Positions 1-64,000 of a stretch of DNA of 64,000 nucleotides are shown here, one piece after another. This stretch comes from a virus (Duplodnaviria; Caudoviricetes). The stretch covers positions 1-64,000 of IMG/VR virus record IMGVR_UViG_3300033068_001957; one strand, written 5' to 3'. A program made the translations under genes and the position numbers. The notes below the pieces were generated by a model that saw only the letters and a list, made by a program, of their open reading frames with translations, was not told the DNA's origin and did no database searches. Within the stretch, counting starts at the first letter, position 1. Each line of letters opens with the position of its first letter.

Positions 1-96
1 GAATACGTCAAGAATTACCTAGACACTCAGGAGAGATACGACCTGTCTTTGCCCACATACGATCAACACATGGCCTCGTTAAGTGTTACTATATAA
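1..96 (+). CDS. 3' end of a gene entering the window (partial, unknown)
   Basis: Open frame EYVKNYLDTQ...SLSVTI* from base 1 to TAA at 94-96, 2 nt before the next ATG. Confidence 0.5.
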   Translation, partial: EYVKNYLDTQERYDLSLPTYDQHMASLSVTI

Positions 97-98
97 AT

Positions 99-689
99 AT
101 GTCCAAACTCAAAAAACTAAACCCAAACCCGCCAAAAACCCTCAAAGAGAGAATTGCCCAACTCGAACAATCTTTGGCCGAAACTCAAAAGCAATTTGCC
201 GCTCTTAGTTCCCCGAATATTTCCCAAAAAATTAAAGACGCTGTAATATCCACTCTTAACGAAGAAAAAGCATCTATGAACCTCTCGACCCTCGAACAAA
301 CCAACGGCGAACAAAAATCACCGCTGCCTCTGGAATCCCTAGAACAGGTCAATGGCCAACTAGAAGAAACTCCCCTCGACAAAATCAAAAAGCTCGAAAA
401 AGTCCTTGCCACGGCCCAAACTAATCCATTTGGTACTACCGATTACTCTATCTTTGAGAGTTCTCTGGAGAGCAAGACCATGGCAAGCCTGCAAGACCTT
501 GCGCAGCGCGTAGGGGTCAATCCTTGGGATTCTATGCCAGTCCTCAAGAAGAACCTCAAAACAGCCTTCATTCAAACAAATACACAAGGCACTCTAAAGC
601 CTCGCCCGCAGACTAAAAATGTGACTCTTGATCCTCGCAATCCAAAACACCTTAAGGTTATGCAAAGCCTTGGAATGAAAGTAGGCTAA
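99..689 (+). CDS. hypothetical protein, coiled-coil N-terminus, possible HeH/SAP-like helical motif
   Basis: 196-aa ORF; SKTMASLQDLAQRVGVNP motif; GTGTTAC variant of the late motif at 83-89. Confidence 0.6.
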   Translation: MSKLKKLNPNPPKTLKERIAQLEQSLAETQKQFAALSSPNISQKIKDAVISTLNEEKASMNLSTLEQTNGEQKSPLPLESLEQVNGQLEETPLDKIKKLEKVLATAQTNPFGTTDYSIFESSLESKTMASLQDLAQRVGVNPWDSMPVLKKNLKTAFIQTNTQGTLKPRPQTKNVTLDPRNPKHLKVMQSLGMKVG

Positions 690-690
690 T

Positions 691-870
691 ATGGACTCTA
701 TTAATTCCCTACTCGCCAACAATATCCTGTTCCAAGACCCTGAAACGGGAGAGGAATTGCGTCCAATATCTGCTCCAGATGAAGACGATAATTATGATTT
801 AGTTCTACTCGTTGAAAATAAAGACGGCACAAGAAAATGGAAACATACCATTAGGACAGAAGAGGTTTAA
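691..870 (+). CDS. small hypothetical protein (59 aa, not in the ORF track)
   Basis: ATG 691 to TAA 870, MDSINSLLANNILFQDPETGEE...; fills the gap exactly. Confidence 0.55.
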   Translation: MDSINSLLANNILFQDPETGEELRPISAPDEDDNYDLVLLVENKDGTRKWKHTIRTEEV

Positions 871-873
871 CCC

Positions 874-880
874 GTGTAAT
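874..880 (+). promoter_or_regulatory. GTGTAAT putative late promoter element
   Basis: Recurrent motif, 7 nt before ATG 888. Confidence 0.6.
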
Positions 881-887
881 CTATTAC

Positions 888-1379
888 ATGGGTAATATTT
901 ACAGCGACATCGCCACGGGCATCTTTGATAACGAATTCGGCGGCGATACTGGCGTAGCGACGGTCACTCAAATATCTGGGTGGCTTTCTGCCAATATGGG
1001 CGGATTGAATGTTTTGCTGCATACAAATTTTAGCGGCGAAGACCCATATGGATTCAATGATGCTGCCGCAAACATTTTCCAAGATATGTATATGAAGAAC
1101 TACTATGATAGGGCGTCCAGAAACGCTCTGCGTGGCGTCCTGTCTTCCTCTAATGGTGGCGATAATATTCTATCAGTCAGTGATGGCGATAATAGAATCT
1201 CATTCGTGAATAGAAATGAAACGGCGAAAGCTCTTCGTGGGTTATCTAATGATATTTCTAATAGTATGTCTCAAAAGATAACCAGCTACCAAATGTATGC
1301 TGCCGTTCCTACGCAAATCGTAGGAATCGAAGCGTCCGTGAGCGGTTATTATCCTTATGGACAATATTATCAGAATTGA
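888..1379 (+). CDS. putative head-tail adaptor / virion structural protein
   Basis: 163 aa, in the structural module, late motif upstream; assignment is from position only. Confidence 0.4.
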   Translation: MGNIYSDIATGIFDNEFGGDTGVATVTQISGWLSANMGGLNVLLHTNFSGEDPYGFNDAAANIFQDMYMKNYYDRASRNALRGVLSSSNGGDNILSVSDGDNRISFVNRNETAKALRGLSNDISNSMSQKITSYQMYAAVPTQIVGIEASVSGYYPYGQYYQN

Positions 1380-1839
1380 TGCCCCAACCGCATATAAAAA
1401 TAAACGGTTTATTGATTTTGGACCATTAATTAACAAAGCCTTGTCTTCTTTATTTTCCGCAACGAAGAAAAGGGCGAAAAATCGCTCTAGAGAATTCTCC
1501 TTATCCGAATCTGAGTTTATTTATCTTTCCTTTGGAAATTGTCGATTTTGTGGGGTAACGCCTAGCAATATTTTTACGCTAAAAGACAAAAAGCGAGAAA
1601 ACGTTCTCCTAAAGATATTTTATGGCGGAATAGACCGAGAAAATTCTAATATTGGTTATATATTCGATAATTGTGTTCCGTGTTGTTGGGAATGCAACCG
1701 AATTAAGGGTGTGGGAGACTCTTTTTCTCAGAAAAATAGAGCTATGAATATAGACGAAGCTTTTTCGAACTATCAGGATTTTAATCTTAAATTAAATTTA
1801 TGGCAAAAAAATATAGCAACCTTTCTGGAAGGAAAATAA
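1357..1839 (+). CDS. HNH homing endonuclease
   Basis: CxxC...GIDRENSNIGYIFDNCVPCCWECN His-Me finger motif. Confidence 0.8.
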   Translation: MDNIIRIDAPTAYKNKRFIDFGPLINKALSSLFSATKKRAKNRSREFSLSESEFIYLSFGNCRFCGVTPSNIFTLKDKKRENVLLKIFYGGIDRENSNIGYIFDNCVPCCWECNRIKGVGDSFSQKNRAMNIDEAFSNYQDFNLKLNLWQKNIATFLEGK

Positions 1840-2396
1840 GTAGCCTCACCGTTATTAAAGAAATCGACAATGGGGAACGGGGGACTTATTATGAGTGTTT
1901 ATGCGATTGCGGGAAAATGACATCAGCGACATCTTCTCAACTTATTTTCGATAAAAAGCGTTCTTGTGGGTGTTTGAGAGTCGGGAAAAATACAAGCGCG
2001 AATAGAAAAGAAATTCTCTTAAAAAGAATATTAAATGACTTAAAAATGTCTGGAAAATTCGTTTGTGACGAGTTGAGCGATCTTCAATTTTTCGAATTTG
2101 TAATTATGCAACCATGTTTTTATTGTGGCGAGCTTTATTCGAAGGAAGAATTTGATTTTAGTAAATCGGCAAAGAAAGCTTTCATTTCAGACTTATCTAT
2201 AAAGCATAATGGAATTGATCGAATAGATTCTTCGATAGGTTATACATTGAATAATATTGTTCCATGCTGTTCATCTTGCAATTCTGGAAAGGAAACAATG
2301 CTCCCGTTTACTTATGTAGAGCATATGAAGAAAATTTGCCTTCATAGTGGGTTATGTTTCCATTTTTGGGAAGATGTTAATTTCAAGTCAAAATAA
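1800..2396 (+). CDS. HNH homing endonuclease
   Basis: N-terminal LSGRKISSLTV..YECLCDCG..SCGC; C-terminal CFYCG...NGIDRIDSSIGYTLNNIVPCCSSCN. Confidence 0.85.
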   Translation: MAKKYSNLSGRKISSLTVIKEIDNGERGTYYECLCDCGKMTSATSSQLIFDKKRSCGCLRVGKNTSANRKEILLKRILNDLKMSGKFVCDELSDLQFFEFVIMQPCFYCGELYSKEEFDFSKSAKKAFISDLSIKHNGIDRIDSSIGYTLNNIVPCCSSCNSGKETMLPFTYVEHMKKICLHSGLCFHFWEDVNFKSK

Positions 2397-2407
2397 AACG
2401 TTTTAAA

Positions 2408-2439
2408 AAAAGAGCGGCGAAATTAATCGCCGCTCTTTT
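2408..2439. terminator. bidirectional intrinsic terminator
   Basis: AAAAGAGCGGCGA-6-TCGCCGCTCTTTT perfect inverted repeat between convergent genes. Confidence 0.85.
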
Positions 2440-2486
2440 GTGTTTTAGAGTTTGAGCGCGAACCAATTTAAGGTTCATCCGCTCTT

Positions 2487-3596
2487 TTATGAGAATACTG
2501 CGCCGCTATGAGAACCGCTCATGAAAACGCCTCTGTTTAAGGTGCTCGGACCCCCAAGTTGTGCGGAAAAGCTCAAATCTACTGTTTTGTTTGAGCTTAG
2601 GTCGAGGCTTGATTTTTCGCTGTCGAACTTCGCGCCACGAAGAATATACTGAACGCCAGCCACTCCTCCAGGTTGCGTAATTGTGAGAGTGATATCATTT
2701 TCGGAAGAATCGTCAAGCATGGACGCTAAATTACGAGAAATAATTTCATTCGCCAAGGCAGAAGCAGAAAGGGTCACTGTCACTGGGAATTTCACAGGTC
2801 GCGCAAATGGGAAGCGCGAGCCAAGTTGTTCGATAGGCTCTCTAGAAAGAGGAATTGAAAGAGTGCAGTTTTGCACGCGAAGACCATTTGTTCCGCTCAG
2901 AGAGTAGAAGGGAGAGGCTTTGTCGGAAGCTGTGGAGAGAAGATTACCCCACGAAATAGTTACGTCTCCAGGGCGCAAGGCAATGACGCCATCACCAGAT
3001 GTTGGAGTCGGAAGAACAACTCCAGTATTTTGAGCATATGGAGTACCCGCTGCTGGATCAACCGCTGGAGTATTTACACCAGAACTATAAACATCCGCAT
3101 TTGCGTTTGAAGCTTCAAAGCTTACGGTAACGGTTGGAAGACCGCCAACGGCTGCTTCAACAGAATAATTAGAAAGGAATGCGTTGCCATATCCACGAAC
3201 CACCTTACCAGAAAGACTAGCTTCGTAGTTTAGATCGTTTCCTTCCGCGCCAATTACTTCATAAATATTTTGACCGCTCGCAGAGACAAGATGTCCAGAA
3301 GCAAAGTTGCCCTCTCCAGTAGAACCAATATTTTGAACATAAAAACCTAGTGTTTTTTCTACGGCCCCATCAGAAAGAAGATACTTAAGGTCTGCCGTGA
3401 CATTAGGGGGAGCCACAACAATACTGCCAATCCTCGCAAGCTCCCCAGCCTGCAAAACATCCTGCCGAACAATCTCGGTAGATGATCCGAAACTTTGAAC
3501 ACGCTTCAATTGAGCATGTTTGGTTACGCCAGTCGAAGCGATATCTTGGCTGACATAAATGGCTTCTGTGTTGTACAATACGCGGTTGCGGGACAT
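2487..3596 (-). CDS. major tail (tube) protein, putative
   Basis: 369 aa, beta-rich S/G/T composition, SREPIEQLGSRFPF motif, own late motif (GTGTAAC, 3621-3627) and terminator. Confidence 0.6.
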   Translation of the reverse strand: MSRNRVLYNTEAIYVSQDIASTGVTKHAQLKRVQSFGSSTEIVRQDVLQAGELARIGSIVVAPPNVTADLKYLLSDGAVEKTLGFYVQNIGSTGEGNFASGHLVSASGQNIYEVIGAEGNDLNYEASLSGKVVRGYGNAFLSNYSVEAAVGGLPTVTVSFEASNANADVYSSGVNTPAVDPAAGTPYAQNTGVVLPTPTSGDGVIALRPGDVTISWGNLLSTASDKASPFYSLSGTNGLRVQNCTLSIPLSREPIEQLGSRFPFARPVKFPVTVTLSASALANEIISRNLASMLDDSSENDITLTITQPGGVAGVQYILRGAKFDSEKSSLDLSSNKTVDLSFSAQLGGPSTLNRGVFMSGSHSGAVFS

Positions 3597-3651
3597 AATT
3601 TAAATAAAGGGTTATCAATTGTTACACTGTTTTTGGGCTGATTAACTAAAT

Positions 3652-4515
3652 TTAACCGACTGGCGCTCGCGGATTGCGGTATTGACATATTGTAAAATCG
3701 ACCAGCCCGATATATAACTCCGTTTTTAACCCCCTGCGTAGTGCATCTGTGATTTTGCTAGACCTAGCTTCATCAATAAAACAATTGTTTGTTCCACTTG
3801 CGGCGACCAATTCCGTATAATTGTAATAACCATTTTTAATATCACCCCATTGTGTAAGAGGGGCCGATTCTAGTGGTAATTCTTTAAACATTTCGTCTCC
3901 TGTATCGGCGAAAAGACCCAAAACTCCATCTAACTGGTAAGGGTCATGCGCAAAAACAATCATATTGAATTTCACATTGCTAGAATCGGTTCCGCCCAAA
4001 GCTAATGGCTTATTCTCCTGCGTCTCCGTATTAATGAAAATCGCTGGAATCTTAGGTCCGTAAGGAGGTAAATACGGCACTGCTATATCTGATCCAATAT
4101 TATTATAGGATTGTGATTGATTTTGGCAGACCTCTATAATCAGAGATTCTTCGTCTTGGTTGCTGTTATAAATATTGAAATCTTTAACTGAATAAGACCC
4201 AGTAATAGCTCCAACTAAGCCAGACCCTATAATTCTACCATTTTGGAAATCTAGCACAAAGGAATCGCCGCGAGGCGTAAAAACTCCGCCCACATAAAGT
4301 CCAGACGGGATAGTTGCGCCCGTGATTGCTGAATTTGTCACCCATTCTTTGTGAGGACAACCATATGCCGAATAACCATCTGGCAATCTATCGTCGGAAT
4401 AACCTGTGAATGAGCCAGTAACATTTGTATAAGCAAGCCCCCTGCTGAGTAGAATATGATCCGCCCAAAGAGTAAACGAGTTTGTAACGTTGTGAATAAA
4501 TTGGGGGGCGATCAT
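3652..4515 (-). CDS. putative tail terminator / neck protein
   Basis: 287 aa, upstream of the tail-tube gene; C-terminal IPAIFI...KFNMIV pattern; synteny. Confidence 0.4.
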   Translation of the reverse strand: MIAPQFIHNVTNSFTLWADHILLSRGLAYTNVTGSFTGYSDDRLPDGYSAYGCPHKEWVTNSAITGATIPSGLYVGGVFTPRGDSFVLDFQNGRIIGSGLVGAITGSYSVKDFNIYNSNQDEESLIIEVCQNQSQSYNNIGSDIAVPYLPPYGPKIPAIFINTETQENKPLALGGTDSSNVKFNMIVFAHDPYQLDGVLGLFADTGDEMFKELPLESAPLTQWGDIKNGYYNYTELVAASGTNNCFIDEARSSKITDALRRGLKTELYIGLVDFTICQYRNPRAPVG

Positions 4516-5144
4516 TTTTTGAGTCCGAGTAGTTTAGTGCTTGCTATTTGATTAAATTTGGCGCGATATTTTTTTAAAATTGGCGTGATATAGGGAGTCT
4601 TTTGAAATGCGGGGCGAAGATTTTTAATATTTTTGGCTTGAATACCAGCGCCAGAGCGGCCATCTTCATATTGTATATTTAAATACTTGCCCAACCCAGA
4701 AATCCCTTCTTCAATGCCCATCGCCCAACTTCTACCTTGCGCCCAAGGCATGGGCGTTACATCTCGAATATCATTGCGCGTAGGGAAATTTCTTATTTCG
4801 AATTTATAATTTAAACCCTTAGATGTTACAGAATACAATCTTAATCCCGCGAAAAGTTCTCTAATTGGCTTAATGGGATCATCATTTCTGTCAAAACCAA
4901 TAAACGAATACAAATCACCATACCCATTAAGAAACCTAGATGACCAATTTAATTTCGGCCCCATGTTTATTTCTTCTGTAATTGGATGGTTTTCCAGTTC
5001 TTCCAGCATTTCTTGGCGTAATTGGTTGAATAATGGGCGGATTTTTGCCTCTAAAACCTTGCGCAAAGTAAATTGCACGATAGTACTATCTTCTACCTTG
5101 CGGCGAATGAAATCTGAAATGCGCTTAATCGACAAGCCCGCCAT
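4512..5144 (-). CDS. putative neck/tail completion protein
   Basis: Basic 210-aa protein between head-closure-like and terminator-like genes. Confidence 0.35.
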   Translation of the reverse strand: MAGLSIKRISDFIRRKVEDSTIVQFTLRKVLEAKIRPLFNQLRQEMLEELENHPITEEINMGPKLNWSSRFLNGYGDLYSFIGFDRNDDPIKPIRELFAGLRLYSVTSKGLNYKFEIRNFPTRNDIRDVTPMPWAQGRSWAMGIEEGISGLGKYLNIQYEDGRSGAGIQAKNIKNLRPAFQKTPYITPILKKYRAKFNQIASTKLLGLKK

Positions 5145-5145
5145 A

Positions 5146-5607
5146 TTAAGTTATTGGAGTTAAGAAATATTCCCAGTAGTTTTCTTTCTGAAAGAATCCA
5201 ATCTTTCTTGGTCCGCCAAAAAGAATAAATCGTTGGCCGCTGATTTCTACCCTCTTACAATCTTGCATATAAAGATGGTCTACATTACTTACCTTAAGCC
5301 TAACACTACCAGCGGGAAGAATAATACGGCTCTGAACACTAGTAGCGCTAGACCCATCAGATTCGTTAAAAATCTCTTCGCCCATTTTTATGTATCTTAC
5401 GCGGGCTTGAATTTCTCGCGATTCTTCCGTTTCAACAACGTTGGTTTGTCCTTGGCGATAGATGGAATTATAGTTTGGGTTGGAAGATAGAGACGCCTTT
5501 TTGTTGATTTTAAAGACCATAACGCTGGTTGCAAACGTACTATGAACAGAATCTATTAAACCATCAACCGTATCCTTTTGTGCCTGTGTTAAAAAACTTA
5601 TCGCCAT
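5146..5607 (-). CDS. putative head-closure (stopper) protein
   Basis: Start re-assigned to MAISF at 5607 (GTGTAAT 7 nt upstream); beta-rich, EIQARVRY...RVEISGQRF. Confidence 0.4.
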   Translation of the reverse strand: MAISFLTQAQKDTVDGLIDSVHSTFATSVMVFKINKKASLSSNPNYNSIYRQGQTNVVETEESREIQARVRYIKMGEEIFNESDGSSATSVQSRIILPAGSVRLKVSNVDHLYMQDCKRVEISGQRFILFGGPRKIGFFQKENYWEYFLTPIT

Positions 5608-5614
5608 AAAAGAA

Positions 5615-5636
5615 ATTACACTGTTTTCTGTGTAAT
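5615..5636. promoter_or_regulatory. back-to-back divergent GTGTAAT elements
   Basis: ATTACAC 5615-5621 (minus) and GTGTAAT 5630-5636 (plus) at the strand switch. Confidence 0.65.
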
Positions 5637-5657
5637 CCTCACTAAGGATCAAGGATT

Positions 5658-5945
5658 ATGGAAGCAAGCAGCAGCTTATCGCAAAGGCAGCGGCGTTTAA
5701 TCACGGCGCTTTTTAAAGACTTTTTAGAAACACTCGGGGAACTAAAAGATTCTCACGATGAATACTTTGGTAATCTAATGGAGAAATTGCCGCCAGAGTT
5801 CGTCACTACGCTTGTAGTTGGCAACCCTCTTTCGGACGATAAGTTTATGCGCCTCCGAAAGAAAATTCTCGACAAGGGGAACGATACTATCCGAGACTCT
5901 GAAATTGAATTTGGAAATTATTCCATATCCTTCTGTTTAAACTAG
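5658..5945 (+). CDS. hypothetical protein
   Basis: 95 aa, AAGGA RBS and late motif upstream. Confidence 0.6.
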   Translation: MEASSSLSQRQRRLITALFKDFLETLGELKDSHDEYFGNLMEKLPPEFVTTLVVGNPLSDDKFMRLRKKILDKGNDTIRDSEIEFGNYSISFCLN

Positions 5946-5957
5946 TTATTATTTGAT

Positions 5958-6287
5958 ATGAACACCCGTCGAACATTCTTTTCTACAATTTTAGCTTTTT
6001 TTACTGGTACGGCAGTAGTGGCAAAAGGCTCGGCTCTTAGCAAGAAAACGTCTTCACTAAATATGACGGATAGTTTAAGAGTGGCCGCCATGGAGAATAA
6101 TGGAGTCGTTTCTTCTGAAAGAATCTCTGCTATTCTTCAAGACAAAAATAACCGACAAAAGATTCAAGCTCAACTTGACTCTTTAATCAATGTAATTAAA
6201 GATTTTCCAACAAAAGAAAACAAAATCCCTTTAAAAGCTTGGCTCAAAGGAGCTAGGCAAATTGCATTAATAGAACCCTTTAACTAA
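5958..6287 (+). CDS. protein with twin-arginine-like signal peptide
   Basis: MNTRRTFF followed by hydrophobic STILAFFTGTAVVA. Confidence 0.5.
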   Translation: MNTRRTFFSTILAFFTGTAVVAKGSALSKKTSSLNMTDSLRVAAMENNGVVSSERISAILQDKNNRQKIQAQLDSLINVIKDFPTKENKIPLKAWLKGARQIALIEPFN

Positions 6288-6293
6288 AAAAAT

Positions 6294-7040
6294 ATGGCTG
6301 AACTCAAAGCATTGTACGAATTTACTGTCGCCGAAAAAACAGAAAAAGAAGTTTCCTCCGTCTCTATTGTCGATGAAAAGGAAGTCAAGACCGTAACAAC
6401 GGAAACAACCGAATCTCCCGTCAAGGTTTTCTTCAAAAAGCCATCCCGCCGCGACTCAGAAGAAGGCGAACTCTTTTACGCAAAAAAGATGAACGAGTTT
6501 GTCAATAAGCACGGCTTAATGACTCGCGCCATGCTTTATAACAAGTATAAGGATTCTGGTGGTCTAATCAGCGAAGAAACAACTAAAGATTTAATCAAAG
6601 TTGGGACTCGTATTAACGAAATTACCGAGCAACTTTCTCTCGCCAAAACCTCTAAGCGTAAGGGCCAAAAACAAAAAGATAAGATTAAAGAACTAGAAGA
6701 TGAATACATGGCTCAACAGGCCCAACTCATTCAACTTGAGCAGTATAAGAATTCCTTGATGGAAAATACCGCCGACGAAAAGGCCGTTAACGAATATCTT
6801 CGCTGGCTCGCCCTTAACATGACTTATGTTCAAAGGGAGGATGATGATCTTCCAGTTCAATACTTCGAAGGCGCTGATTTCGACGCCAAAATGAACGACT
6901 ATTACATCAAAGAAGATTCAGAAGATGATCTTTACGGCAAAATTAGCGGCGTAATTGGCAAGGCATGTGCTATTTGGTATATGTTTAAGGAGAACGACCC
7001 AATTAAGTTTAAAGAGCTAGTCGAAAAATCGGATGCATGA
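6294..7040 (+). CDS. putative tail assembly chaperone
   Basis: Acidic, coiled-coil, two genes upstream of the tape measure gene. Confidence 0.45.
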   Translation: MAELKALYEFTVAEKTEKEVSSVSIVDEKEVKTVTTETTESPVKVFFKKPSRRDSEEGELFYAKKMNEFVNKHGLMTRAMLYNKYKDSGGLISEETTKDLIKVGTRINEITEQLSLAKTSKRKGQKQKDKIKELEDEYMAQQAQLIQLEQYKNSLMENTADEKAVNEYLRWLALNMTYVQREDDDLPVQYFEGADFDAKMNDYYIKEDSEDDLYGKISGVIGKACAIWYMFKENDPIKFKELVEKSDA

Positions 7041-7986
7041 AGAGTCAGTTCTTCTTTGTGAGATTTTTGATGGGTTCACGCCGATAAAATTTGGCGGCGA
7101 AACTCTTTATTTGCGGCATATAAATTTGCGGGATCAAAAAATCCTAAGCGATTCATTTGAGCGGCAAAAACAAAGAGCCATTGATTCGGGCGTTCCCACG
7201 GAAAAGGAATGCTTGGAAAAACTATTCGCCGATGGTCATTGGACGCAGGATAATGATCTTGAGATTCAAGAAAAAAGAGATTACATCAAAAACCTCAAGC
7301 AGACTAAAAAGCAACTAGACTTAAAGAGCCAAAAAGACTCTACCCAAAAGACTATAGACGAAGAAACAGCCTCTCTCAACAAGCTTTTATTTCGCCGCCA
7401 AGAATTAGTCGGGAAAACAGCGGAAGACTTTGGTGTTATTAGGTCTAATGAAGAGTTTATTCGTAATATCCTTTATAAGGGCGAAAGTTTAAAAGAATTG
7501 AGATTCTCTGATTCTGAATTTGGCGAACTTGAAGATATTTCAGAATTAATGTCTTCCTATAATGCTCTATCTGAAAGAACTAGCGACGAAAAGATTCAAG
7601 AATCTACTTTAAGCGATTCGTTCTCATTGTATTTATCTCAGACGGATAAGCCATATGACTTTTTTGCGCGGCCAATTATTTCTTTGACTATTTATCAGCT
7701 AAAGCTTCTCGCTTATGGGAGAATGTTCTTTAATATCTTCCAGAACGTCGAAAATATCCCCGACGATATTAGAAAATCGCCAAAAGAACTGCTTGAATTT
7801 GTCGATACCCAAAGAAAGCGCGAAAAAAACCCTCAAAGCAACCATCAATCGGTTGGAATGGTTGGCGCAACCAAGGACGATTTGAAATATTATGATCCTT
7901 CCGCCAAAAATCTGGATTTCGCCGAAGAATTAAAGAAAAATGGCGGCAAAATGGACGCCACTCAAATAGCTAAATTGTTTGGTTAA
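7033..7986 (+). CDS. putative tail assembly chaperone
   Basis: Coiled-coil, immediately upstream of the tape measure gene. Confidence 0.45.
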   Translation: MHEESVLLCEIFDGFTPIKFGGETLYLRHINLRDQKILSDSFERQKQRAIDSGVPTEKECLEKLFADGHWTQDNDLEIQEKRDYIKNLKQTKKQLDLKSQKDSTQKTIDEETASLNKLLFRRQELVGKTAEDFGVIRSNEEFIRNILYKGESLKELRFSDSEFGELEDISELMSSYNALSERTSDEKIQESTLSDSFSLYLSQTDKPYDFFARPIISLTIYQLKLLAYGRMFFNIFQNVENIPDDIRKSPKELLEFVDTQRKREKNPQSNHQSVGMVGATKDDLKYYDPSAKNLDFAEELKKNGGKMDATQIAKLFG

Positions 7987-8017
7987 TGATCGTGTAATCT
8001 CTAAGAAGGACTAAGAG

Positions 8018-11000
8018 ATGCCAGAAAACCTACAAATTACAGCAGATGTGTATGCAAATACACAGCCTGCCGCTAGACAAGTCAAAGCGTTTAGTGATAA
8101 GAACCTTAATAATTTAAGGATTAATCTTGGTGTCAATGACGCTGGATTAAGAAAGGCTAGTAACGGATTAGGTCAAATTCGCAATGACGCGGATCAATTC
8201 ACAAAGTCAATGGCAGCGGCAAATGCCCGCGTTTTGGCTTTCGGAACGGCTGTTGGTGTTATCGAGGCAATGCGTCGTTCATTTTTAGCATTGATTAAAA
8301 CTACGGTTGATGTGGAAGAGGCTTTAACAAAAATTTCTGTTGTTGCTGGCGATGATCTCCAAAAAGCTGGAATTTCTATCGGTCAACTCGGGAAAAGCCT
8401 CTTTAACATCGCTAGAGATACTGGCCAGTCTTTCGAAACAGTCAATCAAGCGGCTCTTGAGTTCCAGCGTCAAGGTATTGGCGTTCAAGAAAGCTTAAAG
8501 AGAACTCGCGATGCTATGATCGCAGTGAGAATTTCTGGTGTTAGCGTTGGAGATGCTGTTAGCGGACTAACATCTATTCTCAATGCTTTCAAAAAGTCAG
8601 GACTAGATTCTACTACGGTTTTAAATAAACTCGTTGCTCTGGACAACTCTTCTGCCGCATCTTTCCCAGATTTGATTCAAGGTATGCAGCGGGCAGCTTC
8701 GGTTTCCCAACTTGCTGGCAATAACTTTGATCAAACTGCGGCATCTATCGCTACGTTACAAGAAATTACTGCCCGTGGCGGTCCTATTATTGGTAATGCC
8801 CTAAAATCTATTGATACAAGACTATATGGTGAAAAATCATTAGAATTTCTTGAAAAGTTTCAAGGAGGCATAGTCAAAACTAAGGATAGTGCTGGGCAAT
8901 TACTTCCGTCTATCGAAATTATTAGAAGTCTAAGCCAGGCTTTAAAAACTGTTCCAAAGGGTGAGCAATTGGGGGTTTTGACCAAACTATCTGGCTTATA
9001 TCAAGTAAACTCCCTTTCTGCACTTGTTGATTCATTTCAATTAGTAGAGGGAGAGATTTCTCTTTACGACAAAAACCTTCGGACTTCAATTAATACTACT
9101 AATGAAGCTGGCGCGGCTAACAAAAAGCTGTCGGAAATTCTTGCATCTCAGTTTAATACAATTGGCGTTAATATTACTGAGTTCCTAAATAAGCTTGGAG
9201 AAATTGGCGTAAAAAACCCATTATCTGGAGTTTTAGATTTCCTAATTAAAATTCAGGGGACACTACAAGGCATTCTCGAAGGTAGCGGCCCACTAGATAC
9301 AATCATTCAAAAGGGCGCAAAATTTGCTGGAGGAACTTTATTTTCAACTCCCGTAGTCTTGGGCGGGGCATTTGTCTTGGTAAAAATCATAAAGGATTTC
9401 CTTGCTTTCGCGGGGACTGCTTTTAAAGTATTTACTGGGATCAATCAAAAATTAAATGAAGAAGGCTCGCTCTCTTCTACTATTAATTCGAAGCTCCAAT
9501 CTACAAACGGAGAATTAAATTCCGCCTTTAGCGCCGAACAGAGAAGACTCTCTATAATTAAATCTTCCAACGCTGAGTATTCCAAACAACTCGCTCTCAC
9601 AACTGGCATTGCATCTGCTACTAGTCGTCCATCAACGAGTCTTTTAAGCAGAGGCGTTATAGAAGGAACCTCCAACGTTCGAAAATCTGGTGGCATCGTT
9701 GGAGATGTAAGTGATTATCTTCCTTCTATTATCGGCGGCAATAAGCCTAGTCTAGCCTCTGTTTTGGGGTCTTCCATTAGCAATGGCAGATCGTCAACTT
9801 CTAGCGCGAGTGCAGCACCGAGCGGATTAGCATTGGGAAAACCAAATATTTCCAGCGGTTTAAGAAATAAAGCTGGCCAATTTATTGATTCTAAGGGCAT
9901 AAGTAATGCGCTGGGTCTTCTTATTAATTCATGGGTTTTCGCGGGCAAGGAATCTCTTGAGATGGGCAATCTTATTAGAAAAGCTGTCGGTGATTTCAAT
10001 CTTGGGCCAGCATTTAAGATTGTTTCTAAAGAAGCTAATGCTTTCGCGCAAGATTTAATTAAGAAAAGAAATGTCTCTAATGCGACGGCCAGAGGGGCTA
10101 TTCCTGGCTCGTTAGGGAAACTGAATACTGGCGGCACTGGTTTTACTTCTAGCGCACAATTTGCTGGATTGGGGTTTAATCGTCCAGCTACAGAAGTTTC
10201 TAAAGTTGGACTAGGCGGATTTCCAAATATTGCCGCACTTCCTCAATTTGATAAAGAAAGACTAGCGCTAAAATCTGCCACCGAGCAAAGACTTCGAATT
10301 GATACAAAAAATAGAATTGCTGGCCAGCAAGAATTAGCTGGAACATTACGCGCCCGTGATAGGCAAAAAGATTTTTTTAATCAGACAGAGACTCAAAGAG
10401 GTGAGGCGCAGAAAAGATTAAATGAAGCAAAATCTAGTAAATCTGATACTATTGATTTGGGCAAAGCTGTTGTTCCTAAAAAAGAAGCCGTGAAACTACT
10501 TGCTAAAGATGTGGCTTTTAGAGCTGGCTTGGCTAATCGCGCAAAAAGTAGATTGGAAGAATTAGATAAAACTCTCTATGAACAATACGGAATCGAAGCT
10601 TCGAAGTCTTCTAAAACTGTAATCTCGGAGTCTCAAAAAGCAGATCAAGCGGCTCTTGCGGATCGCCTTAGAAATAAATTTGGCGGTAGAGCCGCATCTG
10701 GCCAGCCTTTATTAAATGGGGGCAATACTCTCGCTGGTTTGCGCCGCTCCGATGATATCAGTGGTGCGAAAAAGACTGGCTTTGATAGTGATGCTCTCAG
10801 GAATTTTGCATTTAAGGCTGTTTTAGTTACCTCTCTATTTTCTGGATTAAGCGAGTCTCTTCGTGGAGTTAGTCCTGGGTTGGATAAATTTGCTAACTTT
10901 TTAAATACTGCTTCATTAGCGGGAGGAGGCATTGAAGCATTAAATGAAGTTGGTGGCGTTAGCTTAAAGACTATTGGTGATGATTTAAAAGCGTTTAAAC

Positions 11001-14000
11001 TTAAAGATTTTATTCCAAAAGGTGGTGGTAAATTATTCGCCGCTGTTACTCCATTATTATCTTTCGGTGCTGGATTGCTTAAATTTCTTCCTATTATTGG
11101 TCAAGTTAGTCTTGGATTTTCTATTTTAAATAGCGCGATTAAAGAATTAACTGGAACAAGCATTATTGATGCATTCAGTCAGGCTTTGGGTGGTTTGACA
11201 GACGAAGCAAAAAAAGCTGGTGATAAATTTAATGAAATTGCTAAAAACTTATTCGATCCTCAAGGAAACTACGCTGGAAGGCCATTGGGGGAAAGGCAGA
11301 CTTCTTTATCATCCACTCGACAAGAGGCGCTGCAAAAAATAACAGCACAAAGACGAGGGATTAAAATTGACGGGAAAAACCCCCAAGAGATTGCGGCGGC
11401 GTCATTCGAAAAATTACTTTCGGATGCTATTGCGAATATCGAAACGGGCGGCATAATTAATCGTATTGGGATTGAAGATGTTGAGGGTCCAAGAAAAGCT
11501 ATTATTAGTGACTTAAGCAACTCTGCCAAAAAAATTCTCAATCAAACTCTGATAGAAATTACATCTGGAACTTTAGATGAATTAAAGTCTAATGCAATCG
11601 CCTTGGGGATAACAAAGATTGGCGATACTGATACCGCATCCGCAACTCGCGAACAAATTCAAGTTGCTGTCGCCAAGGCTTTCGTAGAGCAATATATCAA
11701 GGCTTATAGTAGTAAAGATAAGGGTTTCGGCAAAAACACCAACTTTGATAGTTTTATTCAGGATAAACTCGGGGCTGCGCGTCTTTCTGGACTCGCTCTA
11801 AACTTTCTTGAAAAAGGAAAACTAGCCCCAGGAGAAACTCCTAATTTTACTGGTTCTGCAAAAGTAGAAACGCCAGAATCAAGAAAAAAATTCTTTGACT
11901 TTCAAAAAGACCTTCTTGATTCTATCTATAATGGCGCTTCCGCACAAATCGAAGCGGAAATTAAGAGTCTTGACGCTCAATTCAATAATCCATCTTTAAC
12001 TCAAAATGCAAGAAGACAGTTGGAAAAACAAAAAAATATTTTAGCCCAACAGGCTCTTGACGCTGGAAATTTATCTGTAAATGCTCAATTCAAGAATAGC
12101 AAGCAACTCATCCAGTCTCAGCTCGGAGTTAACGGCAAGACTCAGGAGGATATTGATCGTGAATTATTTATTCTAGAACGTAATCTAAAGAATGCTAACG
12201 AGCAATATAAAAATAACACCGATCTACTAAAGGGCGAAATTTCTGCAATAGAAAAAGCTAATGATGCTCTAGATAGATTCACAAAATCTTTCAATAAGAT
12301 TGATGCTGCTATTCTTTCGTTTGGGACAAGAGGGGCAAAGAATGCGCAATCTATTTCTGCGTTAAATTTCCAAGCCTCCAATCCTTTAAACACCACCCTC
12401 CAACAAGAAGCGGCATCTAGAGCAGCTAATAATCTTAGTATCAACGATTTGCGCAATCAAAAAAGAGTTGCTGGCTTGGAATTAGACAAGACTCTCTTGG
12501 ATCAAAATATTTCTCCAGAAGACGCTAAAAAAGCTAGAGAAGGATATAAACAACTTGCTATAGGGATCGACACTCAAATTGCCGAATTGGAAAATGCTAC
12601 CAAAGGAATTGGCGCTGTTGCCAATATGTCTGTCGAACTTGCAAACTCATTGACAAACTTCGAAAGAAGCCTTCCTTCTAACCGCGCCCAAAATCAATTC
12701 AATACCCTCCAATCAACAGACGCTTCTGGTTTGGCTGGCGGCTTAATCAGCGAACAAGTATTCGACAAGGCTCAAGGCAAGACAGGCCAAGAACTTGTCT
12801 CTTTCCTCGCGGATCAAAACGCCCTATTAAACGAACAGTTCAAAATTCGCACAGCCACAAATGCTACCGAAAAGCTCGAACTAGAAACCCAGCTTGCCCT
12901 CACCAAAGAGATTCTTGATATTAAAACTCAATCGCTCGATCCCCTTGAGAAACAGCAAAAAATTGAAGACGCAATAAATAAAAATCTTGCACTAAGACGC
13001 AGCTTTGGCTTCGGAGTAAGTCAAGCTCAAGCTGGTATCCAGAGCGAAATTCAAAATTTCAGTTCTAGTTTTGGCAAGACGGCGACGGAAGGATTTAGAG
13101 ATAGCCTTGTAGGAGCCATGCAAGCCGCCGTTACTAAAACAGACGATTTAAAGTCGGCGTTATTAAACGTAGCTCTTACTTTCGCCAACAAGCTCCGAGA
13201 TGCAGCATTTGAAAACCTTGCTAATCTTATTGTAAACTCTGGCTCCAAACAAGGAGGTTCCTCTGGTGGAATTATTAGTGGTATAATCGGTGGAATTGGG
13301 AGCTATTTTACTGGCGGGCAAAAAAAAGCTGCTGGCGGAATGATTTCTGGCGGTTCTGGAACCAAGGATGATGTTCCAACCCTATTGATGGGCGGCGAAT
13401 ATGTTATTCCGAAAGGTGTTGTCAATCAATATGGTGTTGGATTCTTCGAAGGTCTCCGCAATGGCTCTGTTGGCAAAATGGCCCAAGGTGGTTTTTACGC
13501 TCCTGGCGTCATGGGACAGGGAACAATTACTGGCAAAAAGGATTTGCTTGATTTTGCAACTCAAACGGCCACATCTGGATCAAAAGATAGAATCGCCAAT
13601 CTTGGTAACGGCGCTGCAATAGCCGCACTAGAGCCAGAATCGCTACGCCTAAGTAATTTCGCCCGCTTTGGTGACTCGCCTATCGTTCAAGCAACCCAAG
13701 ATGCTAAAGACCAAGCGTTCGGCCTTTACATCGACCAAATTAATAACGAAAAAGAATACCAAAAATTCCTAGACGATCAAGCCAAAGCCAAGAAGGAGGC
13801 TAAAAAACAACTATGGACATCTATAGCTATTGCAGCCATTGGTTCTGCGGTTTCCTATGGGGCAAACTCTTATGGAGCTTCTAGTGCGGCAAAAAAATCT
13901 GCCACCACGACAAGTAGCGGCAATACTCAAAGATATTATGATACTGCTGGTTCGTTAGTTCAGGCCGCAGGCTCTTCTGTCTCCGCACAACGATCTATTC

Positions 14001-14533
14001 CGCCATCCGCGATTAAAACTTCTAGCGACGGTTTCTACAATCCATATCCAACTAATTCACTACCAAAAAGCGTCTCTCCAGTTCAAGGATTTTACACTAA
14101 TCCACTTCTTCCGAGGATAAATGTCAACGGCCAATACCGCAATGCAGGTGGTTATGTTGGCGGTAATGGAGATTCTGTTCCTACAACGCTTTCTAACAAG
14201 GAATTCGTGCTAAACAGTTCTGCCGCGCAGAAAATTGGAGACAAAAACCTCTACGCCTTAAACAACGGCGGAAATACCTCTTCTGGCGGCGGAGACGATA
14301 AGGTTATTGCCAAACTCGACGAGCTTATCCAAAAAACTATCGGCGCAAGCAATGTAACTGTAAATGTTTCCATGGATTCATCTGGAAAAGATACTTCCAA
14401 TAGTTCGGATCAATCATCCGATAGCGATAGCCAGAAAAACTCTCGCGCACTGACTCAAAAACTAAAAAGCGCAGTTGTCAATATCCTTCGCGAAGAACAA
14501 AGACCTGGGGGCGTGCTCGCACGACAAAAATGA
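8018..14533 (+). CDS. tail tape measure protein
   Basis: 2171 aa, Ala/Gly/Ser-rich and helical; TP901-like N-terminal core; hydrophobic segments; two AGG..G..DxVP..L..xExV C-terminal motifs; GTGTAAT at 7992-7998. Confidence 0.92.
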   Translation: MPENLQITADVYANTQPAARQVKAFSDKNLNNLRINLGVNDAGLRKASNGLGQIRNDADQFTKSMAAANARVLAFGTAVGVIEAMRRSFLALIKTTVDVEEALTKISVVAGDDLQKAGISIGQLGKSLFNIARDTGQSFETVNQAALEFQRQGIGVQESLKRTRDAMIAVRISGVSVGDAVSGLTSILNAFKKSGLDSTTVLNKLVALDNSSAASFPDLIQGMQRAASVSQLAGNNFDQTAASIATLQEITARGGPIIGNALKSIDTRLYGEKSLEFLEKFQGGIVKTKDSAGQLLPSIEIIRSLSQALKTVPKGEQLGVLTKLSGLYQVNSLSALVDSFQLVEGEISLYDKNLRTSINTTNEAGAANKKLSEILASQFNTIGVNITEFLNKLGEIGVKNPLSGVLDFLIKIQGTLQGILEGSGPLDTIIQKGAKFAGGTLFSTPVVLGGAFVLVKIIKDFLAFAGTAFKVFTGINQKLNEEGSLSSTINSKLQSTNGELNSAFSAEQRRLSIIKSSNAEYSKQLALTTGIASATSRPSTSLLSRGVIEGTSNVRKSGGIVGDVSDYLPSIIGGNKPSLASVLGSSISNGRSSTSSASAAPSGLALGKPNISSGLRNKAGQFIDSKGISNALGLLINSWVFAGKESLEMGNLIRKAVGDFNLGPAFKIVSKEANAFAQDLIKKRNVSNATARGAIPGSLGKLNTGGTGFTSSAQFAGLGFNRPATEVSKVGLGGFPNIAALPQFDKERLALKSATEQRLRIDTKNRIAGQQELAGTLRARDRQKDFFNQTETQRGEAQKRLNEAKSSKSDTIDLGKAVVPKKEAVKLLAKDVAFRAGLANRAKSRLEELDKTLYEQYGIEASKSSKTVISESQKADQAALADRLRNKFGGRAASGQPLLNGGNTLAGLRRSDDISGAKKTGFDSDALRNFAFKAVLVTSLFSGLSESLRGVSPGLDKFANFLNTASLAGGGIEALNEVGGVSLKTIGDDLKAFKLKDFIPKGGGKLFAAVTPLLSFGAGLLKFLPIIGQVSLGFSILNSAIKELTGTSIIDAFSQALGGLTDEAKKAGDKFNEIAKNLFDPQGNYAGRPLGERQTSLSSTRQEALQKITAQRRGIKIDGKNPQEIAAASFEKLLSDAIANIETGGIINRIGIEDVEGPRKAIISDLSNSAKKILNQTLIEITSGTLDELKSNAIALGITKIGDTDTASATREQIQVAVAKAFVEQYIKAYSSKDKGFGKNTNFDSFIQDKLGAARLSGLALNFLEKGKLAPGETPNFTGSAKVETPESRKKFFDFQKDLLDSIYNGASAQIEAEIKSLDAQFNNPSLTQNARRQLEKQKNILAQQALDAGNLSVNAQFKNSKQLIQSQLGVNGKTQEDIDRELFILERNLKNANEQYKNNTDLLKGEISAIEKANDALDRFTKSFNKIDAAILSFGTRGAKNAQSISALNFQASNPLNTTLQQEAASRAANNLSINDLRNQKRVAGLELDKTLLDQNISPEDAKKAREGYKQLAIGIDTQIAELENATKGIGAVANMSVELANSLTNFERSLPSNRAQNQFNTLQSTDASGLAGGLISEQVFDKAQGKTGQELVSFLADQNALLNEQFKIRTATNATEKLELETQLALTKEILDIKTQSLDPLEKQQKIEDAINKNLALRRSFGFGVSQAQAGIQSEIQNFSSSFGKTATEGFRDSLVGAMQAAVTKTDDLKSALLNVALTFANKLRDAAFENLANLIVNSGSKQGGSSGGIISGIIGGIGSYFTGGQKKAAGGMISGGSGTKDDVPTLLMGGEYVIPKGVVNQYGVGFFEGLRNGSVGKMAQGGFYAPGVMGQGTITGKKDLLDFATQTATSGSKDRIANLGNGAAIAALEPESLRLSNFARFGDSPIVQATQDAKDQAFGLYIDQINNEKEYQKFLDDQAKAKKEAKKQLWTSIAIAAIGSAVSYGANSYGASSAAKKSATTTSSGNTQRYYDTAGSLVQAAGSSVSAQRSIPPSAIKTSSDGFYNPYPTNSLPKSVSPVQGFYTNPLLPRINVNGQYRNAGGYVGGNGDSVPTTLSNKEFVLNSSAAQKIGDKNLYALNNGGNTSSGGGDDKVIAKLDELIQKTIGASNVTVNVSMDSSGKDTSNSSDQSSDSDSQKNSRALTQKLKSAVVNILREEQRPGGVLARQK

Positions 14534-15324
14534 GTAGCATAGCTTTAAACTATGACCAAAGATTTTCTTTTTGCGGCGTTAATCTTTCGGGATTATCTGA
14601 TTTAACCTTTAAATCTGATTTCGGCGTTGGTTACACACCGACTTTGGGGGTAAAAACATTTGGGTTTCACAAGGCTAATCCTTCTGTTGGAGACGTCGAT
14701 TTTTCACGCTCGCTTATTTATAATGATCCAGTGTTGAGTTATACAGGCGCTTCGCCATGTTCTGGGAATTTTTCATATCAAGGAATATCTTATGATTTTT
14801 CTAGTGGCTATTTAACCAATTACGCCGTAAGTTGTTCGATTGGGCAAGTTCCCAATGTTTCCTGTTCTATTTCTGTTTTCGGCGAAATGAAAAGCGGTGA
14901 AAATAATCAGACTTTTTTGGCCCACCCAGATATTTTTGCTCCATCTCCTAGATCCATTTCAATCTCTAATAGCTTCGGAGAAACCAATAAAATCAAATCT
15001 TTCGATTGGTCTATCGCTATGCCAAGACAACCAAAGTATTCTATCGGACCTAATTTGTTTCCCGATGAAGTATTTTCTCCGACACCTTTGCAAATTCAAG
15101 CTGGGGCTGTTTATAATGTGGCTGGATTTTCACCCCTAGACCTTCAAAATTTTGTTCGAAATATTAGCGCCCCTAATTTTACTATATATATAAGGAATAG
15201 GGACTTGTCTCAAATTTTAATGACTTTACCAGTGGCGAACGCTCAAATTACCAATCAACAACTCCAAGGAACAGTTGATTCCCCCTTAACTTTAAGCGTG
15301 CAATACGCTGGATATCTTGAATGA
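14530..15324 (+). CDS. tail-tube-fold / distal tail protein, putative
   Basis: Follows the tape measure gene; YLTNYAVSCSIGQVPNV resembles FLSNYSVEAAVGGLPTV of 2487-3596. Confidence 0.55.
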   Translation: MSSIALNYDQRFSFCGVNLSGLSDLTFKSDFGVGYTPTLGVKTFGFHKANPSVGDVDFSRSLIYNDPVLSYTGASPCSGNFSYQGISYDFSSGYLTNYAVSCSIGQVPNVSCSISVFGEMKSGENNQTFLAHPDIFAPSPRSISISNSFGETNKIKSFDWSIAMPRQPKYSIGPNLFPDEVFSPTPLQIQAGAVYNVAGFSPLDLQNFVRNISAPNFTIYIRNRDLSQILMTLPVANAQITNQQLQGTVDSPLTLSVQYAGYLE

Positions 15325-17300
15325 GCTATTTTTACAATAGAGATAGAAATATCACGGGCGCAAACGTCTTGACTGGATTGTCTTTTGATCCTAGTTACGG
15401 ATCTAGCGTTTCTTTTTCCACCAAAAGTAATTACGTCAGCTTCTCAGATAAGACTGCTAATATCAGCCCATTGGGTGTAAATAATGTTTCGGCGGATTTT
15501 TCTCTTAATTTTCCGCTTAGAAAATCTGACGCTCAAGATTTGGTTAACTTTTACGAATCTCAAAGCGGCACTGGGGCAATCGCTTTTAATGATAATTCTA
15601 ATATTTACCAAAGATTAAGCGGGACTATTGACTCTATTCAGTCCTTGGAGAGCCAAAATAACGACAAATTTAACGTAAATTTAAAATTCTCGGTCGAAAG
15701 AAATTCTTCGGCGCTAAATTGGAGCGGCCAAAGTTTTGTCAATTATCAATTAAATAGTTGGAATACTGGCGTCAATTATTCTGCTGATGATATTGTCTAT
15801 TTCGAAAACGATTTAGAAGAGCCAGTAAATAATTTCTTCTATTGTATCAACGATCATTCTTCTTCCACAGCAAACAACCCCCTTTCGACTGGCCAAAAAT
15901 GGACGAACGGGTTATTTAGAGATTCCAACGATCAATTTTCTTTTCAGCAAACACCTTCTGTTTCTCAAAATAATTTTAAAGGTTCATTCTTAGAGAGAAT
16001 TAATGACCAAAAGAATATCCACTCTTTAGATAAACTGGAGATTTCTTTCAAAAACATCTCCGATAAGAGAGCGAAATCGCTAATCCACTTCTTTGAATCG
16101 AGGATGGGATTTAAGAGATTTTCTTATTCTTTGCCCGAAATTTACGACAGGCCGAAAGTATTTACTGCGCCATCATGGGAGCACCAATGGAACTCTAAAG
16201 ACTCCAATAACTTTAAAGCTATTCTCACGGAAGACCCCTTTGGATTATTGATTTCTGGTTCTCCATCGGCCTCTTTTGTGCAAGAAAGCGGATATTCTTC
16301 TGTCGGGTTTTCTTTTTCGGGCGAAAGAGTGTTTTTTGACACGGGAAACGGCAAGGAACTTATTTCTGGCAACAGCAAAACCCTGACATGGCCCGATAGT
16401 CTCCGAAAAAGAGAGTTCAGTCTTTGGGGGAGGTTTTCTTCTTTGAATTTATCTGGTCAAGGATTGACGTATGCAAAATTCGGTTCCGCCAAGGGTTTGA
16501 GTTATTTGAATTTAAATGATAATTATCTATCTAGCGTTGTATTGGATAATTCTAAGGATATCCAACGTTTTGAATGCGCCAACAATAGAATCGCGAACTT
16601 AGACCTTGGTAATAAATCTGGTCTTTCCTATTTGGACTGCTCAAATAATGGGATTAATTATTTAAATATCGGCGGGACATCCTTGACTGGTTTATATTGT
16701 CAAGATAATCTGTTGCCGTCGTTGCATGTTGATTCCTGTTTAAGCGGATTAGTTTCTAATGGTCTTTATTCTGGTGTGGCGAATTTTTCTGGCAATTCAG
16801 GCGTATCTCAGAGTTCTTTAAATAGCATCTCGACTCTTACTGGCAAATCTTGGAATATTGGTTATGAATATACAGCCCCTCCAGCAGAAACGCCAGATAA
16901 TTTACCATCGACATCTCCGTCTTGGCCGCCAAGTTTTGATATTTTTGTTGCGGTAGATAGCACTCATGATGGAGCATGTTCTTTAATTGAGAGCGTTCAA
17001 TGTTCCACTGATGCTATTTTTACTTCGGCTACTAAATTTCATTTCCCTAATGAAAGTGATATTGCTGAATTTGCAGTTGGTCAAGAATTTTATGTAGAAA
17101 ATGCGAATAAAACAATTAAGGTTGTAAAAATTTGTTGCGATATTGCTAGTTATGTTTCTGGCCCAACTGATTGCGCATACTCTCCATCTATTATAGTCAG
17201 CTCCCCTAGCAATAGTATGATGAGTAATACGCTTGGGAGCGCCCCATGTTTTAGTTTTAGTTTTGGATCAATGGGAAGTTTTGTATCTGCATCAATGTGA
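15321..17300 (+). CDS. minor tail protein: lambda gpM-like domains, CBM-like insert and leucine-rich repeats
   Basis: LIHFFESRMGFKRFSYSLP (gpM-like); WNTGVNYSADDIVYF..YCINDH (CBM5/12-like); LSYLNLNDNYL / LSYLDCSNNGI LRRs. Confidence 0.55.
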   Translation: MSYFYNRDRNITGANVLTGLSFDPSYGSSVSFSTKSNYVSFSDKTANISPLGVNNVSADFSLNFPLRKSDAQDLVNFYESQSGTGAIAFNDNSNIYQRLSGTIDSIQSLESQNNDKFNVNLKFSVERNSSALNWSGQSFVNYQLNSWNTGVNYSADDIVYFENDLEEPVNNFFYCINDHSSSTANNPLSTGQKWTNGLFRDSNDQFSFQQTPSVSQNNFKGSFLERINDQKNIHSLDKLEISFKNISDKRAKSLIHFFESRMGFKRFSYSLPEIYDRPKVFTAPSWEHQWNSKDSNNFKAILTEDPFGLLISGSPSASFVQESGYSSVGFSFSGERVFFDTGNGKELISGNSKTLTWPDSLRKREFSLWGRFSSLNLSGQGLTYAKFGSAKGLSYLNLNDNYLSSVVLDNSKDIQRFECANNRIANLDLGNKSGLSYLDCSNNGINYLNIGGTSLTGLYCQDNLLPSLHVDSCLSGLVSNGLYSGVANFSGNSGVSQSSLNSISTLTGKSWNIGYEYTAPPAETPDNLPSTSPSWPPSFDIFVAVDSTHDGACSLIESVQCSTDAIFTSATKFHFPNESDIAEFAVGQEFYVENANKTIKVVKICCDIASYVSGPTDCAYSPSIIVSSPSNSMMSNTLGSAPCFSFSFGSMGSFVSASM

Positions 17301-17998
17301 TGATTAAAATATTCATAGCTACGGAGCATGGGCACGAAAAGGCAGAAAAAGCCTTGGAATACAGTATCCTATCATCTACAAGTCAACCAGTAAAAATCAA
17401 CTGGATGAAAAATGAATGTGGACCAATCTTTTCTGGTTGGAATAAAGGGCGCGATCATAATCTAATGAATTCTGGCGAAGGCTGGAAGACTAACTTTTCT
17501 TGTTATAGGTGGGCGATTCCAGAACTATGTGATTTTCAAGGGCGAGCTATTTACTTAGACGTAGACCAGCTTGTTTTGAAAGACATCTCTCAAATGTGGA
17601 ATCTCGACATGCAAGACAAGGCTATACTCACTATCCGTCCAGAAAAAACGGACGTTATGCTTATGGACTGTTCCAAATTTACAAAGGATTGGTGGCCAAA
17701 AGTAAAACGGATGAAAGCCAGCGGCAAACATCAAATGCAGTACAGGAAACTCGTCCAAAATAAGAATCTTATTGGGCCGCTTGATGGTATTTATAATTGT
17801 TTGGATGGAAATGGATTTTCGGAAGATACGCGGCTAATTCACTATACTAAAATGAACACTCAGCCATGGCATCCAGCGCCCGAAAGCATGGATTATAAAC
17901 CTCATAAGATTCCAGAGATGGAAAACCTATGGTGGAATTATTATAATGCGGCCATAGAATACGAGGAAAACACGGGGAAAACTTTAGGTCATGGATGA
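17297..17998 (+). CDS. GT-A fold glycosyltransferase (GT8-like)
   Basis: TNFSCYRWAIP..GRAIYLDVDQ (DxD)...LIHYT..TQPW. Confidence 0.75.
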   Translation: MMIKIFIATEHGHEKAEKALEYSILSSTSQPVKINWMKNECGPIFSGWNKGRDHNLMNSGEGWKTNFSCYRWAIPELCDFQGRAIYLDVDQLVLKDISQMWNLDMQDKAILTIRPEKTDVMLMDCSKFTKDWWPKVKRMKASGKHQMQYRKLVQNKNLIGPLDGIYNCLDGNGFSEDTRLIHYTKMNTQPWHPAPESMDYKPHKIPEMENLWWNYYNAAIEYEENTGKTLGHG

Positions 17999-18485
17999 TA
18001 TTTTTTTAAAGCGTGAGTACGAAAGGCTCCATAGCATTGGCCACTACGATGGATATTTTTGTACAAAACACAAGAAAAACATTAAAGAGCTAATCGACAA
18101 AACTGGCTCAAAATCTCTACTTGATTATGGAAGTGGGAAAGGATTCCAATACTCCAAGATTAGGCTGGATCATTATTGGAGAGTGGCCGTTACTTGCTAC
18201 GATAAATATGTCAAAGAGCTTTCGACTTTTCCCGACTTGAAATTTGATGGCGTAATTTGTGTAGAAGTTTTAGAGCATGTTCCAGAAGATGAAGTTGATA
18301 TAGTCTTGAAAAGGATTTTTGAGTCCGCCAAAAAGTTTGTATTTTTAACCATCGCCACAAAAGAGGCAAAAAAGAAATTCTCTAACGGGGAGAATGTTCA
18401 CATTCTCCTAAAGGATGAAAATTGGTGGATGGACAAAATTAATTCGGCATCCAAAGGGCAGGTTTTGGAGATTGTTTTTAACTAA
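17991..18485 (+). CDS. class I SAM-dependent methyltransferase
   Basis: SLLDYGSGKG motif I; FDGVICVEVLEHVP. Confidence 0.85.
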   Translation: MDDIFLKREYERLHSIGHYDGYFCTKHKKNIKELIDKTGSKSLLDYGSGKGFQYSKIRLDHYWRVAVTCYDKYVKELSTFPDLKFDGVICVEVLEHVPEDEVDIVLKRIFESAKKFVFLTIATKEAKKKFSNGENVHILLKDENWWMDKINSASKGQVLEIVFN

Positions 18486-18486
18486 C

Positions 18487-19548
18487 ATGCGCGGACTATT
18501 CTTCAATAAGGCTGATTTATACGAGGGTAAAATCCGTAAAATCATGGACAATGCCAACCGTGGTAATAAACTTCGGCTCGACTGCTTAAATAAAGACTCT
18601 TCTTCGCCTGAAAAAATCAAAGAGTTCCTAGACAGAAAAAAATACGACTTCATCATTCACAGAAACGAACACGCGAGCCTCTTCAAGGGTGAAAATATTA
18701 AAAGCATAGACAAACTAGCAAAAGAAAGCGGCGTTCCATTTTTGTCTTTTGATTTTGGTTATTTTAATCATTATCAGTCTTATATGTTTGATTTTTATAC
18801 CGAGGATTTGAAAAGCTCCATAGCCTTAGATTGGGAATCTCTTTCAAATCAAGTTAATTGGTCAAATGCTCCAAGATATATTCAAGACTATCGGAATAAT
18901 TCCATTGCGGAAGTCGAAAAGCAGAAGGGCGAGCATATAAATACCGTAAACGCGGATAATATCGTAGCCGTTTGGATGCAGTGGAACACCGATCTACTAA
19001 GAAAAGAAATGTTCGTTGACGGAAAAAGAATCCTCCAATATCAGTGGCTAAATAAAATCTGCGATAAAATTCGCTCCTTGGGGATGACTCCTGTAATCAA
19101 GATGGGTATGGTCGATCATTACGAAATAAATATTCAAACAATCCCATTTGTCGAAGAAAAAAATATCTTGGTGACAAACAAAGAAAACGTTTTCAAATCT
19201 AACCCCCGCGCTATTTTAGACAAAGACGCGAATCACAAGCTTATCGCTAACGCCAAATATCATATTATCCTTTGTAGTAGTGTCTCTAATGAGATCGTCT
19301 TGAATGAAAAATCCATCATTGCCACGGGTCGAAGCTGGTTTAATGGGCTGGATATCTTCTATGAGCCAAAATCTTGGGAAGAATCTTTCGACAAACCAAA
19401 AATCAATTCTGCCGCCCGAAATAAATGGATTAATTGGTGGCTGTCCAGACAGGTCAAGCTCCAAGATACGGACCAAAAGATTATAGAGATAGTCAACAAG
19501 GCCAAACAATATCTTTCTGGCGAAAAGGCTCTGGAGTATGTAATTTAG
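18487..19548 (+). CDS. capsular-polysaccharide-type (KpsC/S-like) GT-B protein, putative
   Basis: FDFGYF...LCSSVSNEIVLNEKSIIATGRSWF pattern; start MRGLFF after the methyltransferase stop. Confidence 0.5.
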   Translation: MRGLFFNKADLYEGKIRKIMDNANRGNKLRLDCLNKDSSSPEKIKEFLDRKKYDFIIHRNEHASLFKGENIKSIDKLAKESGVPFLSFDFGYFNHYQSYMFDFYTEDLKSSIALDWESLSNQVNWSNAPRYIQDYRNNSIAEVEKQKGEHINTVNADNIVAVWMQWNTDLLRKEMFVDGKRILQYQWLNKICDKIRSLGMTPVIKMGMVDHYEINIQTIPFVEEKNILVTNKENVFKSNPRAILDKDANHKLIANAKYHIILCSSVSNEIVLNEKSIIATGRSWFNGLDIFYEPKSWEESFDKPKINSAARNKWINWWLSRQVKLQDTDQKIIEIVNKAKQYLSGEKALEYVI

Positions 19549-19551
19549 TGT

Positions 19552-20937
19552 ATGCAGTTCATTAAAAGCAATTCCTGCCTATTGGCGTTCGATAATTCTC
19601 CATCTTTTTCCACGGGTGAGAAATTGGGGTTGTTTTTTGCTGATTTTTTGCAGAATGTAGATTTAAATATTTCACCGCCAAGAACTCAATCGCGGCAAAT
19701 CGGCAGTCAAGAATATGGAGTTGATGCAATCAATTTCTCGCCCGATGTAGAATTGAATCTTTCCTATGTATCAAGAGAGGATTTCCGCACAGATAATCTA
19801 GTGGGTTCTCTATTTAGGCCGTCTGGTATTTTTATTTCGCCGTTTTCTGGGGTTAGAGATTATTCATTTAATACTTACTTGTTTTTCTCGAACGAACAGT
19901 CCAGCGACCTAATTGATCAAATCATCACGAATAATTCTTTTAGCGGCGTGAATGTTGTGGCCATTGGTAACTGCTATTTATCGAATCAGAATTTCTCTTT
20001 TGCGGCGTCTCAATTACCAAGAACTTCTTGTGGGTTGATTTCTAGTAATATTTATTCTCAGGTATTAAATAGCAATTATCTACAAGTTCCCGCCATAAAT
20101 CTAGAATCTGGTACCACTGGCGGAGCAGCGACTATTTTTCTTGATCCAGCGCAAGTTTCTAGGATACAAACTGGCAATGCATCTGGCGTTTTGAGGACGT
20201 GGGCGGCAACATTCCAGCCATCGTTCGAGAATTTGCAGATTTCCAATCAGAATCTTGTTTCGGCGGTTGTGAATAAGATGGAGATTTCCCTCTCTATTGA
20301 AAGAGAAAACGCTTATGGATTTGGCAGCGATCATGTCGCTAGTCGAGATATAAAATACCCAATTCAAGCGTCTGTCTCAATTAATGGTATCGTCAACGAT
20401 TATTCTAGCGGGGATTATTCTTCGTTAATGACAAACGAACAGAAATACGAAATCCAAATTTTCAACCGTGACCCGCAAGATGCTTATTTATCTGGATTAA
20501 GCAACGCAGAAATTTCTGGCATTAATAAATTAGACCATCTGACAAAAAATAGGTGGCTAAAGTTTGATAATTCTATTTTACGGCAGAAAAAGGATAGTCT
20601 GGCGGTTGGCGGGCTGTTTGAATTTGCTAACCAATTTGATGTTTCTGTTACCGAGAATCGTGGAATGACTTTTAAGCAGGGCGAAGTTACTTCGCTAGAT
20701 GACGTATTTCTTCATTCTAATGATTTTCATAAGTGTATTAGTCGCGATGGTTATTCGCCGACACACAACCCATTTTTACAGTATTATGGAGACGGATGCG
20801 AGATTTTAAATCTACTATCTTCTGATAGAAAAATTCTATTGACGCGAGATAATTATGTTGAGTCGGCTATCCTATGCTCAAACGTTTTATATTGTAATAA
20901 TACTACTATTTATTGTAATAATTCTACAACCCTATAA
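19552..20937 (+). CDS. tail-tube-like / tail tip protein
   Basis: IGNCYLSNQNF and SIERENAYGFGS..RDIKYPI match segments of 2487-3596; ATGTAAT 7 nt upstream. Confidence 0.55.
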   Translation: MQFIKSNSCLLAFDNSPSFSTGEKLGLFFADFLQNVDLNISPPRTQSRQIGSQEYGVDAINFSPDVELNLSYVSREDFRTDNLVGSLFRPSGIFISPFSGVRDYSFNTYLFFSNEQSSDLIDQIITNNSFSGVNVVAIGNCYLSNQNFSFAASQLPRTSCGLISSNIYSQVLNSNYLQVPAINLESGTTGGAATIFLDPAQVSRIQTGNASGVLRTWAATFQPSFENLQISNQNLVSAVVNKMEISLSIERENAYGFGSDHVASRDIKYPIQASVSINGIVNDYSSGDYSSLMTNEQKYEIQIFNRDPQDAYLSGLSNAEISGINKLDHLTKNRWLKFDNSILRQKKDSLAVGGLFEFANQFDVSVTENRGMTFKQGEVTSLDDVFLHSNDFHKCISRDGYSPTHNPFLQYYGDGCEILNLLSSDRKILLTRDNYVESAILCSNVLYCNNTTIYCNNSTTL

Positions 20938-20949
20938 AATACTACGAAT

Positions 20950-21417
20950 ATGAGCCAACAAATTATTGATACTACAACAGAGACAGATACGATTCAATCT
21001 GGAATGAATAAAGTAAATTCTAATTTTACAGAAGTTTACAATATTTTATCTAATACAATATTGAGGGGCAATGGAACCTTGCTTGGCTATACGAGTTCTG
21101 GTCCAGATTTGGGCGAAGTATCGGAAATAGAACTAATTCCTGCTAGTGGCTCTAAATTATTAAGACCAATTAAGGCAGGCGTATATAGTATTGATGGGCT
21201 TAATTCTACGGTAGAATTTGCTCTAAAAATTAGCGGTGGATATTCCCCAATAGGCATTGGATTCTCTCAAAATGTGCTGAGCGCTGAAATCTCAGTTGAT
21301 CAATATTTTCCTTTGTGGATTAATGGCATTACTGGCGCATCATTAGTCGCAAGAATGACTAATGGAATACCAACAGGCGGCTATCTTGATTGTTGGGCCA
21401 TTGCCGACTATAGCTGA
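20950..21417 (+). CDS. tail fibre-associated protein
   Basis: N-terminal DTIQSGMNKVNSNFTEVY, a common fibre-attachment-type motif. Confidence 0.5.
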   Translation: MSQQIIDTTTETDTIQSGMNKVNSNFTEVYNILSNTILRGNGTLLGYTSSGPDLGEVSEIELIPASGSKLLRPIKAGVYSIDGLNSTVEFALKISGGYSPIGIGFSQNVLSAEISVDQYFPLWINGITGASLVARMTNGIPTGGYLDCWAIADYS

Positions 21418-21454
21418 GAAAAAATATTTAAATGTGTAATTAAATATAAGGAAA

Positions 21455-21682
21455 ATGGCTGACTATACTCTAAATAACTCAATAGAACAGATAGATCGGT
21501 CCATTTCTGGGGCTTATCAAGCTTTAATTGTCGCTGGGACTGGTTTAGCAAGAATAGTTTTGCCGCCAGCTTCTTCTACTGGGTCTGGAATTTCTGGCTA
21601 TAATATTGCTTTTGATAGTTCTTATTTTTATGCTTGTACTGGAACTAATTTATGGGGGCGTGTAGCTTTGGCTAATTGGTAA
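21455..21682 (+). CDS. short tail-fibre-like protein (paralog of the next gene)
   Basis: C-terminal IAFDSSYFYACTGTNLWGRVALANW; GTGTAAT at 21434-21440 and AAGGA RBS. Confidence 0.6.
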   Translation: MADYTLNNSIEQIDRSISGAYQALIVAGTGLARIVLPPASSTGSGISGYNIAFDSSYFYACTGTNLWGRVALANW

Positions 21683-21683
21683 T

Positions 21684-22541
21684 ATGGCCTCACGAATTTT
21701 ATCTAACAGCGGATTAGAAATTGATCAAGCTATTTCGGGCGCATATCCGAACATTATCCTTCGCGGCTCTGGGTTCGTGAGAGATACGGGCGTTCAGAAT
21801 ATCAGCGGCCAGAAATTTTTCTACGATACCATCACTTTTTATAGTGGGGTGGGTGTATCGGGCGATTTTGTTCCAAGTGGAGATATTATTGGAAATCTAG
21901 CGCCAAAAGCAACAAATATTTATGACTTAGGCTCTGCCAGCAAACAATGGCGTAATCTTTTCCTTGGTAACGATTTCCGCGTCTCTGGGAATTCTTATTT
22001 GACGGGAAATGTTTCTGTCGGCGGAAATACAACTCTGAACGGTGATTTTTCCCCAACTAATATTGCGGTTAATTTTCTGCCTAAAACAAATAATGCTTAT
22101 GATTTAGGTTCAAGTTCTCAACAGTTTGCCAATATCTGGATCGACGGAACGGGCAGAATTGATGCTCTTCATGTGGATGAAAATGCTTTTGTCAGCGGGA
22201 ATCTAAGCGTTTCTGGTAATTATAATCTCACGGGTAATCTTGCCGTGACGGGAACGACAACGGTTCAATCTCTTTCTGCGGCGTCCATTTCTTCTTTGGG
22301 TAATATGTCGGGCGCGAGCCTTAGAACGACAGGAACAGCTAATCTAGGAGTCACAACGGCCATCTCTGTAATTTCTTCGGGAAGCGGTTCGTTTGGCCAG
22401 CTTTATATCACGGGGACTGGTATTCCAACTTCCACGACAGGAGTTGGGGTAATGGGCCAAATAGTGATTGGCTCTGGCTACTTATATGCCTGCACTGGCA
22501 CTAACCGTTGGGCGAGAACGCATCTGACAGGGTGGGTTTAA
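21684..22541 (+). CDS. tail fibre protein
   Basis: Two PKxxNxYDLGSxSxQ(W/F)xN repeats, VSGN shaft repeats, same C-terminal motif as the previous gene. Confidence 0.7.
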   Translation: MASRILSNSGLEIDQAISGAYPNIILRGSGFVRDTGVQNISGQKFFYDTITFYSGVGVSGDFVPSGDIIGNLAPKATNIYDLGSASKQWRNLFLGNDFRVSGNSYLTGNVSVGGNTTLNGDFSPTNIAVNFLPKTNNAYDLGSSSQQFANIWIDGTGRIDALHVDENAFVSGNLSVSGNYNLTGNLAVTGTTTVQSLSAASISSLGNMSGASLRTTGTANLGVTTAISVISSGSGSFGQLYITGTGIPTSTTGVGVMGQIVIGSGYLYACTGTNRWARTHLTGWV

Positions 22542-23587
22542 AGCATTGGGGCGCTAAATAGATTCAAAAGAGCCTCTTTATTCTTTTGGAACGCTGGAAT
22601 ATGCTCAAAGAATTTAATATTGCGGCAAAAAGAAGAAAATATCTTCAAAATTTTATCCTGCCTCATCGACCTAAATAGGAAAATCTCTTTGATGTAAGAG
22701 AACACATATTCCAATAACTTAATTGCGGCCCAAAATCTTCGCGTTTCTAGATATTCATCCCAAGAATAATCGCTCCCGAGAGAAGCATAATATTTAAACA
22801 TTTTGAACTCGAAATCTTCGCCGAAATCGAATTCCATTCTCAAATTTGATAAATCAATTAACGGGCTGGCGAGAAAAGCATTTTGCCAGTTGATGAATCT
22901 AATTTTTTTCGCGCCCAAAAGAATTGTTGACGGCGTAAGATTTCCATGACAGAAAGATTTGCCGTTGAAGCTATCTTTAAAGGTATCTTGAATGTATTGC
23001 TTTAATCCAGTGATTTCGTCTAGCAAAAGATTATAATTCGGGGTCGCTGCCTTAACAAGTTCGGCGAATTCTGGCTGAGTATCAAAATTTGTTGCGGCGA
23101 AGATTTCTTGGATTCTGTCTTTGAGTCCAATTGTTTTGATCTTCTTTTGATGGAAGAGATGAATTATCCTAAGACATTCTTCATGATTTGAGAATAGAAT
23201 TGACCTGCCTAGCTCATTGGCCGAATGGGCTTCTTCGAATGATGTAATCAAATAAAGAATTTTGCTGCCGTATTCAATGACGCCACAACCCTTTTCTTTG
23301 GGTGCTACTTCAATATCGGATAAGTTATTGAGTATTTCGACTTCCTTCTCGAAAGCATCGATGTAAGATTCATCTAAAGACAATTTAACCAAATATTCCC
23401 CACTCGAAGTCTCTAGCTTATAGGAATCGAAGTTTTCGCCGTTGTCTATTAAGGAATTTTTCTTAATATCTCCGAGAGATTCTTTCGCCGCAACTAGGGA
23501 GAGGATTTCGTTTTCTGTTTCTGTTGTTTTATTGGTTCCAGAGAATACAAAGAGTTTATCGCGGAGAATGTTTTCGATATGAGCCAT
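22538..23587 (-). CDS. APH/choline-kinase-fold protein (catalytic Asp residues absent)
   Basis: YLVKL..FEKEVEIL; CHGNLTPSTIL; FINWQNA..PLIDL. Confidence 0.7.
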   Translation of the reverse strand: MAHIENILRDKLFVFSGTNKTTETENEILSLVAAKESLGDIKKNSLIDNGENFDSYKLETSSGEYLVKLSLDESYIDAFEKEVEILNNLSDIEVAPKEKGCGVIEYGSKILYLITSFEEAHSANELGRSILFSNHEECLRIIHLFHQKKIKTIGLKDRIQEIFAATNFDTQPEFAELVKAATPNYNLLLDEITGLKQYIQDTFKDSFNGKSFCHGNLTPSTILLGAKKIRFINWQNAFLASPLIDLSNLRMEFDFGEDFEFKMFKYYASLGSDYSWDEYLETRRFWAAIKLLEYVFSYIKEIFLFRSMRQDKILKIFSSFCRNIKFFEHIPAFQKNKEALLNLFSAPML

Positions 23588-23603
23588 GTCTAATAATAAC
23601 AGT

Positions 23604-23635
23604 AGAGCCGTTAAAGGTTTCCCTCTAACGGCTCT
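23604..23635 (-). terminator. stem-loop terminator
   Basis: AGAGCCGTTA...TAACGGCTCT inverted repeat downstream of 23667-23852. Confidence 0.6.
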
Positions 23636-23666
23636 TGCTTGGGCCTGCTTTTTACAGCGGGATTAG

Positions 23667-23852
23667 TTAAGCAATATTTACCTTAACGAGCGAGTTCTTG
23701 TGGAATCGACGCATACGATTTGCGTTGCGGTCAAAAATCTTCACATAGGAAGGAGTTTCGCCACGAAACTGTGCGTTAAGGGTTTCTGTCTTAGTGGAGA
23801 GGCCGAAAAAGCGGCCCTTGGTATTGCGGAGTGCGGTTAGTGTGTCGTTCAT
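23667..23852 (-). CDS. small basic hypothetical protein
   Basis: 61 aa, own TAGTATAAT promoter-like element and terminator. Confidence 0.65.
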   Translation of the reverse strand: MNDTLTALRNTKGRFFGLSTKTETLNAQFRGETPSYVKIFDRNANRMRRFHKNSLVKVNIA

Positions 23853-23883
23853 GTGTGTTGTAGGTAGGTATTATACTAACGAA

Positions 23884-24324
23884 TCAAATAGTCAAATCTT
23901 TCATTCCTTCGAAAATATTTCCAATAATTGTCAATCCGCATGGACAACAATCGCAAGATGTATACTCACTGATTCTTGTTGCTCCGATATTCTCTTGACA
24001 TACGGCGAATCCTTCGTTCCACCAACGCACTTCTCCCTTTGTGTATTCAGTGTATTCTTCTGATTCTCTTCTTGCCTTGAGAATAGCAATTGTATGATTT
24101 GGGTCTGTTTTTACTATGTCGCCCTCGTAAATGTCTTTGCCCGTTGAGTCTTGTAGGCCAGTAAATTGTTGGATAATCAACCTATCTTTAGATAAACCAA
24201 AGACTAATGGCATTTCATAGTCTCCATCTGACCATGCCACAACATCATCGCCCATATTAAATGACAGAGATATCCTTTTTCTCTCTTTATCCCAAGCGCG
24301 AAATTTTAATTGTCGATTATTCAT
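23884..24324 (-). CDS. YopX family protein
   Basis: KFRAWD...QQFTGLQD..GKDIYEGDIV...IIGNIFE. Confidence 0.9.
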   Translation of the reverse strand: MNNRQLKFRAWDKERKRISLSFNMGDDVVAWSDGDYEMPLVFGLSKDRLIIQQFTGLQDSTGKDIYEGDIVKTDPNHTIAILKARRESEEYTEYTKGEVRWWNEGFAVCQENIGATRISEYTSCDCCPCGLTIIGNIFEGMKDLTI

Positions 24325-26663
24325 GTTAGTTGGAGTTTATTTTCTACCATTTGGGCGATTACTTTTTTTGGTTTGTTCTTGAGTAGCAATTTGGCAAGCG
24401 GCGTTTCTAGGATTTTTCGCACCAAAGACTGAACATTTCGGGCGTGAGCTTCTTGATTTTTCGCAGCCGTATAGATGAACTCTACTACAGAATCTTCCAC
24501 TGTCAAGACGATCTCTCTATTTTTCATAGCATCTATTACTCTATTGATAGAGTCCCAGACGATCAATTTGGCAGTTTTTTCACTAATTTCATTAAATACA
24601 ATCACTTCATCAATACGAGCAATGATTTCTGGCTTGAAGTTCTTTTTTACGGCGGCATTAAATGTTTCGTCGTTGGTTTTTGAGTTGTGAAAACCCATGC
24701 TTCTTTTATTTTCGCCCGAACCAACATTGCCCGTCATTACAATAATTGTATTGGTGAAATCGACTCGATAACCTTGTCCATCTGTAATACAACCTTCGTC
24801 CATGATTTGGAGCAAGAGATTAACTATATCTGGATGAGCCTTTTCGATTTCGTCAAAAAGGACCACACAAGAAGGATTATGCTTCACGAACTCGCTAAGT
24901 CTTCCGCCCGATTCAAAGCCAATATATCCAGCCGTTGTTCCAATAAGCGCCGAAGATGATCCTCGTTCTTGGAATTCGCTCATGTCGATTTTAATAATGG
25001 CCTTTTCATCGCCGAAATAATGTTTGGCAATTTTCTTTCCCAATAAGGTTTTCCCTGTCGATGAACTACCCACGAACAAAAACTTTCCTAACGGTTTCGT
25101 GATATCTCTCAACCCCACCTTTGTACAAAGAAGAATATCGCAGACTTGTTCGATGGCATGATCCTGCCCATGAACTTCTTTCTTAATGTGACCCGCCATG
25201 TCTGAAATTAAATCTGTTTGGGTCTGTTTTAATTGATTTTCGGTGATTTTATACTTTTCAGCAAATGCTGAAATAGCCATTTGCGCCGAAACTTTGGGGG
25301 GATTTTTGCTGATATTCGCGCCCCATTTTTCCAGTTTTTTGGCGTATTGATCGCTTAATTTTTCTACTTGGAGATATTCGCGAGAGCCTTTTTCCAGATT
25401 TGGGCGGAGTTTCTGAATGATCTTGTCTTCGATTGCAGAGATTTCTTTTGGATGAGTATAATGAATATTCTTGTTTGCCGCCAGAATAGAATCTAGAACG
25501 TCGAATGCTTTTTCGGGAAATTTCCTATACGGCAGAAACCTTTCGCAAAGACTAATGATTTCGTCAATTACGCCTTTTTCAATATTGACGCAGTGAAAGT
25601 CTTCCAACCGTTCGAGAGAATTGATTAGGATTTTGCGCGTTTCTTCTTTGGGCGGCTCTTCTACTCTCTGAACTTCAAAAAGATTAGTCAGGGCGTTGTC
25701 TTTTTCGATATTTTTCTTGTATTCTGCTTGGGTGCAGATGGCAACGACTGGAATCTTTTCGCTAGTAAGAAAGGACTTGAGTAGGTTAGCTACATCCATT
25801 GCTCCTTCTTTGTTTCCCGCCCCGACTGTTTCGGCGATATTTGGGACGATAAGAATCGCGTCTTCTTCACCCTCCATTTCAAGAAGCAAGGAACTCATTC
25901 TGCTCTCCAGAGCGCCAACCATTCCGCTGCCAGAAACGAGCTTTGTAACGTCAAGTTGATAAACGATTTTACCCGCAAGAAATTCGGATACTCTACCAGT
26001 CAAGATTCTTTCAGCTAACCCTCTGCAAATACTTTTGCGACCAACTCCGTTTTCGCCAATTAATAGAACATTATTCTTCTTGTGACGAACGAGAATATCA
26101 CCCACAGAAGAGATTTCCTTTTCGCGGCCATAGATTTGCGTGCCGTTAAGCATAATATCGGCAGAAATATTGATTAAAAAACGCTGCATATTGGGCGGCA
26201 TTTGATGATCGGGTTCGTCATCATTATCCTCATCCTCTTCGTCGTCGTAAGATAGAAGCAATTCTACACTGTCAGAAAAGTCTTCTTTGGGGAAATTGAC
26301 TAGTTCCATCCATGCAAGAATGGTCGGCGATTCCTGCATTATGCCAAACATTACGTGTTCGCAGTCGTAAAATTCCAGTTCGAAATCTTCTGCTACTGCC
26401 TTGGCGCAGTCTAGGACATCGTTTAGTTCTTTTTCTGCTTTTTCGCCCGAAACTAATTGTGGAAAGGCTTCTCCAATTCCAACGCTAATCGCTGCTACGG
26501 TTTTTTCTGGCTCTAAATTTAACTGATGGAGGATTTTTGTATATTTTTCATTCGCCAGAATAATTTGGCAGAACAGACTGACAACGTTTAAATCTTGGTT
26601 CCTTGATTTGGAAAATTCGGCGGCGAGATTGAGACAAAATTGCAGGTTGGGCGCGATTTGCAT
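24321..26663 (-). CDS. ClpA/B/C-family AAA+ ATPase, first ATPase domain degenerate
   Basis: Clp-N domain; D1 GENGVGRKS / IVPNI; D2 GSSSTGKT / LFDEIEKAHP; IDMSEF; GYIGF pore loop; SMGF loop. Confidence 0.9.
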   Translation of the reverse strand: MQIAPNLQFCLNLAAEFSKSRNQDLNVVSLFCQIILANEKYTKILHQLNLEPEKTVAAISVGIGEAFPQLVSGEKAEKELNDVLDCAKAVAEDFELEFYDCEHVMFGIMQESPTILAWMELVNFPKEDFSDSVELLLSYDDEEDEDNDDEPDHQMPPNMQRFLINISADIMLNGTQIYGREKEISSVGDILVRHKKNNVLLIGENGVGRKSICRGLAERILTGRVSEFLAGKIVYQLDVTKLVSGSGMVGALESRMSSLLLEMEGEEDAILIVPNIAETVGAGNKEGAMDVANLLKSFLTSEKIPVVAICTQAEYKKNIEKDNALTNLFEVQRVEEPPKEETRKILINSLERLEDFHCVNIEKGVIDEIISLCERFLPYRKFPEKAFDVLDSILAANKNIHYTHPKEISAIEDKIIQKLRPNLEKGSREYLQVEKLSDQYAKKLEKWGANISKNPPKVSAQMAISAFAEKYKITENQLKQTQTDLISDMAGHIKKEVHGQDHAIEQVCDILLCTKVGLRDITKPLGKFLFVGSSSTGKTLLGKKIAKHYFGDEKAIIKIDMSEFQERGSSSALIGTTAGYIGFESGGRLSEFVKHNPSCVVLFDEIEKAHPDIVNLLLQIMDEGCITDGQGYRVDFTNTIIVMTGNVGSGENKRSMGFHNSKTNDETFNAAVKKNFKPEIIARIDEVIVFNEISEKTAKLIVWDSINRVIDAMKNREIVLTVEDSVVEFIYTAAKNQEAHARNVQSLVRKILETPLAKLLLKNKPKKVIAQMVENKLQLT

Positions 26664-26669
26664 TATAAG

Positions 26670-26697
26670 AATTTACTAGGAAAGCGGAAAAAGTCAA
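26670..26697 (-). promoter_or_regulatory. sigma70-type promoter, leaderless geometry
   Basis: TTGACT-16-TAAATT-6-ATG of the clp gene. Confidence 0.6.
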
Positions 26698-26700
26698 GAA

Positions 26701-27123
26701 CTATTTCAGAAGATTTTTATTTTCGAAGATGTTGCCGATGATTTTTGCGTGACTATTTACAGCGTGCAGATAATATATGGGGTTTCTAATTGTTGCGCCT
26801 ACCATAAAAGCCCCATTAGACCAAAAGACCAAATCGTTATATTTATCATTGCCACTTTTATACTCAACGATATCGCCTTCATAAATTTTACGGCGCTTGG
26901 AATCTTTTAAACCAGTATATTGTTGGATGATAAATTCATTCTTAAAACAAGAATGTTTAGAGCGAGAATCTGGCGCTCCAGAGATGGCTCCGATAAAATC
27001 GGAAACTTCGCCTGTAAAAGGATTTATTTGCCAATCAGAAAAGCAATGTAGTGATGAGTCGTTTTTATCTAGAAAACGCCCGAATTTTTCGTCCCAGATG
27101 CGGAATTGGAATCTGTTGGTCAT
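26701..27123 (-). CDS. YopX family protein
   Basis: FRIWD...QQYTGLKD..KIYEGDIV...IIGNIFEN. Confidence 0.9.
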   Translation of the reverse strand: MTNRFQFRIWDEKFGRFLDKNDSSLHCFSDWQINPFTGEVSDFIGAISGAPDSRSKHSCFKNEFIIQQYTGLKDSKRRKIYEGDIVEYKSGNDKYNDLVFWSNGAFMVGATIRNPIYYLHAVNSHAKIIGNIFENKNLLK

Positions 27124-27126
27124 ATT

Positions 27127-27354
27127 TTAAGAAATTAATGTTGCTTGAACGTATCCCAATCCATTACAATTTTCACAATCTCCCTCGGAATAATTATCGC
27201 CCCACTCTTCTCTTGGAAATAGGTTGACTCCTTCGCCATTTTCGTCCCAATATTCTTTGCCGTCATTGTCGCAGTTTGGGCATTTTCTATATTGTATTTT
27301 GCCGAGAATAATTGCCCGCAATTCGTCTCTAGAGAGTTCAAAATCGTTGTACAT
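27127..27354 (-). CDS. small Zn-ribbon-like protein
   Basis: CPNCDNDG...CENCNGLG (DnaJ-type CxxCxGxG pair). Confidence 0.55.
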   Translation of the reverse strand: MYNDFELSRDELRAIILGKIQYRKCPNCDNDGKEYWDENGEGVNLFPREEWGDNYSEGDCENCNGLGYVQATLIS

Positions 27355-27355
27355 A

Positions 27356-29941
27356 CTAGTCTTTCATCTGTGAAACTTTTAAAAATACGGAATTATCAAC
27401 CACCTTAAGTGAATCCACAAACACAATATCGCCCGACTTTTTGCCACGCAACATTAAAATATCCTCTTCTTTTAATTTGTTTTCTTTAAGCCAGAATGAC
27501 ATTGGGTGTTTGGTTGGATTGGGTTCTTGCTTCGAAGGCAGTTCTTCCTTGTCGAAGAACAGGCCAGTAGTTTTGCCGCCCTCATCTGACAGGTTGACTC
27601 GGAGGTAGTATTTGTTGTTCTTTTTGCTTTTTGATTTTACGTAGTCTGTAACTACACCGACTATACACACATCGTCCTTGTCGTCAAGCGAAATTAGTTC
27701 CAGAATGGGCGAAAACTTTTCTTTTGGGTCTTTGAATACGTCGCGAAGAGTTTGACTGTAAGAATAGCCTAACAGTTTACGCTCAAAAAACCAATGGCAG
27801 AACTTTTGGTGCTGACAATTATGATCGTAGAGTTTTTTGTATTCAGAATAGGCCAATCTTAGCGTTTCTAGGCGTTTGTCGTTGATGATGGGTTTGGCCT
27901 TGTCATTGAGCAGCTTGCCTTCTCCAGCGGCTTTGAGAAGCTTTAGGATATCGTAATTAAAGGATTCTCCGTAACTTGCGGCGAGAAGTTTTTCTTTGGC
28001 CGTCAATTTGTTGAAAATTTGAGCTTCCAAGACAAGAAGAGAGCGTTCTGTGTTGAATGAATCAAGACACCCAGCTTGGATTAGAGAGCAGAGGTTGCCG
28101 ATGTTTAGGCCCGATTCTTTGGCTTCGGTGAATACTTCGAATTTATTGGTATAAGTTTTGCCGCGAAAGAGGTTGAGTGATTCGGCGGTTTTTTCGCTGA
28201 TTCCCTTTATACTGTCCAATCCGAAACGAAGGTTCTTTCCCTCAATGGAAAAGTCATTATCGCTTTTAATTAAATCGGGTGGCAAAAGTTTGATATCGAA
28301 AAGCGGCAGTTCTTGAGAAATGGCTGAAATCTGCTCAAAAGGCTCTTGTTCGAATCGAGACATTTTCAAGAGAGAAAGAAAGAACTCCTGCGGATGATTA
28401 AACTTTAAAAACGTAGTCGCATAGGTGAGCATACTATAACTGATTGCATGAACTTGGGCGAATTGATAGTTTGCGCTATCAGACATAACCTTCCAAAGAA
28501 TATCTGCAATCTTGGAATCGAGATTATTTTCCTTGACTTTATCTCTAAGTTTTTGTTCCCATTCGGGCATCTTATCGACGAGCTTTTTCCCAATTATTTT
28601 TCGGCAGGTCTCACAATCTTCCAAGGAAAACCCCACCTTATTGAGGGCGCGTAAAATTTGCTCTTGGAAAATACAATTTCCGCCGCTCACACTAAATACA
28701 TCGTCTAAAAATGGATGGGGACTTTGAAATTCTCCCGTTGCTACGTATTCAGCATATTTATCAGCAAATTGCATGGCTCCTGGCCTGGAAATCGCTGTTA
28801 CAGCGGAAAGTTGAGCTAGATTAGAAGGTCTAACCTTTTGACAGACTCTAAGTGTCGCAGGTGTTTCAATCTGGAAAAGACCTTGGGGGGCAATTAAATT
28901 TTTATATGGTTCGTATCCGATTGGATTTTCTGGGTCTAAATCCTTCATTGTAATTCCGAGTTGCTTGCAACAATCAGCAACAACTGTTAATGTTTTTAGC
29001 CCAAGAATATCAAACTTCACAGCTAGACTTGCCACATCATTCATTTCAAAACCCGACACAGTTTCCCCTTCTTTCGTCATCTGAACTGGCATCAATTCTT
29101 CAATACCTTCTGCGCAGATAGCTATACCAGAAGCATGAACGCCAGTGTTCTTAACCAGACCTTCTAGTTTTTGGGCGATTTGAAATACTTTTGAATATTG
29201 TTCTGCGAGGGCGCGAAGTTTTTCACTCTCTTTTAGGGCGTCTTTTAAATCAAGTGGGATATTAAAGGCTTTGGGGACATTATCGCTAATATTTTTTACC
29301 TCATCTTCGCTCAAACCTTCGACAATCTTTCCGCATTCTCTAAGACAAAGTTTACTACTAAGCGTTCCTAACGTAAGAATTTTTGCCGTTCTTCCTGAAT
29401 GTCGCTCTTCAATAAATTTCATAACCTCATGGCGACGATCATAAGCGATATCAGAATCAACGTCCGCTAGAAGTGAGCCGTCTAGATACACCGTGCCGTC
29501 ATCATCAATGATTTTTTTCGCCCGACTTCTAGAAACGAAACGCTCAAAGAATAATCCATATTTAATTGGATCAACATCCGTTACTTGACAAAGATACAAG
29601 ACCAAACTGCCAGCGCACGACCCACGGCCATAACCTTTTGGAATTTCTTGTTCGATGCAAAAGGTATGGACTTCCCAATTGAGAAGTACGTATTCCACGA
29701 AACCCAATTCTTCAAACGTCTCCAACTCCCTCTTTACCCGATCATAGTACTCTTGCTTATTTGGAAGTTTGTCTATGCCCTTTTCTTGGATTCCTTTCCA
29801 GCAGAGGCGGCGAAGAAAGTTGTAATTGCTAGTTGTGTTGGGTAGTTCTAGTTCGTCATAAAATCGTTGGTCGATGGTGACTGATGGCAATTTTACACCC
29901 ACATGCAGAACGCGGGAATATTTTTGGAAGTTTTCTAACAT
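27356..29941 (-). CDS. dnaE: DNA polymerase III alpha subunit, catalytic part without PHP
   Basis: GRGSCAGSLVLY, FFERF, DVDSD, HASG, KFDILGL, FQIE, RFGLDSIKG, C-terminal OB fold. Confidence 0.93.
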   Translation of the reverse strand: MLENFQKYSRVLHVGVKLPSVTIDQRFYDELELPNTTSNYNFLRRLCWKGIQEKGIDKLPNKQEYYDRVKRELETFEELGFVEYVLLNWEVHTFCIEQEIPKGYGRGSCAGSLVLYLCQVTDVDPIKYGLFFERFVSRSRAKKIIDDDGTVYLDGSLLADVDSDIAYDRRHEVMKFIEERHSGRTAKILTLGTLSSKLCLRECGKIVEGLSEDEVKNISDNVPKAFNIPLDLKDALKESEKLRALAEQYSKVFQIAQKLEGLVKNTGVHASGIAICAEGIEELMPVQMTKEGETVSGFEMNDVASLAVKFDILGLKTLTVVADCCKQLGITMKDLDPENPIGYEPYKNLIAPQGLFQIETPATLRVCQKVRPSNLAQLSAVTAISRPGAMQFADKYAEYVATGEFQSPHPFLDDVFSVSGGNCIFQEQILRALNKVGFSLEDCETCRKIIGKKLVDKMPEWEQKLRDKVKENNLDSKIADILWKVMSDSANYQFAQVHAISYSMLTYATTFLKFNHPQEFFLSLLKMSRFEQEPFEQISAISQELPLFDIKLLPPDLIKSDNDFSIEGKNLRFGLDSIKGISEKTAESLNLFRGKTYTNKFEVFTEAKESGLNIGNLCSLIQAGCLDSFNTERSLLVLEAQIFNKLTAKEKLLAASYGESFNYDILKLLKAAGEGKLLNDKAKPIINDKRLETLRLAYSEYKKLYDHNCQHQKFCHWFFERKLLGYSYSQTLRDVFKDPKEKFSPILELISLDDKDDVCIVGVVTDYVKSKSKKNNKYYLRVNLSDEGGKTTGLFFDKEELPSKQEPNPTKHPMSFWLKENKLKEEDILMLRGKKSGDIVFVDSLKVVDNSVFLKVSQMKD

Positions 29942-29993
29942 ACTTTTTTAAATACCAACAATGATTCTGCGAGACAAATGGTGAGATTTAAAC

Positions 29994-30560
29994 TCATTCT
30001 TTAGTTTCGTTAAATTGTTCTTCCTTTTTATCATCTTCTAACTGTTTCTTTAGTTTGTGGATACATGTCCCACCATGTAGGTGAGACGACCAATTACAGT
30101 TGTGACATAGAACTCTATATTCGGGTGATATTTCTTGTTTTAATAAAAATCTATACATTTTATTTCCATACAAATTGTTTTCTCGCCGCTGTTTTGTGCC
30201 GCCACCATTTTTATGGTCTATCGCCAAAAAGTTCAATTCGGTTTCTCCACAACAGGCGCATTTTCCGCCGTATTTTTCCACTGCTTCTTTTTTTATAACT
30301 AGCGCTCTTTCTCTTTGTTGTTTTAAGATTTTTTCTGAATTTTTAATTCTGCGATCTTCGTCATATTGTTTTTTATTTTCTTTTTTCTTTTCTCTGGCTA
30401 CTTTCTGTCTTTCTCTTACTTCTGGACTATTATAAGAGTATTTACATATTTTACAATATACTTGAAGTCCGTCTTTTCTTTCTTTTTGTTTGTTAAAATT
30501 TTCTAAAGGAAGAACCTGTTCGCATTTGGGGCATTTTTTAGTATCGTTATGATCATTCAT
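29994..30560 (-). CDS. HNH homing endonuclease
   Basis: KKCPKC...DGLQVYCKIC; GGKCACCGE..IDH...VLCHNCN; GTGTAAC at 30572-30578. Confidence 0.85.
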   Translation of the reverse strand: MNDHNDTKKCPKCEQVLPLENFNKQKERKDGLQVYCKICKYSYNSPEVRERQKVAREKKKENKKQYDEDRRIKNSEKILKQQRERALVIKKEAVEKYGGKCACCGETELNFLAIDHKNGGGTKQRRENNLYGNKMYRFLLKQEISPEYRVLCHNCNWSSHLHGGTCIHKLKKQLEDDKKEEQFNETKE

Positions 30561-30667
30561 AGATGATCATAGTTACACCTTTAAATACTTTTTGACGAAT
30601 TCTCCGATGGGTTTAATGGAGAAGGTATCTTTGTTTGGCATTGCCCATACGCGAGAAAAAATCATAT

Positions 30668-31027
30668 TTATTGAGGAAATGGGCTATGTTTTGGCTTGTT
30701 TTGTTGCTTCAAACGAATTTGTTCGACCTTTCCCCAAATTCTTGTTAATTCTCGTTCTCCTTCTTCGTGCATATTTAATGTTTGGGCCAAGCAAAGCGCT
30801 GCCAACGTAATCATTACGCCGCCGACTTCCTGATGTTTTTCTCCCACGGGTCGATTAAAAACATAATCAACCAACTGGTGAGCTTCGCTTGCGGTACAGT
30901 CGCATGCTTGAACAAGTTCAAGAGCCTCCTCTAGGAAGCGATGATTGCGTTCTTTTTTATCGTTGGCGATTTCGTGGCCAAAACATGCGATTAGCCAATC
31001 TAGGGTTCTATCTTGTAGGTTTTGCAT
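30668..31027 (-). CDS. MazG-like NTP pyrophosphohydrolase-fold protein
   Basis: RFLEEALEL...QEVGGV all-alpha acidic motifs. Confidence 0.55.
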   Translation of the reverse strand: MQNLQDRTLDWLIACFGHEIANDKKERNHRFLEEALELVQACDCTASEAHQLVDYVFNRPVGEKHQEVGGVMITLAALCLAQTLNMHEEGERELTRIWGKVEQIRLKQQNKPKHSPFPQ

Positions 31028-31126
31028 ATTAAATTTCTAGTTCAAAGATTTGTAGATATTAAACGATTTTCGCAGGTTGTCAAGAGATTCCGTCATGTTT
31101 CGTATGAAAAAAGTGTAATATACGGT

Positions 31127-31939
31127 ATGGAATATGATCTAAACAATAAATACTGGGCTTACTTTTTGGGATTTTTTTGGGGAGATGGGTGTTTCGGTGC
31201 GAATGGGAAACCAACAACCCCAAGAATAGTAATTTTAAAATCTGATGCTGATATTCTTTTCCCAGTATTTGCTCAAATTCTATCTTTTCAATACCGAGAA
31301 TTTGAGCAGCCTAACGGCAAAATTGCCTCAGTTGCGCTGTTTAATTTTAATAAAAATAGTCTAATAAAGCTTTTAGCCGAAAATGATTATCTGTCTAAAG
31401 CCATATCCCCTCACACTAAAATATTAAAATTAATACCTGAAAATTTACACAACTATTTTTGGCGCGGATTTTTCGATGCGGATGGCTGTTTTTTTAAGAG
31501 CGTAAAGAGAAAAGGCGGCGTTTTTTCTGTGGTTAGCGACATAAGACAGGATTGGAGAGAAGTCAGAAAAATGTTTGCATCTATAGATGTCGAAAGCCTG
31601 CAAGAATACAAAGATGTAGAAAAAAATGGAAATAAAAGCTCAAAATTAATATTAGCCAATGGGAAAGGGATAAAAAAACTTTACGATTATCTTTATCCGT
31701 GTGGATTCGACCTTGGTCTTGAGAGAAAATTTCAAAAGGCGACGGATATTTTAGACTCTCTTCCTAAATATACATCTATACATAAGAATATTTCATGGAA
31801 TAAGAAAGACAAAAAATGGAATGTTATTGTTGGCGATAAATATCTAGGAAGATTTTCTGATATAAAGGACGCGGTAGATGCTAAAATCAGATTTCTAGCT
31901 CAAATATCTGCCTCCAAAACACTTGAAATGTCGCATTAA
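31127..31939 (+). CDS. LAGLIDADG homing endonuclease with C-terminal AP2-like domain
   Basis: FLGFFWGDG and FWRGFFDADG; SIHKNISWNKKDKKWNV..YLGRFSDIKDA; start MEYDL 7 nt after GTGTAAT. Confidence 0.85.
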   Translation: MEYDLNNKYWAYFLGFFWGDGCFGANGKPTTPRIVILKSDADILFPVFAQILSFQYREFEQPNGKIASVALFNFNKNSLIKLLAENDYLSKAISPHTKILKLIPENLHNYFWRGFFDADGCFFKSVKRKGGVFSVVSDIRQDWREVRKMFASIDVESLQEYKDVEKNGNKSSKLILANGKGIKKLYDYLYPCGFDLGLERKFQKATDILDSLPKYTSIHKNISWNKKDKKWNVIVGDKYLGRFSDIKDAVDAKIRFLAQISASKTLEMSH

Positions 31940-32522
31940 TATCCCAAACGGGATTATGATGGTCCGATGCCGAATATTCTAAACCATAATGCTTAAGCTG
32001 AGCCGATAAGCTAGCCTTTACTTTCCTATCTCTATGGTTCAACCAGCAATACTGCCACGCCAGTAAATCATCTCGCGGAGGAGATTTTGCGCCCGCTTGA
32101 ATAGCCCTAAATGTCGCTAAAATATCAATATGCCGATTCATCCAAGAATAATCAGTCTTGCGGCCCAAAACTTTTCTCCAATTATTGTGTAAAAAACAAT
32201 CAAAACCCATTCCATTCATCGTCACAACAATATACTCTGGGTTGTATAGATAGCTTTCAAATTCACCCAGAACTTCGGCGGGATCGCGGGCTTCTCTTTC
32301 GTATGTTTGCCTGTTAAAATGATTGAGCATGGCGATTTCTGGCTCAATCTCGTATGAAGGCCACCAGATTTTGCGTTCGAATTCGTTGATTATGTTTTTA
32401 CCCTTAGCTGTAGCAAATGCGATTTGCCATGGAAGGGTGGTAATCAAATTGAGCGCGTTTGATTCGCAATCCCAAATTAAATATTTTTGGTTGAAATTAT
32501 ATCTCAGCAAATCTTCAACCAT
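31887..32522 (-). CDS. DEDDh 3'-5' exonuclease (DnaQ/epsilon-like)
   Basis: IWDCES (Exo I), NGMGFD (Exo II), HHNPVWD (Exo III). Confidence 0.8.
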   Translation of the reverse strand: MVEDLLRYNFNQKYLIWDCESNALNLITTLPWQIAFATAKGKNIINEFERKIWWPSYEIEPEIAMLNHFNRQTYEREARDPAEVLGEFESYLYNPEYIVVTMNGMGFDCFLHNNWRKVLGRKTDYSWMNRHIDILATFRAIQAGAKSPPRDDLLAWQYCWLNHRDRKVKASLSAQLKHYGLEYSASDHHNPVWDINATFQVFWRQIFELEI

Positions 32523-32524
32523 AA

Positions 32525-32734
32525 TTATTTGATTGTTAGTGGCCGAACGCAATGATAATAAGCTCGATGGGTTGCATCCCCACATGATCCGCCGAGTCTT
32601 TTTGCTTCATTTTCTGCCTCTTCTTTATCTGCGTAAATATTAATTTCGCGCTCGAAGTCTCCCGAACTATCATCCCAGTCTGGATGACTTGAAACTATTT
32701 TGAGTAGTCTGTATAATTGTTTTTCTTTATTCAT
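32525..32734 (-). CDS. hypothetical protein
   Basis: 69 aa, tightly packed in the operon. Confidence 0.5.
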   Translation of the reverse strand: MNKEKQLYRLLKIVSSHPDWDDSSGDFEREINIYADKEEAENEAKRLGGSCGDATHRAYYHCVRPLTIK

Positions 32735-32961
32735 AGAATTTTATTTTCGGGCGTCACTATTCTAATCCATTTTTCCCTGACCGTCCACACTAAACTACTT
32801 GCCAACAAACACGCATCTTCTAAAGAATCTACGTAGTCATGATCCATCCAGACTCCACATTCCAAGAGATCCGCTCCCCAAGGTTGTTTGCATTGATTCA
32901 TGTCGGAACATCCGTCGCAAAGTTCAGGTATTAGAATTTGAATTTTCCATCTTTTCGACAT
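32731..32961 (-). CDS. hypothetical protein
   Basis: Likely start MSKRWK; CDGC motif. Confidence 0.45.
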   Translation of the reverse strand: MSKRWKIQILIPELCDGCSDMNQCKQPWGADLLECGVWMDHDYVDSLEDACLLASSLVWTVREKWIRIVTPENKIL

Positions 32962-33703
32962 AACATTCCCAACTAAAATTATCACTACCAAATCCATCAA
33001 GCTCTGGTCTGTCTAAGGTTTGAGCCTTGCCGCCTTTTCTATTTGTTAGAATCTTGAGAACCTGCATTGATTCGACATCGGAAGATTTTTCATAATATAC
33101 ATGATGAGTTTCTTCGACACCATAGCCGTTATCACGGGCAAAAGCAAGCGCTTTCTCTCTTAGAATATCATCAAATGGCAACCCATGATCTGCCACCCAA
33201 ATAATCGGGCGGCAAAAACTTAACTCGGGTAAACATTTTTTACCGTAAAACGCATTCTTGTGGATAAACGAATCGTAGAATTGAATAACTACCAATAGAT
33301 CGTCAACATACTTCTCTTTCAATAGCTGATAATCGAGAAACCCGCCGCATTTTGTTTGAACGTGCGAGTATAATTTCATCAACGCCTTGCATCCTTCGCT
33401 ATTTTTGGCGAAAATAGAAATCTTATGGGCAGATTCTACGCGAACTTTTTCTTCGTCCAACCTATTGTTGCAGATGTCGAAGCGAATGCCGTAAATTAAT
33501 TGGCAATCAAGTTTGTCTAGAACCTCGGATGCTTTTTTGAAGCAAATGAAATTGTCCTCTAGGAGAAGCAACGTCTTTAAGTTGTTATTCTTGACTATGG
33601 ACAGAATCGAGGGCGCGGATTCTGGTTTTGTTTTTTCGGGGGATTCGAATGTAAAAATCGACCTCCCGATTGAAAAGCTCGAAGAGAAGACAGCGTGGAT
33701 CAT
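32924..33703 (-). CDS. stand-alone PHP domain of DnaE (metal ligands degenerate)
   Basis: QLIYGIRF, HKISIFAKNSEGCKALMKLYS, HVYY match the DnaE N-terminus; HxH replaced by SSS. Confidence 0.8.
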   Translation of the reverse strand: MIHAVFSSSFSIGRSIFTFESPEKTKPESAPSILSIVKNNNLKTLLLLEDNFICFKKASEVLDKLDCQLIYGIRFDICNNRLDEEKVRVESAHKISIFAKNSEGCKALMKLYSHVQTKCGGFLDYQLLKEKYVDDLLVVIQFYDSFIHKNAFYGKKCLPELSFCRPIIWVADHGLPFDDILREKALAFARDNGYGVEETHHVYYEKSSDVESMQVLKILTNRKGGKAQTLDRPELDGFGSDNFSWECYVEKMENSNSNT

Positions 33704-33709
33704 TGATTA

Positions 33710-33737
33710 ACTTTACCTCAGAAATTTGATCTGTCAA
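33710..33737 (-). promoter_or_regulatory. sigma70-type promoter, leaderless geometry
   Basis: TTGACA-16-TAAAGT-6-ATG. Confidence 0.6.
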
Positions 33738-34915
33738 TCTTTATTGCCCATTTTCTGAATCTCTTCTCTGTATGCGGCGAAATCTATTAGTTCTAAAACA
33801 TGATGTTTCCAGCGATCCTCAAAAATATATACGTCCAACCCCTCGATAGTCCATCCGTGTTTCTTCAAAATCGAGGCATAAAAGCTCAACTGCAACGCAT
33901 ACTTCGTTAGTTTATTCGCGGGAAGATGAGAAAATGGGTGCTTGGGCTTGCTATGGGATTCTTCTTTTTCGGCCCCAATGTTTACCTTGTAGTCTTGGAT
34001 TCGGGCAATCTTTTTTTCTTTGTCCAGAATGGCTAGGCGGTCAATTAATCCGCCCCAGCCTGTAGCAGAATCGGTGACAAGGGCTTCGGCTACTACTTCT
34101 TGGACTTTGTATTTTTTGTCTAGTTTATTTGTTAAACGATTGAGGGATTCGATAGTTTTCTTCAAGAACGGATGTTTGGGCATGGCGTAATTGCCGTTAA
34201 CATCTTTTCCTGATTTTTTTCTTGTTTCAGTAATGGTGTGACCAATATGTCTGAAATTAATGTAATGCTCTAGGGCTAAGTGTATGGCTGTACCAAGTAG
34301 CCCCGCTACAGAGCCATTTGAGGCCCACATTTCTTCAATATCTGTTGCGCTGACTCCCCAATATTTTGCACATTGGCGGGCGATTTTGGGCGCATCAAAT
34401 GGATCATAGAATCTTTTGATATAAGTCGTGCCGCCCTTTAAAACTTTCGTTTTGCCGTTCCAACGCATGTTGTAAATATGCTTGGTATCATTAAAGTCAA
34501 CAATAACGTCTGGCTCCGAAAATGAGTGTTTTGTAATGATTTTGTCGTATTCAGATTCATCTTTAATTGGAATCTCAAACTTGACATAAATACCAACCAA
34601 CTCGCAACCCTCGGAATATTCGAAGGTAGTTTCGCCGTCTTTCTTGTACCAGACTTGATCTATTTTGGCCGAAACAGAATCAAGATGATCGCTGCACCAT
34701 GATTGGACGCTAAATTCCAGTCCTTCTTTTTTTCGCGGGACGTAGCCGATTTTCATCCCATTGTATTCCAAGCGAACGGCCTTGGGGTCAAATGCATTTT
34801 CTGGCTCGGGAATAACAGAAAGATTTTCGCCCTCTTTTAGTTCGGAAGTTTTCAGAACGGGGTTATCTTTTAAGGCAAAAGAAATGCCCGCTACGCTAGC
34901 AGTGATTTTATTCAT
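33734..34915 (-). CDS. HIRAN domain fused to PD-(D/E)XK (RecB/Cas4-like) exonuclease
   Basis: VAGISF..EPENAFDPKAVRL..KIGYVPR; GTAIHLALE..GLIDRL..DYKV..QLSFY. Confidence 0.8.
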   Translation of the reverse strand: MNKITASVAGISFALKDNPVLKTSELKEGENLSVIPEPENAFDPKAVRLEYNGMKIGYVPRKKEGLEFSVQSWCSDHLDSVSAKIDQVWYKKDGETTFEYSEGCELVGIYVKFEIPIKDESEYDKIITKHSFSEPDVIVDFNDTKHIYNMRWNGKTKVLKGGTTYIKRFYDPFDAPKIARQCAKYWGVSATDIEEMWASNGSVAGLLGTAIHLALEHYINFRHIGHTITETRKKSGKDVNGNYAMPKHPFLKKTIESLNRLTNKLDKKYKVQEVVAEALVTDSATGWGGLIDRLAILDKEKKIARIQDYKVNIGAEKEESHSKPKHPFSHLPANKLTKYALQLSFYASILKKHGWTIEGLDVYIFEDRWKHHVLELIDFAAYREEIQKMGNKD

Positions 34916-35097
34916 TAATTATAAGCGGAAAATAAATTGCGATTTGGTCCGTCTTCTAAATTTATCGTTAGTGTAAATCGCCTATCCATAGGGTTCTTTG
35001 CCAACTCATCATCAAAAGATAGGTCTATATGAAACATAACCATATCATCAGCCACGCCAGCGTCTTCTATTTGGTCCTTAATTTCTTTCCAAGTCAT
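34915..35097 (-). CDS. hypothetical protein
   Basis: 60 aa, overlaps its neighbours. Confidence 0.5.
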   Translation of the reverse strand: MTWKEIKDQIEDAGVADDMVMFHIDLSFDDELAKNPMDRRFTLTINLEDGPNRNLFSAYN

Positions 35098-35495
35098 GGG
35101 CGCAAATCTCTAACCGATTCGTCCAACAAATATCTACACTCTTCATTCTTCCAATCAAAGATATGGCCAATCACTTCAACATCTTCGGCCAAAAAACTTT
35201 CGCCACCGACTTTTCCAATTTCTTCGGGCGTCTTAAAGAGACGATAACCCAAAGCTCTTGGGTTCCAACCTACGATTTTCTTTTGGCGGGTTGTATAAGA
35301 ATCAAAAGGATCTTCTGTATCCCATAAAACAACATCATTTTCCCAAATATTTTTACCTTCTTTATCTTGGACTCCAGTGAATTGCATAGGTTCTAAACCG
35401 TCTGCGCCGTCTAAAAGATAGCCATAATCTTCCTCGTTAAGGTATTCCATCATGTTAGAATGGAAGGAATAAGCTCTAAATTTATAACGACTCAT
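35094..35495 (-). CDS. YopX family protein
   Basis: KFRAY...MQFTGVQDKEGKNIWENDVV..EVIGHIFD. Confidence 0.85.
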   Translation of the reverse strand: MSRYKFRAYSFHSNMMEYLNEEDYGYLLDGADGLEPMQFTGVQDKEGKNIWENDVVLWDTEDPFDSYTTRQKKIVGWNPRALGYRLFKTPEEIGKVGGESFLAEDVEVIGHIFDWKNEECRYLLDESVRDLRP

Positions 35496-36552
35496 ATTTC
35501 TTAAGGAATTTAGCTAGTTTATCGGCCTGAAATTTTTCGCGGTGCAAGTTAATTGTTTCTAGAATTTCAGATTTCGGCAGTATAGCACCATTCTTACTCC
35601 AGTCAACTATATTTTTGTTTTCTTTTTGCATATCGCCCAAGTCATTTAGCGTAGGAAGTTTAATTCTCAGCATTTCTACGGGGAAAACCGAAGATAATTT
35701 AATCATGTTTTTAATGGCGGCGATTTTGCCAGTATTTTGTTCCTTTGATGAATCATTATTAGTGGAAATAGTAATCATCGACGGATCAATGCTTAACAGA
35801 AATGCCAGCAGTTTCGCCGAACAGTCTAGGCCAAAGTTTACCAAGTGATTAAATATCTTGTTTTCACATAAGGCCATGCTATCGCCAATACTCTCCACTA
35901 GAATAACTTCTGGAGCATCGACAAAATACTCCTTACACTGGCTGATTGTATAGTAAGGAAAAACAAACGTATCCTTGCGGCCAATGTGTTTCCATTTTGG
36001 GGTGTTGGGTTTGTCTTCATGGTAAATGTGCCGTCCTGAGAAGCCAATGATTTGTTCGTGTTCGTCAAAGATCGGAAACGTCATACGCTGAAACATCTGA
36101 TCTTTGGTTGCGTAGCCCATCTTATACATCTTCTGAGTAGTGGCGGAAATCCCGCGTTTCTCGTAGAATGAGTAATTTGGCAGCAATCTTTCCAAACAGG
36201 CTTTGTCGTAAGTTTTGGGCATGAGGTATTTGGCTTTTGGGGTGGCGATATATTCTCGCCGTTCTGCGTTGATTAGGGATAGTATGTTTTGCCGATTCTG
36301 AGTCCCGAGAGTTTTTGCCACTAAATCATAAAGAGAAAATCCTTTTTTATCTTCGCCGAAATCAACTGTCCAGCCCGAGTTTTTCCATACTTTGAGGGCG
36401 TTAAAAGTATCGCCGCCTCTGTAAATGGCTCTCGTTCTAACGAAATCGCCGCAATCCTGAATGGGGTATCCAAGATTAGATAAGATTTCAACTACCTTAC
36501 CTGACTCATAATGTTGGAATTTTTTCGGCCCATCAGAAGGAGTCGGGTTCAT
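35482..36552 (-). CDS. DnaG-type primase
   Basis: RMTFPIFD..IIGFSGR, PKWKH, TOPRIM VILVESIGD. Confidence 0.85.
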   Translation of the reverse strand: MNPTPSDGPKKFQHYESGKVVEILSNLGYPIQDCGDFVRTRAIYRGGDTFNALKVWKNSGWTVDFGEDKKGFSLYDLVAKTLGTQNRQNILSLINAERREYIATPKAKYLMPKTYDKACLERLLPNYSFYEKRGISATTQKMYKMGYATKDQMFQRMTFPIFDEHEQIIGFSGRHIYHEDKPNTPKWKHIGRKDTFVFPYYTISQCKEYFVDAPEVILVESIGDSMALCENKIFNHLVNFGLDCSAKLLAFLLSIDPSMITISTNNDSSKEQNTGKIAAIKNMIKLSSVFPVEMLRIKLPTLNDLGDMQKENKNIVDWSKNGAILPKSEILETINLHREKFQADKLAKFLKKYESL

Positions 36553-38041
36553 GATGTGATGAAGATTTTTCTAGGGCGGGATTGATATTTTTTCGATTAG
36601 CAAGATCGCGCAAGTCTCCCCGTTCCTCGATTTGGAAATTTTTGAATGAGAGGAAAATGCAGTTTTTTTCTAAATTGTCTCCCATTTTAACTGGCTCCAA
36701 TTCCCCAGCTACATCTTCCCCCAAGTGTCGGGCGGCGAAACAAATAAATTTGTGTGTTCCAAATTCTTCGCCGTCTTCTAGGATTTCGTCTAACGTCTTT
36801 TTGCGTAGAAGAAACATATGAGAACAATATTGAATAATACGGTCTGACAAACTTACAACGCTTTCATCGTCAACGATGTGCTCTTTCTTTTTATTTGTTA
36901 CAATGCCAGCGCGATTACTCTGAACGCTGGTGAATAGGCTTACCATCGGCTTTCCATCGAAAAGAATTTCTTTAGCGATTAGCTTCTTAAATTTATTGAC
37001 GATTTCTCCAATTACCTGCCATTCCGTTGACTGTCCATTAGGAAGTCCTGGGGGTTTAAGATAGTCAAATGAGATAATCATTTCCTTACCCCTGCCGACC
37101 TTGCTATAATAGAATCTTTTTGTATAAGAAACCATTTCATCGGCGCTCATTCCTCCGACACAATAATAGAAGAATTTAAGCTTTTTAATTCTGGGCCAAA
37201 CAGAGCGAACCTTAGCTACAGTTTCGGGTCCAGCATTTCGCCATTTCCCCGTTTCCAAAAGAAAGAGAGGAACGCCAGAAAGTGCGGCGGCTTGGCGGAA
37301 AATCAACTCTTCCTCGCTCATTTCCCCGTTATCAAGATGAAGAACGGTAATATCATATTTATCTGCTACATAAGTAGTGTATTTCATTGCTAGAGAGCTT
37401 TTCCCGCCCTTAGCTCTAGCACACACCACTGTTGCGTTTCCTGGCCTTACCAACGAACCATAGATTTTATTGACGGTAGGGAACGGCCCAAGCATTCCAA
37501 AATCAGTAATTGGATTATTCCCGCGTTCTTCGATTACTTCTTCCATCCTTTCGTAGATGTTGGAAGCGATAGCATCTCCACTATCGAATAGGTTCATTTG
37601 GCTGTTTACCTCTTTATCCACCATCTCTTCAAGATCGGAAAGAGAGGCGGAACGATCTGCGGCCTTAAGCTTCTGTCCCGCACGTTCCATTGCTTCCAGC
37701 AATTTGCGCCGCAAACTAAGCTTCTTTAGCTCAATGGCGGTTTTATACACGGCGTCCTCTGGAACCTTCCTAAGAGCCAAGGATTCAACGAATTCGCCCA
37801 CTGGTACTTCTTCGTCAAACTTAACTCCAATAGATTCAAGACGTTGGGCAAGAATGGTGGCGTTAATGTTTTCGCCCTTCTCTACTGCTTGCTTTAGAAG
37901 GCTAAAAATTGATCGCCGCAAAAGACTGTCTTCCGCGTAAATATCAGCCTCCGAAAAGAACGATTGAATCTTTAAATACTCATCTGGCTTGCGTAGAAGT
38001 CCAGAGAGAAGATGGTATTCTAGTTTTTGGTCGAAAATCAT
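36533..38041 (-). CDS. dnaB: replicative DNA helicase
   Basis: DnaB N-domain; ARAKGGKS, EMSEEE, SFDYL, QSNR. Confidence 0.9.
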   Translation of the reverse strand: MIFDQKLEYHLLSGLLRKPDEYLKIQSFFSEADIYAEDSLLRRSIFSLLKQAVEKGENINATILAQRLESIGVKFDEEVPVGEFVESLALRKVPEDAVYKTAIELKKLSLRRKLLEAMERAGQKLKAADRSASLSDLEEMVDKEVNSQMNLFDSGDAIASNIYERMEEVIEERGNNPITDFGMLGPFPTVNKIYGSLVRPGNATVVCARAKGGKSSLAMKYTTYVADKYDITVLHLDNGEMSEEELIFRQAAALSGVPLFLLETGKWRNAGPETVAKVRSVWPRIKKLKFFYYCVGGMSADEMVSYTKRFYYSKVGRGKEMIISFDYLKPPGLPNGQSTEWQVIGEIVNKFKKLIAKEILFDGKPMVSLFTSVQSNRAGIVTNKKKEHIVDDESVVSLSDRIIQYCSHMFLLRKKTLDEILEDGEEFGTHKFICFAARHLGEDVAGELEPVKMGDNLEKNCIFLSFKNFQIEERGDLRDLANRKNINPALEKSSSHHEPDSF

Positions 38042-38044
38042 AGT

Positions 38045-38284
38045 TTATTCGCTTAAATCAAATCCTTCGCCGCCAATACTTTCTTGTTCGTCCATTGCCC
38101 GCAGAAATGTTTCCGCCCTTTTCCGTAACGCCGAAAGCGTTACATCGTTTTGTCGGGTGACAACTTGCCGCACATTTGCATCTGCGTCAATGTAAAAAAG
38201 CATAAACCCTTTGTTGTTTTTGCCGTCACCAGTGAGTTCATATAGCTTCTCAAGAAAAGATTTGGGAATTGTAAATTTTGGCAT
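38045..38284 (-). CDS. hypothetical protein
   Basis: 79 aa; TAATAT 5 nt before the ATG. Confidence 0.55.
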   Translation of the reverse strand: MPKFTIPKSFLEKLYELTGDGKNNKGFMLFYIDADANVRQVVTRQNDVTLSALRKRAETFLRAMDEQESIGGEGFDLSE

Positions 38285-38320
38285 GCACTATATTAACGAA
38301 CGCAAGGTTAGGATTCTTGC

Positions 38321-38731
38321 TCACAATTCTATGCCTTTGCTTAAAAAGTACTCGTAGGTTAGCTCTTTTTCAGAATTGATCCTAATGAGAGAATAATTAT
38401 TGATTTCGGCCCAATCTTCCTTTTTTAAGTCTCTTTTTACTTGACCAAGAAATTTTGAAACCCTTGATCCGTGAAAATGCTCGATATACCGATGATGCAT
38501 TGCGCCGTCAAATTCAATGCATATCTTTTTGGTATAGTTTACAATATCAAATGTCATGCGACTGCCGACTAGAGGCATTTCCTCTAAGATGCAGTCGTGT
38601 TGCCAATAAGGGTAAAGAAACTTCTTTAATGCAGTCTGGCCCTTGCTTCGAGTCCCACCGCACCAATCAACTAGATAGCGGCGGTAATTTTTTAGATTTT
38701 TTTCGCGCCCATTTAAATCAAAGAATTTCAT
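38321..38731 (-). CDS. Vsr/DUF559-like PD-(D/E)XK endonuclease
   Basis: FDI...ICIEFDGAMH...QVKRDLKKEDWAEINNYSLIRI. Confidence 0.75.
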   Translation of the reverse strand: MKFFDLNGREKNLKNYRRYLVDWCGGTRSKGQTALKKFLYPYWQHDCILEEMPLVGSRMTFDIVNYTKKICIEFDGAMHHRYIEHFHGSRVSKFLGQVKRDLKKEDWAEINNYSLIRINSEKELTYEYFLSKGIEL

Positions 38732-39941
38732 CTGTTTCGACAGTATTTGGGATATCGAAGGTTTCTAGACCAATTATTTTCTTAAAGTGATTAAATAAAA
38801 AGTTTTTGACGCTCTCATTTGCTTCAATTTGTCTATAAACTTCTGGTAAACCGTGCATTTTATCGGGTAAAATACCACCGAGTCCTGCCTCATTCAGCAA
38901 CTCAATCATGTCTTCGCTCTGTTTAAACCAAGAACTACTATCGTCTAGTAATTCATAAGAAATAAGCATGTCAACTATTTCTTTCTCGATCCAGATGCTT
39001 TTACCGCCAGTTCGGCCATAACAAATTGGATAGCGCAGAGTAAGATTTGTTTTCTCGTTGGGAGATTTCTTAATCATTACCTTTGCCCAATGCCCTAGAG
39101 CGGGGTTTTTATCGGCATCAATTTTTTTATTTTTGGGGTCTTTTAAAATAAGATCGTCTGCATTGGGAAAGCGCGGAAGAAATTCGAGAATCCAATTTGC
39201 AAAGTGTAGAAGAGCATTTCCTCCTGTTGCAGATGTTTGTCGAATCGGAGCCTTTGAATAAGGGTCAAGTTTAATATCCGCTCTTACTTGAGACACAAAA
39301 ATCGCCATATGCCCACGCTTTGCTAAGGCAATAGACATCCTTTTCATAAAGTTAGCCGCAATTACTGCTCCGCCAGCAACCTTGTTGCTATCCTCAAAGG
39401 ACTTTTCTTCGTCATTCTTGCTAAGAAGTCCGTCAACAGAGTCAAGAATAAAACAATACTTGGTCTTCTCTGGATTATTGATTACAAGTTGGCGCATCGC
39501 ATCAACACATGTTTCATAGATATTACTTTCGAAAACAAATGACGTTCCATTTTCCCATTCTTCGGCAGAAAAAACAAAATTTATGCCACTCCGATCTTTC
39601 ATATCGGGAGAAAGGCGACCTTCCGCTTTAATATAGAAGCCTTTAGAATTCGGAATTGTTAAGAGGAAGTTCTTCATCACCTCCAATGCTTCTGATGTTT
39701 TTCCGCCCTCATTAATTCCACAAAAACGGTGAAGCCCAGGGTTTAGTCCGCCATCCATTTGCGAATCTAAAAGGAGAGAGCCTGTTGATACTTTGTAATA
39801 GAAGTCTTCTTCAAAGTTGTAGTGGTCTGTCTTGTTGTCTTTGAGAAATTTACCTAGAAGCTCTTTCGAGCCTTGGGGAATTTTTTTAGAGGAAGTTTCT
39901 TCATCTGTTTTTTTTGATAGGATTTTTTTGATTTGGGCCAT
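38718..39941 (-). CDS. recA: RecA/UvsX-like recombinase
   Basis: VSTGSLLLD, GINEGGKTS, ILDSV, FVSQVR, TGGNAL. Confidence 0.9.
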   Translation of the reverse strand: MAQIKKILSKKTDEETSSKKIPQGSKELLGKFLKDNKTDHYNFEEDFYYKVSTGSLLLDSQMDGGLNPGLHRFCGINEGGKTSEALEVMKNFLLTIPNSKGFYIKAEGRLSPDMKDRSGINFVFSAEEWENGTSFVFESNIYETCVDAMRQLVINNPEKTKYCFILDSVDGLLSKNDEEKSFEDSNKVAGGAVIAANFMKRMSIALAKRGHMAIFVSQVRADIKLDPYSKAPIRQTSATGGNALLHFANWILEFLPRFPNADDLILKDPKNKKIDADKNPALGHWAKVMIKKSPNEKTNLTLRYPICYGRTGGKSIWIEKEIVDMLISYELLDDSSSWFKQSEDMIELLNEAGLGGILPDKMHGLPEVYRQIEANESVKNFLFNHFKKIIGLETFDIPNTVETDEIL

Positions 39942-39944
39942 AAA

Positions 39945-40304
39945 TTATTTAAGTAAATCTCTCAATGTTGGTCTTTTTTGTATCTGATAGTCTTCACCCG
40001 CCTTATCTCCTAGAATTATTTCTTCTTTTTGCGGCGGGACATAGAGATATGCGCGGTATTTCCTAGTCAATTCTAGCATCAGGTTGTCACAGAATAATAC
40101 GGCCAGACTGGCGAATTTCTTGCTGTATTTGAGTTGATTTAGGAATTCAAGAGGGAAAAGCGCCGAAAGCTTTTTGAGGATTACATATTCGCGCATCAAC
40201 CATTCTCGCAGCCCATGAGACGGTTTCTCAACAAGGCGCTCGACTAGGTGTTTTTTGTTGATTGGAGGTGGTTTGGGAAGTTTGGGCTTTTTAGGGCGGG
40301 CCAT
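39945..40304 (-). CDS. hypothetical protein
   Basis: Likely start MARPKK; basic. Confidence 0.5.
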   Translation of the reverse strand: MARPKKPKLPKPPPINKKHLVERLVEKPSHGLREWLMREYVILKKLSALFPLEFLNQLKYSKKFASLAVLFCDNLMLELTRKYRAYLYVPPQKEEIILGDKAGEDYQIQKRPTLRDLLK

Positions 40305-40306
40305 GA

Positions 40307-40504
40307 TTAATAAAACCACTCGTTTTCAAGTTTTTCCAAAGTATTCCACGCCGTATCATCTCCATCAAGAGGGCTATTAGCGTGGATAGCCTCTAGAGCT
40401 TCAATGGTAGAAAGAAGTGCCCCTCGATATGTGTAAATATCGAAATCATCGTCGATAGGCTTCATCTTGCTAGAACAACGGATTTTAATTTCTTGAATTT
40501 TCAT
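40307..40504 (-). CDS. hypothetical protein
   Basis: 65 aa in the operon. Confidence 0.45.
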   Translation of the reverse strand: MKIQEIKIRCSSKMKPIDDDFDIYTYRGALLSTIEALEAIHANSPLDGDDTAWNTLEKLENEWFY

Positions 40505-40535
40505 TTCCTCATTTTAGTCGAGGAATTGTTGGATG

Positions 40536-41663
40536 TCAAGGATTATTTAGATCGTTTTCCACCATCATGGATACTAGGGTGGAAAAATCAATTCGCGGTT
40601 CCCAGCCAAGCTCTTTTCTGGCTTTTGACGAATCTCCGTGCAAATAGGTCACATCCATTGGGCGGAAAAAGTCAGGATTAATTCTTACAAGATCGAACGA
40701 CTTTAACTCCGCCATTTCACAGAAATGCTCTGGCAAAGTATATCTTTCATTGATGCCTTCCCCGTCCCAAATACCCCCAGAGATTCCAGCTTTTTCAAAG
40801 GCCAGACCGATAAATTCTTTAATAGAATGAGTGTTGTTTTCTGAGAGAATATAGGGTTTAATTTTGTCGGCCCAAAAAGAAGATGGCTTTGCCTCCCTCA
40901 TAATATTAAAACCCGCCAAATCTTCTCTGAACTTTTCTTGGTTTAGAATCCTCCAAAGTCCATCTGCTACGTCACCAGCGAATTGCCATGAGCGATAGCT
41001 ATTAATATTTCCAAGCTCAATTGGTTCGAAACGTTTCACCTCCTTAATGGCCTTGGCGATTCTTGCCACACCCTTTGTAATTTTACGGGTAACAAAACGT
41101 TCTCCACGCAAAGGAGATTCGAAATTATATGTCCACGGTTGGATGGCATAAATACCAAAACTCTCTCTCCAAATATCTACATAATTGCGAGCACAAATCT
41201 TGCTGGCGGCATATGGACTACGGGGGCACAAACGGGTCGTTTCGTCTTGCGCTCCATTCGCATTTTCGAGGGTGATTGCAAATTCTTCGCTGCTTCCCAT
41301 GTTTAAAAACCTTGATTCGGGCGATAATTTCCGAATTGCCTCAAGGATATGAAGTACGCCAAGAGCGTTCGTAGAGAGGTGTTGTTGGGCAAGCGCCCAC
41401 GAATCCCAGACCGCTGAATTTGCGCCTGTGTTGAAAATGTAGTCTGGCTTATGTTTGCCGATAGATCGTTCAACTGAAATGCTATCTGTCAGATCGAGAG
41501 ATTCGATTTCAACTCCTGCTTCGTCATAGATTTTTGGCTGTTTGTCGTAGCTTTTATGGCGCGTGGTTCCAACGAGTGCAAAATCAGGGTGGTTGTCTTG
41601 GAAGTGTTTAACGAGATACTGTCCCAATTGACCATTTGCACCAATGATGAGAATTTTATTCAT
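40536..41663 (-). CDS. gmd: GDP-mannose 4,6-dehydratase-like extended SDR
   Basis: GANGQLG, PRSPYAASK, NFESPLRGERFVTRKIT, LGNI..R.W, FFRP..V..L.GD..KA...LGW. Confidence 0.85.
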   Translation of the reverse strand: MNKILIIGANGQLGQYLVKHFQDNHPDFALVGTTRHKSYDKQPKIYDEAGVEIESLDLTDSISVERSIGKHKPDYIFNTGANSAVWDSWALAQQHLSTNALGVLHILEAIRKLSPESRFLNMGSSEEFAITLENANGAQDETTRLCPRSPYAASKICARNYVDIWRESFGIYAIQPWTYNFESPLRGERFVTRKITKGVARIAKAIKEVKRFEPIELGNINSYRSWQFAGDVADGLWRILNQEKFREDLAGFNIMREAKPSSFWADKIKPYILSENNTHSIKEFIGLAFEKAGISGGIWDGEGINERYTLPEHFCEMAELKSFDLVRINPDFFRPMDVTYLHGDSSKARKELGWEPRIDFSTLVSMMVENDLNNP

Positions 41664-41731
41664 AGTTTGAATATATTAACCAATAAAGAAGATTAATTTT
41701 TGAATTGTGTGTAATTCTTACTACAATCCAA

Positions 41732-43027
41732 ATGATCATCTACAAGATAACGAATATCGTAAGCGGGAAATGCTATATAGGACAAACAATTCATTCTTTC
41801 AACAAAAGATATCGCGGAGGAAAATGGTGGCAATATACTGACAACCCCATGCTAAGGAATTCTTATAATAAGCATGGCCCAGAACGTTTTGTGGTTGAAA
41901 TCCTAGAAACAAACGTTCCTTCAATAGAAGAATTAAATAGACTAGAAGCTTTTTATGCTGAAAAATATAACGCTTATAGCCCAAATGGATATAATTTAAG
42001 AGGATGCGGGGATAATAAATTTTCTTTGCCAGAGACGGTTGAAAAATCTCGCCTTGGGAGCTTAAAAACCAGATATGCACGGGATATGAATACGTGGGAG
42101 GTTGTTGAAATAAAGGATTTAGTTAGATTTTGTCAAGAAAAAAATCTTAGTTATCACTCCATGTATAGTTTAATTAAGGGAGGGAGAGATATTATAACGT
42201 GTGGGAATTACTGCTCTATCCATAAGACCAAGGAAGAAATTGACGGCAGACAGAAAATTAAATTTAAAAACGAACCAGTTCATCTCGTCGATTCAGAGGG
42301 TCAGACTCTTTACGTCGAAAACCCAAGAGATTTTGCAGAAAAAAATAATTTGGAAAAAGGATCATTTTACAAACTCCTTCATGGAGAAATGCTTTATTAC
42401 AGAGGGTATCGACTCCCAGAAAATGTTGGAAAATATCCGAAAAGCATGCGTAAAATCGTAATGTGTAAAAACTTTGGAGAGCCAGAAGAATTCGTCTCTA
42501 TCATTTCCTTTTGTAACGAAAAAAATCTTAGCAAGTCTTCTATAGCTAAGGTTCTGAAGGGAACGCTCAAAATGCATCGAGGCTGGCATCTTCCAACTCT
42601 TACCGAAGAAGAATTGTTCATGGTGAAGAAACGCTCGAAAATTACAACAGAACTCCTTGATCCAGATGGAAGATTGGTTAGAATTGATAATTTGGCATTC
42701 TTTTGCCATAAGAATAATTTTAATTATGACTCGTTCTATTGTTTAAATAAGGGCGTAAGTCGATCATGCTTCGGATGGACAAGGAAAGGAATGGATCATT
42801 TATACGATACTTACATTTCTCCCGAAGGCGTTGCTTATAAAAGTATAGACGCAGCTAGAATCGCAAAAGAATTTAATTTAAACAAAAGCTGCTTAATGAA
42901 TGCTCGAAATCCGAATTCTAGCACTAGAAGCCATTTAGGTTGGACCGTATTGAGATTCGAAATGGCATCACAAAAAACTTTTGATCCTGAAAAGCTTGGA
43001 TTTTTTTCTGAATATATTTTACCTTAA
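41732..43027 (+). CDS. GIY-YIG homing endonuclease with repeated C-terminal DNA-binding modules
   Basis: MIIYKITN..CYIGQT..GYN; about five xFCxxxNL...h..GW repeats; inserted antisense. Confidence 0.85.
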   Translation: MIIYKITNIVSGKCYIGQTIHSFNKRYRGGKWWQYTDNPMLRNSYNKHGPERFVVEILETNVPSIEELNRLEAFYAEKYNAYSPNGYNLRGCGDNKFSLPETVEKSRLGSLKTRYARDMNTWEVVEIKDLVRFCQEKNLSYHSMYSLIKGGRDIITCGNYCSIHKTKEEIDGRQKIKFKNEPVHLVDSEGQTLYVENPRDFAEKNNLEKGSFYKLLHGEMLYYRGYRLPENVGKYPKSMRKIVMCKNFGEPEEFVSIISFCNEKNLSKSSIAKVLKGTLKMHRGWHLPTLTEEELFMVKKRSKITTELLDPDGRLVRIDNLAFFCHKNNFNYDSFYCLNKGVSRSCFGWTRKGMDHLYDTYISPEGVAYKSIDAARIAKEFNLNKSCLMNARNPNSSTRSHLGWTVLRFEMASQKTFDPEKLGFFSEYILP

Positions 43028-43374
43028 TACCCAATCTTCTGTTCCATAATTTCTCCTCCAAAAAATTTAACTTGTATTTCCTGCTTTAATCGAAAACGAT
43101 TATGATTCAATACATCAATAACTGATCCTGGGATGGAATCGTCCTTCACGGCGTCTACTGCTTCAAAGCAAGACCAATTTGATTGAAACAAATCCTTATA
43201 CTCCTGAGAATTTAACACGCGGAAAAATAGTTGTCCGCCCACTTGAGACTTAATCTCTTCAAGGCAATCGAAATAATTGGAAACGTTTTTTGAGTTTGGC
43301 AATTTCTTCGCTTTAACTTGTAGGATGCTAAGGATGTCAAAGGCGCTGCCTTCTGAGGTAGATAGTTGAATCAT
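43024..43374 (-). CDS. hypothetical protein of glyco clusters (DUF6165-like)
   Basis: SEGSAFDILSILQVK...NHNRFRLKQEI...EQKIGY. Confidence 0.55.
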   Translation of the reverse strand: MIQLSTSEGSAFDILSILQVKAKKLPNSKNVSNYFDCLEEIKSQVGGQLFFRVLNSQEYKDLFQSNWSCFEAVDAVKDDSIPGSVIDVLNHNRFRLKQEIQVKFFGGEIMEQKIGY

Positions 43375-44138
43375 AATTCTGCCCAATATTCTTGATAAGA
43401 TTGCGCACAAGATTCGTATGGATATGCGCTTAACCCATGTTTTGGCCACTCCATTTCAATGCGGGGAAAGGGCGTAAAATATTTTGGCATTAGTTCGTTG
43501 CTTAATTCTTTTGCTTCTTCCCAACGCGGCGCAAAATCGTAGAGATATTCTTTTGGCCACTCGACCATTCTTTTAACGCGCTTGTCTTTTTTAGCTAAAT
43601 AATTACTAGCAATATAGCATTCTGCTCTTGTATTCGCAGCGTAAAACCCTGGGTTCGGCCAAGAATCGTGCGGATTTGGGATATGATGCTTTGCGTTGTC
43701 GGCGGGAATATCAAAAAGATTGACTAATTCACTTGTTCTGCCCCAAAAGGAATGATCGCGAGGATGAAATGGAAACGGGCGATACAGACCTAAAACAGAA
43801 ATCTTATCTTGGTTTTCAAACATGCGCTCGTACATAAGGTTCATGCTGTCGAGAGAAATCTTTTGATCTGAGCGAAGTTTCGCCGCAAAATCTGTAACTA
43901 CTCCACACAATCCGCGATGAGAAGTAACGATTTGGGCGTTTCTATTTCCTATGCCATTATTGGATAAAGGTAGCGAGCGGTAAATACTATGCAAAACATT
44001 AATCAGTTTAACCTCTGGATCGTCTCGCCAACAAGAAATGATGATATTGTTGACCCACTTTAGTTTTGAATAGTGTCGGCAAATTTCCTGCGTGTAGGCA
44101 TCGGCTTTGCCTTGAATTACGATGTCAATTTCTTCCAT
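43371..44138 (-). CDS. WavE-like lipopolysaccharide synthesis protein
   Basis: DIVIQG..IIISCW..NRNAQIVTS..GL..KLRSD..FHPRDHSFWG. Confidence 0.7.
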   Translation of the reverse strand: MEEIDIVIQGKADAYTQEICRHYSKLKWVNNIIISCWRDDPEVKLINVLHSIYRSLPLSNNGIGNRNAQIVTSHRGLCGVVTDFAAKLRSDQKISLDSMNLMYERMFENQDKISVLGLYRPFPFHPRDHSFWGRTSELVNLFDIPADNAKHHIPNPHDSWPNPGFYAANTRAECYIASNYLAKKDKRVKRMVEWPKEYLYDFAPRWEEAKELSNELMPKYFTPFPRIEMEWPKHGLSAYPYESCAQSYQEYWAEL

Positions 44139-44769
44139 ACAGTTTTCTATTAAAAAAGATCAAATCGGCCTCTGGACAAGAAACGGCGGAATGATCCCAT
44201 TCGTCGAATAATTCGAAACCTTTCGATAGCATATATTCTATATCAGAATCTCGGGTGTTTTGGTTCTCGTACATGAGCGTGTCGGATGTTTTTGCCACGC
44301 AGGTTTCCATTTGCACGAACAGAATACTATCCAACCACTCTTTTCCGCTCTTGATTACGTCAAGGTCATTTCCTTGTACGTCAATTTTTAAATAATGGAT
44401 AATCTCTGGCTGTAGAAAATTCAATACGTTGGTAAGAGTATCGCATTCGACTTCAATTTCGCCCGTCTTATTGATTTCTTGAGGGCGCTGAAATTTGTTG
44501 TCCAGAATCATCTCGTTGAGTGAATTACATCCAGGTTCGCTGTAGGTATTGAATTTGCGCGTCCCAACTTCCGTAGAAATAGCCTTCTGAATGAAGAAAT
44601 TGCAGGCTCCAGTATTATAATCTATTGGATCAATGCCCACGCAGTAAATGAATTTATTGAGTGACGCAATCTTTTGGGAGAAATCGTGGGACCAATCGCC
44701 TTTGTGATGGCCCAAATCTAAAATGTATAGACTATCATACTTCTCTAGGAATGGCAGAATATCACGCAT
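44125..44769 (-). CDS. FkbM-family methyltransferase
   Basis: LDLGHHKG, YLKIDVQGNDLDVI, FVQME. Confidence 0.8.
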   Translation of the reverse strand: MRDILPFLEKYDSLYILDLGHHKGDWSHDFSQKIASLNKFIYCVGIDPIDYNTGACNFFIQKAISTEVGTRKFNTYSEPGCNSLNEMILDNKFQRPQEINKTGEIEVECDTLTNVLNFLQPEIIHYLKIDVQGNDLDVIKSGKEWLDSILFVQMETCVAKTSDTLMYENQNTRDSDIEYMLSKGFELFDEWDHSAVSCPEADLIFFNRKLYGRN

Positions 44770-45073
44770 AATACTTATCTCCTTTTGTCGCTGGAGATTT
44801 AATCACCAATAATTTTGTATCTTGCATATATTCTACGGTAGACTTCTCAAATGGTTCAAAAATAAAAATATCGCCTTCAAAATACAAATTCTTACCTATT
44901 TTTGCCGCGCCAGATAGGATAAGATTGAATTCTTCATGCTTTTCATGCCAATGACCGTCTCCTTTATCGCCTGCTTTTAGGTCCAAGATACCGATTTCTA
45001 GTTCGGTGGTTTTAATAATTGATGGTTCAAAGTTACCAATGATCCAGCCTCGGGTGAAGTCTTCTAATTTCAT
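44762..45073 (-). CDS. cupin domain protein
   Basis: RGWIIGNFEP..HWHEKHEEFNLILSG..GDIFIFEP. Confidence 0.75.
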   Translation of the reverse strand: MKLEDFTRGWIIGNFEPSIIKTTELEIGILDLKAGDKGDGHWHEKHEEFNLILSGAAKIGKNLYFEGDIFIFEPFEKSTVEYMQDTKLLVIKSPATKGDKYYA

Positions 45074-46227
45074 TCGGTGCTGTTCATAAGTCTTGTTTGA
45101 TGTCTTCCCCCTTGGAAGCTGCTAGACATCACTTTTTCTAAAATTGCTTCCATTTCGTTTTCGCCACAAAACTTTTCCGAGATAGCAAAGAAATTAGCGC
45201 AACTGTGTTTAACAGCAAACTCAGCCGCCCATTCATTATAACAAAGGGCAGAGCGTATCCCTTTAACCTTGTTGGCAGCAATATTAACCCCTTGGCCAGA
45301 ACGGCAGAATCCAAATCCAAAGTCTGAAACCCCTTTTAGGATTGAATCGCAGGCCGCTCTGACAAAAATTGAATAATCGCAATCGTGAGTATTATACGTA
45401 CCAAAATCAAGAACATGGAGTCCTCTTTTTTCGGCCAATGTTTTAAAAACTTCTTTTGCCGCAAATCCAGAATGATCAGAGCAGACAGCAACAACCCTCT
45501 TGTTTTCGGGGAAGGACTTAAGTATGTTTTTCTTGAAGAAATCAAATTCTTCGGGAGTGCCAAATATTCCGATGGAATCAACGTCAAGGATTGAGATTTT
45601 CTTTTTATCTTCTATTAGGTGATTATAGACTAATGCGATATGCAGTTCCGTTCCATTATAGGAAGAAATCATTCTTTTTGCGGCGCGAATAAAATCTTCG
45701 CCCCTTTTAAACCAATAAAGACCAGCCGAAGCGTGTTCGCTGATTACTTTCTTCTCTGCGACTTTGGTTACGAAGCCGTCTTGACTAACTTGTGAATAGC
45801 TATAATTGCTAGAATTACTCTTGAATGTTAAAATACACCCGTCGTCTTGGCTTTGGAATTCTGCCGCCGCAAATTTGGGCGTAAAAAATACGTCTGAGCA
45901 ATGAATGATTAATGGACAGTCTGAACGGATGAACTTTTTCGCGGCCATGCAAGTTTCTACCGCGCCTCTTGTTGATTCTGAAATAGAGATAATATTCACA
46001 TGCTCTCCAAATTTCTTTTTAAGAAAAGAATCAATAGAAAAGTCCTTAATATCTGCCTCTCTAACAATAAATACTAAATCGCAATCTGCTAAATCAATAC
46101 AATCCATCGTCCATTCAATAATGGAGCGATGATCAATACGAATTAACGGTTTTGGAAATAGCCACTTTTCTCTTGGAAAACGAGAGCCTAAACCTGCGAT
46201 GGGAACAACGACAACAGAGCGCATCAA
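45070..46227 (-). CDS. sugar nucleotidyltransferase fused to RpiB/LacAB sugar-phosphate isomerase
   Basis: PIAGLGSRF..PKPLI..TRGAVET..EKK..GLYWF; SDHSG..FCRSGQGVNIAANKVKGIR..FQGGRHQTR. Confidence 0.88.
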   Translation of the reverse strand: MMRSVVVVPIAGLGSRFPREKWLFPKPLIRIDHRSIIEWTMDCIDLADCDLVFIVREADIKDFSIDSFLKKKFGEHVNIISISESTRGAVETCMAAKKFIRSDCPLIIHCSDVFFTPKFAAAEFQSQDDGCILTFKSNSSNYSYSQVSQDGFVTKVAEKKVISEHASAGLYWFKRGEDFIRAAKRMISSYNGTELHIALVYNHLIEDKKKISILDVDSIGIFGTPEEFDFFKKNILKSFPENKRVVAVCSDHSGFAAKEVFKTLAEKRGLHVLDFGTYNTHDCDYSIFVRAACDSILKGVSDFGFGFCRSGQGVNIAANKVKGIRSALCYNEWAAEFAVKHSCANFFAISEKFCGENEMEAILEKVMSSSFQGGRHQTRLMNSTE

Positions 46228-46913
46228 TTGTATAGTAAATAATCTCTACACCTTGCTATAGCAAAATTTGCAGCATCTTCATCTTTTGCTCCATTATATA
46301 ATTTATCGACAATAAAAGATGCCGCAAAGTGATCCCCCACTCCTAATACGCAGGTATCCTTAATTTGTTCGATAGGCTTCGATTGCCAAAGTTTTTGGCC
46401 GTTTTCCCAGATTTCCACCCTTTCGGGAGAATGAGCGATGAAAATTACATCTTCGACACCTTTAGACTGAGATTCTGGATCATGTTCATCACTAGATAGA
46501 AAAATATAATCAAAATATTTATAATGAAATCTATTCGCCCATCCTTTGCATAAGTCTGCCGATACAATTCCAACCTTTTGAGCTAAAATATCAAAATTTT
46601 CTAATTGATTTAGATAGCAGTAATGCGTCCACTCGCTAGAATGTAAAGTTGGTTTCCTCGACTTATCATTTAAACTTGCGCAGACATCTTTGGTAGCATT
46701 CTGCCTATCAATTTTGACGAACGCATGACCATATGCAGATGGTTCAATGGCAATTTTTGGCGGCGGATATCCCCAATAACCCGTGGTTACTTTTTTAAAA
46801 CTTCTTGCTACATTATAAATGCCGCCAAACTGTTGGCGCGGCTCTTTATCATCTTCAAAAATCCAATCTTCTACGGCATGACCCACCAACAATAAATCTA
46901 TTTCTGGTTGCAT
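46224..46913 (-). CDS. PfkB/ribokinase-family sugar kinase
   Basis: FGGIYNVA; C-terminal VLGVGDHFAASFI (GAGD-type anion hole). Confidence 0.65.
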   Translation of the reverse strand: MQPEIDLLLVGHAVEDWIFEDDKEPRQQFGGIYNVARSFKKVTTGYWGYPPPKIAIEPSAYGHAFVKIDRQNATKDVCASLNDKSRKPTLHSSEWTHYCYLNQLENFDILAQKVGIVSADLCKGWANRFHYKYFDYIFLSSDEHDPESQSKGVEDVIFIAHSPERVEIWENGQKLWQSKPIEQIKDTCVLGVGDHFAASFIVDKLYNGAKDEDAANFAIARCRDYLLYN

Positions 46914-46914
46914 A

Positions 46915-47466
46915 TTAGAATTTTTCTTCTCTATCTAATTCGAGCATTTTTGGGAAGATTTGCCAGAAAGGAACGAATGGGATTCGTTTATTGGCCTCTA
47001 GCATATCAAAAAGATTGGCAATACACCCACCCTCCATTTGAATAGGATATTTATCATTGCAGTACTCTTTTACTGCTCGTGGTGAATTAATGGGACAAAA
47101 GGAATTCTCGCGGCCCAAGTATTTCATAATAGAAATATCAAAAAGGTCATCTCCAATATAAATTGTTTCCTCTAGAGAGACGCCAAACTTTTCTACTATT
47201 TCTGGCAAAAATTCTTCTTTGGAAATGTGCCTGTCATCACATCTGCTAATAAAATAGGGAATTTTACGCTTTTGCAAGAACCCTTCGTTCCATGGGTCAC
47301 CCGTAATAGCTACGACTGGAATACCTAGCGCCCGAAACCTCTTGATGCTAGTAAAATCCGTATCCGCGAAGGACTTGCTAATGCACTCTCCATTCTTATT
47401 ATAAGATTTCCTATTACACAGGATACCGTCTATATCCGTGACTAATAATTTTACTTGATTACTCAT
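46915..47466 (-). CDS. KdsC-like HAD phosphatase
   Basis: TDIDGIL, SKSF..D, AITG, YIGDDLFD. Confidence 0.85.
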   Translation of the reverse strand: MSNQVKLLVTDIDGILCNRKSYNKNGECISKSFADTDFTSIKRFRALGIPVVAITGDPWNEGFLQKRKIPYFISRCDDRHISKEEFLPEIVEKFGVSLEETIYIGDDLFDISIMKYLGRENSFCPINSPRAVKEYCNDKYPIQMEGGCIANLFDMLEANKRIPFVPFWQIFPKMLELDREEKF

Positions 47467-47945
47467 TTATAAAAGCTAATAATGTCAGAACAAACGCCCG
47501 CACAGTTTTTCAATACATCTTTCGAAATGCCGAATTTCTCAGGAAGCATACAAATACTCCCATCTAAATTTTTATCGTTATTAAAAGCAATCAAATCTGC
47601 CACCCTAGAATGAGCGATGAGCCACATATAAGAGGAAATCGCAAAATCATCTCGATCATGGTAAAAATAATTGAGCGGCGAAAGATTCGAGGCGGCGCAA
47701 AAAAGAACAGATTCTCGGTCTTTGCAATGAATTAGGAGCTTTTGGCAATTTACACTTAGAAAATGAGGATCAACATTCCCTTTGGTGCCTCCCCATTCGT
47801 GGCCGTGAAGAAATTCACCACCATGATGCAAAATATCCATCTCGACGTGATAGCCCGCGTCTAGAGCTTCTTGGATATAGTCTTGAGAGTTTTCGCGCTT
47901 GTAGTTTTTGCCCGAAATATTGCCCCTGTGAGAAATAAGAATCAT
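47463..47945 (-). CDS. PI-PLC/GDPD-like phosphodiesterase
   Basis: MILISHRGN..EN...GYHVEMDI...HCK...GVCSD. Confidence 0.75.
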   Translation of the reverse strand: MILISHRGNISGKNYKRENSQDYIQEALDAGYHVEMDILHHGGEFLHGHEWGGTKGNVDPHFLSVNCQKLLIHCKDRESVLFCAASNLSPLNYFYHDRDDFAISSYMWLIAHSRVADLIAFNNDKNLDGSICMLPEKFGISKDVLKNCAGVCSDIISFYK

Positions 47946-48214
47946 TTTTCGTATGTGTCTAAAATGTACTGGTGAAGGGCTTCGATATCTGTTTTTGCTT
48001 TTTCTAAGGATGTCCAAGAATCTTCTTCGTCTTGGAGTTCTGGGTCGTGATCGGAATACCACCAAAGCTGGTTGTTCGATAATTTTTGGCGTAATCGCCA
48101 ACTACCTAGGCATCCACCCTCCTCATCTCCATAGGGGCCAGATGCTTCCCAGATAGAATTATCGTCGTCGTCAAAGGATTCTTCCCATCGAAGGGTATGA
48201 TTAGTTGCTTTCAT
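47942..48214 (-). CDS. hypothetical protein
   Basis: 90 aa, acidic and Trp-rich. Confidence 0.5.
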   Translation of the reverse strand: MKATNHTLRWEESFDDDDNSIWEASGPYGDEEGGCLGSWRLRQKLSNNQLWWYSDHDPELQDEEDSWTSLEKAKTDIEALHQYILDTYEK

Positions 48215-49122
48215 GTCAATTTGTTAACGATTTTATCTACGCAATCTATCAGATTCTTTTCTGAATGTTCGGCCCAAAACGGTTCGATGTGTTCTGCGCC
48301 GAAACTAATGATATCATCTAACGCATAATGTGTCAACAGAAACTTTTGCTCATGATTGATATGACGGTACATGGTTGAATCACTAATTGCAAACGGTTTG
48401 CGGGAAGCTAGGGCTTTATCAATTGTACTGCTAATTCCCCGCGCTTCTCCTTCAAATGGCGGATACAAAAAGATATTGGCCGTATTAGCAGAAAGAAATG
48501 CCACCAAATCTTCATCGGTTAGAAAGTCTGTCGATATTTCGATGTCAATCTTTGGTTTGCCGAGTTTCCAGAGTTGTTCTTGAATTGTTCTTTCGATATC
48601 GGCGATACTATTGCCGTGAGGATGTTGGCCGATATGCAAGCAAATTAACGCATCATCATATGATTGTGCGACTACAGTTGCGACATGCTGGAAGTTCTTA
48701 CTGTAGAAATTAAACCCACAAGACCCGATAGTCACTCGTTCGGGGTTTGGGAGCGGCAAAAACTCTCGCACAGGGCGCGGGATAGGTGTGCTGCGACTTG
48801 TGGCTGGATTGCAGCTTGTAGCGTCTAAAATGTGGGCCTGATTGGCAAATGAGGGGTAGCAATCATGTCCGCCGATAAAAGCCACGGGGATTTTTAGTGA
48901 CGCAATCAAATCATCGTCCAGCCACGGGAAAAGTTTTTCGTGCCAATTAATGATAAAGGCATCATAGTAATTAGCCGCTTCGATTAGGGTTCGAACGTCT
49001 TTGAAAACATGATAGTGATAGCTATTCTCGCGAGATTTCTTTAAAATTCCATAGGTGGACAATAGATATTGATGAACGCCGCATTTTTCTTCGGGCGGAT
49101 TGATTAGGAGGATACGGGCCAT
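48211..49122 (-). CDS. GT-B fold glycosyltransferase, putative
   Basis: KCGVHQY, IGSCGF..KNF, NIFLY..RGISSTIDKALAS. Confidence 0.65.
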   Translation of the reverse strand: MARILLINPPEEKCGVHQYLLSTYGILKKSRENSYHYHVFKDVRTLIEAANYYDAFIINWHEKLFPWLDDDLIASLKIPVAFIGGHDCYPSFANQAHILDATSCNPATSRSTPIPRPVREFLPLPNPERVTIGSCGFNFYSKNFQHVATVVAQSYDDALICLHIGQHPHGNSIADIERTIQEQLWKLGKPKIDIEISTDFLTDEDLVAFLSANTANIFLYPPFEGEARGISSTIDKALASRKPFAISDSTMYRHINHEQKFLLTHYALDDIISFGAEHIEPFWAEHSEKNLIDCVDKIVNKLT

Positions 49123-49123
49123 T

Positions 49124-49420
49124 TTAGTATTTAATTAAAACTTGTTGATAATACGGAGCACTTTCATACTCTTCGCTAGAGTTTGTAATGGTTAGACATT
49201 CTTGGCCACATCCGTAATAAACAGTATCAATTGACCAACTAGCTTTCCAGTTTTTTGGCAAGAGAGGTTCTATAATAGCATGAATATCTGATACGCTATA
49301 ATTTTTAGAATACCATAATGCATCGCCATCTCCGCCAGCACTTTGAACGTCTCGAATTAACCATTCGGCGAGTTTAGTTAAATGAAGTTTGTCGTCTTCA
49401 TCTATTATGCAATAGGCCAT
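49124..49420 (-). CDS. hypothetical protein
   Basis: 98 aa in the operon. Confidence 0.45.
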   Translation of the reverse strand: MAYCIIDEDDKLHLTKLAEWLIRDVQSAGGDGDALWYSKNYSVSDIHAIIEPLLPKNWKASWSIDTVYYGCGQECLTITNSSEEYESAPYYQQVLIKY

Positions 49421-50100
49421 GTGTAGTAAGTATTATTTGGGTGATTAAAATTCCACTGCCAACCTTGGAACCATTGATGATCTTGTGGCTGATAGCAGGT
49501 GACATTACAACCAAGTGCTGTCGCGAGAGTTTCATCTCCAGTATTAGCAGTATGGACGATTTTTACTCGCCGCATTAAGCAAATATAAGAACGTAAATCC
49601 AAATCTGTCAACTGGTGTTCTCCAATGTCTAAAAAGTTTGCAGACGATTGACAGACGATTGGGGTATAACCTTGTTCGACTAAGCTATTGTAAATTTGTC
49701 TAGCTAGAACGGGAACAATATTCCGAACTCTTTTCCAAAATGGAGAACATGTGGGAACAAAGATTACGGGTTTTTTCTTTCCCTTGAGATATTCATCAGC
49801 AAATTTTTCGCTATCGAGGTCGGAATACAGACATAGTGGTCGATTGTCCATTCTGTCAGCAATTTCTCCGAAGAAATTTCGCAATTTCATTGTTGCATAA
49901 TGGGCTGGTTCTCCAATATCTGGTATCTGAATGATGTCTTTTTCTTCAACAATTTCTACCTCGGCCAAACCTTGAAATAAACAGGCGAATCGCTCTTTCC
50001 CCTTGGGTAATTGGATAGTAAACTTGTTGGGGAAATATCGACAACAGGAAGATAATAAGAGGGTATCTCCAAGGCCCGAAGTTTTAGAGCCGAATTTCAT
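49405..50100 (-). CDS. GT9 (heptosyltransferase-like) glycosyltransferase
   Basis: GLGDTLL; LDLRSYICLM..HTANTG..LATALG. Confidence 0.7.
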   Translation of the reverse strand: MKFGSKTSGLGDTLLLSSCCRYFPNKFTIQLPKGKERFACLFQGLAEVEIVEEKDIIQIPDIGEPAHYATMKLRNFFGEIADRMDNRPLCLYSDLDSEKFADEYLKGKKKPVIFVPTCSPFWKRVRNIVPVLARQIYNSLVEQGYTPIVCQSSANFLDIGEHQLTDLDLRSYICLMRRVKIVHTANTGDETLATALGCNVTCYQPQDHQWFQGWQWNFNHPNNTYYTWPIA

Positions 50101-50870
50101 GCTAGTTTTAGATTATGCTTTTTTGCTTGATAGCAATTAAAGGATTCCATATTTTTATGGATCACATGTGCTGGCAATCTTCCGCCTCCAGTAATAATCC
50201 AGTGTTCATTCCAGAACGCGGCCCCACGATTCAAGCGACTATCCAAAAATTTGTAACCTTCGTGGACAACATAGGGAGTATTCCCACCCTCAAGTTCACA
50301 TAATTCGGTAGTCATGGCAATAGACTCAACCATATTACTATTCTCATCAATAACTTCTGTGCCGTCTGAAATCTGAGTGTTTGCCGTGCCATCTGGATTT
50401 CGCGCCTGATTAGAAATCCCGCGATAGACTCCTTTTTTAGTAATATATTGCTTTAGGTTTATGCTTTTGTAAAATTCGTCACTGCCAAATAGATCAACCG
50501 AGGGCAGCATCATGCATTTCTGCGGCGCAAACTTAAATTGGAAAAGCAAGTTATCAACTAATGGGCGCATCCATTTCTGCATATACTCATCTCCGTCGAT
50601 CAAAAGTTGGAACTCATTGGAACAAGCCTGCATGCCAGCGTTCTTGATTTGGCCGTCCATAGGAGCTTCTTTAGGAAAAGCCGTATTGATAATCTTCCAA
50701 TTACTATATGGGGCCAAAATCTTTCGCACTTCTTCTTCTGTATTATCTGTAGAGGTATTGATTACAACTACTAATTCATCTGCGAACTCTGCGGAAAGAG
50801 AAATAGATTTTTGCCATCCACGAATATCGTTTTGGATAACATTGAAAAGAGGCGTGAAAATTGATAGCAT
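50097..50870 (-). CDS. GT2 family glycosyltransferase
   Basis: MLSIFTP..ELVVV..STDNT..KN..LLIDGDE. Confidence 0.75.
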   Translation of the reverse strand: MLSIFTPLFNVIQNDIRGWQKSISLSAEFADELVVVINTSTDNTEEEVRKILAPYSNWKIINTAFPKEAPMDGQIKNAGMQACSNEFQLLIDGDEYMQKWMRPLVDNLLFQFKFAPQKCMMLPSVDLFGSDEFYKSINLKQYITKKGVYRGISNQARNPDGTANTQISDGTEVIDENSNMVESIAMTTELCELEGGNTPYVVHEGYKFLDSRLNRGAAFWNEHWIITGGGRLPAHVIHKNMESFNCYQAKKHNLKLA

Positions 50871-50871
50871 A

Positions 50872-51324
50872 CTATTCTTTCTGTCCGCAGCTACTACAAC
50901 CTTCTTCTGGCTCTCTAAACGTAAAAGTAAATTCCTTTGGCCCATTAACGATTACTAACGGGCCGTCTTTCGTCCCAAAACATGAGCCATTAACAAAATA
51001 TGCCTTAATGCTTTCGAAAGGCTCTTCAATAAATTCGTTGCGAATCCACTGATTTTTAAGAGTAGTCTCAAATGGTAATACTGGATTTACGGCAAATCCA
51101 AAAATAATCTTTACCTTTTCGCCTAATTCAATATCTTGAATAATGCCCATCCCGCGATGGAATGGGTGCCACTTTGGCGTTGAAAACGACGATGTTTGAA
51201 TGAAGGGTTTGCCTTCGGATTCTACCTTAACTGGTCCGATGAGTTCTTTAAACTTTTCGGGCGAAGAAAAAAGTTCTGAGTGTTCGATTTGCTTATATGA
51301 GTCTGTAGTATTAGTATCGTTCAT
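50872..51324 (-). CDS. hypothetical protein with C-terminal CxxC
   Basis: First gene of the glyco transcript; GCSSCG. Confidence 0.5.
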   Translation of the reverse strand: MNDTNTTDSYKQIEHSELFSSPEKFKELIGPVKVESEGKPFIQTSSFSTPKWHPFHRGMGIIQDIELGEKVKIIFGFAVNPVLPFETTLKNQWIRNEFIEEPFESIKAYFVNGSCFGTKDGPLVIVNGPKEFTFTFREPEEGCSSCGQKE

Positions 51325-51330
51325 GACGTT

Positions 51331-51359
51331 ATACTAACGCCCTAACACTTACTTGTCTA
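51331..51359 (-). promoter_or_regulatory. sigma70-type promoter, leaderless geometry
   Basis: TAGACA-17-TAGTAT-6-ATG. Confidence 0.65.
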
Positions 51360-51385
51360 GCAAGATTTCTTTGCTTTTGCGGGTT

Positions 51386-52387
51386 TTAAAAACCATTCTG
51401 TGGAAATTTCTCATACGGAATATTTCTTAATTCCATGCATTTTTCAAATTTTTCTTTTTTTCTCTTTAAAAAGATAGATGCATTTGCATATAAATAATCG
51501 TACATGCTCTTAAAGCCCGCTTTTGATCCACATGAGATTTCAAAACATTTTTTACTATTGACCTTGCTTCCAAAATATCTATGACCTTGAACATTCTCCT
51601 TCAAGAAGGATTCTAGATTAGAAATAAAGCCTTCATTTCCAACAAAATTATAGTTTATATTTGGATAGCCTGTTTTTGAAAAGCTAAGGGTAACTCCTCC
51701 ATCTCCGTCAAAATATCCGCGAATAAAATGATGAAATAAATATTCTGGAACTATTTTGTAACATGGAAATTTCAAAGTAAAACTTTTATTTTCAGATACG
51801 CCGAGCTTTTCAAGAGAAGTCCTTAGTTTTTTGCCATTTAGTAAAATTTTACAGGATTTTGTTTTTTCATCAAAGAAGGTTTTAGACGAAGGGGATATTA
51901 GACTTTTAATCTTCTCTAATATCCCAATGTCTTTTATTGACAAACCTATTGCGAGCCTATTTTCTTTGACTCTTAAACATCCATCTGCGTATATAAATCC
52001 AAGAATATAAGCTTTCTCTTCCGAGTCTATTTTTTCAAAATAGTCCTGATCTGTATTACACTTTGAGTAAAATTTATCATCTTGTGATCTTATCTTTACA
52101 CCCTCCTTTTTAAGGGCGTTGAAAATCTTTGTTATTCCTAATCCTAGTTTTTGTTTTATTTGAACTGAGGAAAAACCATCTCGATATAGATTGGCTATTT
52201 CTTCCCTTGTATCTTTCCCTGTTTTATAAGAAGGTCTAAGATTTTCTATTCCGAATCCTTTTCTTTTTCTTGAAATTGTAGTTAGATTTAAACCAGTTAT
52301 TTTAGCAACATCTTTTGAACTTAAGTCTTGTGATTTCCAAAGAATAAAATTTTCCCTTGTCAATAGGGATATTGACTCATCGTTCAT
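51386..52387 (-). CDS. LAGLIDADG homing endonuclease with N-terminal HTH repeats
   Basis: YILGFIYADG and FIRGYFDGDG. Confidence 0.88.
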   Translation of the reverse strand: MNDESISLLTRENFILWKSQDLSSKDVAKITGLNLTTISRKRKGFGIENLRPSYKTGKDTREEIANLYRDGFSSVQIKQKLGLGITKIFNALKKEGVKIRSQDDKFYSKCNTDQDYFEKIDSEEKAYILGFIYADGCLRVKENRLAIGLSIKDIGILEKIKSLISPSSKTFFDEKTKSCKILLNGKKLRTSLEKLGVSENKSFTLKFPCYKIVPEYLFHHFIRGYFDGDGGVTLSFSKTGYPNINYNFVGNEGFISNLESFLKENVQGHRYFGSKVNSKKCFEISCGSKAGFKSMYDYLYANASIFLKRKKEKFEKCMELRNIPYEKFPQNGF

Positions 52388-52895
52388 TTTTTATCAATTT
52401 AGAACACTTTGAACACATCTTTTTACCATCCACTTCTTCCATTTCTGGTTCTTCACAATCGCAAGTGTCACCCTCTTCATCCTCGTCTTCGATTTCAATC
52501 TCGATAGAAGCTTTGAAGTCTCCTTCTGTGAGTTTGTTTTGAGCGATATTTACAGATGCGACAGAATATTCCAAATCCAGAAGATCAATCGCCTCGTTGG
52601 TTAAGAGCTTGGCATCGCCGTATTTTAGATAGCGATTTAGACGAGCAACAGCCATTTGAAGGTCTGAAACTCCTGGGCGCAAAAAGTTTTTGGCGGCTTC
52701 AAATCCATTCTGCATTACAGATGCTAGGATTTCGGGAGTAGTTTCTTTATTTGCGTCGTCATTAAAAGCGCTCGCCTTGGCCTCAAGAAAAGTTTTCGCC
52801 CGCTCAGATAGAGCAAATTCCCCGAACTTTTTAGTCGGCGGGGCGAAATTAAAGTTTTTTTCTTTGATTTGGGCGGAAAAATCAATCTCAGGCAT
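52377..52895 (-). CDS. hypothetical, probably late/virion-associated protein
   Basis: Start MPEIDF 7 nt after GTGTAAT; RPGVSDLQMAVARLNRYLK; acidic tail with four Cys. Confidence 0.5.
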   Translation of the reverse strand: MPEIDFSAQIKEKNFNFAPPTKKFGEFALSERAKTFLEAKASAFNDDANKETTPEILASVMQNGFEAAKNFLRPGVSDLQMAVARLNRYLKYGDAKLLTNEAIDLLDLEYSVASVNIAQNKLTEGDFKASIEIEIEDEDEEGDTCDCEEPEMEEVDGKKMCSKCSKLIKNER

Positions 52896-52928
52896 ATTAG
52901 GAATTACACGTCTTGCTATAAAATAGTC

Positions 52929-53071
52929 AAAAATAAAAACCTCCAACCAGATCGTTTGCAACCGATTGCCTGATTAGAGGTTTTACCTTACGCCGTTTTG
53001 TTTATTTGTATCGGTTTCAGGCTTTTATGAATCGACTGGTGCGCGTTATCAAGAGGCGTTTCGATTACTAT
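52929..53071 (-). ncRNA. candidate structured small RNA (~140 nt)
   Basis: TTGACT-16-TAATAT promoter (53105-53078), no ATG in the transcript, three stems, final stem followed by a U-tract. Confidence 0.45.
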
Positions 53072-53105
53072 TAACTTATATTACATGTTGGCGGGAGAAA
53101 GTCAA

Positions 53106-54116
53106 TCAAAATTCATCAATTTCTCCTTCTAACGCCGAAGCTGCCCTATACCCTTGCTCTCTTTGCTCGAAAAATGCCGTTAAAACAGGAGCCTCAATAA
53201 TTTCTTCCACCCAAGAAAAAGGATTACTAGTTGATTCAAAGATTGGAGACAGATCAACGCTTCCCAACCTAATATTCCCGATAAACTTAGTAAAATCAAT
53301 AAACATTTCTGCCGTCATTCCGAGCATTGGATTTGGCAACGCCTCCTTTGCGTACTGGATTTCTAGCCCCGAAGCTTCCTTCATTAAATTAGACAGTAGA
53401 GTTTTGAATTCCGCCGTCCAAATTTCGGGATAGTCAGTCTTGATAAGATTAATCAACCAAGTCCCAAAAGACAAGTGATTCCCCTCATCTCTCAATGAAT
53501 AACGAATCTGACTATTTAGGCCGCTTAAAATACCACGCCGACAAACAGAAAGAAGCATTACAAAGTTAGACCAAAAGAAAGTCCCTTCGCAAATAATGTA
53601 ATAACAAAACAAGTTCTTGACAAACTCTTGTTTTCCAGCCGTAGTTTTAATATCAAAGTTTTTATCCTGTAAAAGATCGGATGTATTTCTCATCAGGAAG
53701 TCCGTCTTGCTCTTGACGGAGGGAACGTTCAAGTATGCTTCTGCCACTTCTTCTTGAGTTAAGCCGAAACTTTCGACACACACAGAGACAGTTTCATTAT
53801 GAACCTCTTCTTCTTGACCTTTACGGGCCATAAAACGACGACAAGCGCCATCTGTTACATATCGGTATTCAGACAGATAGATATTGTTGTTCACTAAACT
53901 TTCGCCCGCAGAAAAGAATCCAAGGGCACGTTTAATGATTAGTTTTTCATCTTCCGAAACCCTCTCTTTCCAGTCGAGAATATCTTGCCCCATGATAACT
54001 TCGCGGGGATTCCATGTATTTTCGACGCCCTTCTTGTAAAGCTCAAGCGGGTACTGATGTTTTGCCCCGATAATTTGATTTACGCCAACTTGATTTCCGT
54101 CTAGTATTTTACTCAT
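53106..54116 (-). CDS. nrdB: ribonucleotide reductase beta subunit, class Ic-like
   Basis: FFSAGESLV, EEVHNETV, EGTFF, RDEGNH, C-terminal FFE...Y. Confidence 0.9.
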   Translation of the reverse strand: MSKILDGNQVGVNQIIGAKHQYPLELYKKGVENTWNPREVIMGQDILDWKERVSEDEKLIIKRALGFFSAGESLVNNNIYLSEYRYVTDGACRRFMARKGQEEEVHNETVSVCVESFGLTQEEVAEAYLNVPSVKSKTDFLMRNTSDLLQDKNFDIKTTAGKQEFVKNLFCYYIICEGTFFWSNFVMLLSVCRRGILSGLNSQIRYSLRDEGNHLSFGTWLINLIKTDYPEIWTAEFKTLLSNLMKEASGLEIQYAKEALPNPMLGMTAEMFIDFTKFIGNIRLGSVDLSPIFESTSNPFSWVEEIIEAPVLTAFFEQREQGYRAASALEGEIDEF

Positions 54117-54119
54117 ATA

Positions 54120-56546
54120 TTATTCGCAGACTACGCATCCTTCTTCTTTTCGGCAAACTGCACCTTCTTTATATTCTGGTTCTTTTTCTTCAATTTTTTT
54201 GATGCCAGAAGCTTCTTTATTCCGAAGATAATATGTGGATTTAAGTCCAAGCTCCCATGCGAGTTTGTAAATATTGCTGATTTCCTTAATGTCAGAGCCA
54301 GCGTAGTAGATATTTAGTGATTGACCCATATCAATCCAAACCTGCCGTGCGGCAGCAGCGCGAATCAAAGTCTTCATATCTCTATCCCAACATGAAGCAT
54401 AGAGTTCTTTTACTTCTTGTGGAATGTTTAGATATTTGATGTTGCCCTCGTTCTTCAAAAGGGCGCTACCAATTTGATGGCTCCAAAGGCCGCGTTTCTT
54501 AAGTTCGAGTTTCAACCATTGAAAGGCGTTGATATTATAGTTTGTTCCTGCGTCATTTTTGTAAACGGCCAAACACTCGTAAGTCGGCTCGATGCTCTGC
54601 TCGCAATTATGGATATAAGAAATTCCAGCCGTTGGAGCGATAGCTTGGGTATTGCTGTGGCGCATCCCGTGTTCTGCCACATGGGAGCGCACGATTGACC
54701 AATCTAATGTTTCTAACTCTGAAAGAGTGGGGGTCTTCGAACCGCGATATTCCATTAAGTTTCTATATGTATCTTGGGGTAGGAGTCCCTTACTCCAGAG
54801 ACTTCCCTCGTATGTAGAATACTTACCACGCTCTTTAGCTAATTCTGAGGACGCTAGAATTGCATGATATGAGATAAATTCTTGAATCTTCGATGCAAGT
54901 TTAACCCCCTCTTCTGAATCGTATTTGATTCCAAGGGCATAGCAAACATCTTGGAAACCCATAAATCCGAGAGCAATCGGACGATGTTTTAGATGAGCGA
55001 GCGTTTCGTGTGTCGGATAAAAATTAATGTCGATAGCATTATCAATTGCCCGAACTGTAGTTTTTACCGTTTTCGCGAGCTTATCCCAAAGAATAACGCC
55101 GTTCTCTACGTGATATTTTCCATTCACAGATGAAAGTTGGCAAACGTAAGTCTCGCCATGCTCAATAATATCCCCTAACTCAGATAACTTAGTCTTCTTA
55201 TTATGAAGAAAAATCTCCGTGCAAAGTTGCGTATTATGAATAATACCTTGATGAATATTAGAATATCTAATATTTGCGGGGTCTTTAAAGGTTATCCATG
55301 GATGACTAGTTGAAAACAAAAGTTTAAGATGCTCCGTCCAGAAATCAATGGCTTTAATTTTTTCAAATTTAATTTCGCCCGCTTCTGCTTTTTCTACATA
55401 TTGGCGATATTTTTCGTTAAATTCCTTGCCGTAGATTTCGTGCAATTCAGGAACATCTTTTGGATCAAAGAGATACCAATAGTCTTTATTCTTTAGGCGA
55501 TTAAAAAATTCGTCTGGATACCAAGCGGCAGTATTAAGTTTGTGGGTGCGTTCCCATTCTTCGCCAGTAGCCTTTCGAAGTTCCATAAAGCGTTTGAAAT
55601 CCATATGCCAAGTTTCCATATAGACGCAAGCCGAACCTGCTCTTTTGCCACCCTGATTGAAAGCCTTAATCATAGATTCAACCATTTTAATAAAGGGGAT
55701 TGGGCCGCTGGAAACGCCATTTGTACTTTTAATATGGGAGCCAGAGGCGCGAAGGCTTGTAACATCAATCCCAAGACCGCCCGCATATTTACTCATTCGC
55801 GAATTTTGCCACAACATGTAACCAATACTATTAGCGTCGTCACTAATAGTAGAACCGAAACAGGATGCCGTCTGAGAATGAAGAGTCCCCGAGTTAAAAA
55901 GAGTGGGGGTGGAGGCGCTGGCTAGAAAATTTGAATAATTATTATAAAACTCTATTGCCACATCTTCTTTATTTTCTTCCAGAAGGCAAAGGCCCATCGC
56001 TACGCGCATCCAAAAAGCTTGGGGCGTTTCGATAATCTTTTTGTCGATTTTAAAGAGGTATTTTTGGCGAAGATTTTTCATGCCTGCAAGAGAAAGAAAT
56101 TCATCTCTTTGGGGCGAAATTGCTTGCGAAATCTTTTTAAGATCAAATTCTAGCAAACGTGGGTCAAAAAATCCTTCTTTGACTCCTTTTTTCAAACCCT
56201 TAATGAAGGCTGAACGGTAATCATCTACGAATGTAACGTCTGTAATTGAATCTTTGAAGATTTCTTTATAGAGACAATTCAGGGAAAGTCTTGCCGCAAC
56301 GTATGACCAATTGGGGTCTTTTGGAATTTTTGCCGCCGCAGCTTCAATCAGAGCTTCGTCGATGCTTTCTGTCGGGACTTTATCGTAAAGTTTAATTTGC
56401 GCATCAATAACAAGCTCTGAGGGTGAAACATCTTCAAGATTTTGGCACGCTCGTTCTGCTACTTTATTTACTTTGTCTGGATTAAATTGTTCGATTCTGC
56501 CATTCCGTTTCTTTACCGAGAGTTTTCCGCGTTCCATTTTTTCCAT
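54120..56546 (-). CDS. nrdA: class I ribonucleotide reductase alpha subunit with ATP-cone
   Basis: VKKRNG cone, TPTLFNSGT, SCF, LCTEI, IAPTA, TYYLR, C-terminal Cys cluster; GTGTAAC at 56556-56562. Confidence 0.95.
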   Translation of the reverse strand: MEKMERGKLSVKKRNGRIEQFNPDKVNKVAERACQNLEDVSPSELVIDAQIKLYDKVPTESIDEALIEAAAAKIPKDPNWSYVAARLSLNCLYKEIFKDSITDVTFVDDYRSAFIKGLKKGVKEGFFDPRLLEFDLKKISQAISPQRDEFLSLAGMKNLRQKYLFKIDKKIIETPQAFWMRVAMGLCLLEENKEDVAIEFYNNYSNFLASASTPTLFNSGTLHSQTASCFGSTISDDANSIGYMLWQNSRMSKYAGGLGIDVTSLRASGSHIKSTNGVSSGPIPFIKMVESMIKAFNQGGKRAGSACVYMETWHMDFKRFMELRKATGEEWERTHKLNTAAWYPDEFFNRLKNKDYWYLFDPKDVPELHEIYGKEFNEKYRQYVEKAEAGEIKFEKIKAIDFWTEHLKLLFSTSHPWITFKDPANIRYSNIHQGIIHNTQLCTEIFLHNKKTKLSELGDIIEHGETYVCQLSSVNGKYHVENGVILWDKLAKTVKTTVRAIDNAIDINFYPTHETLAHLKHRPIALGFMGFQDVCYALGIKYDSEEGVKLASKIQEFISYHAILASSELAKERGKYSTYEGSLWSKGLLPQDTYRNLMEYRGSKTPTLSELETLDWSIVRSHVAEHGMRHSNTQAIAPTAGISYIHNCEQSIEPTYECLAVYKNDAGTNYNINAFQWLKLELKKRGLWSHQIGSALLKNEGNIKYLNIPQEVKELYASCWDRDMKTLIRAAAARQVWIDMGQSLNIYYAGSDIKEISNIYKLAWELGLKSTYYLRNKEASGIKKIEEKEPEYKEGAVCRKEEGCVVCE

Positions 56547-56668
56547 AGTCTAAAAGTTACACGACAAGAACGCTTTGGGCAAGTTGTTTTTTGCAGTGTT
56601 TTGGATTATTTTTGGCGCGAAAACTAGATTCTCAAATTTGCGAGTTTCAGTTTTCGCCGAAAGTTTAA

Positions 56669-56719
56669 TGGACACTTTTTGTCCATTTCGCTAAAATCGT
56701 GGACACTTTTTGTCCATTT
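56669..56719. repeat. two identical 20-bp palindromic boxes TGGACACTTTTTGTCCATTT
   Basis: 56669-56688 and 56700-56719, 31 bp apart, TGGACA-N5-TGTCCA. Confidence 0.9.
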
Positions 56720-56793
56720 GGCAACTTTTTTAAAATAGTTTGAAAGATTGTGTGAAAGAAAGTGTAAGTATTGGGGAAACCTAAGAGGATGGG

Positions 56794-57073
56794 GCCAAGC
56801 GAAGCGGCAAGTAGGAGAAAAAGCTGAAAGCATCAGCGAAGCGATTAAAACGATAGCAATGATAAACGCTTAAACTCCTTGATAACATAAACAATGAATA
56901 GCTTGAAACGAGGAACGAGTTGAAAGCTTAAAGGAGTTTGAGGATTAATCCTCATTCAAAGCTGGAATGAGGAACGAATGGAAGCGGTTATAATGTGCGA
57001 AGCACCTAATGTACCAGAGAACATACGCTATCGTATGTAGTACGCGATTCCAGAAAAGCCCTTCGGGCGAAGC
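56794..57073 (+). other. cluster of GAA-triloop hairpins; candidate replication origin / ssDNA signal
   Basis: Four GCGAAGC copies plus GA-mismatch hairpins in non-coding DNA at the strand switch. Confidence 0.55.
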
Positions 57074-57203
57074 AAAATATTAGAATCTTCTGTAGGTCCG
57101 CCGATTGTTAAAGGCTCACATCTATCTTTTCGGCGCAAAATATTTTTGGCCGCTCTCATTATTTTCTTGCAAGAAAACTAATCTAGTGTACGTTTGTACC
57201 TCG

Positions 57204-57557
57204 ATGAACCTATACAGACTCATAGTACTCCACGGCGGGCCGAAAAGCTCTTGCACAGCAACGTTTGGTTATATGCTCGCGGAAAATGATGAGCAAGTTT
57301 ATAATCGCCTGAATGATGAAGCGTTTTGGAACGAAGCAGATGAATCTTACATTCTAGAGCGAGAAGAATACCCAGATATGTTTGATCCTGCCCGTCCTAC
57401 GCCCAAAGAACAGATTATGAAGGATTGCGGTGATTTAAAAGACGATAACTGGGACGACGCCTACTACGGTATTTGGAAATACGGCTGGGAAAATCTTGGC
57501 CCAATTACCAACGAAGAGTCTGATGTGTTGGCGAAATTTAAAATGTTAATTGCATGA
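57204..57557 (+). CDS. hypothetical protein
   Basis: Likely start MNLYRL; TTGCAA-16-TACGTT upstream. Confidence 0.55.
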   Translation: MNLYRLIVLHGGPKSSCTATFGYMLAENDEQVYNRLNDEAFWNEADESYILEREEYPDMFDPARPTPKEQIMKDCGDLKDDNWDDAYYGIWKYGWENLGPITNEESDVLAKFKMLIA

Positions 57558-57757
57558 ATAGTACACTTGCCGAACTTGAAAAAATAGCCTCGCTACACTA
57601 TTGGGCTTATCATAACATCGTGGATAAAGTTCGTGAGATTTACCCCTGCGAAGATTCTGAGCGCTGGGATTTCGACGAGGAAACAGAATCTTTCCGCAAA
57701 ATTAATCTGCCGTCTTTGGAGTGGCAACCCTTCGAAGAAGCAAATGAGCCATTTTAA
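57554..57757 (+). CDS. hypothetical protein
   Basis: ATGA overlap, 67 aa. Confidence 0.5.
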   Translation: MNSTLAELEKIASLHYWAYHNIVDKVREIYPCEDSERWDFDEETESFRKINLPSLEWQPFEEANEPF

Positions 57758-57760
57758 TAT

Positions 57761-57988
57761 ATGCAACTAATTGAATTCCCTCAACAAACCGTTATCATCG
57801 CCAAAGACCAGCCCGAATATTTGCCGCTTCCCGCACATATTTCTAATGAGGGAATCGTCACATGCTGTTGGGAGCTATCTGATGATGATATTGCTCAAAT
57901 CATTAAAACGCGCAAAATCTGGCACCAAATTTGGGCGTTCAGAAAACCTTTGCAGCCACAATTGTTATTAACAGAATGTCCGCTATGA
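57761..57988 (+). CDS. conserved small phage protein
   Basis: IAKDQPEYLPLPAH..CCWELS..PLQP motif. Confidence 0.6.
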   Translation: MQLIEFPQQTVIIAKDQPEYLPLPAHISNEGIVTCCWELSDDDIAQIIKTRKIWHQIWAFRKPLQPQLLLTECPL

Positions 57989-58179
57989 ATAGTCCATACC
58001 CTACAACCACCATTGATTCCGTTATCGCTTTGCTCCAAAAAGCAAGAGAAGAATTAGGCGGCGATCATTATTGTCAAATGCACAACGGCGCGGGGGATTT
58101 GATTGATCCTAGTGATTATGATATCCAAGCCGTATGCAGAGGTTCGGCATGCTGGGAAACAATGTATTTGGTGGGTTAA
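57985..58179 (+). CDS. hypothetical protein
   Basis: ATGA overlap, MNSPYP start. Confidence 0.45.
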   Translation: MNSPYPTTTIDSVIALLQKAREELGGDHYCQMHNGAGDLIDPSDYDIQAVCRGSACWETMYLVG

Positions 58180-58183
58180 ATAT

Positions 58184-58339
58184 ATGGACAAAGAACCCGC
58201 GCAAAAGATAATCGCCGCCTTAATTGATCATCGAGGATGCAATTCTTGGTGGTCGCAACTAAAGAAGGATCAACGTAACGAAGTGATTGAAGAAATCGCC
58301 GCGATTATTGATGAGTATATAGAATTCAACTATCGATAA
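58184..58339 (+). CDS. hypothetical protein
   Basis: MDKEPAQ start, fills the gap. Confidence 0.4.
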   Translation: MDKEPAQKIIAALIDHRGCNSWWSQLKKDQRNEVIEEIAAIIDEYIEFNYR

Positions 58340-58342
58340 TTT

Positions 58343-58891
58343 ATGATAAAGATAATTCTCGCGGACCTCGACGGAACGCTAAATGACTTCTTCGGTTACG
58401 CATTTCAAATTTTAGACGATAAATTCCCAAATAGAATAACAAAAGAAGAATATCTGGCCAATCCATCTTTTAATATGGCCGAAAAGTTTAAGATTTCAGA
58501 CAAAGAATTTTGGGCGACAATAGATAAGGGAAGATTTTGGTATAATATTCCTCAACTTCCATGGACAAGACAGCTATACGAATTTATTGGTAGATTTGCT
58601 CCTGTAGTAATTGCGAGTTCTCCATCCGAAAATCCAGATTGTATTGCTCAAAAGCTAGATTGGCTGGATAAGCATTTGGGCGTTTCTACAAAAGATTGCA
58701 TGTTTGGCTCGAAGAAACATCTGATGGCAAACTCAGAAACTCTTCTTATTGATGATTATCCTAGCAATTGTGACAAATTTATTGCTGCGGGCGGACACGC
58801 TATTTGCGTTCCCTCTACTTGGAATACAAAAAATCTGCAATACAACGACATCTTAGAAAGAATCGTTAGACATCCAGCGTTCAATAAGTAG
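58343..58891 (+). CDS. 5'(3')-deoxyribonucleotidase (HAD, NT5C-like)
   Basis: ADLDGTLNDF, K..WL, LLIDDYPSN. Confidence 0.85.
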   Translation: MIKIILADLDGTLNDFFGYAFQILDDKFPNRITKEEYLANPSFNMAEKFKISDKEFWATIDKGRFWYNIPQLPWTRQLYEFIGRFAPVVIASSPSENPDCIAQKLDWLDKHLGVSTKDCMFGSKKHLMANSETLLIDDYPSNCDKFIAAGGHAICVPSTWNTKNLQYNDILERIVRHPAFNK

Positions 58892-59500
58892 ATGCATTCA
58901 TATACTATCTTAGTCGGAGGTTGCGCAAGAACGGGGAAAAGTTTAATGGGCCGCTGTATTCTCAGATTTCTTGCTGAAAATAATATTTGTGCCAAAGAAT
59001 ATGCATTTGCCAACGAATTAAAAAAAGAATGTAACCCATTCACTCTGTTAAATCTTGGAATCTCTAGTTTCACGGAGGATGATGATGAGAAACCCATTAT
59101 TAGAAGCTTATTGCGTTGCTGGGGCACTGATATATGGCGCAAATTAGATAAAGATCATTGGATTAAAAAGGTAGAATTGGCAATTAAAAACGATTCGACG
59201 CCGCATATTGCCGTAATTAATGACGGTCGATTTGAGAATGAGGTTCTATGGGCGCAGAAAAGTGGTTTTGTTATTCATCTCGAAAGAACTATCGGCGGAG
59301 AAATTTTGCCGCCGAATAATAAAGACGAGCAAGAAAATGACCCAATTGTTAAAGAATTAGCAAATTATCGTCATGTTTGGCCAACTTTTGGTGATGATCA
59401 TGCTAATCTTGGTTATTATAACGTGAGCGAATTGATGAGAATGTTATTCGCGGACCAAATAAACACATGGCAAAAAGATTTTCCTCCGATCAAGATTTAA
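58892..59500 (+). CDS. deoxynucleoside monophosphate kinase
   Basis: GCARTGKS, FANELK, R.LL..WGTD..R..D..HW, INDGRFENE. Confidence 0.85.
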   Translation: MHSYTILVGGCARTGKSLMGRCILRFLAENNICAKEYAFANELKKECNPFTLLNLGISSFTEDDDEKPIIRSLLRCWGTDIWRKLDKDHWIKKVELAIKNDSTPHIAVINDGRFENEVLWAQKSGFVIHLERTIGGEILPPNNKDEQENDPIVKELANYRHVWPTFGDDHANLGYYNVSELMRMLFADQINTWQKDFPPIKI

Positions 59501-60036
59501 AGCTCATTGAGGCTGTAAAAGAAACGGGCGACAGTGCTGCAATGACTCAACTCATACAGTTGCACAGCGGTTTATACTCAGAAGTGCTGGCTAACAGCCT
59601 GTCTTCCGATTATGAAGTATTTAAGCAAGAATTGCGCGAAGATAAAGACTATTTGATGTATAAGTACACCATGGATTACGATCCTTCCAAAAACATGAAA
59701 TACCCTACTTACGTAGGCCAGCGTGTCAAATGGATGTGTATGAATATCGTTAATCGCTCTAAACCTTGGCAATCCCTAGAAGAAGGCTCATTCGATTGCT
59801 CTTACGAGCAAGAATTCGAAGATTTAGATCAAAAAAGACTTGACGAAATAAAATCCCTCGCCGATACTTATCCAGACAAGCGAATCATCCAAATCATCAA
59901 CGAGAGATACTTCTTCAAAACCCCTACAAGCTGGAAAGACCTGTCAGCCAAAATGGCTAATGGCCAGCAAGCTCTAATGAGCCTACATAAGAAATTCTTA
60001 ATTTGGGCAAAACCAAAGATGAGCAAGTATATTTGA
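59467..60036 (+). CDS. phage sigma70-family RNA polymerase sigma factor
   Basis: AMTQLIQLHSGL, YDPSKNMKYPTYV (region 2), IINERYF..SWKDLS (region 4). Confidence 0.7.
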   Translation: MAKRFSSDQDLKLIEAVKETGDSAAMTQLIQLHSGLYSEVLANSLSSDYEVFKQELREDKDYLMYKYTMDYDPSKNMKYPTYVGQRVKWMCMNIVNRSKPWQSLEEGSFDCSYEQEFEDLDQKRLDEIKSLADTYPDKRIIQIINERYFFKTPTSWKDLSAKMANGQQALMSLHKKFLIWAKPKMSKYI

Positions 60037-60038
60037 TT

Positions 60039-60224
60039 ATGAATACTGACACAGGAGAAATTCTCCCTTATGAAGATATTCCAGCAGAACTGGCACACAA
60101 ATTTGTGCCAATAAATCGCTCTCTTTCGATGAAGGAAAAGATGAAAATGCAAATCGCACTCTATTCCCCATGCGGATGTGGGAGCGGAAAGAAATTTAAA
60201 TTTTGCTGCAAAACAAATAAATAA
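60039..60224 (+). CDS. SEC-C metal-binding motif protein
   Basis: PCGCGSGKKFKFCC. Confidence 0.7.
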   Translation: MNTDTGEILPYEDIPAELAHKFVPINRSLSMKEKMKMQIALYSPCGCGSGKKFKFCCKTNK

Positions 60225-60225
60225 T

Positions 60226-60549
60226 ATGACAAAGGAACAATCAATCATCGCCGCCAAACAATTCCGTAAAGATGCGGATGAACTTCTTCAACGAATGAAG
60301 GAGCATACGCAAATCTTGTGTGAAACACGCCAAGATATGAATAAGGGCGGCATTCTCCCTTTCGATGAAAGATTTGAGAATATTAACGAGGTTATTGCTC
60401 AGCACATTATTAGTACCCGCGATCTTGAATCTTGCATTATGCGTCAAGGTATGGTTTTGAAATATATTGGAACGCCAAATCCTTATCCTGACAGCAAAAA
60501 TCCAGATAATACTATCGTCAATCCTACTGCGGATGGACTAAAGATGTAA
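60226..60549 (+). CDS. hypothetical protein
   Basis: MRQGMVLKYIGTPNPYPDS...PTADGLKM. Confidence 0.6.
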   Translation: MTKEQSIIAAKQFRKDADELLQRMKEHTQILCETRQDMNKGGILPFDERFENINEVIAQHIISTRDLESCIMRQGMVLKYIGTPNPYPDSKNPDNTIVNPTADGLKM

Positions 60550-60558
60550 TTTAAGTTT

Positions 60559-61428
60559 ATGGGTGAAGAAAATGGGAAATGTAGCGTAGTGTGCGGTATT
60601 TACAAAATCACGAATAAAAAAACGAAGAAAGTTTACATTGGAAGCTCCGAAAATCTAAAGAAAAGATTTTACGATCATAGAAGTGACTTAGAGAATAATA
60701 GGCATAAAAATTTTAAACTCCAAAATTCTTGGAATAAACATGGAAGCTCTGAATTTGCATTTGAAATAATTCTATTTTGTAGAGAAGATGATTTAATACA
60801 AAACGAACAAATGTTTATTGATTTTCATAGCACTGAAAGCATGTATAACATATGTCTAATCGCGGGGAATACAAAGGGCTATAAACACACAGAAGAATCG
60901 AAAATAAAAATTGGGAAAAATAGTTTGGGCAATAAACACTCTTTGGGAAGGAAGCTTTCTGACGATCATAAAAAAATAATAAAAGAATCGCTTAAAGCGA
61001 GAGTCATTACCAAAGAAACGAGAGAAAAGCTCTCAAAAATTCACAAAGGAAAGCCAAAGTCGGAAGACCATAAAAGAAAAATAGCCGAAACTTTAAAAGG
61101 AGTTCCCTTGCCAGAAAAGGCTCGGATCAATTCACAGACGCCCGAAGCTATAGAAAAAAGAAGACAAAAATTATTAGGAAGACCTCTTAGCGAAGACCAT
61201 AAGAAAAAATTAAAAGGCTCTAGAACAGAAGAAGGAACTAAGGCGTGGAGAGAAAAAATGGTTGGAAGAAAACAAACTGAAAGTCATATGATTAATGCAA
61301 GAGAGGGGCGTAGAAAACGTAGGGAAAAAGACCTTGCAGAAAAACTCCAAAAAGAATTTAATCTCGGAAAAAATGAAACCACTGTTAGTATAGTGGTGGA
61401 AGATATAAAACAACAAACAACAAAGTAA
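60559..61428 (+). CDS. GIY-YIG homing endonuclease with NUMOD3 repeats
   Basis: GIYKITN..VYIGSS..R..H; HTEESKIKI / LSDDHKK / KSEDHKRKI repeats. Confidence 0.9.
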   Translation: MGEENGKCSVVCGIYKITNKKTKKVYIGSSENLKKRFYDHRSDLENNRHKNFKLQNSWNKHGSSEFAFEIILFCREDDLIQNEQMFIDFHSTESMYNICLIAGNTKGYKHTEESKIKIGKNSLGNKHSLGRKLSDDHKKIIKESLKARVITKETREKLSKIHKGKPKSEDHKRKIAETLKGVPLPEKARINSQTPEAIEKRRQKLLGRPLSEDHKKKLKGSRTEEGTKAWREKMVGRKQTESHMINAREGRRKRREKDLAEKLQKEFNLGKNETTVSIVVEDIKQQTTK

Positions 61429-61434
61429 ATAGAC

Positions 61435-61827
61435 ATGACATCATTAACAATCGTAGGGAACGTGTGTGCGGAGCCAGAGGTCCGCCAAACAAATAGTGGA
61501 ATGCAAATCGTCGAACTTCGTATCGCTTCCAACGAAGGAAAAGACAAAACCGTATTCTGGACAACAAAATTCCTAGGAAATAAAGCTGGGGAAGTGGCGG
61601 CCAAATATGTAAAGAAAGGCTCTCTCGTTGCCGTTACTGGTAGCGTTGACGAGGAAACGTGGGAATCTAATGGTCAAAAGAAAAGCAAAATGATTTGCCT
61701 CGCCAATAGTTTTAACTTTGTCGGCGGGAAACCAGATGGTGCCTCGCAGACTACAGGAACAGCGAAAACAAAAGCTTCTGCGCCAAAAGAACAAGAACAG
61801 GGAAATGAAGATTTTGTTCCATTTTAA
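61435..61827 (+). CDS. ssb: single-stranded DNA-binding protein
   Basis: IVGN..PEVRQT, YVKKGSLVAVTG, acidic EDFVPF tail. Confidence 0.92.
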   Translation: MTSLTIVGNVCAEPEVRQTNSGMQIVELRIASNEGKDKTVFWTTKFLGNKAGEVAAKYVKKGSLVAVTGSVDEETWESNGQKKSKMICLANSFNFVGGKPDGASQTTGTAKTKASAPKEQEQGNEDFVPF

Positions 61828-62570
61828 TGAGTTTGGAATCTAAAATTTTAGAAGTCGCAAACGAACTAGGTCATATGCCATCTCGCTATGACCTAGAATT
61901 TCGTAATCTTGGTTTTCTATCAAGCCAGATTCAAAGAAATGGGGGATTTAAACACTGGGCTAAAGTTTTACAGCTAGACTCTAAAAAACCCACAATTTCA
62001 TGGACGGAAGAAAAATTAGTTAATGAATTATCATTAATATGCAATGCTATTGGTAAATTCCCTTCTTCATCCTGTTTAAAAGAAATGGGAAGAAATGATA
62101 TTTCCTCTCAAGTGAGCAGGAGAGGAGGATTTCAATTTTGGGCTCAAAAGGTTGGATTTAAAAGAGAGCATAGCGATTCTGATACTGGCTGGGATGGCGA
62201 AAGATCATTGGCAAACATTCTGGTTGAAAAGGGTTTTTCATGCGAGTCAGCATCTTATGTTAAATGTCCTTATGATCTTAAAGTAAATTCTTTAGTTAGA
62301 ATTGATGTAAAATCAGCAAACTATGCTGAATATGGAGCGTCTAGAGGATGGTTTTTCCGAATTGCAAAAGATGCGCAAGCTGATATTTTGGCGTTGTATC
62401 AAATAGACACTCAAGATGTCTATTTTATTCCTTGGAATATCTGCCCCAAAACAAATATTACAATTTCTCGCGGCGGAGGAAAATATGCCGAATTCAAAAA
62501 TAGATTTGACATTCTCGAAAAACTTATTAAATTGAAGGATGAAGAACAAAAAATCTGGCCTGTAATATAA
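61827..62570 (+). CDS. PD-(D/E)XK homing-type endonuclease with N-terminal repeats
   Basis: Two LG..PS...GGF..WA repeats; PYDL..RIDVKSA. Confidence 0.7.
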   Translation: MSLESKILEVANELGHMPSRYDLEFRNLGFLSSQIQRNGGFKHWAKVLQLDSKKPTISWTEEKLVNELSLICNAIGKFPSSSCLKEMGRNDISSQVSRRGGFQFWAQKVGFKREHSDSDTGWDGERSLANILVEKGFSCESASYVKCPYDLKVNSLVRIDVKSANYAEYGASRGWFFRIAKDAQADILALYQIDTQDVYFIPWNICPKTNITISRGGGKYAEFKNRFDILEKLIKLKDEEQKIWPVI

Positions 62571-62573
62571 GAT

Positions 62574-62849
62574 ATGAAAACCCTCTTACTTTTCCTATTC
62601 TTCTCGTTTTCGCTTCTGGCAGGCGATACAGCAACGACGGTTAATCGCCCTCAGTACTTGGGTGGAGGCTCTGTAACTACAGTCCAGAGCGGCGGAAACA
62701 CTACTAACGTAGTCGTCACGGCGCGGCCCAGCTATTTGGGTGGCGGAAGTAATGTCAAAGTTTCTTCGGGCGGTAAAACTATGGGTTCTGCGACAATCGT
62801 TGCTAAGCCAGTATATCTTGGCGGTGGATCGACAATTAAATCAAAGTGA
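62574..62849 (+). CDS. secreted small repeat protein
   Basis: Sec signal MKTLLLFLFFSFSLLA; three (R/K)PxYLGGGS repeats. Confidence 0.65.
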   Translation: MKTLLLFLFFSFSLLAGDTATTVNRPQYLGGGSVTTVQSGGNTTNVVVTARPSYLGGGSNVKVSSGGKTMGSATIVAKPVYLGGGSTIKSK

Positions 62850-62968
62850 AAAAATATTTGTTAATTTGCCTACTTCTAAATTCTTGTTCTGGAATTTGGA
62901 CTCCGCCTTGGCAGAAAAATAGTCCGCAACAGACTCATTATCATTGGCCGTGGAGTTAGTATTTAAAT

Positions 62969-64000
62969 ATGGAAAAACTAATTTTAAACGCGCCGATTTC
63001 TAGTCTTTCGCTAGGCCAAGTCTCTTATAACATTATCAGAGAATGTTGGAAACGAAACATAGACCTTGCCTATTTTCCCATTGGAGAAGTTCAATTAGAT
63101 GCTTTTCAGCCGCCAAAAGAATTAGTTGCATATATTCAAGACGCCCTGAATAAAAGACTTTCTCATCTTGGCCGCGATGTTAAGACTCTAAAAATTTGGC
63201 ATATTCAATCACAGGAACCGAAAGACCCATTCCGAGTTCTTCTTACGCCCGATCAAACTTTATGCACGTTTCATGAGACAGATTTTTCGACCGAATTTGA
63301 AAAAACTTTGGTAAATTTAAACAGAAAGACCTTATTCTGCGGCAATTACTCAGAAAATATCTTTCTCGCTGCTGGATGCCCTAACGTAGGATCGTTTAAT
63401 GTAGGATGGGATGAAGATTTCAAGGTCGCAGGTAAAAAATATCTAGAAGGGCGAAAACATTTCTTATTGGTGGGAAAGCGTGAAGTCAGAAAAAACACTA
63501 GCCAAATTATCAAAACGTGGATAAAAAAATATGGCAATAACAAAGACTACGCTTTAACTTGCGTAATCAACAATCCATTCTTTAGTCCAGAAGACAACCA
63601 GAGACTCATTCAGGAAGACTTGGGAGGAAAACGCATTTGGAATCTGAATCTCCTACCTCACCTGAAAACTAACGACGAAATGAATGAGGTTTATAATTCT
63701 TGCGACATCGACTTGAGCGGCGCAAGTTTTTCTGAATCATATGGGATTCCAGCTTTTACATCATGCGGGCTAGGCAAAATATGTGTAGTAAATAATTTCG
63801 GCGGTCATAAAGCTTGGGCTACGGCAGAAAACAGTATTCTTATTGAACCAGATGGGATGCAAGATTGTTATGATGGCGTGTTCTTCAATAAGGGCGGGAA
63901 TTTTAGTCAGGGTCAATATTCCCATTATAGCGAAGATGCTCTTGTAGATGCGATGGAACGCGCCGAACAAAAAGTCGGCCAACCAAATACCGCAGGTTTG
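62969..64000 (+). CDS. GT4-like glycosyltransferase (runs off the window)
   Basis: MEKLILNAPISSLSLGQVS...FLLVGKREVRKNT...YNSCDIDL...ESYGIP; no stop before the window end. Confidence 0.8.
   Translation, partial: MEKLILNAPISSLSLGQVSYNIIRECWKRNIDLAYFPIGEVQLDAFQPPKELVAYIQDALNKRLSHLGRDVKTLKIWHIQSQEPKDPFRVLLTPDQTLCTFHETDFSTEFEKTLVNLNRKTLFCGNYSENIFLAAGCPNVGSFNVGWDEDFKVAGKKYLEGRKHFLLVGKREVRKNTSQIIKTWIKKYGNNKDYALTCVINNPFFSPEDNQRLIQEDLGGKRIWNLNLLPHLKTNDEMNEVYNSCDIDLSGASFSESYGIPAFTSCGLGKICVVNNFGGHKAWATAENSILIEPDGMQDCYDGVFFNKGGNFSQGQYSHYSEDALVDAMERAEQKVGQPNTAGL

What the first reader, a model, noticed from the sequence alone, without database searches (positions are those of the whole stretch)
56794..57073. 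Array of GAA-triloop hairpins with sheared G-A pairs: a strand-specific ssDNA structure element
In 280 non-coding bp the plus strand has GCGAAGC four times (56799, 56836, 56997, 57067) and GCTGAAAGC (56823). It also has two hairpins that pair only if tandem G-A mismatches are allowed: AGCTT-GA-AAC-GA-G-GAA-C-GA-GTT-GA-AAGCT (56900-56928, nested in an AAACTCCTT/AAGGAGTTT stem) and GCT-GGA-AT-GA-G-GAA-C-GA-AT-GGA-AGC (56961-56985). Perfect palindromic stems occur at 56939-56954 and 57021-57038. d(GCGAAGC) is an exceptionally stable DNA mini-hairpin known from the phage G4 origin, and GNA-triloop hairpins form N4 virion RNAP promoters. Sheared GA steps fold on one strand only, so standard folding tools would miss them. 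Inference: a folded ssDNA landing pad for primase/helicase loading at the origin, or an injection, packaging or early-transcription signal.
Basis: partly seen in the sequence, partly recalled or inferred. Interest (0 to 1): 0.75.

Follow-up and report, generated by a model that had tools for sequence, protein, structure and literature searches.

The report
Conserved one-strand GAA-loop hairpin array
A 300-base non-coding stretch next to the nucleotide-synthesis genes of an uncultured 160-kb phage is a conserved chain of small hairpins that fold on one strand only and follow the rules for unusually stable DNA mini-hairpins. It may mark where the phage starts copying its DNA, but a non-coding RNA is nearly as likely.

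Summary
Every motif sits at the stated coordinates. Four exact GCGAAGC lie on one strand within 275 nt, against 12 in the whole 160-kb genome on both strands.

The element is single-copy and matches no Rfam family. It lies in the 657-bp divergent gap between nrdA and a run of nucleotide-metabolism genes.

I found homologues in six metagenomic contigs. Across five distinct sequences, 30 Watson-Crick pairs are 86% kept (29-40% in slid controls). Fourteen pairs show compensatory changes, including the G-C pair inside the "GAGGAACGA loop". The tandem G.A steps and GNA triloops are conserved, and G-U is almost absent.

GCGAAGC and GC-GAGGAACGA-GC replace each other at two sites. A conserved phage-type promoter motif (GTGTAA) points into the array. 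Upstream lie twin palindromes found nowhere else in the genome and an AT-rich tract. The genome's cumulative GC-skew minimum falls here.

In some relatives an HNH endonuclease cassette replaces the 3' third.

Function is unproven. My odds: about 0.4 for single-stranded DNA hairpins at a transcription-activated replication origin, about 0.35 for a non-coding RNA that binds a protein. N4-type promoters are disfavoured. Other windows of this scan noted similar c-GNA-g arrays on other DNA.

The parts
56669..56716 (.). Two identical palindromes TGGACA-N5-TGTCCA (56669-56685 and 56700-56716), 31 bp apart. They are context: a candidate initiator or regulator site upstream of the array.
   Evidence: These are the only two copies in the 160-kb genome, even with one mismatch allowed. 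They are conserved in L195 and L197 (two copies each) and in L196, L198 and L200.
56740..56768 (+). Promoter-like TTGAAA-N17-TGTAAG, containing the phage motif GTGTAA at 56762-56767. It is directed into the array and preceded by an AT-rich tract.
   Evidence: The motif and its 17-18 nt spacing are conserved in L195, L197 and L201, and degenerate in L200. GTGTAA is the most enriched hexamer (17-fold) in the 40 nt before ORF starts. It usually lies 8-27 nt before the ATG.
56799..56805 (+). Mini-hairpin H1, GC-GAA-GC.
   Evidence: The homologous site in L195 reads GC-GA-G-GAA-C-GA-GC. The site is absent from L197, L200 and L201.
56823..56831 (+). Hairpin H2, GCT-GAA-AGC.
   Evidence: The stem covaries (GCC/GGC, GTCC/GGAC) and the loop is GAA or TGAAA. 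All cells are paired and two pairs show compensatory change.
56836..56842 (+). Mini-hairpin H3, GCGAAGC within the invariant AGCGAAGCG.
   Evidence: It is invariant in all five aligned sequences and also present in the divergent L196.
56843..56899 (+). A-rich linker with the conserved words AATGATAAA and TGATAAC. Positions 56849-56856 can pair with 57027-57034 as a long-range helix.
   Evidence: Conserved columns are seen. The long-range helix is predicted and mostly kept in L195, but its 3' strand is missing in the genomes that carry the HNH cassette.
56900..56928 (+). Hairpin A: AGCTT-GA-AAC-GA-G-GAA-C-GA-GTT-GA-AAGCT.
   Evidence: The outer and inner stems covary in L195, L197 and L201. The inner G.A/A.G step is invariant. 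The loop is GAA, or GGA in L201.
56939..56954 (+). Perfect hairpin 5: TGAGGAT-TA-ATCCTCA.
   Evidence: All cells are paired, with A-T changed to G-C in L195. The loop varies.
56961..56985 (+). Hairpin B: GCT-GGA-AT-GA-G-GAA-C-GA-AT-GGA-AGC.
   Evidence: All three inner Watson-Crick pairs show compensatory change. This includes G-C to A-T directly under the triloop in L195. The G.A steps are invariant in five sequences.
56995..57005 (+). Hairpin H7, GTGC-GAA-GCAC. It lies at the 5' edge of the segment (56994-57124) that an HNH cassette replaces in relatives.
   Evidence: L195 and L201 have T-GA-GC-GNA-GC-GA-A, with tandem G.A where the window has G-C and T-A. L197 and L200 have GC-GAGGAACGA-GC. 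The insertion limits come from blastn.
57021..57038 (+). Palindromic hairpin ACATACG-CTAT-CGTATGT. It excludes the long-range helix with 56849-56856.
   Evidence: It is only partly conserved in L201 and poorly in L195.
57058..57073 (+). 3' hairpin GCCC-TTC-GGGC (57058-57068), overlapping the fourth GCGAAGC (57067-57073).
   Evidence: The hairpin is conserved in L195 and L201. In L195 a T6 run follows it, making it terminator-like. On the minus strand its loop reads GAA or GTA.

Best explanation
The element is a conserved, plus-strand-specific chain of about ten short hairpins. Their tips are GNA triloops and their stems contain tandem G.A pairs.

My best reading is that these hairpins act as folded single-stranded DNA at, or next to, a transcription-activated replication origin. 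The proposed steps are all inferred:
1. A factor binds the twin palindromes at 56669-56716.
2. The AT-rich promoter region at 56717-56768 opens and fires rightwards.
3. The purine-rich transcript and/or unwinding leaves the non-template plus strand single-stranded.
4. That strand snaps into mini-hairpins that SSB binds poorly.
5. This marks the place where the phage's own DnaG-type primase and DnaB-type helicase start work.

What is shown: the hairpins, their conservation and covariation, their strand polarity, the promoter-like motif and the genomic setting.

What is inferred: folding in DNA, R-loop or unwinding, and primase or helicase recruitment.
For: 1. Four exact GCGAAGC lie on one strand in 275 nt, against 12 in the genome. 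d(GCGNAGC) is the extraordinarily stable DNA mini-hairpin. Its RNA counterpart is much weaker. Such motifs occur at the G4 origin, at RSF1010 ssiA and in N4 promoters, and they bind SSB poorly (PMC13037366).

2. Loops stay GNA when they change: GAA becomes GGA in L195 and L201. GCGAAGC and GC-GA-G-GAA-C-GA-GC replace each other at two sites.

3. Covariation supports the hairpins. 86% of cells are paired against 29-40% in slid controls. Fourteen pairs show compensatory change, and 0 of 500 shuffles do as well.

4. Only one G-U appears among 147 cells.

5. Several covariation-supported hairpins have nearest-neighbour energies of 0 or above as RNA. Something beyond ordinary RNA pairing must therefore hold them.

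6. All tandem G.A steps sit in the Y-GA-R context, and hairpin B carries TGGAA opposite TGGAA. I know these as DNA motifs from my own reading of the literature.

7. The setting fits an origin. It has twin boxes unique in the genome plus an AT-rich tract. It lies at the major minus-to-plus gene switch. The global cumulative GC-skew minimum is at about 56 kb. The strand is 63% purine, in the top 0.5% of windows.

8. The phage encodes DnaG-like primase, DnaB-like helicase and DnaE-like polymerase.

9. The divergent relative L196 has 7 GCGNAGC in 410 nt at the same locus.
Against: - No experiment or read-coverage data were available, so origin activity and DNA folding are untested.
- The GC-skew minimum coincides with a switch in gene orientation, which alone can produce it.
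- The GAGGAACGA tips close their triloop with G:C. In DNA this is 2-3 kcal/mol less stable than C:G (PMC3201870).
- A promoter motif, a 5' hairpin and, in L195, a plus-strand terminator are just what an RNA gene would have.
- The 3' third is replaced by an HNH cassette in four contigs, so at least that part is dispensable.
- The replication genes lie 17-29 kb away, not beside the element.
- Both strands fold better than shuffles under standard parameters, so the folding programs do not show strand specificity.
- The comparative set is small: five sequences, and effectively three independent versions of hairpins A to B.
Confidence: 0.4

Rival explanations
1. The element is a gene for a non-coding RNA of about 230-330 nt, transcribed from the GTGTAA promoter. 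Its chain of hairpins displays identical GA-G-GAA-C-GA and C-GAA-G tips. It works as a multi-site binding platform or sponge for a phage or host RNA-binding protein. It could also act through its conserved single-stranded linkers.
For: - A promoter-like motif of the phage's own class is conserved and points into the element.
- No ORF follows it, and indels among homologues do not keep a reading frame.
- A hairpin directly follows the presumed start in all homologues.
- L195 ends in GCCC-TAC-GGGC followed by T6.
- The non-canonical pairs lie on the transcript-sense strand.
- Identical loop sequences on covarying stems and conserved linkers are typical of protein-binding RNAs.
- Tandem G.A pairs are also stabilising in RNA (my knowledge of the Turner rules).
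Against: - No Rfam family matches in the window, L195 or L196.
- Several conserved hairpins have 2-3 bp stems with triloops and are not stable as RNA by nearest-neighbour energies.
- The RNA form of the mini-hairpin is much weaker than the DNA form (PMC13037366).
- G-U pairs are almost absent.
- A terminator is present only in L195.
- No candidate partner protein was found. The 117-aa neighbour's more distant homologues lack the element.
Confidence: 0.35
2. The hairpins act in DNA but not in replication initiation. Possible roles are a packaging or injection signal, a site-specific nicking or recombination hotspot, or the recognition region of the HNH homing endonuclease that inserts here.
For: - The motif grammar is of the DNA type.
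- In L197-L200 an HNH cassette sits exactly at the 3' edge of hairpin B/C.
- The adjoining A-to-B segment is 97-100% identical among the window, L197 and L200. The flanks are not: L200 and L201 share a 98% identical neighbouring ORF yet are only 59% identical in this segment. That is the footprint of homing-linked gene conversion.
- The phage has a long siphovirus-type tail, and the true genome ends are unknown.
Against: - The element exists, with covariation, in genomes without the HNH gene (L195, L201, window). It is therefore not merely part of the cassette.
- No terminase gene was identified in the parts of the genome I annotated, so a packaging role has no positional support.
- Nothing ties the element to genome ends.
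Confidence: 0.17
3. The hairpins are N4-type promoters read on single-stranded DNA by a virion or phage-encoded single-subunit RNA polymerase.
For: N4 early promoters are 5-bp stems with GGA or GAA triloops, including GCGGAGC (PMC13037366). L195 carries GCGGAGC.
Against: - No PF00940 match in the genome, although the control genomes also gave none.
- The only ORFs above 900 aa are a tape measure and a tail fibre J.
- The element is a single locus with about ten hairpins and no genes between them.
- Most stems are 2-4 bp.
Confidence: 0.03

Closest known systems
DNA mini-hairpins d(GCGAAGC)/d(GCGNAGC), and their natural sites at the phage G4 complementary-strand origin and at ssiA of plasmid RSF1010 (Hirao and co-workers; review PMC13037366)
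   Same: The heptamer is identical and occurs four times on one strand. The GNA loop rule is kept: relatives have GGA. Most are closed by C:G. They sit in a place where priming could be needed. The phage has a DnaG-type primase and, by synteny with L195 and L197, probably an SSB.
   Different: G4 and RSF1010 use one to three hairpins on DNA that is already single-stranded or is melted by an initiator. Here about ten hairpins lie in a 160-kb double-stranded phage. Many are extended by tandem G.A steps and a G:C-closed triloop (GA-G-GAA-C-GA), which that literature does not describe. A promoter points into them. No priming has been shown.
Transcription-primed origins with a downstream primosome assembly site: T4 oriF/oriG, ColE1 and pAMbeta1 with its ssiA (from my own knowledge, not checked in papers here)
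   Same: The order of parts is the same: a factor-binding site, a promoter firing into an easily opened region, and then strand-specific hairpins on the displaced strand, which is the lagging-strand template.
   Different: No R-loop, primer or initiator has been shown here. The hairpin array is much denser. There is no sequence similarity to any of these origins.
Early hairpin promoters of coliphage N4
   Same: Both use GGA or GAA triloop mini-hairpins that form in DNA.
   Different: N4 promoters have 5-7 bp stems and stand singly before early genes, on the template strand. They need a giant virion RNA polymerase, and this phage has no ORF that could be one.
Multi-hairpin protein-sponge RNAs such as CsrB/RsmZ (from my own knowledge)
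   Same: A chain of hairpins presents the same short purine motif (here A-GGA-A) in its loops, with A-rich linkers and its own promoter.
   Different: The GGA is lost in one covarying copy (GAAGAATGA in L195). Stems are shorter and rich in G.A. No CsrA-like partner is known. No Rfam match.

Membership tests
DNA mini-hairpin motif d(GCGNAGC) | Heptamer G-C-G-N-A-G-C: a two-bp G-C stem and a GNA loop closed by C:G. | tested here: met
   There are four exact GCGAAGC on the plus strand. L195 has GCGGAGC at the homologous H7 site. L196 has 7 GCGNAGC in 410 nt.
DNA mini-hairpin motif d(GCGNAGC) | C:G (not G:C) closing pair under the GNA triloop. | tested here: inconclusive
   Met for the four GCGAAGC and for H2 in L200 and L201. 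Not met for the GAGGAACGA tips, which close with G:C. G:C closing is 2-3 kcal/mol weaker in DNA (PMC3201870).
DNA mini-hairpin motif d(GCGNAGC) | Extraordinary thermal stability of the DNA strand, greater than that of the RNA. | not testable with these tools
   Nearest-neighbour models give 0 kcal/mol or above for both DNA and RNA and do not contain this motif's bonus. Melting experiments are needed.
G4-type origin / single-strand initiation (ssi) signal | A strand-specific fold on the strand that serves as template for priming. | tested here: met
   G.A steps and GNA loops exist only on the plus strand, and they are conserved while neighbouring pairs covary. The role of that strand as a priming template is not shown.
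G4-type origin / single-strand initiation (ssi) signal | Primase-dependent primer synthesis at the hairpins, with SSB excluded. | not testable with these tools
   This needs purified phage primase (35482-36552) and SSB.
Replication origin of a dsDNA phage | Initiator binding sites plus an AT-rich unwinding element at the point where replication starts. | tested here: inconclusive
   Twin boxes unique in the genome and an AT-rich tract are present. The global GC-skew minimum is at about 56 kb, but it is confounded by the gene-orientation switch. There are no coverage data.
N4-type hairpin promoter | A phage-encoded single-subunit (virion) RNA polymerase. | tested here: not met
   No PF00940 match, though the controls were silent too. 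The only ORFs above 900 aa are a tape measure protein and a tail fibre J.
N4-type hairpin promoter | A 5-7 bp stem with a 3-nt loop, placed singly upstream of several early genes. | tested here: not met
   Most stems are 2-4 bp. About ten hairpins are packed at one locus with no genes between them. The element is single-copy.
Catalogued structured RNA (Rfam 15) | A match to a covariance model at its gathering score. | tested here: not met
   No match in the window, and none below E = 0.1 in the region. Nothing consistent in L195 or L196.
Independent non-coding RNA gene | Its own promoter and terminator, with no ORF. | tested here: inconclusive
   A conserved promoter-like motif is present and there is no conserved ORF. 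A terminator with a U-run is found only in L195, and a weak one in the HNH-bearing contigs. No expression data.

The most novel reading that the evidence does not exclude
A large double-stranded-DNA phage starts replication at a promoter-driven origin. Its displaced strand folds into an array of SSB-resistant mini-hairpins that recruit the phage primase and helicase. This would be a dsDNA-phage counterpart of the G4 and ssi priming signals. The GA-G-GAA-C-GA tip would be a previously undescribed stable hairpin cap, used repeatedly by unrelated viruses.
Probability: 0.25. Interest if true: 0.75.

Novelty: new variant of a known kind. Interest (0 to 1): 0.55.

Why it matters
Origins of most uncultured large phages are unknown. 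Strand-specific non-B DNA signals have been shown experimentally in only a handful of small replicons (G4, RSF1010, N4).

This case is clean and supported by covariation: G.A pairs and GNA triloops are under selection in a dsDNA phage. That gives a concrete, cheap test of whether such "DNA grammar" marks priming or loading sites. The test is to melt and probe the oligonucleotides and to run primase assays.

If the functional molecule turns out to be the RNA, the element defines a new phage RNA family built from an unusual hairpin cap.

Either way, standard folding programs miss it, so similar elements are probably under-reported.

Tried and rejected
- **Rfam and tRNA scans:** nothing found.
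- **blastn against cultured phages:** no match. The DnaE-like polymerase has only about 30% identity to cultured phages, so host and taxon remain unknown.
- **RNR-based loci from IMG/VR:** 80 loci, at most 50% aa identity, none with the element.
- **Pattern scans:**
  - AGCGAAGCG-N-GGAGTTTGAGG in viral and metagenome contigs gave only chance hits.
  - A three-block pattern gave one chance hit, inside a bacterial gene, in genome contigs and none in viral contigs.
- **More distant homologues of the 117-aa neighbour** (L082, L083, L330-L334) have no such element, so the protein and the element are not linked.
- **MFE folding of either strand, as RNA or DNA,** does not separate the strands. It also prefers some stems that covariation does not support, for example GCUGA/UCAGC over H2.
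- **Ideas considered and dropped:**
  - Hammerhead-like reading of CUGGAAUGAG...CGAA: the core does not fit and Rfam gives no hit.
  - K-turn or K-loop: there is no 3-nt bulge.
  - Riboswitch or leader of the downstream operon: the HNH cassette and a separate promoter lie in between.
  - Micro-ORFs after the promoter: not conserved.
  - NrdR boxes for the twin palindromes: the right half-site does not match the consensus as I recall it.
- **Hairpin arrays with GAGGAACGA tips in L100, L103, L116 and L185:** at least L116 has giant-virus-type neighbours. They are unrelated to this locus.

Full report
**Setting.** The window is the first 64 kb of a 160,188-bp uncultured virus record. The phage has a tape-measure protein of 2171 aa and a J-type tail fibre. 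It also has a DnaE-like polymerase, a DnaB-like helicase, a DnaG-like primase and a RecA/UvsX-like protein. It has no close cultured relative.

The finding lies in the 657-bp gap at 56547-57203. On one side is nrdA (54120-56546, minus strand; class I RNR with an ATP cone). On the other is a plus-strand run of small ORFs followed by a 5'-nucleotidase and a dNMP kinase. This is the largest switch of gene orientation in the genome. It is also the global minimum of cumulative GC skew.

**Observation.** GCGAAGC occurs 12 times in the genome on both strands, and four of these lie on the plus strand within 275 nt. GAGGAACGA occurs exactly twice, as the tips of hairpins A and B. The element is single-copy. 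It matches no Rfam family and contains no tRNA.

**Relatives.** RNR-based searches of IMG/VR gave only distant phages without the element. The 117-aa ORF just downstream (57204-57557) led to closer relatives in NCBI and Logan assemblies. These are L195 and L201, which lack an HNH gene, and L197-L199 and L200, which carry an HNH_5 endonuclease gene. L196 is more divergent. In all of them the left neighbour is an RNR gene. The non-coding region aligns at 68-87% identity. nhmmer with the alignment finds only these loci among the 328 loci fetched up to that point. The family is therefore small and specific to this clade.

**Structure.** I placed 30 Watson-Crick pairs in eight helices on alignment A4 (window, L197, L200, L201, L195).
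- 86% of cells pair, against 29-40% when partners are slid by 1-3 columns.
- Fourteen pairs have compensatory double changes, against 1-4 in slid controls.
- None of 500 shuffles reaches these values.

- The G-C pair directly under the triloop of hairpin B becomes A-T in L195 (GAAGAATGA).
- The inner G.A/A.G steps are invariant in all five sequences while the flanking pairs covary.
- In H7 the window has G-C and T-A where L195 and L201 have tandem G.A.
- Loops stay GNA: GAA becomes GGA twice.
- GC-GAA-GC and GC-GA-G-GAA-C-GA-GC replace each other at two homologous sites.
- L195's hairpin A carries a GGA/GGA internal loop like the one in the window's hairpin B.

The 3' third is less conserved and its fold is uncertain. 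It holds the palindrome at 57021-57038 and a possible long-range helix between 56849-56856 and 57027-57034.

For hairpins A to B there are effectively only three independent versions. That segment is 97-100% identical among the window, L197 and L200.

**Transcription signals.** GTGTAA is the most enriched hexamer (17-fold) in the 40 nt before ORF starts. It usually ends 8-27 nt before the ATG. Shine-Dalgarno-like words are at background level. The phage's genes therefore appear to have short or no leaders behind a GTGTAA-type -10 element.

One such motif (56762-56767) points into the array. TTGAAA lies 17 nt upstream of its TGTAAG hexamer. Motif and spacing are conserved in L195, L197 and L201, and no conserved ORF follows. 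The downstream gene and nrdA each have their own motif close to their ATG.

L195 ends the element with GCCC-TAC-GGGC followed by T6. The window and L201 have the hairpin but no T-run.

Upstream of the promoter lie two identical TGGACA-N5-TGTCCA palindromes, 31 bp apart. They are unique in the genome and conserved in relatives.

**RNA or DNA?** Compensatory changes fit either molecule.

These points favour DNA:
- The heptamer is the classic DNA mini-hairpin. Its RNA form is far weaker. It occurs at G4, ssiA and N4 sites and binds SSB poorly (PMC13037366).
- Only one G-U appears in 147 cells.
- Several covariation-supported hairpins (H2, H3, B) have energies of 0 or above as RNA.
- L196 carries 7 GCGNAGC in 410 nt.
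- The setting is origin-like.

These points favour RNA:
- The conserved promoter, the hairpin at the presumed 5' end and the terminator in L195.
- The G:C closure of the GAGGAACGA tips, which is the weaker closure in DNA (PMC3201870).

Standard folding cannot decide. Both strands score z = -3 to -5.6.

I combine the two lines into a transcription-activated origin model at about 0.4. I keep a protein-binding non-coding RNA at about 0.35, other DNA-level roles at about 0.17, and N4-type promoters at about 0.03. The last is low because there is no candidate polymerase, only one locus, and short stems.

**HNH cassette.** In L197-L200 an HNH_5 gene with its own GTGTAA motif replaces window 56994-57124. 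L200 and L201 share a 98% identical flanking ORF. Yet they are 59% identical in the hairpin A-to-B segment, where L200 is 100% identical to L197. This is the mosaic expected from homing with co-conversion. The window carries the HNH-linked version without the gene.

**A general cap?** In IMG/VR, loci selected for two GAGGAACGA copies 35-65 nt apart have at least 3 complementary flanking pairs in 11 of 111 cases. For the reversed 9-mer the figure is 1 of 117. The stems differ from locus to locus. The GA-G-GAA-C-GA tip therefore seems to recur as a hairpin cap in unrelated viruses, including giant-virus-like contigs. That suggests intrinsic structural value. It does not show whether the fold is in DNA or RNA.

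**Earlier notes of this scan.** Other windows noted the twin boxes and the GTGTAA promoter in this genome. They also noted one-strand c-GNA-g hairpin arrays in another phage, in a giant virus and in plastid minicircles. I used these as leads only.

Noticed in passing
window 56669-56685 and 56700-56716: Two identical TGGACA-N5-TGTCCA palindromes lie 31 bp apart. They are the only copies in the 160-kb genome and are conserved in L195, L196, L197, L198 and L200. They always lie between an RNR gene and the hairpin array. The protein that binds them is unknown.
   Followed up: partly
whole genome; e.g. window 7992, 21434, 30578(-), 52909(-), 56562(-), 56762: GTGTAA(T) is the most enriched hexamer (17-fold) just upstream of ORF starts. 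It usually lies 8-27 nt before the ATG. It has no clear -35 element, and Shine-Dalgarno motifs are not enriched. This suggests a -10-only promoter class and mostly leaderless mRNAs.
   Followed up: partly
L197:3321-3914, L198:406-927, L199:324-845, L200:333-926 (replacing window 56994-57124): A free-standing HNH_5 endonuclease cassette is inserted in the 3' part of the element in some relatives. The hairpin A-to-B segment next to it is 97-100% identical across otherwise diverged genomes. L200 and L201 share a 98% identical flanking ORF but differ in this segment, which is a homing co-conversion footprint.
   Followed up: partly
L195:1121-3360 (-): In this relative the large RNR subunit is called as two ORFs of 567 aa and 187 aa that together cover the Pfam barrel domain. 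The cause could be a frameshift, an intron or an assembly error. I did not examine it.
   Followed up: no
L100:990-1030 and 1940-2040; L103 (minus strand) 8540-8932; L116:7270-7340; L185:6590-6677: Tandem units of about 44 nt read CGGAG-stem-GAGGAACGA-stem'-CGTAGGTGAAT...ATTCCC, with covarying stems (GAAAC/GTTTC, CAAG/CTTG, TTAGC/GCTAA). L116 has giant-virus-type neighbours (a Ydc2/Pox_A22-like resolvase). No Rfam match. They are unrelated to the phage locus apart from the shared 9-nt cap.
   Followed up: partly
IMG/VR loci L084-L194 versus L336-L460: GAGGAACGA is flanked by at least 3 complementary pairs in 11 of 111 loci. The reversed control word is so flanked in 1 of 117. This 9-mer appears to be a recurrent hairpin cap in viruses.
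   Followed up: yes
L196:981-1440: A more divergent relative has one palindrome box and then a structured region of about 340 nt. It holds 7 GCGNAGC on both strands, a 12-bp long-range helix and a GC-GA-G-TGAAA-C-GA-GC hairpin. It sits at the same position between nrdB and a MazG-like gene.
   Followed up: partly
window 31022-31939 (+) and 60559-61428 (+): There are further homing-endonuclease-type genes in the window: a LAGLIDADG_3 ORF and a GIY-YIG/NUMOD3 ORF. The genome is rich in selfish nucleases.
   Followed up: no
window 57125-57203: A conserved block lies before the 117-aa ORF: an imperfect dyad CGGCGCAAAATATTTTTGGCCGC, then TTGCAAGAAA-N-GTGTAC about 12 nt before the ATG. It is also conserved in L195, L200 and L201. 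It is probably the promoter and operator of the downstream operon.
   Followed up: no
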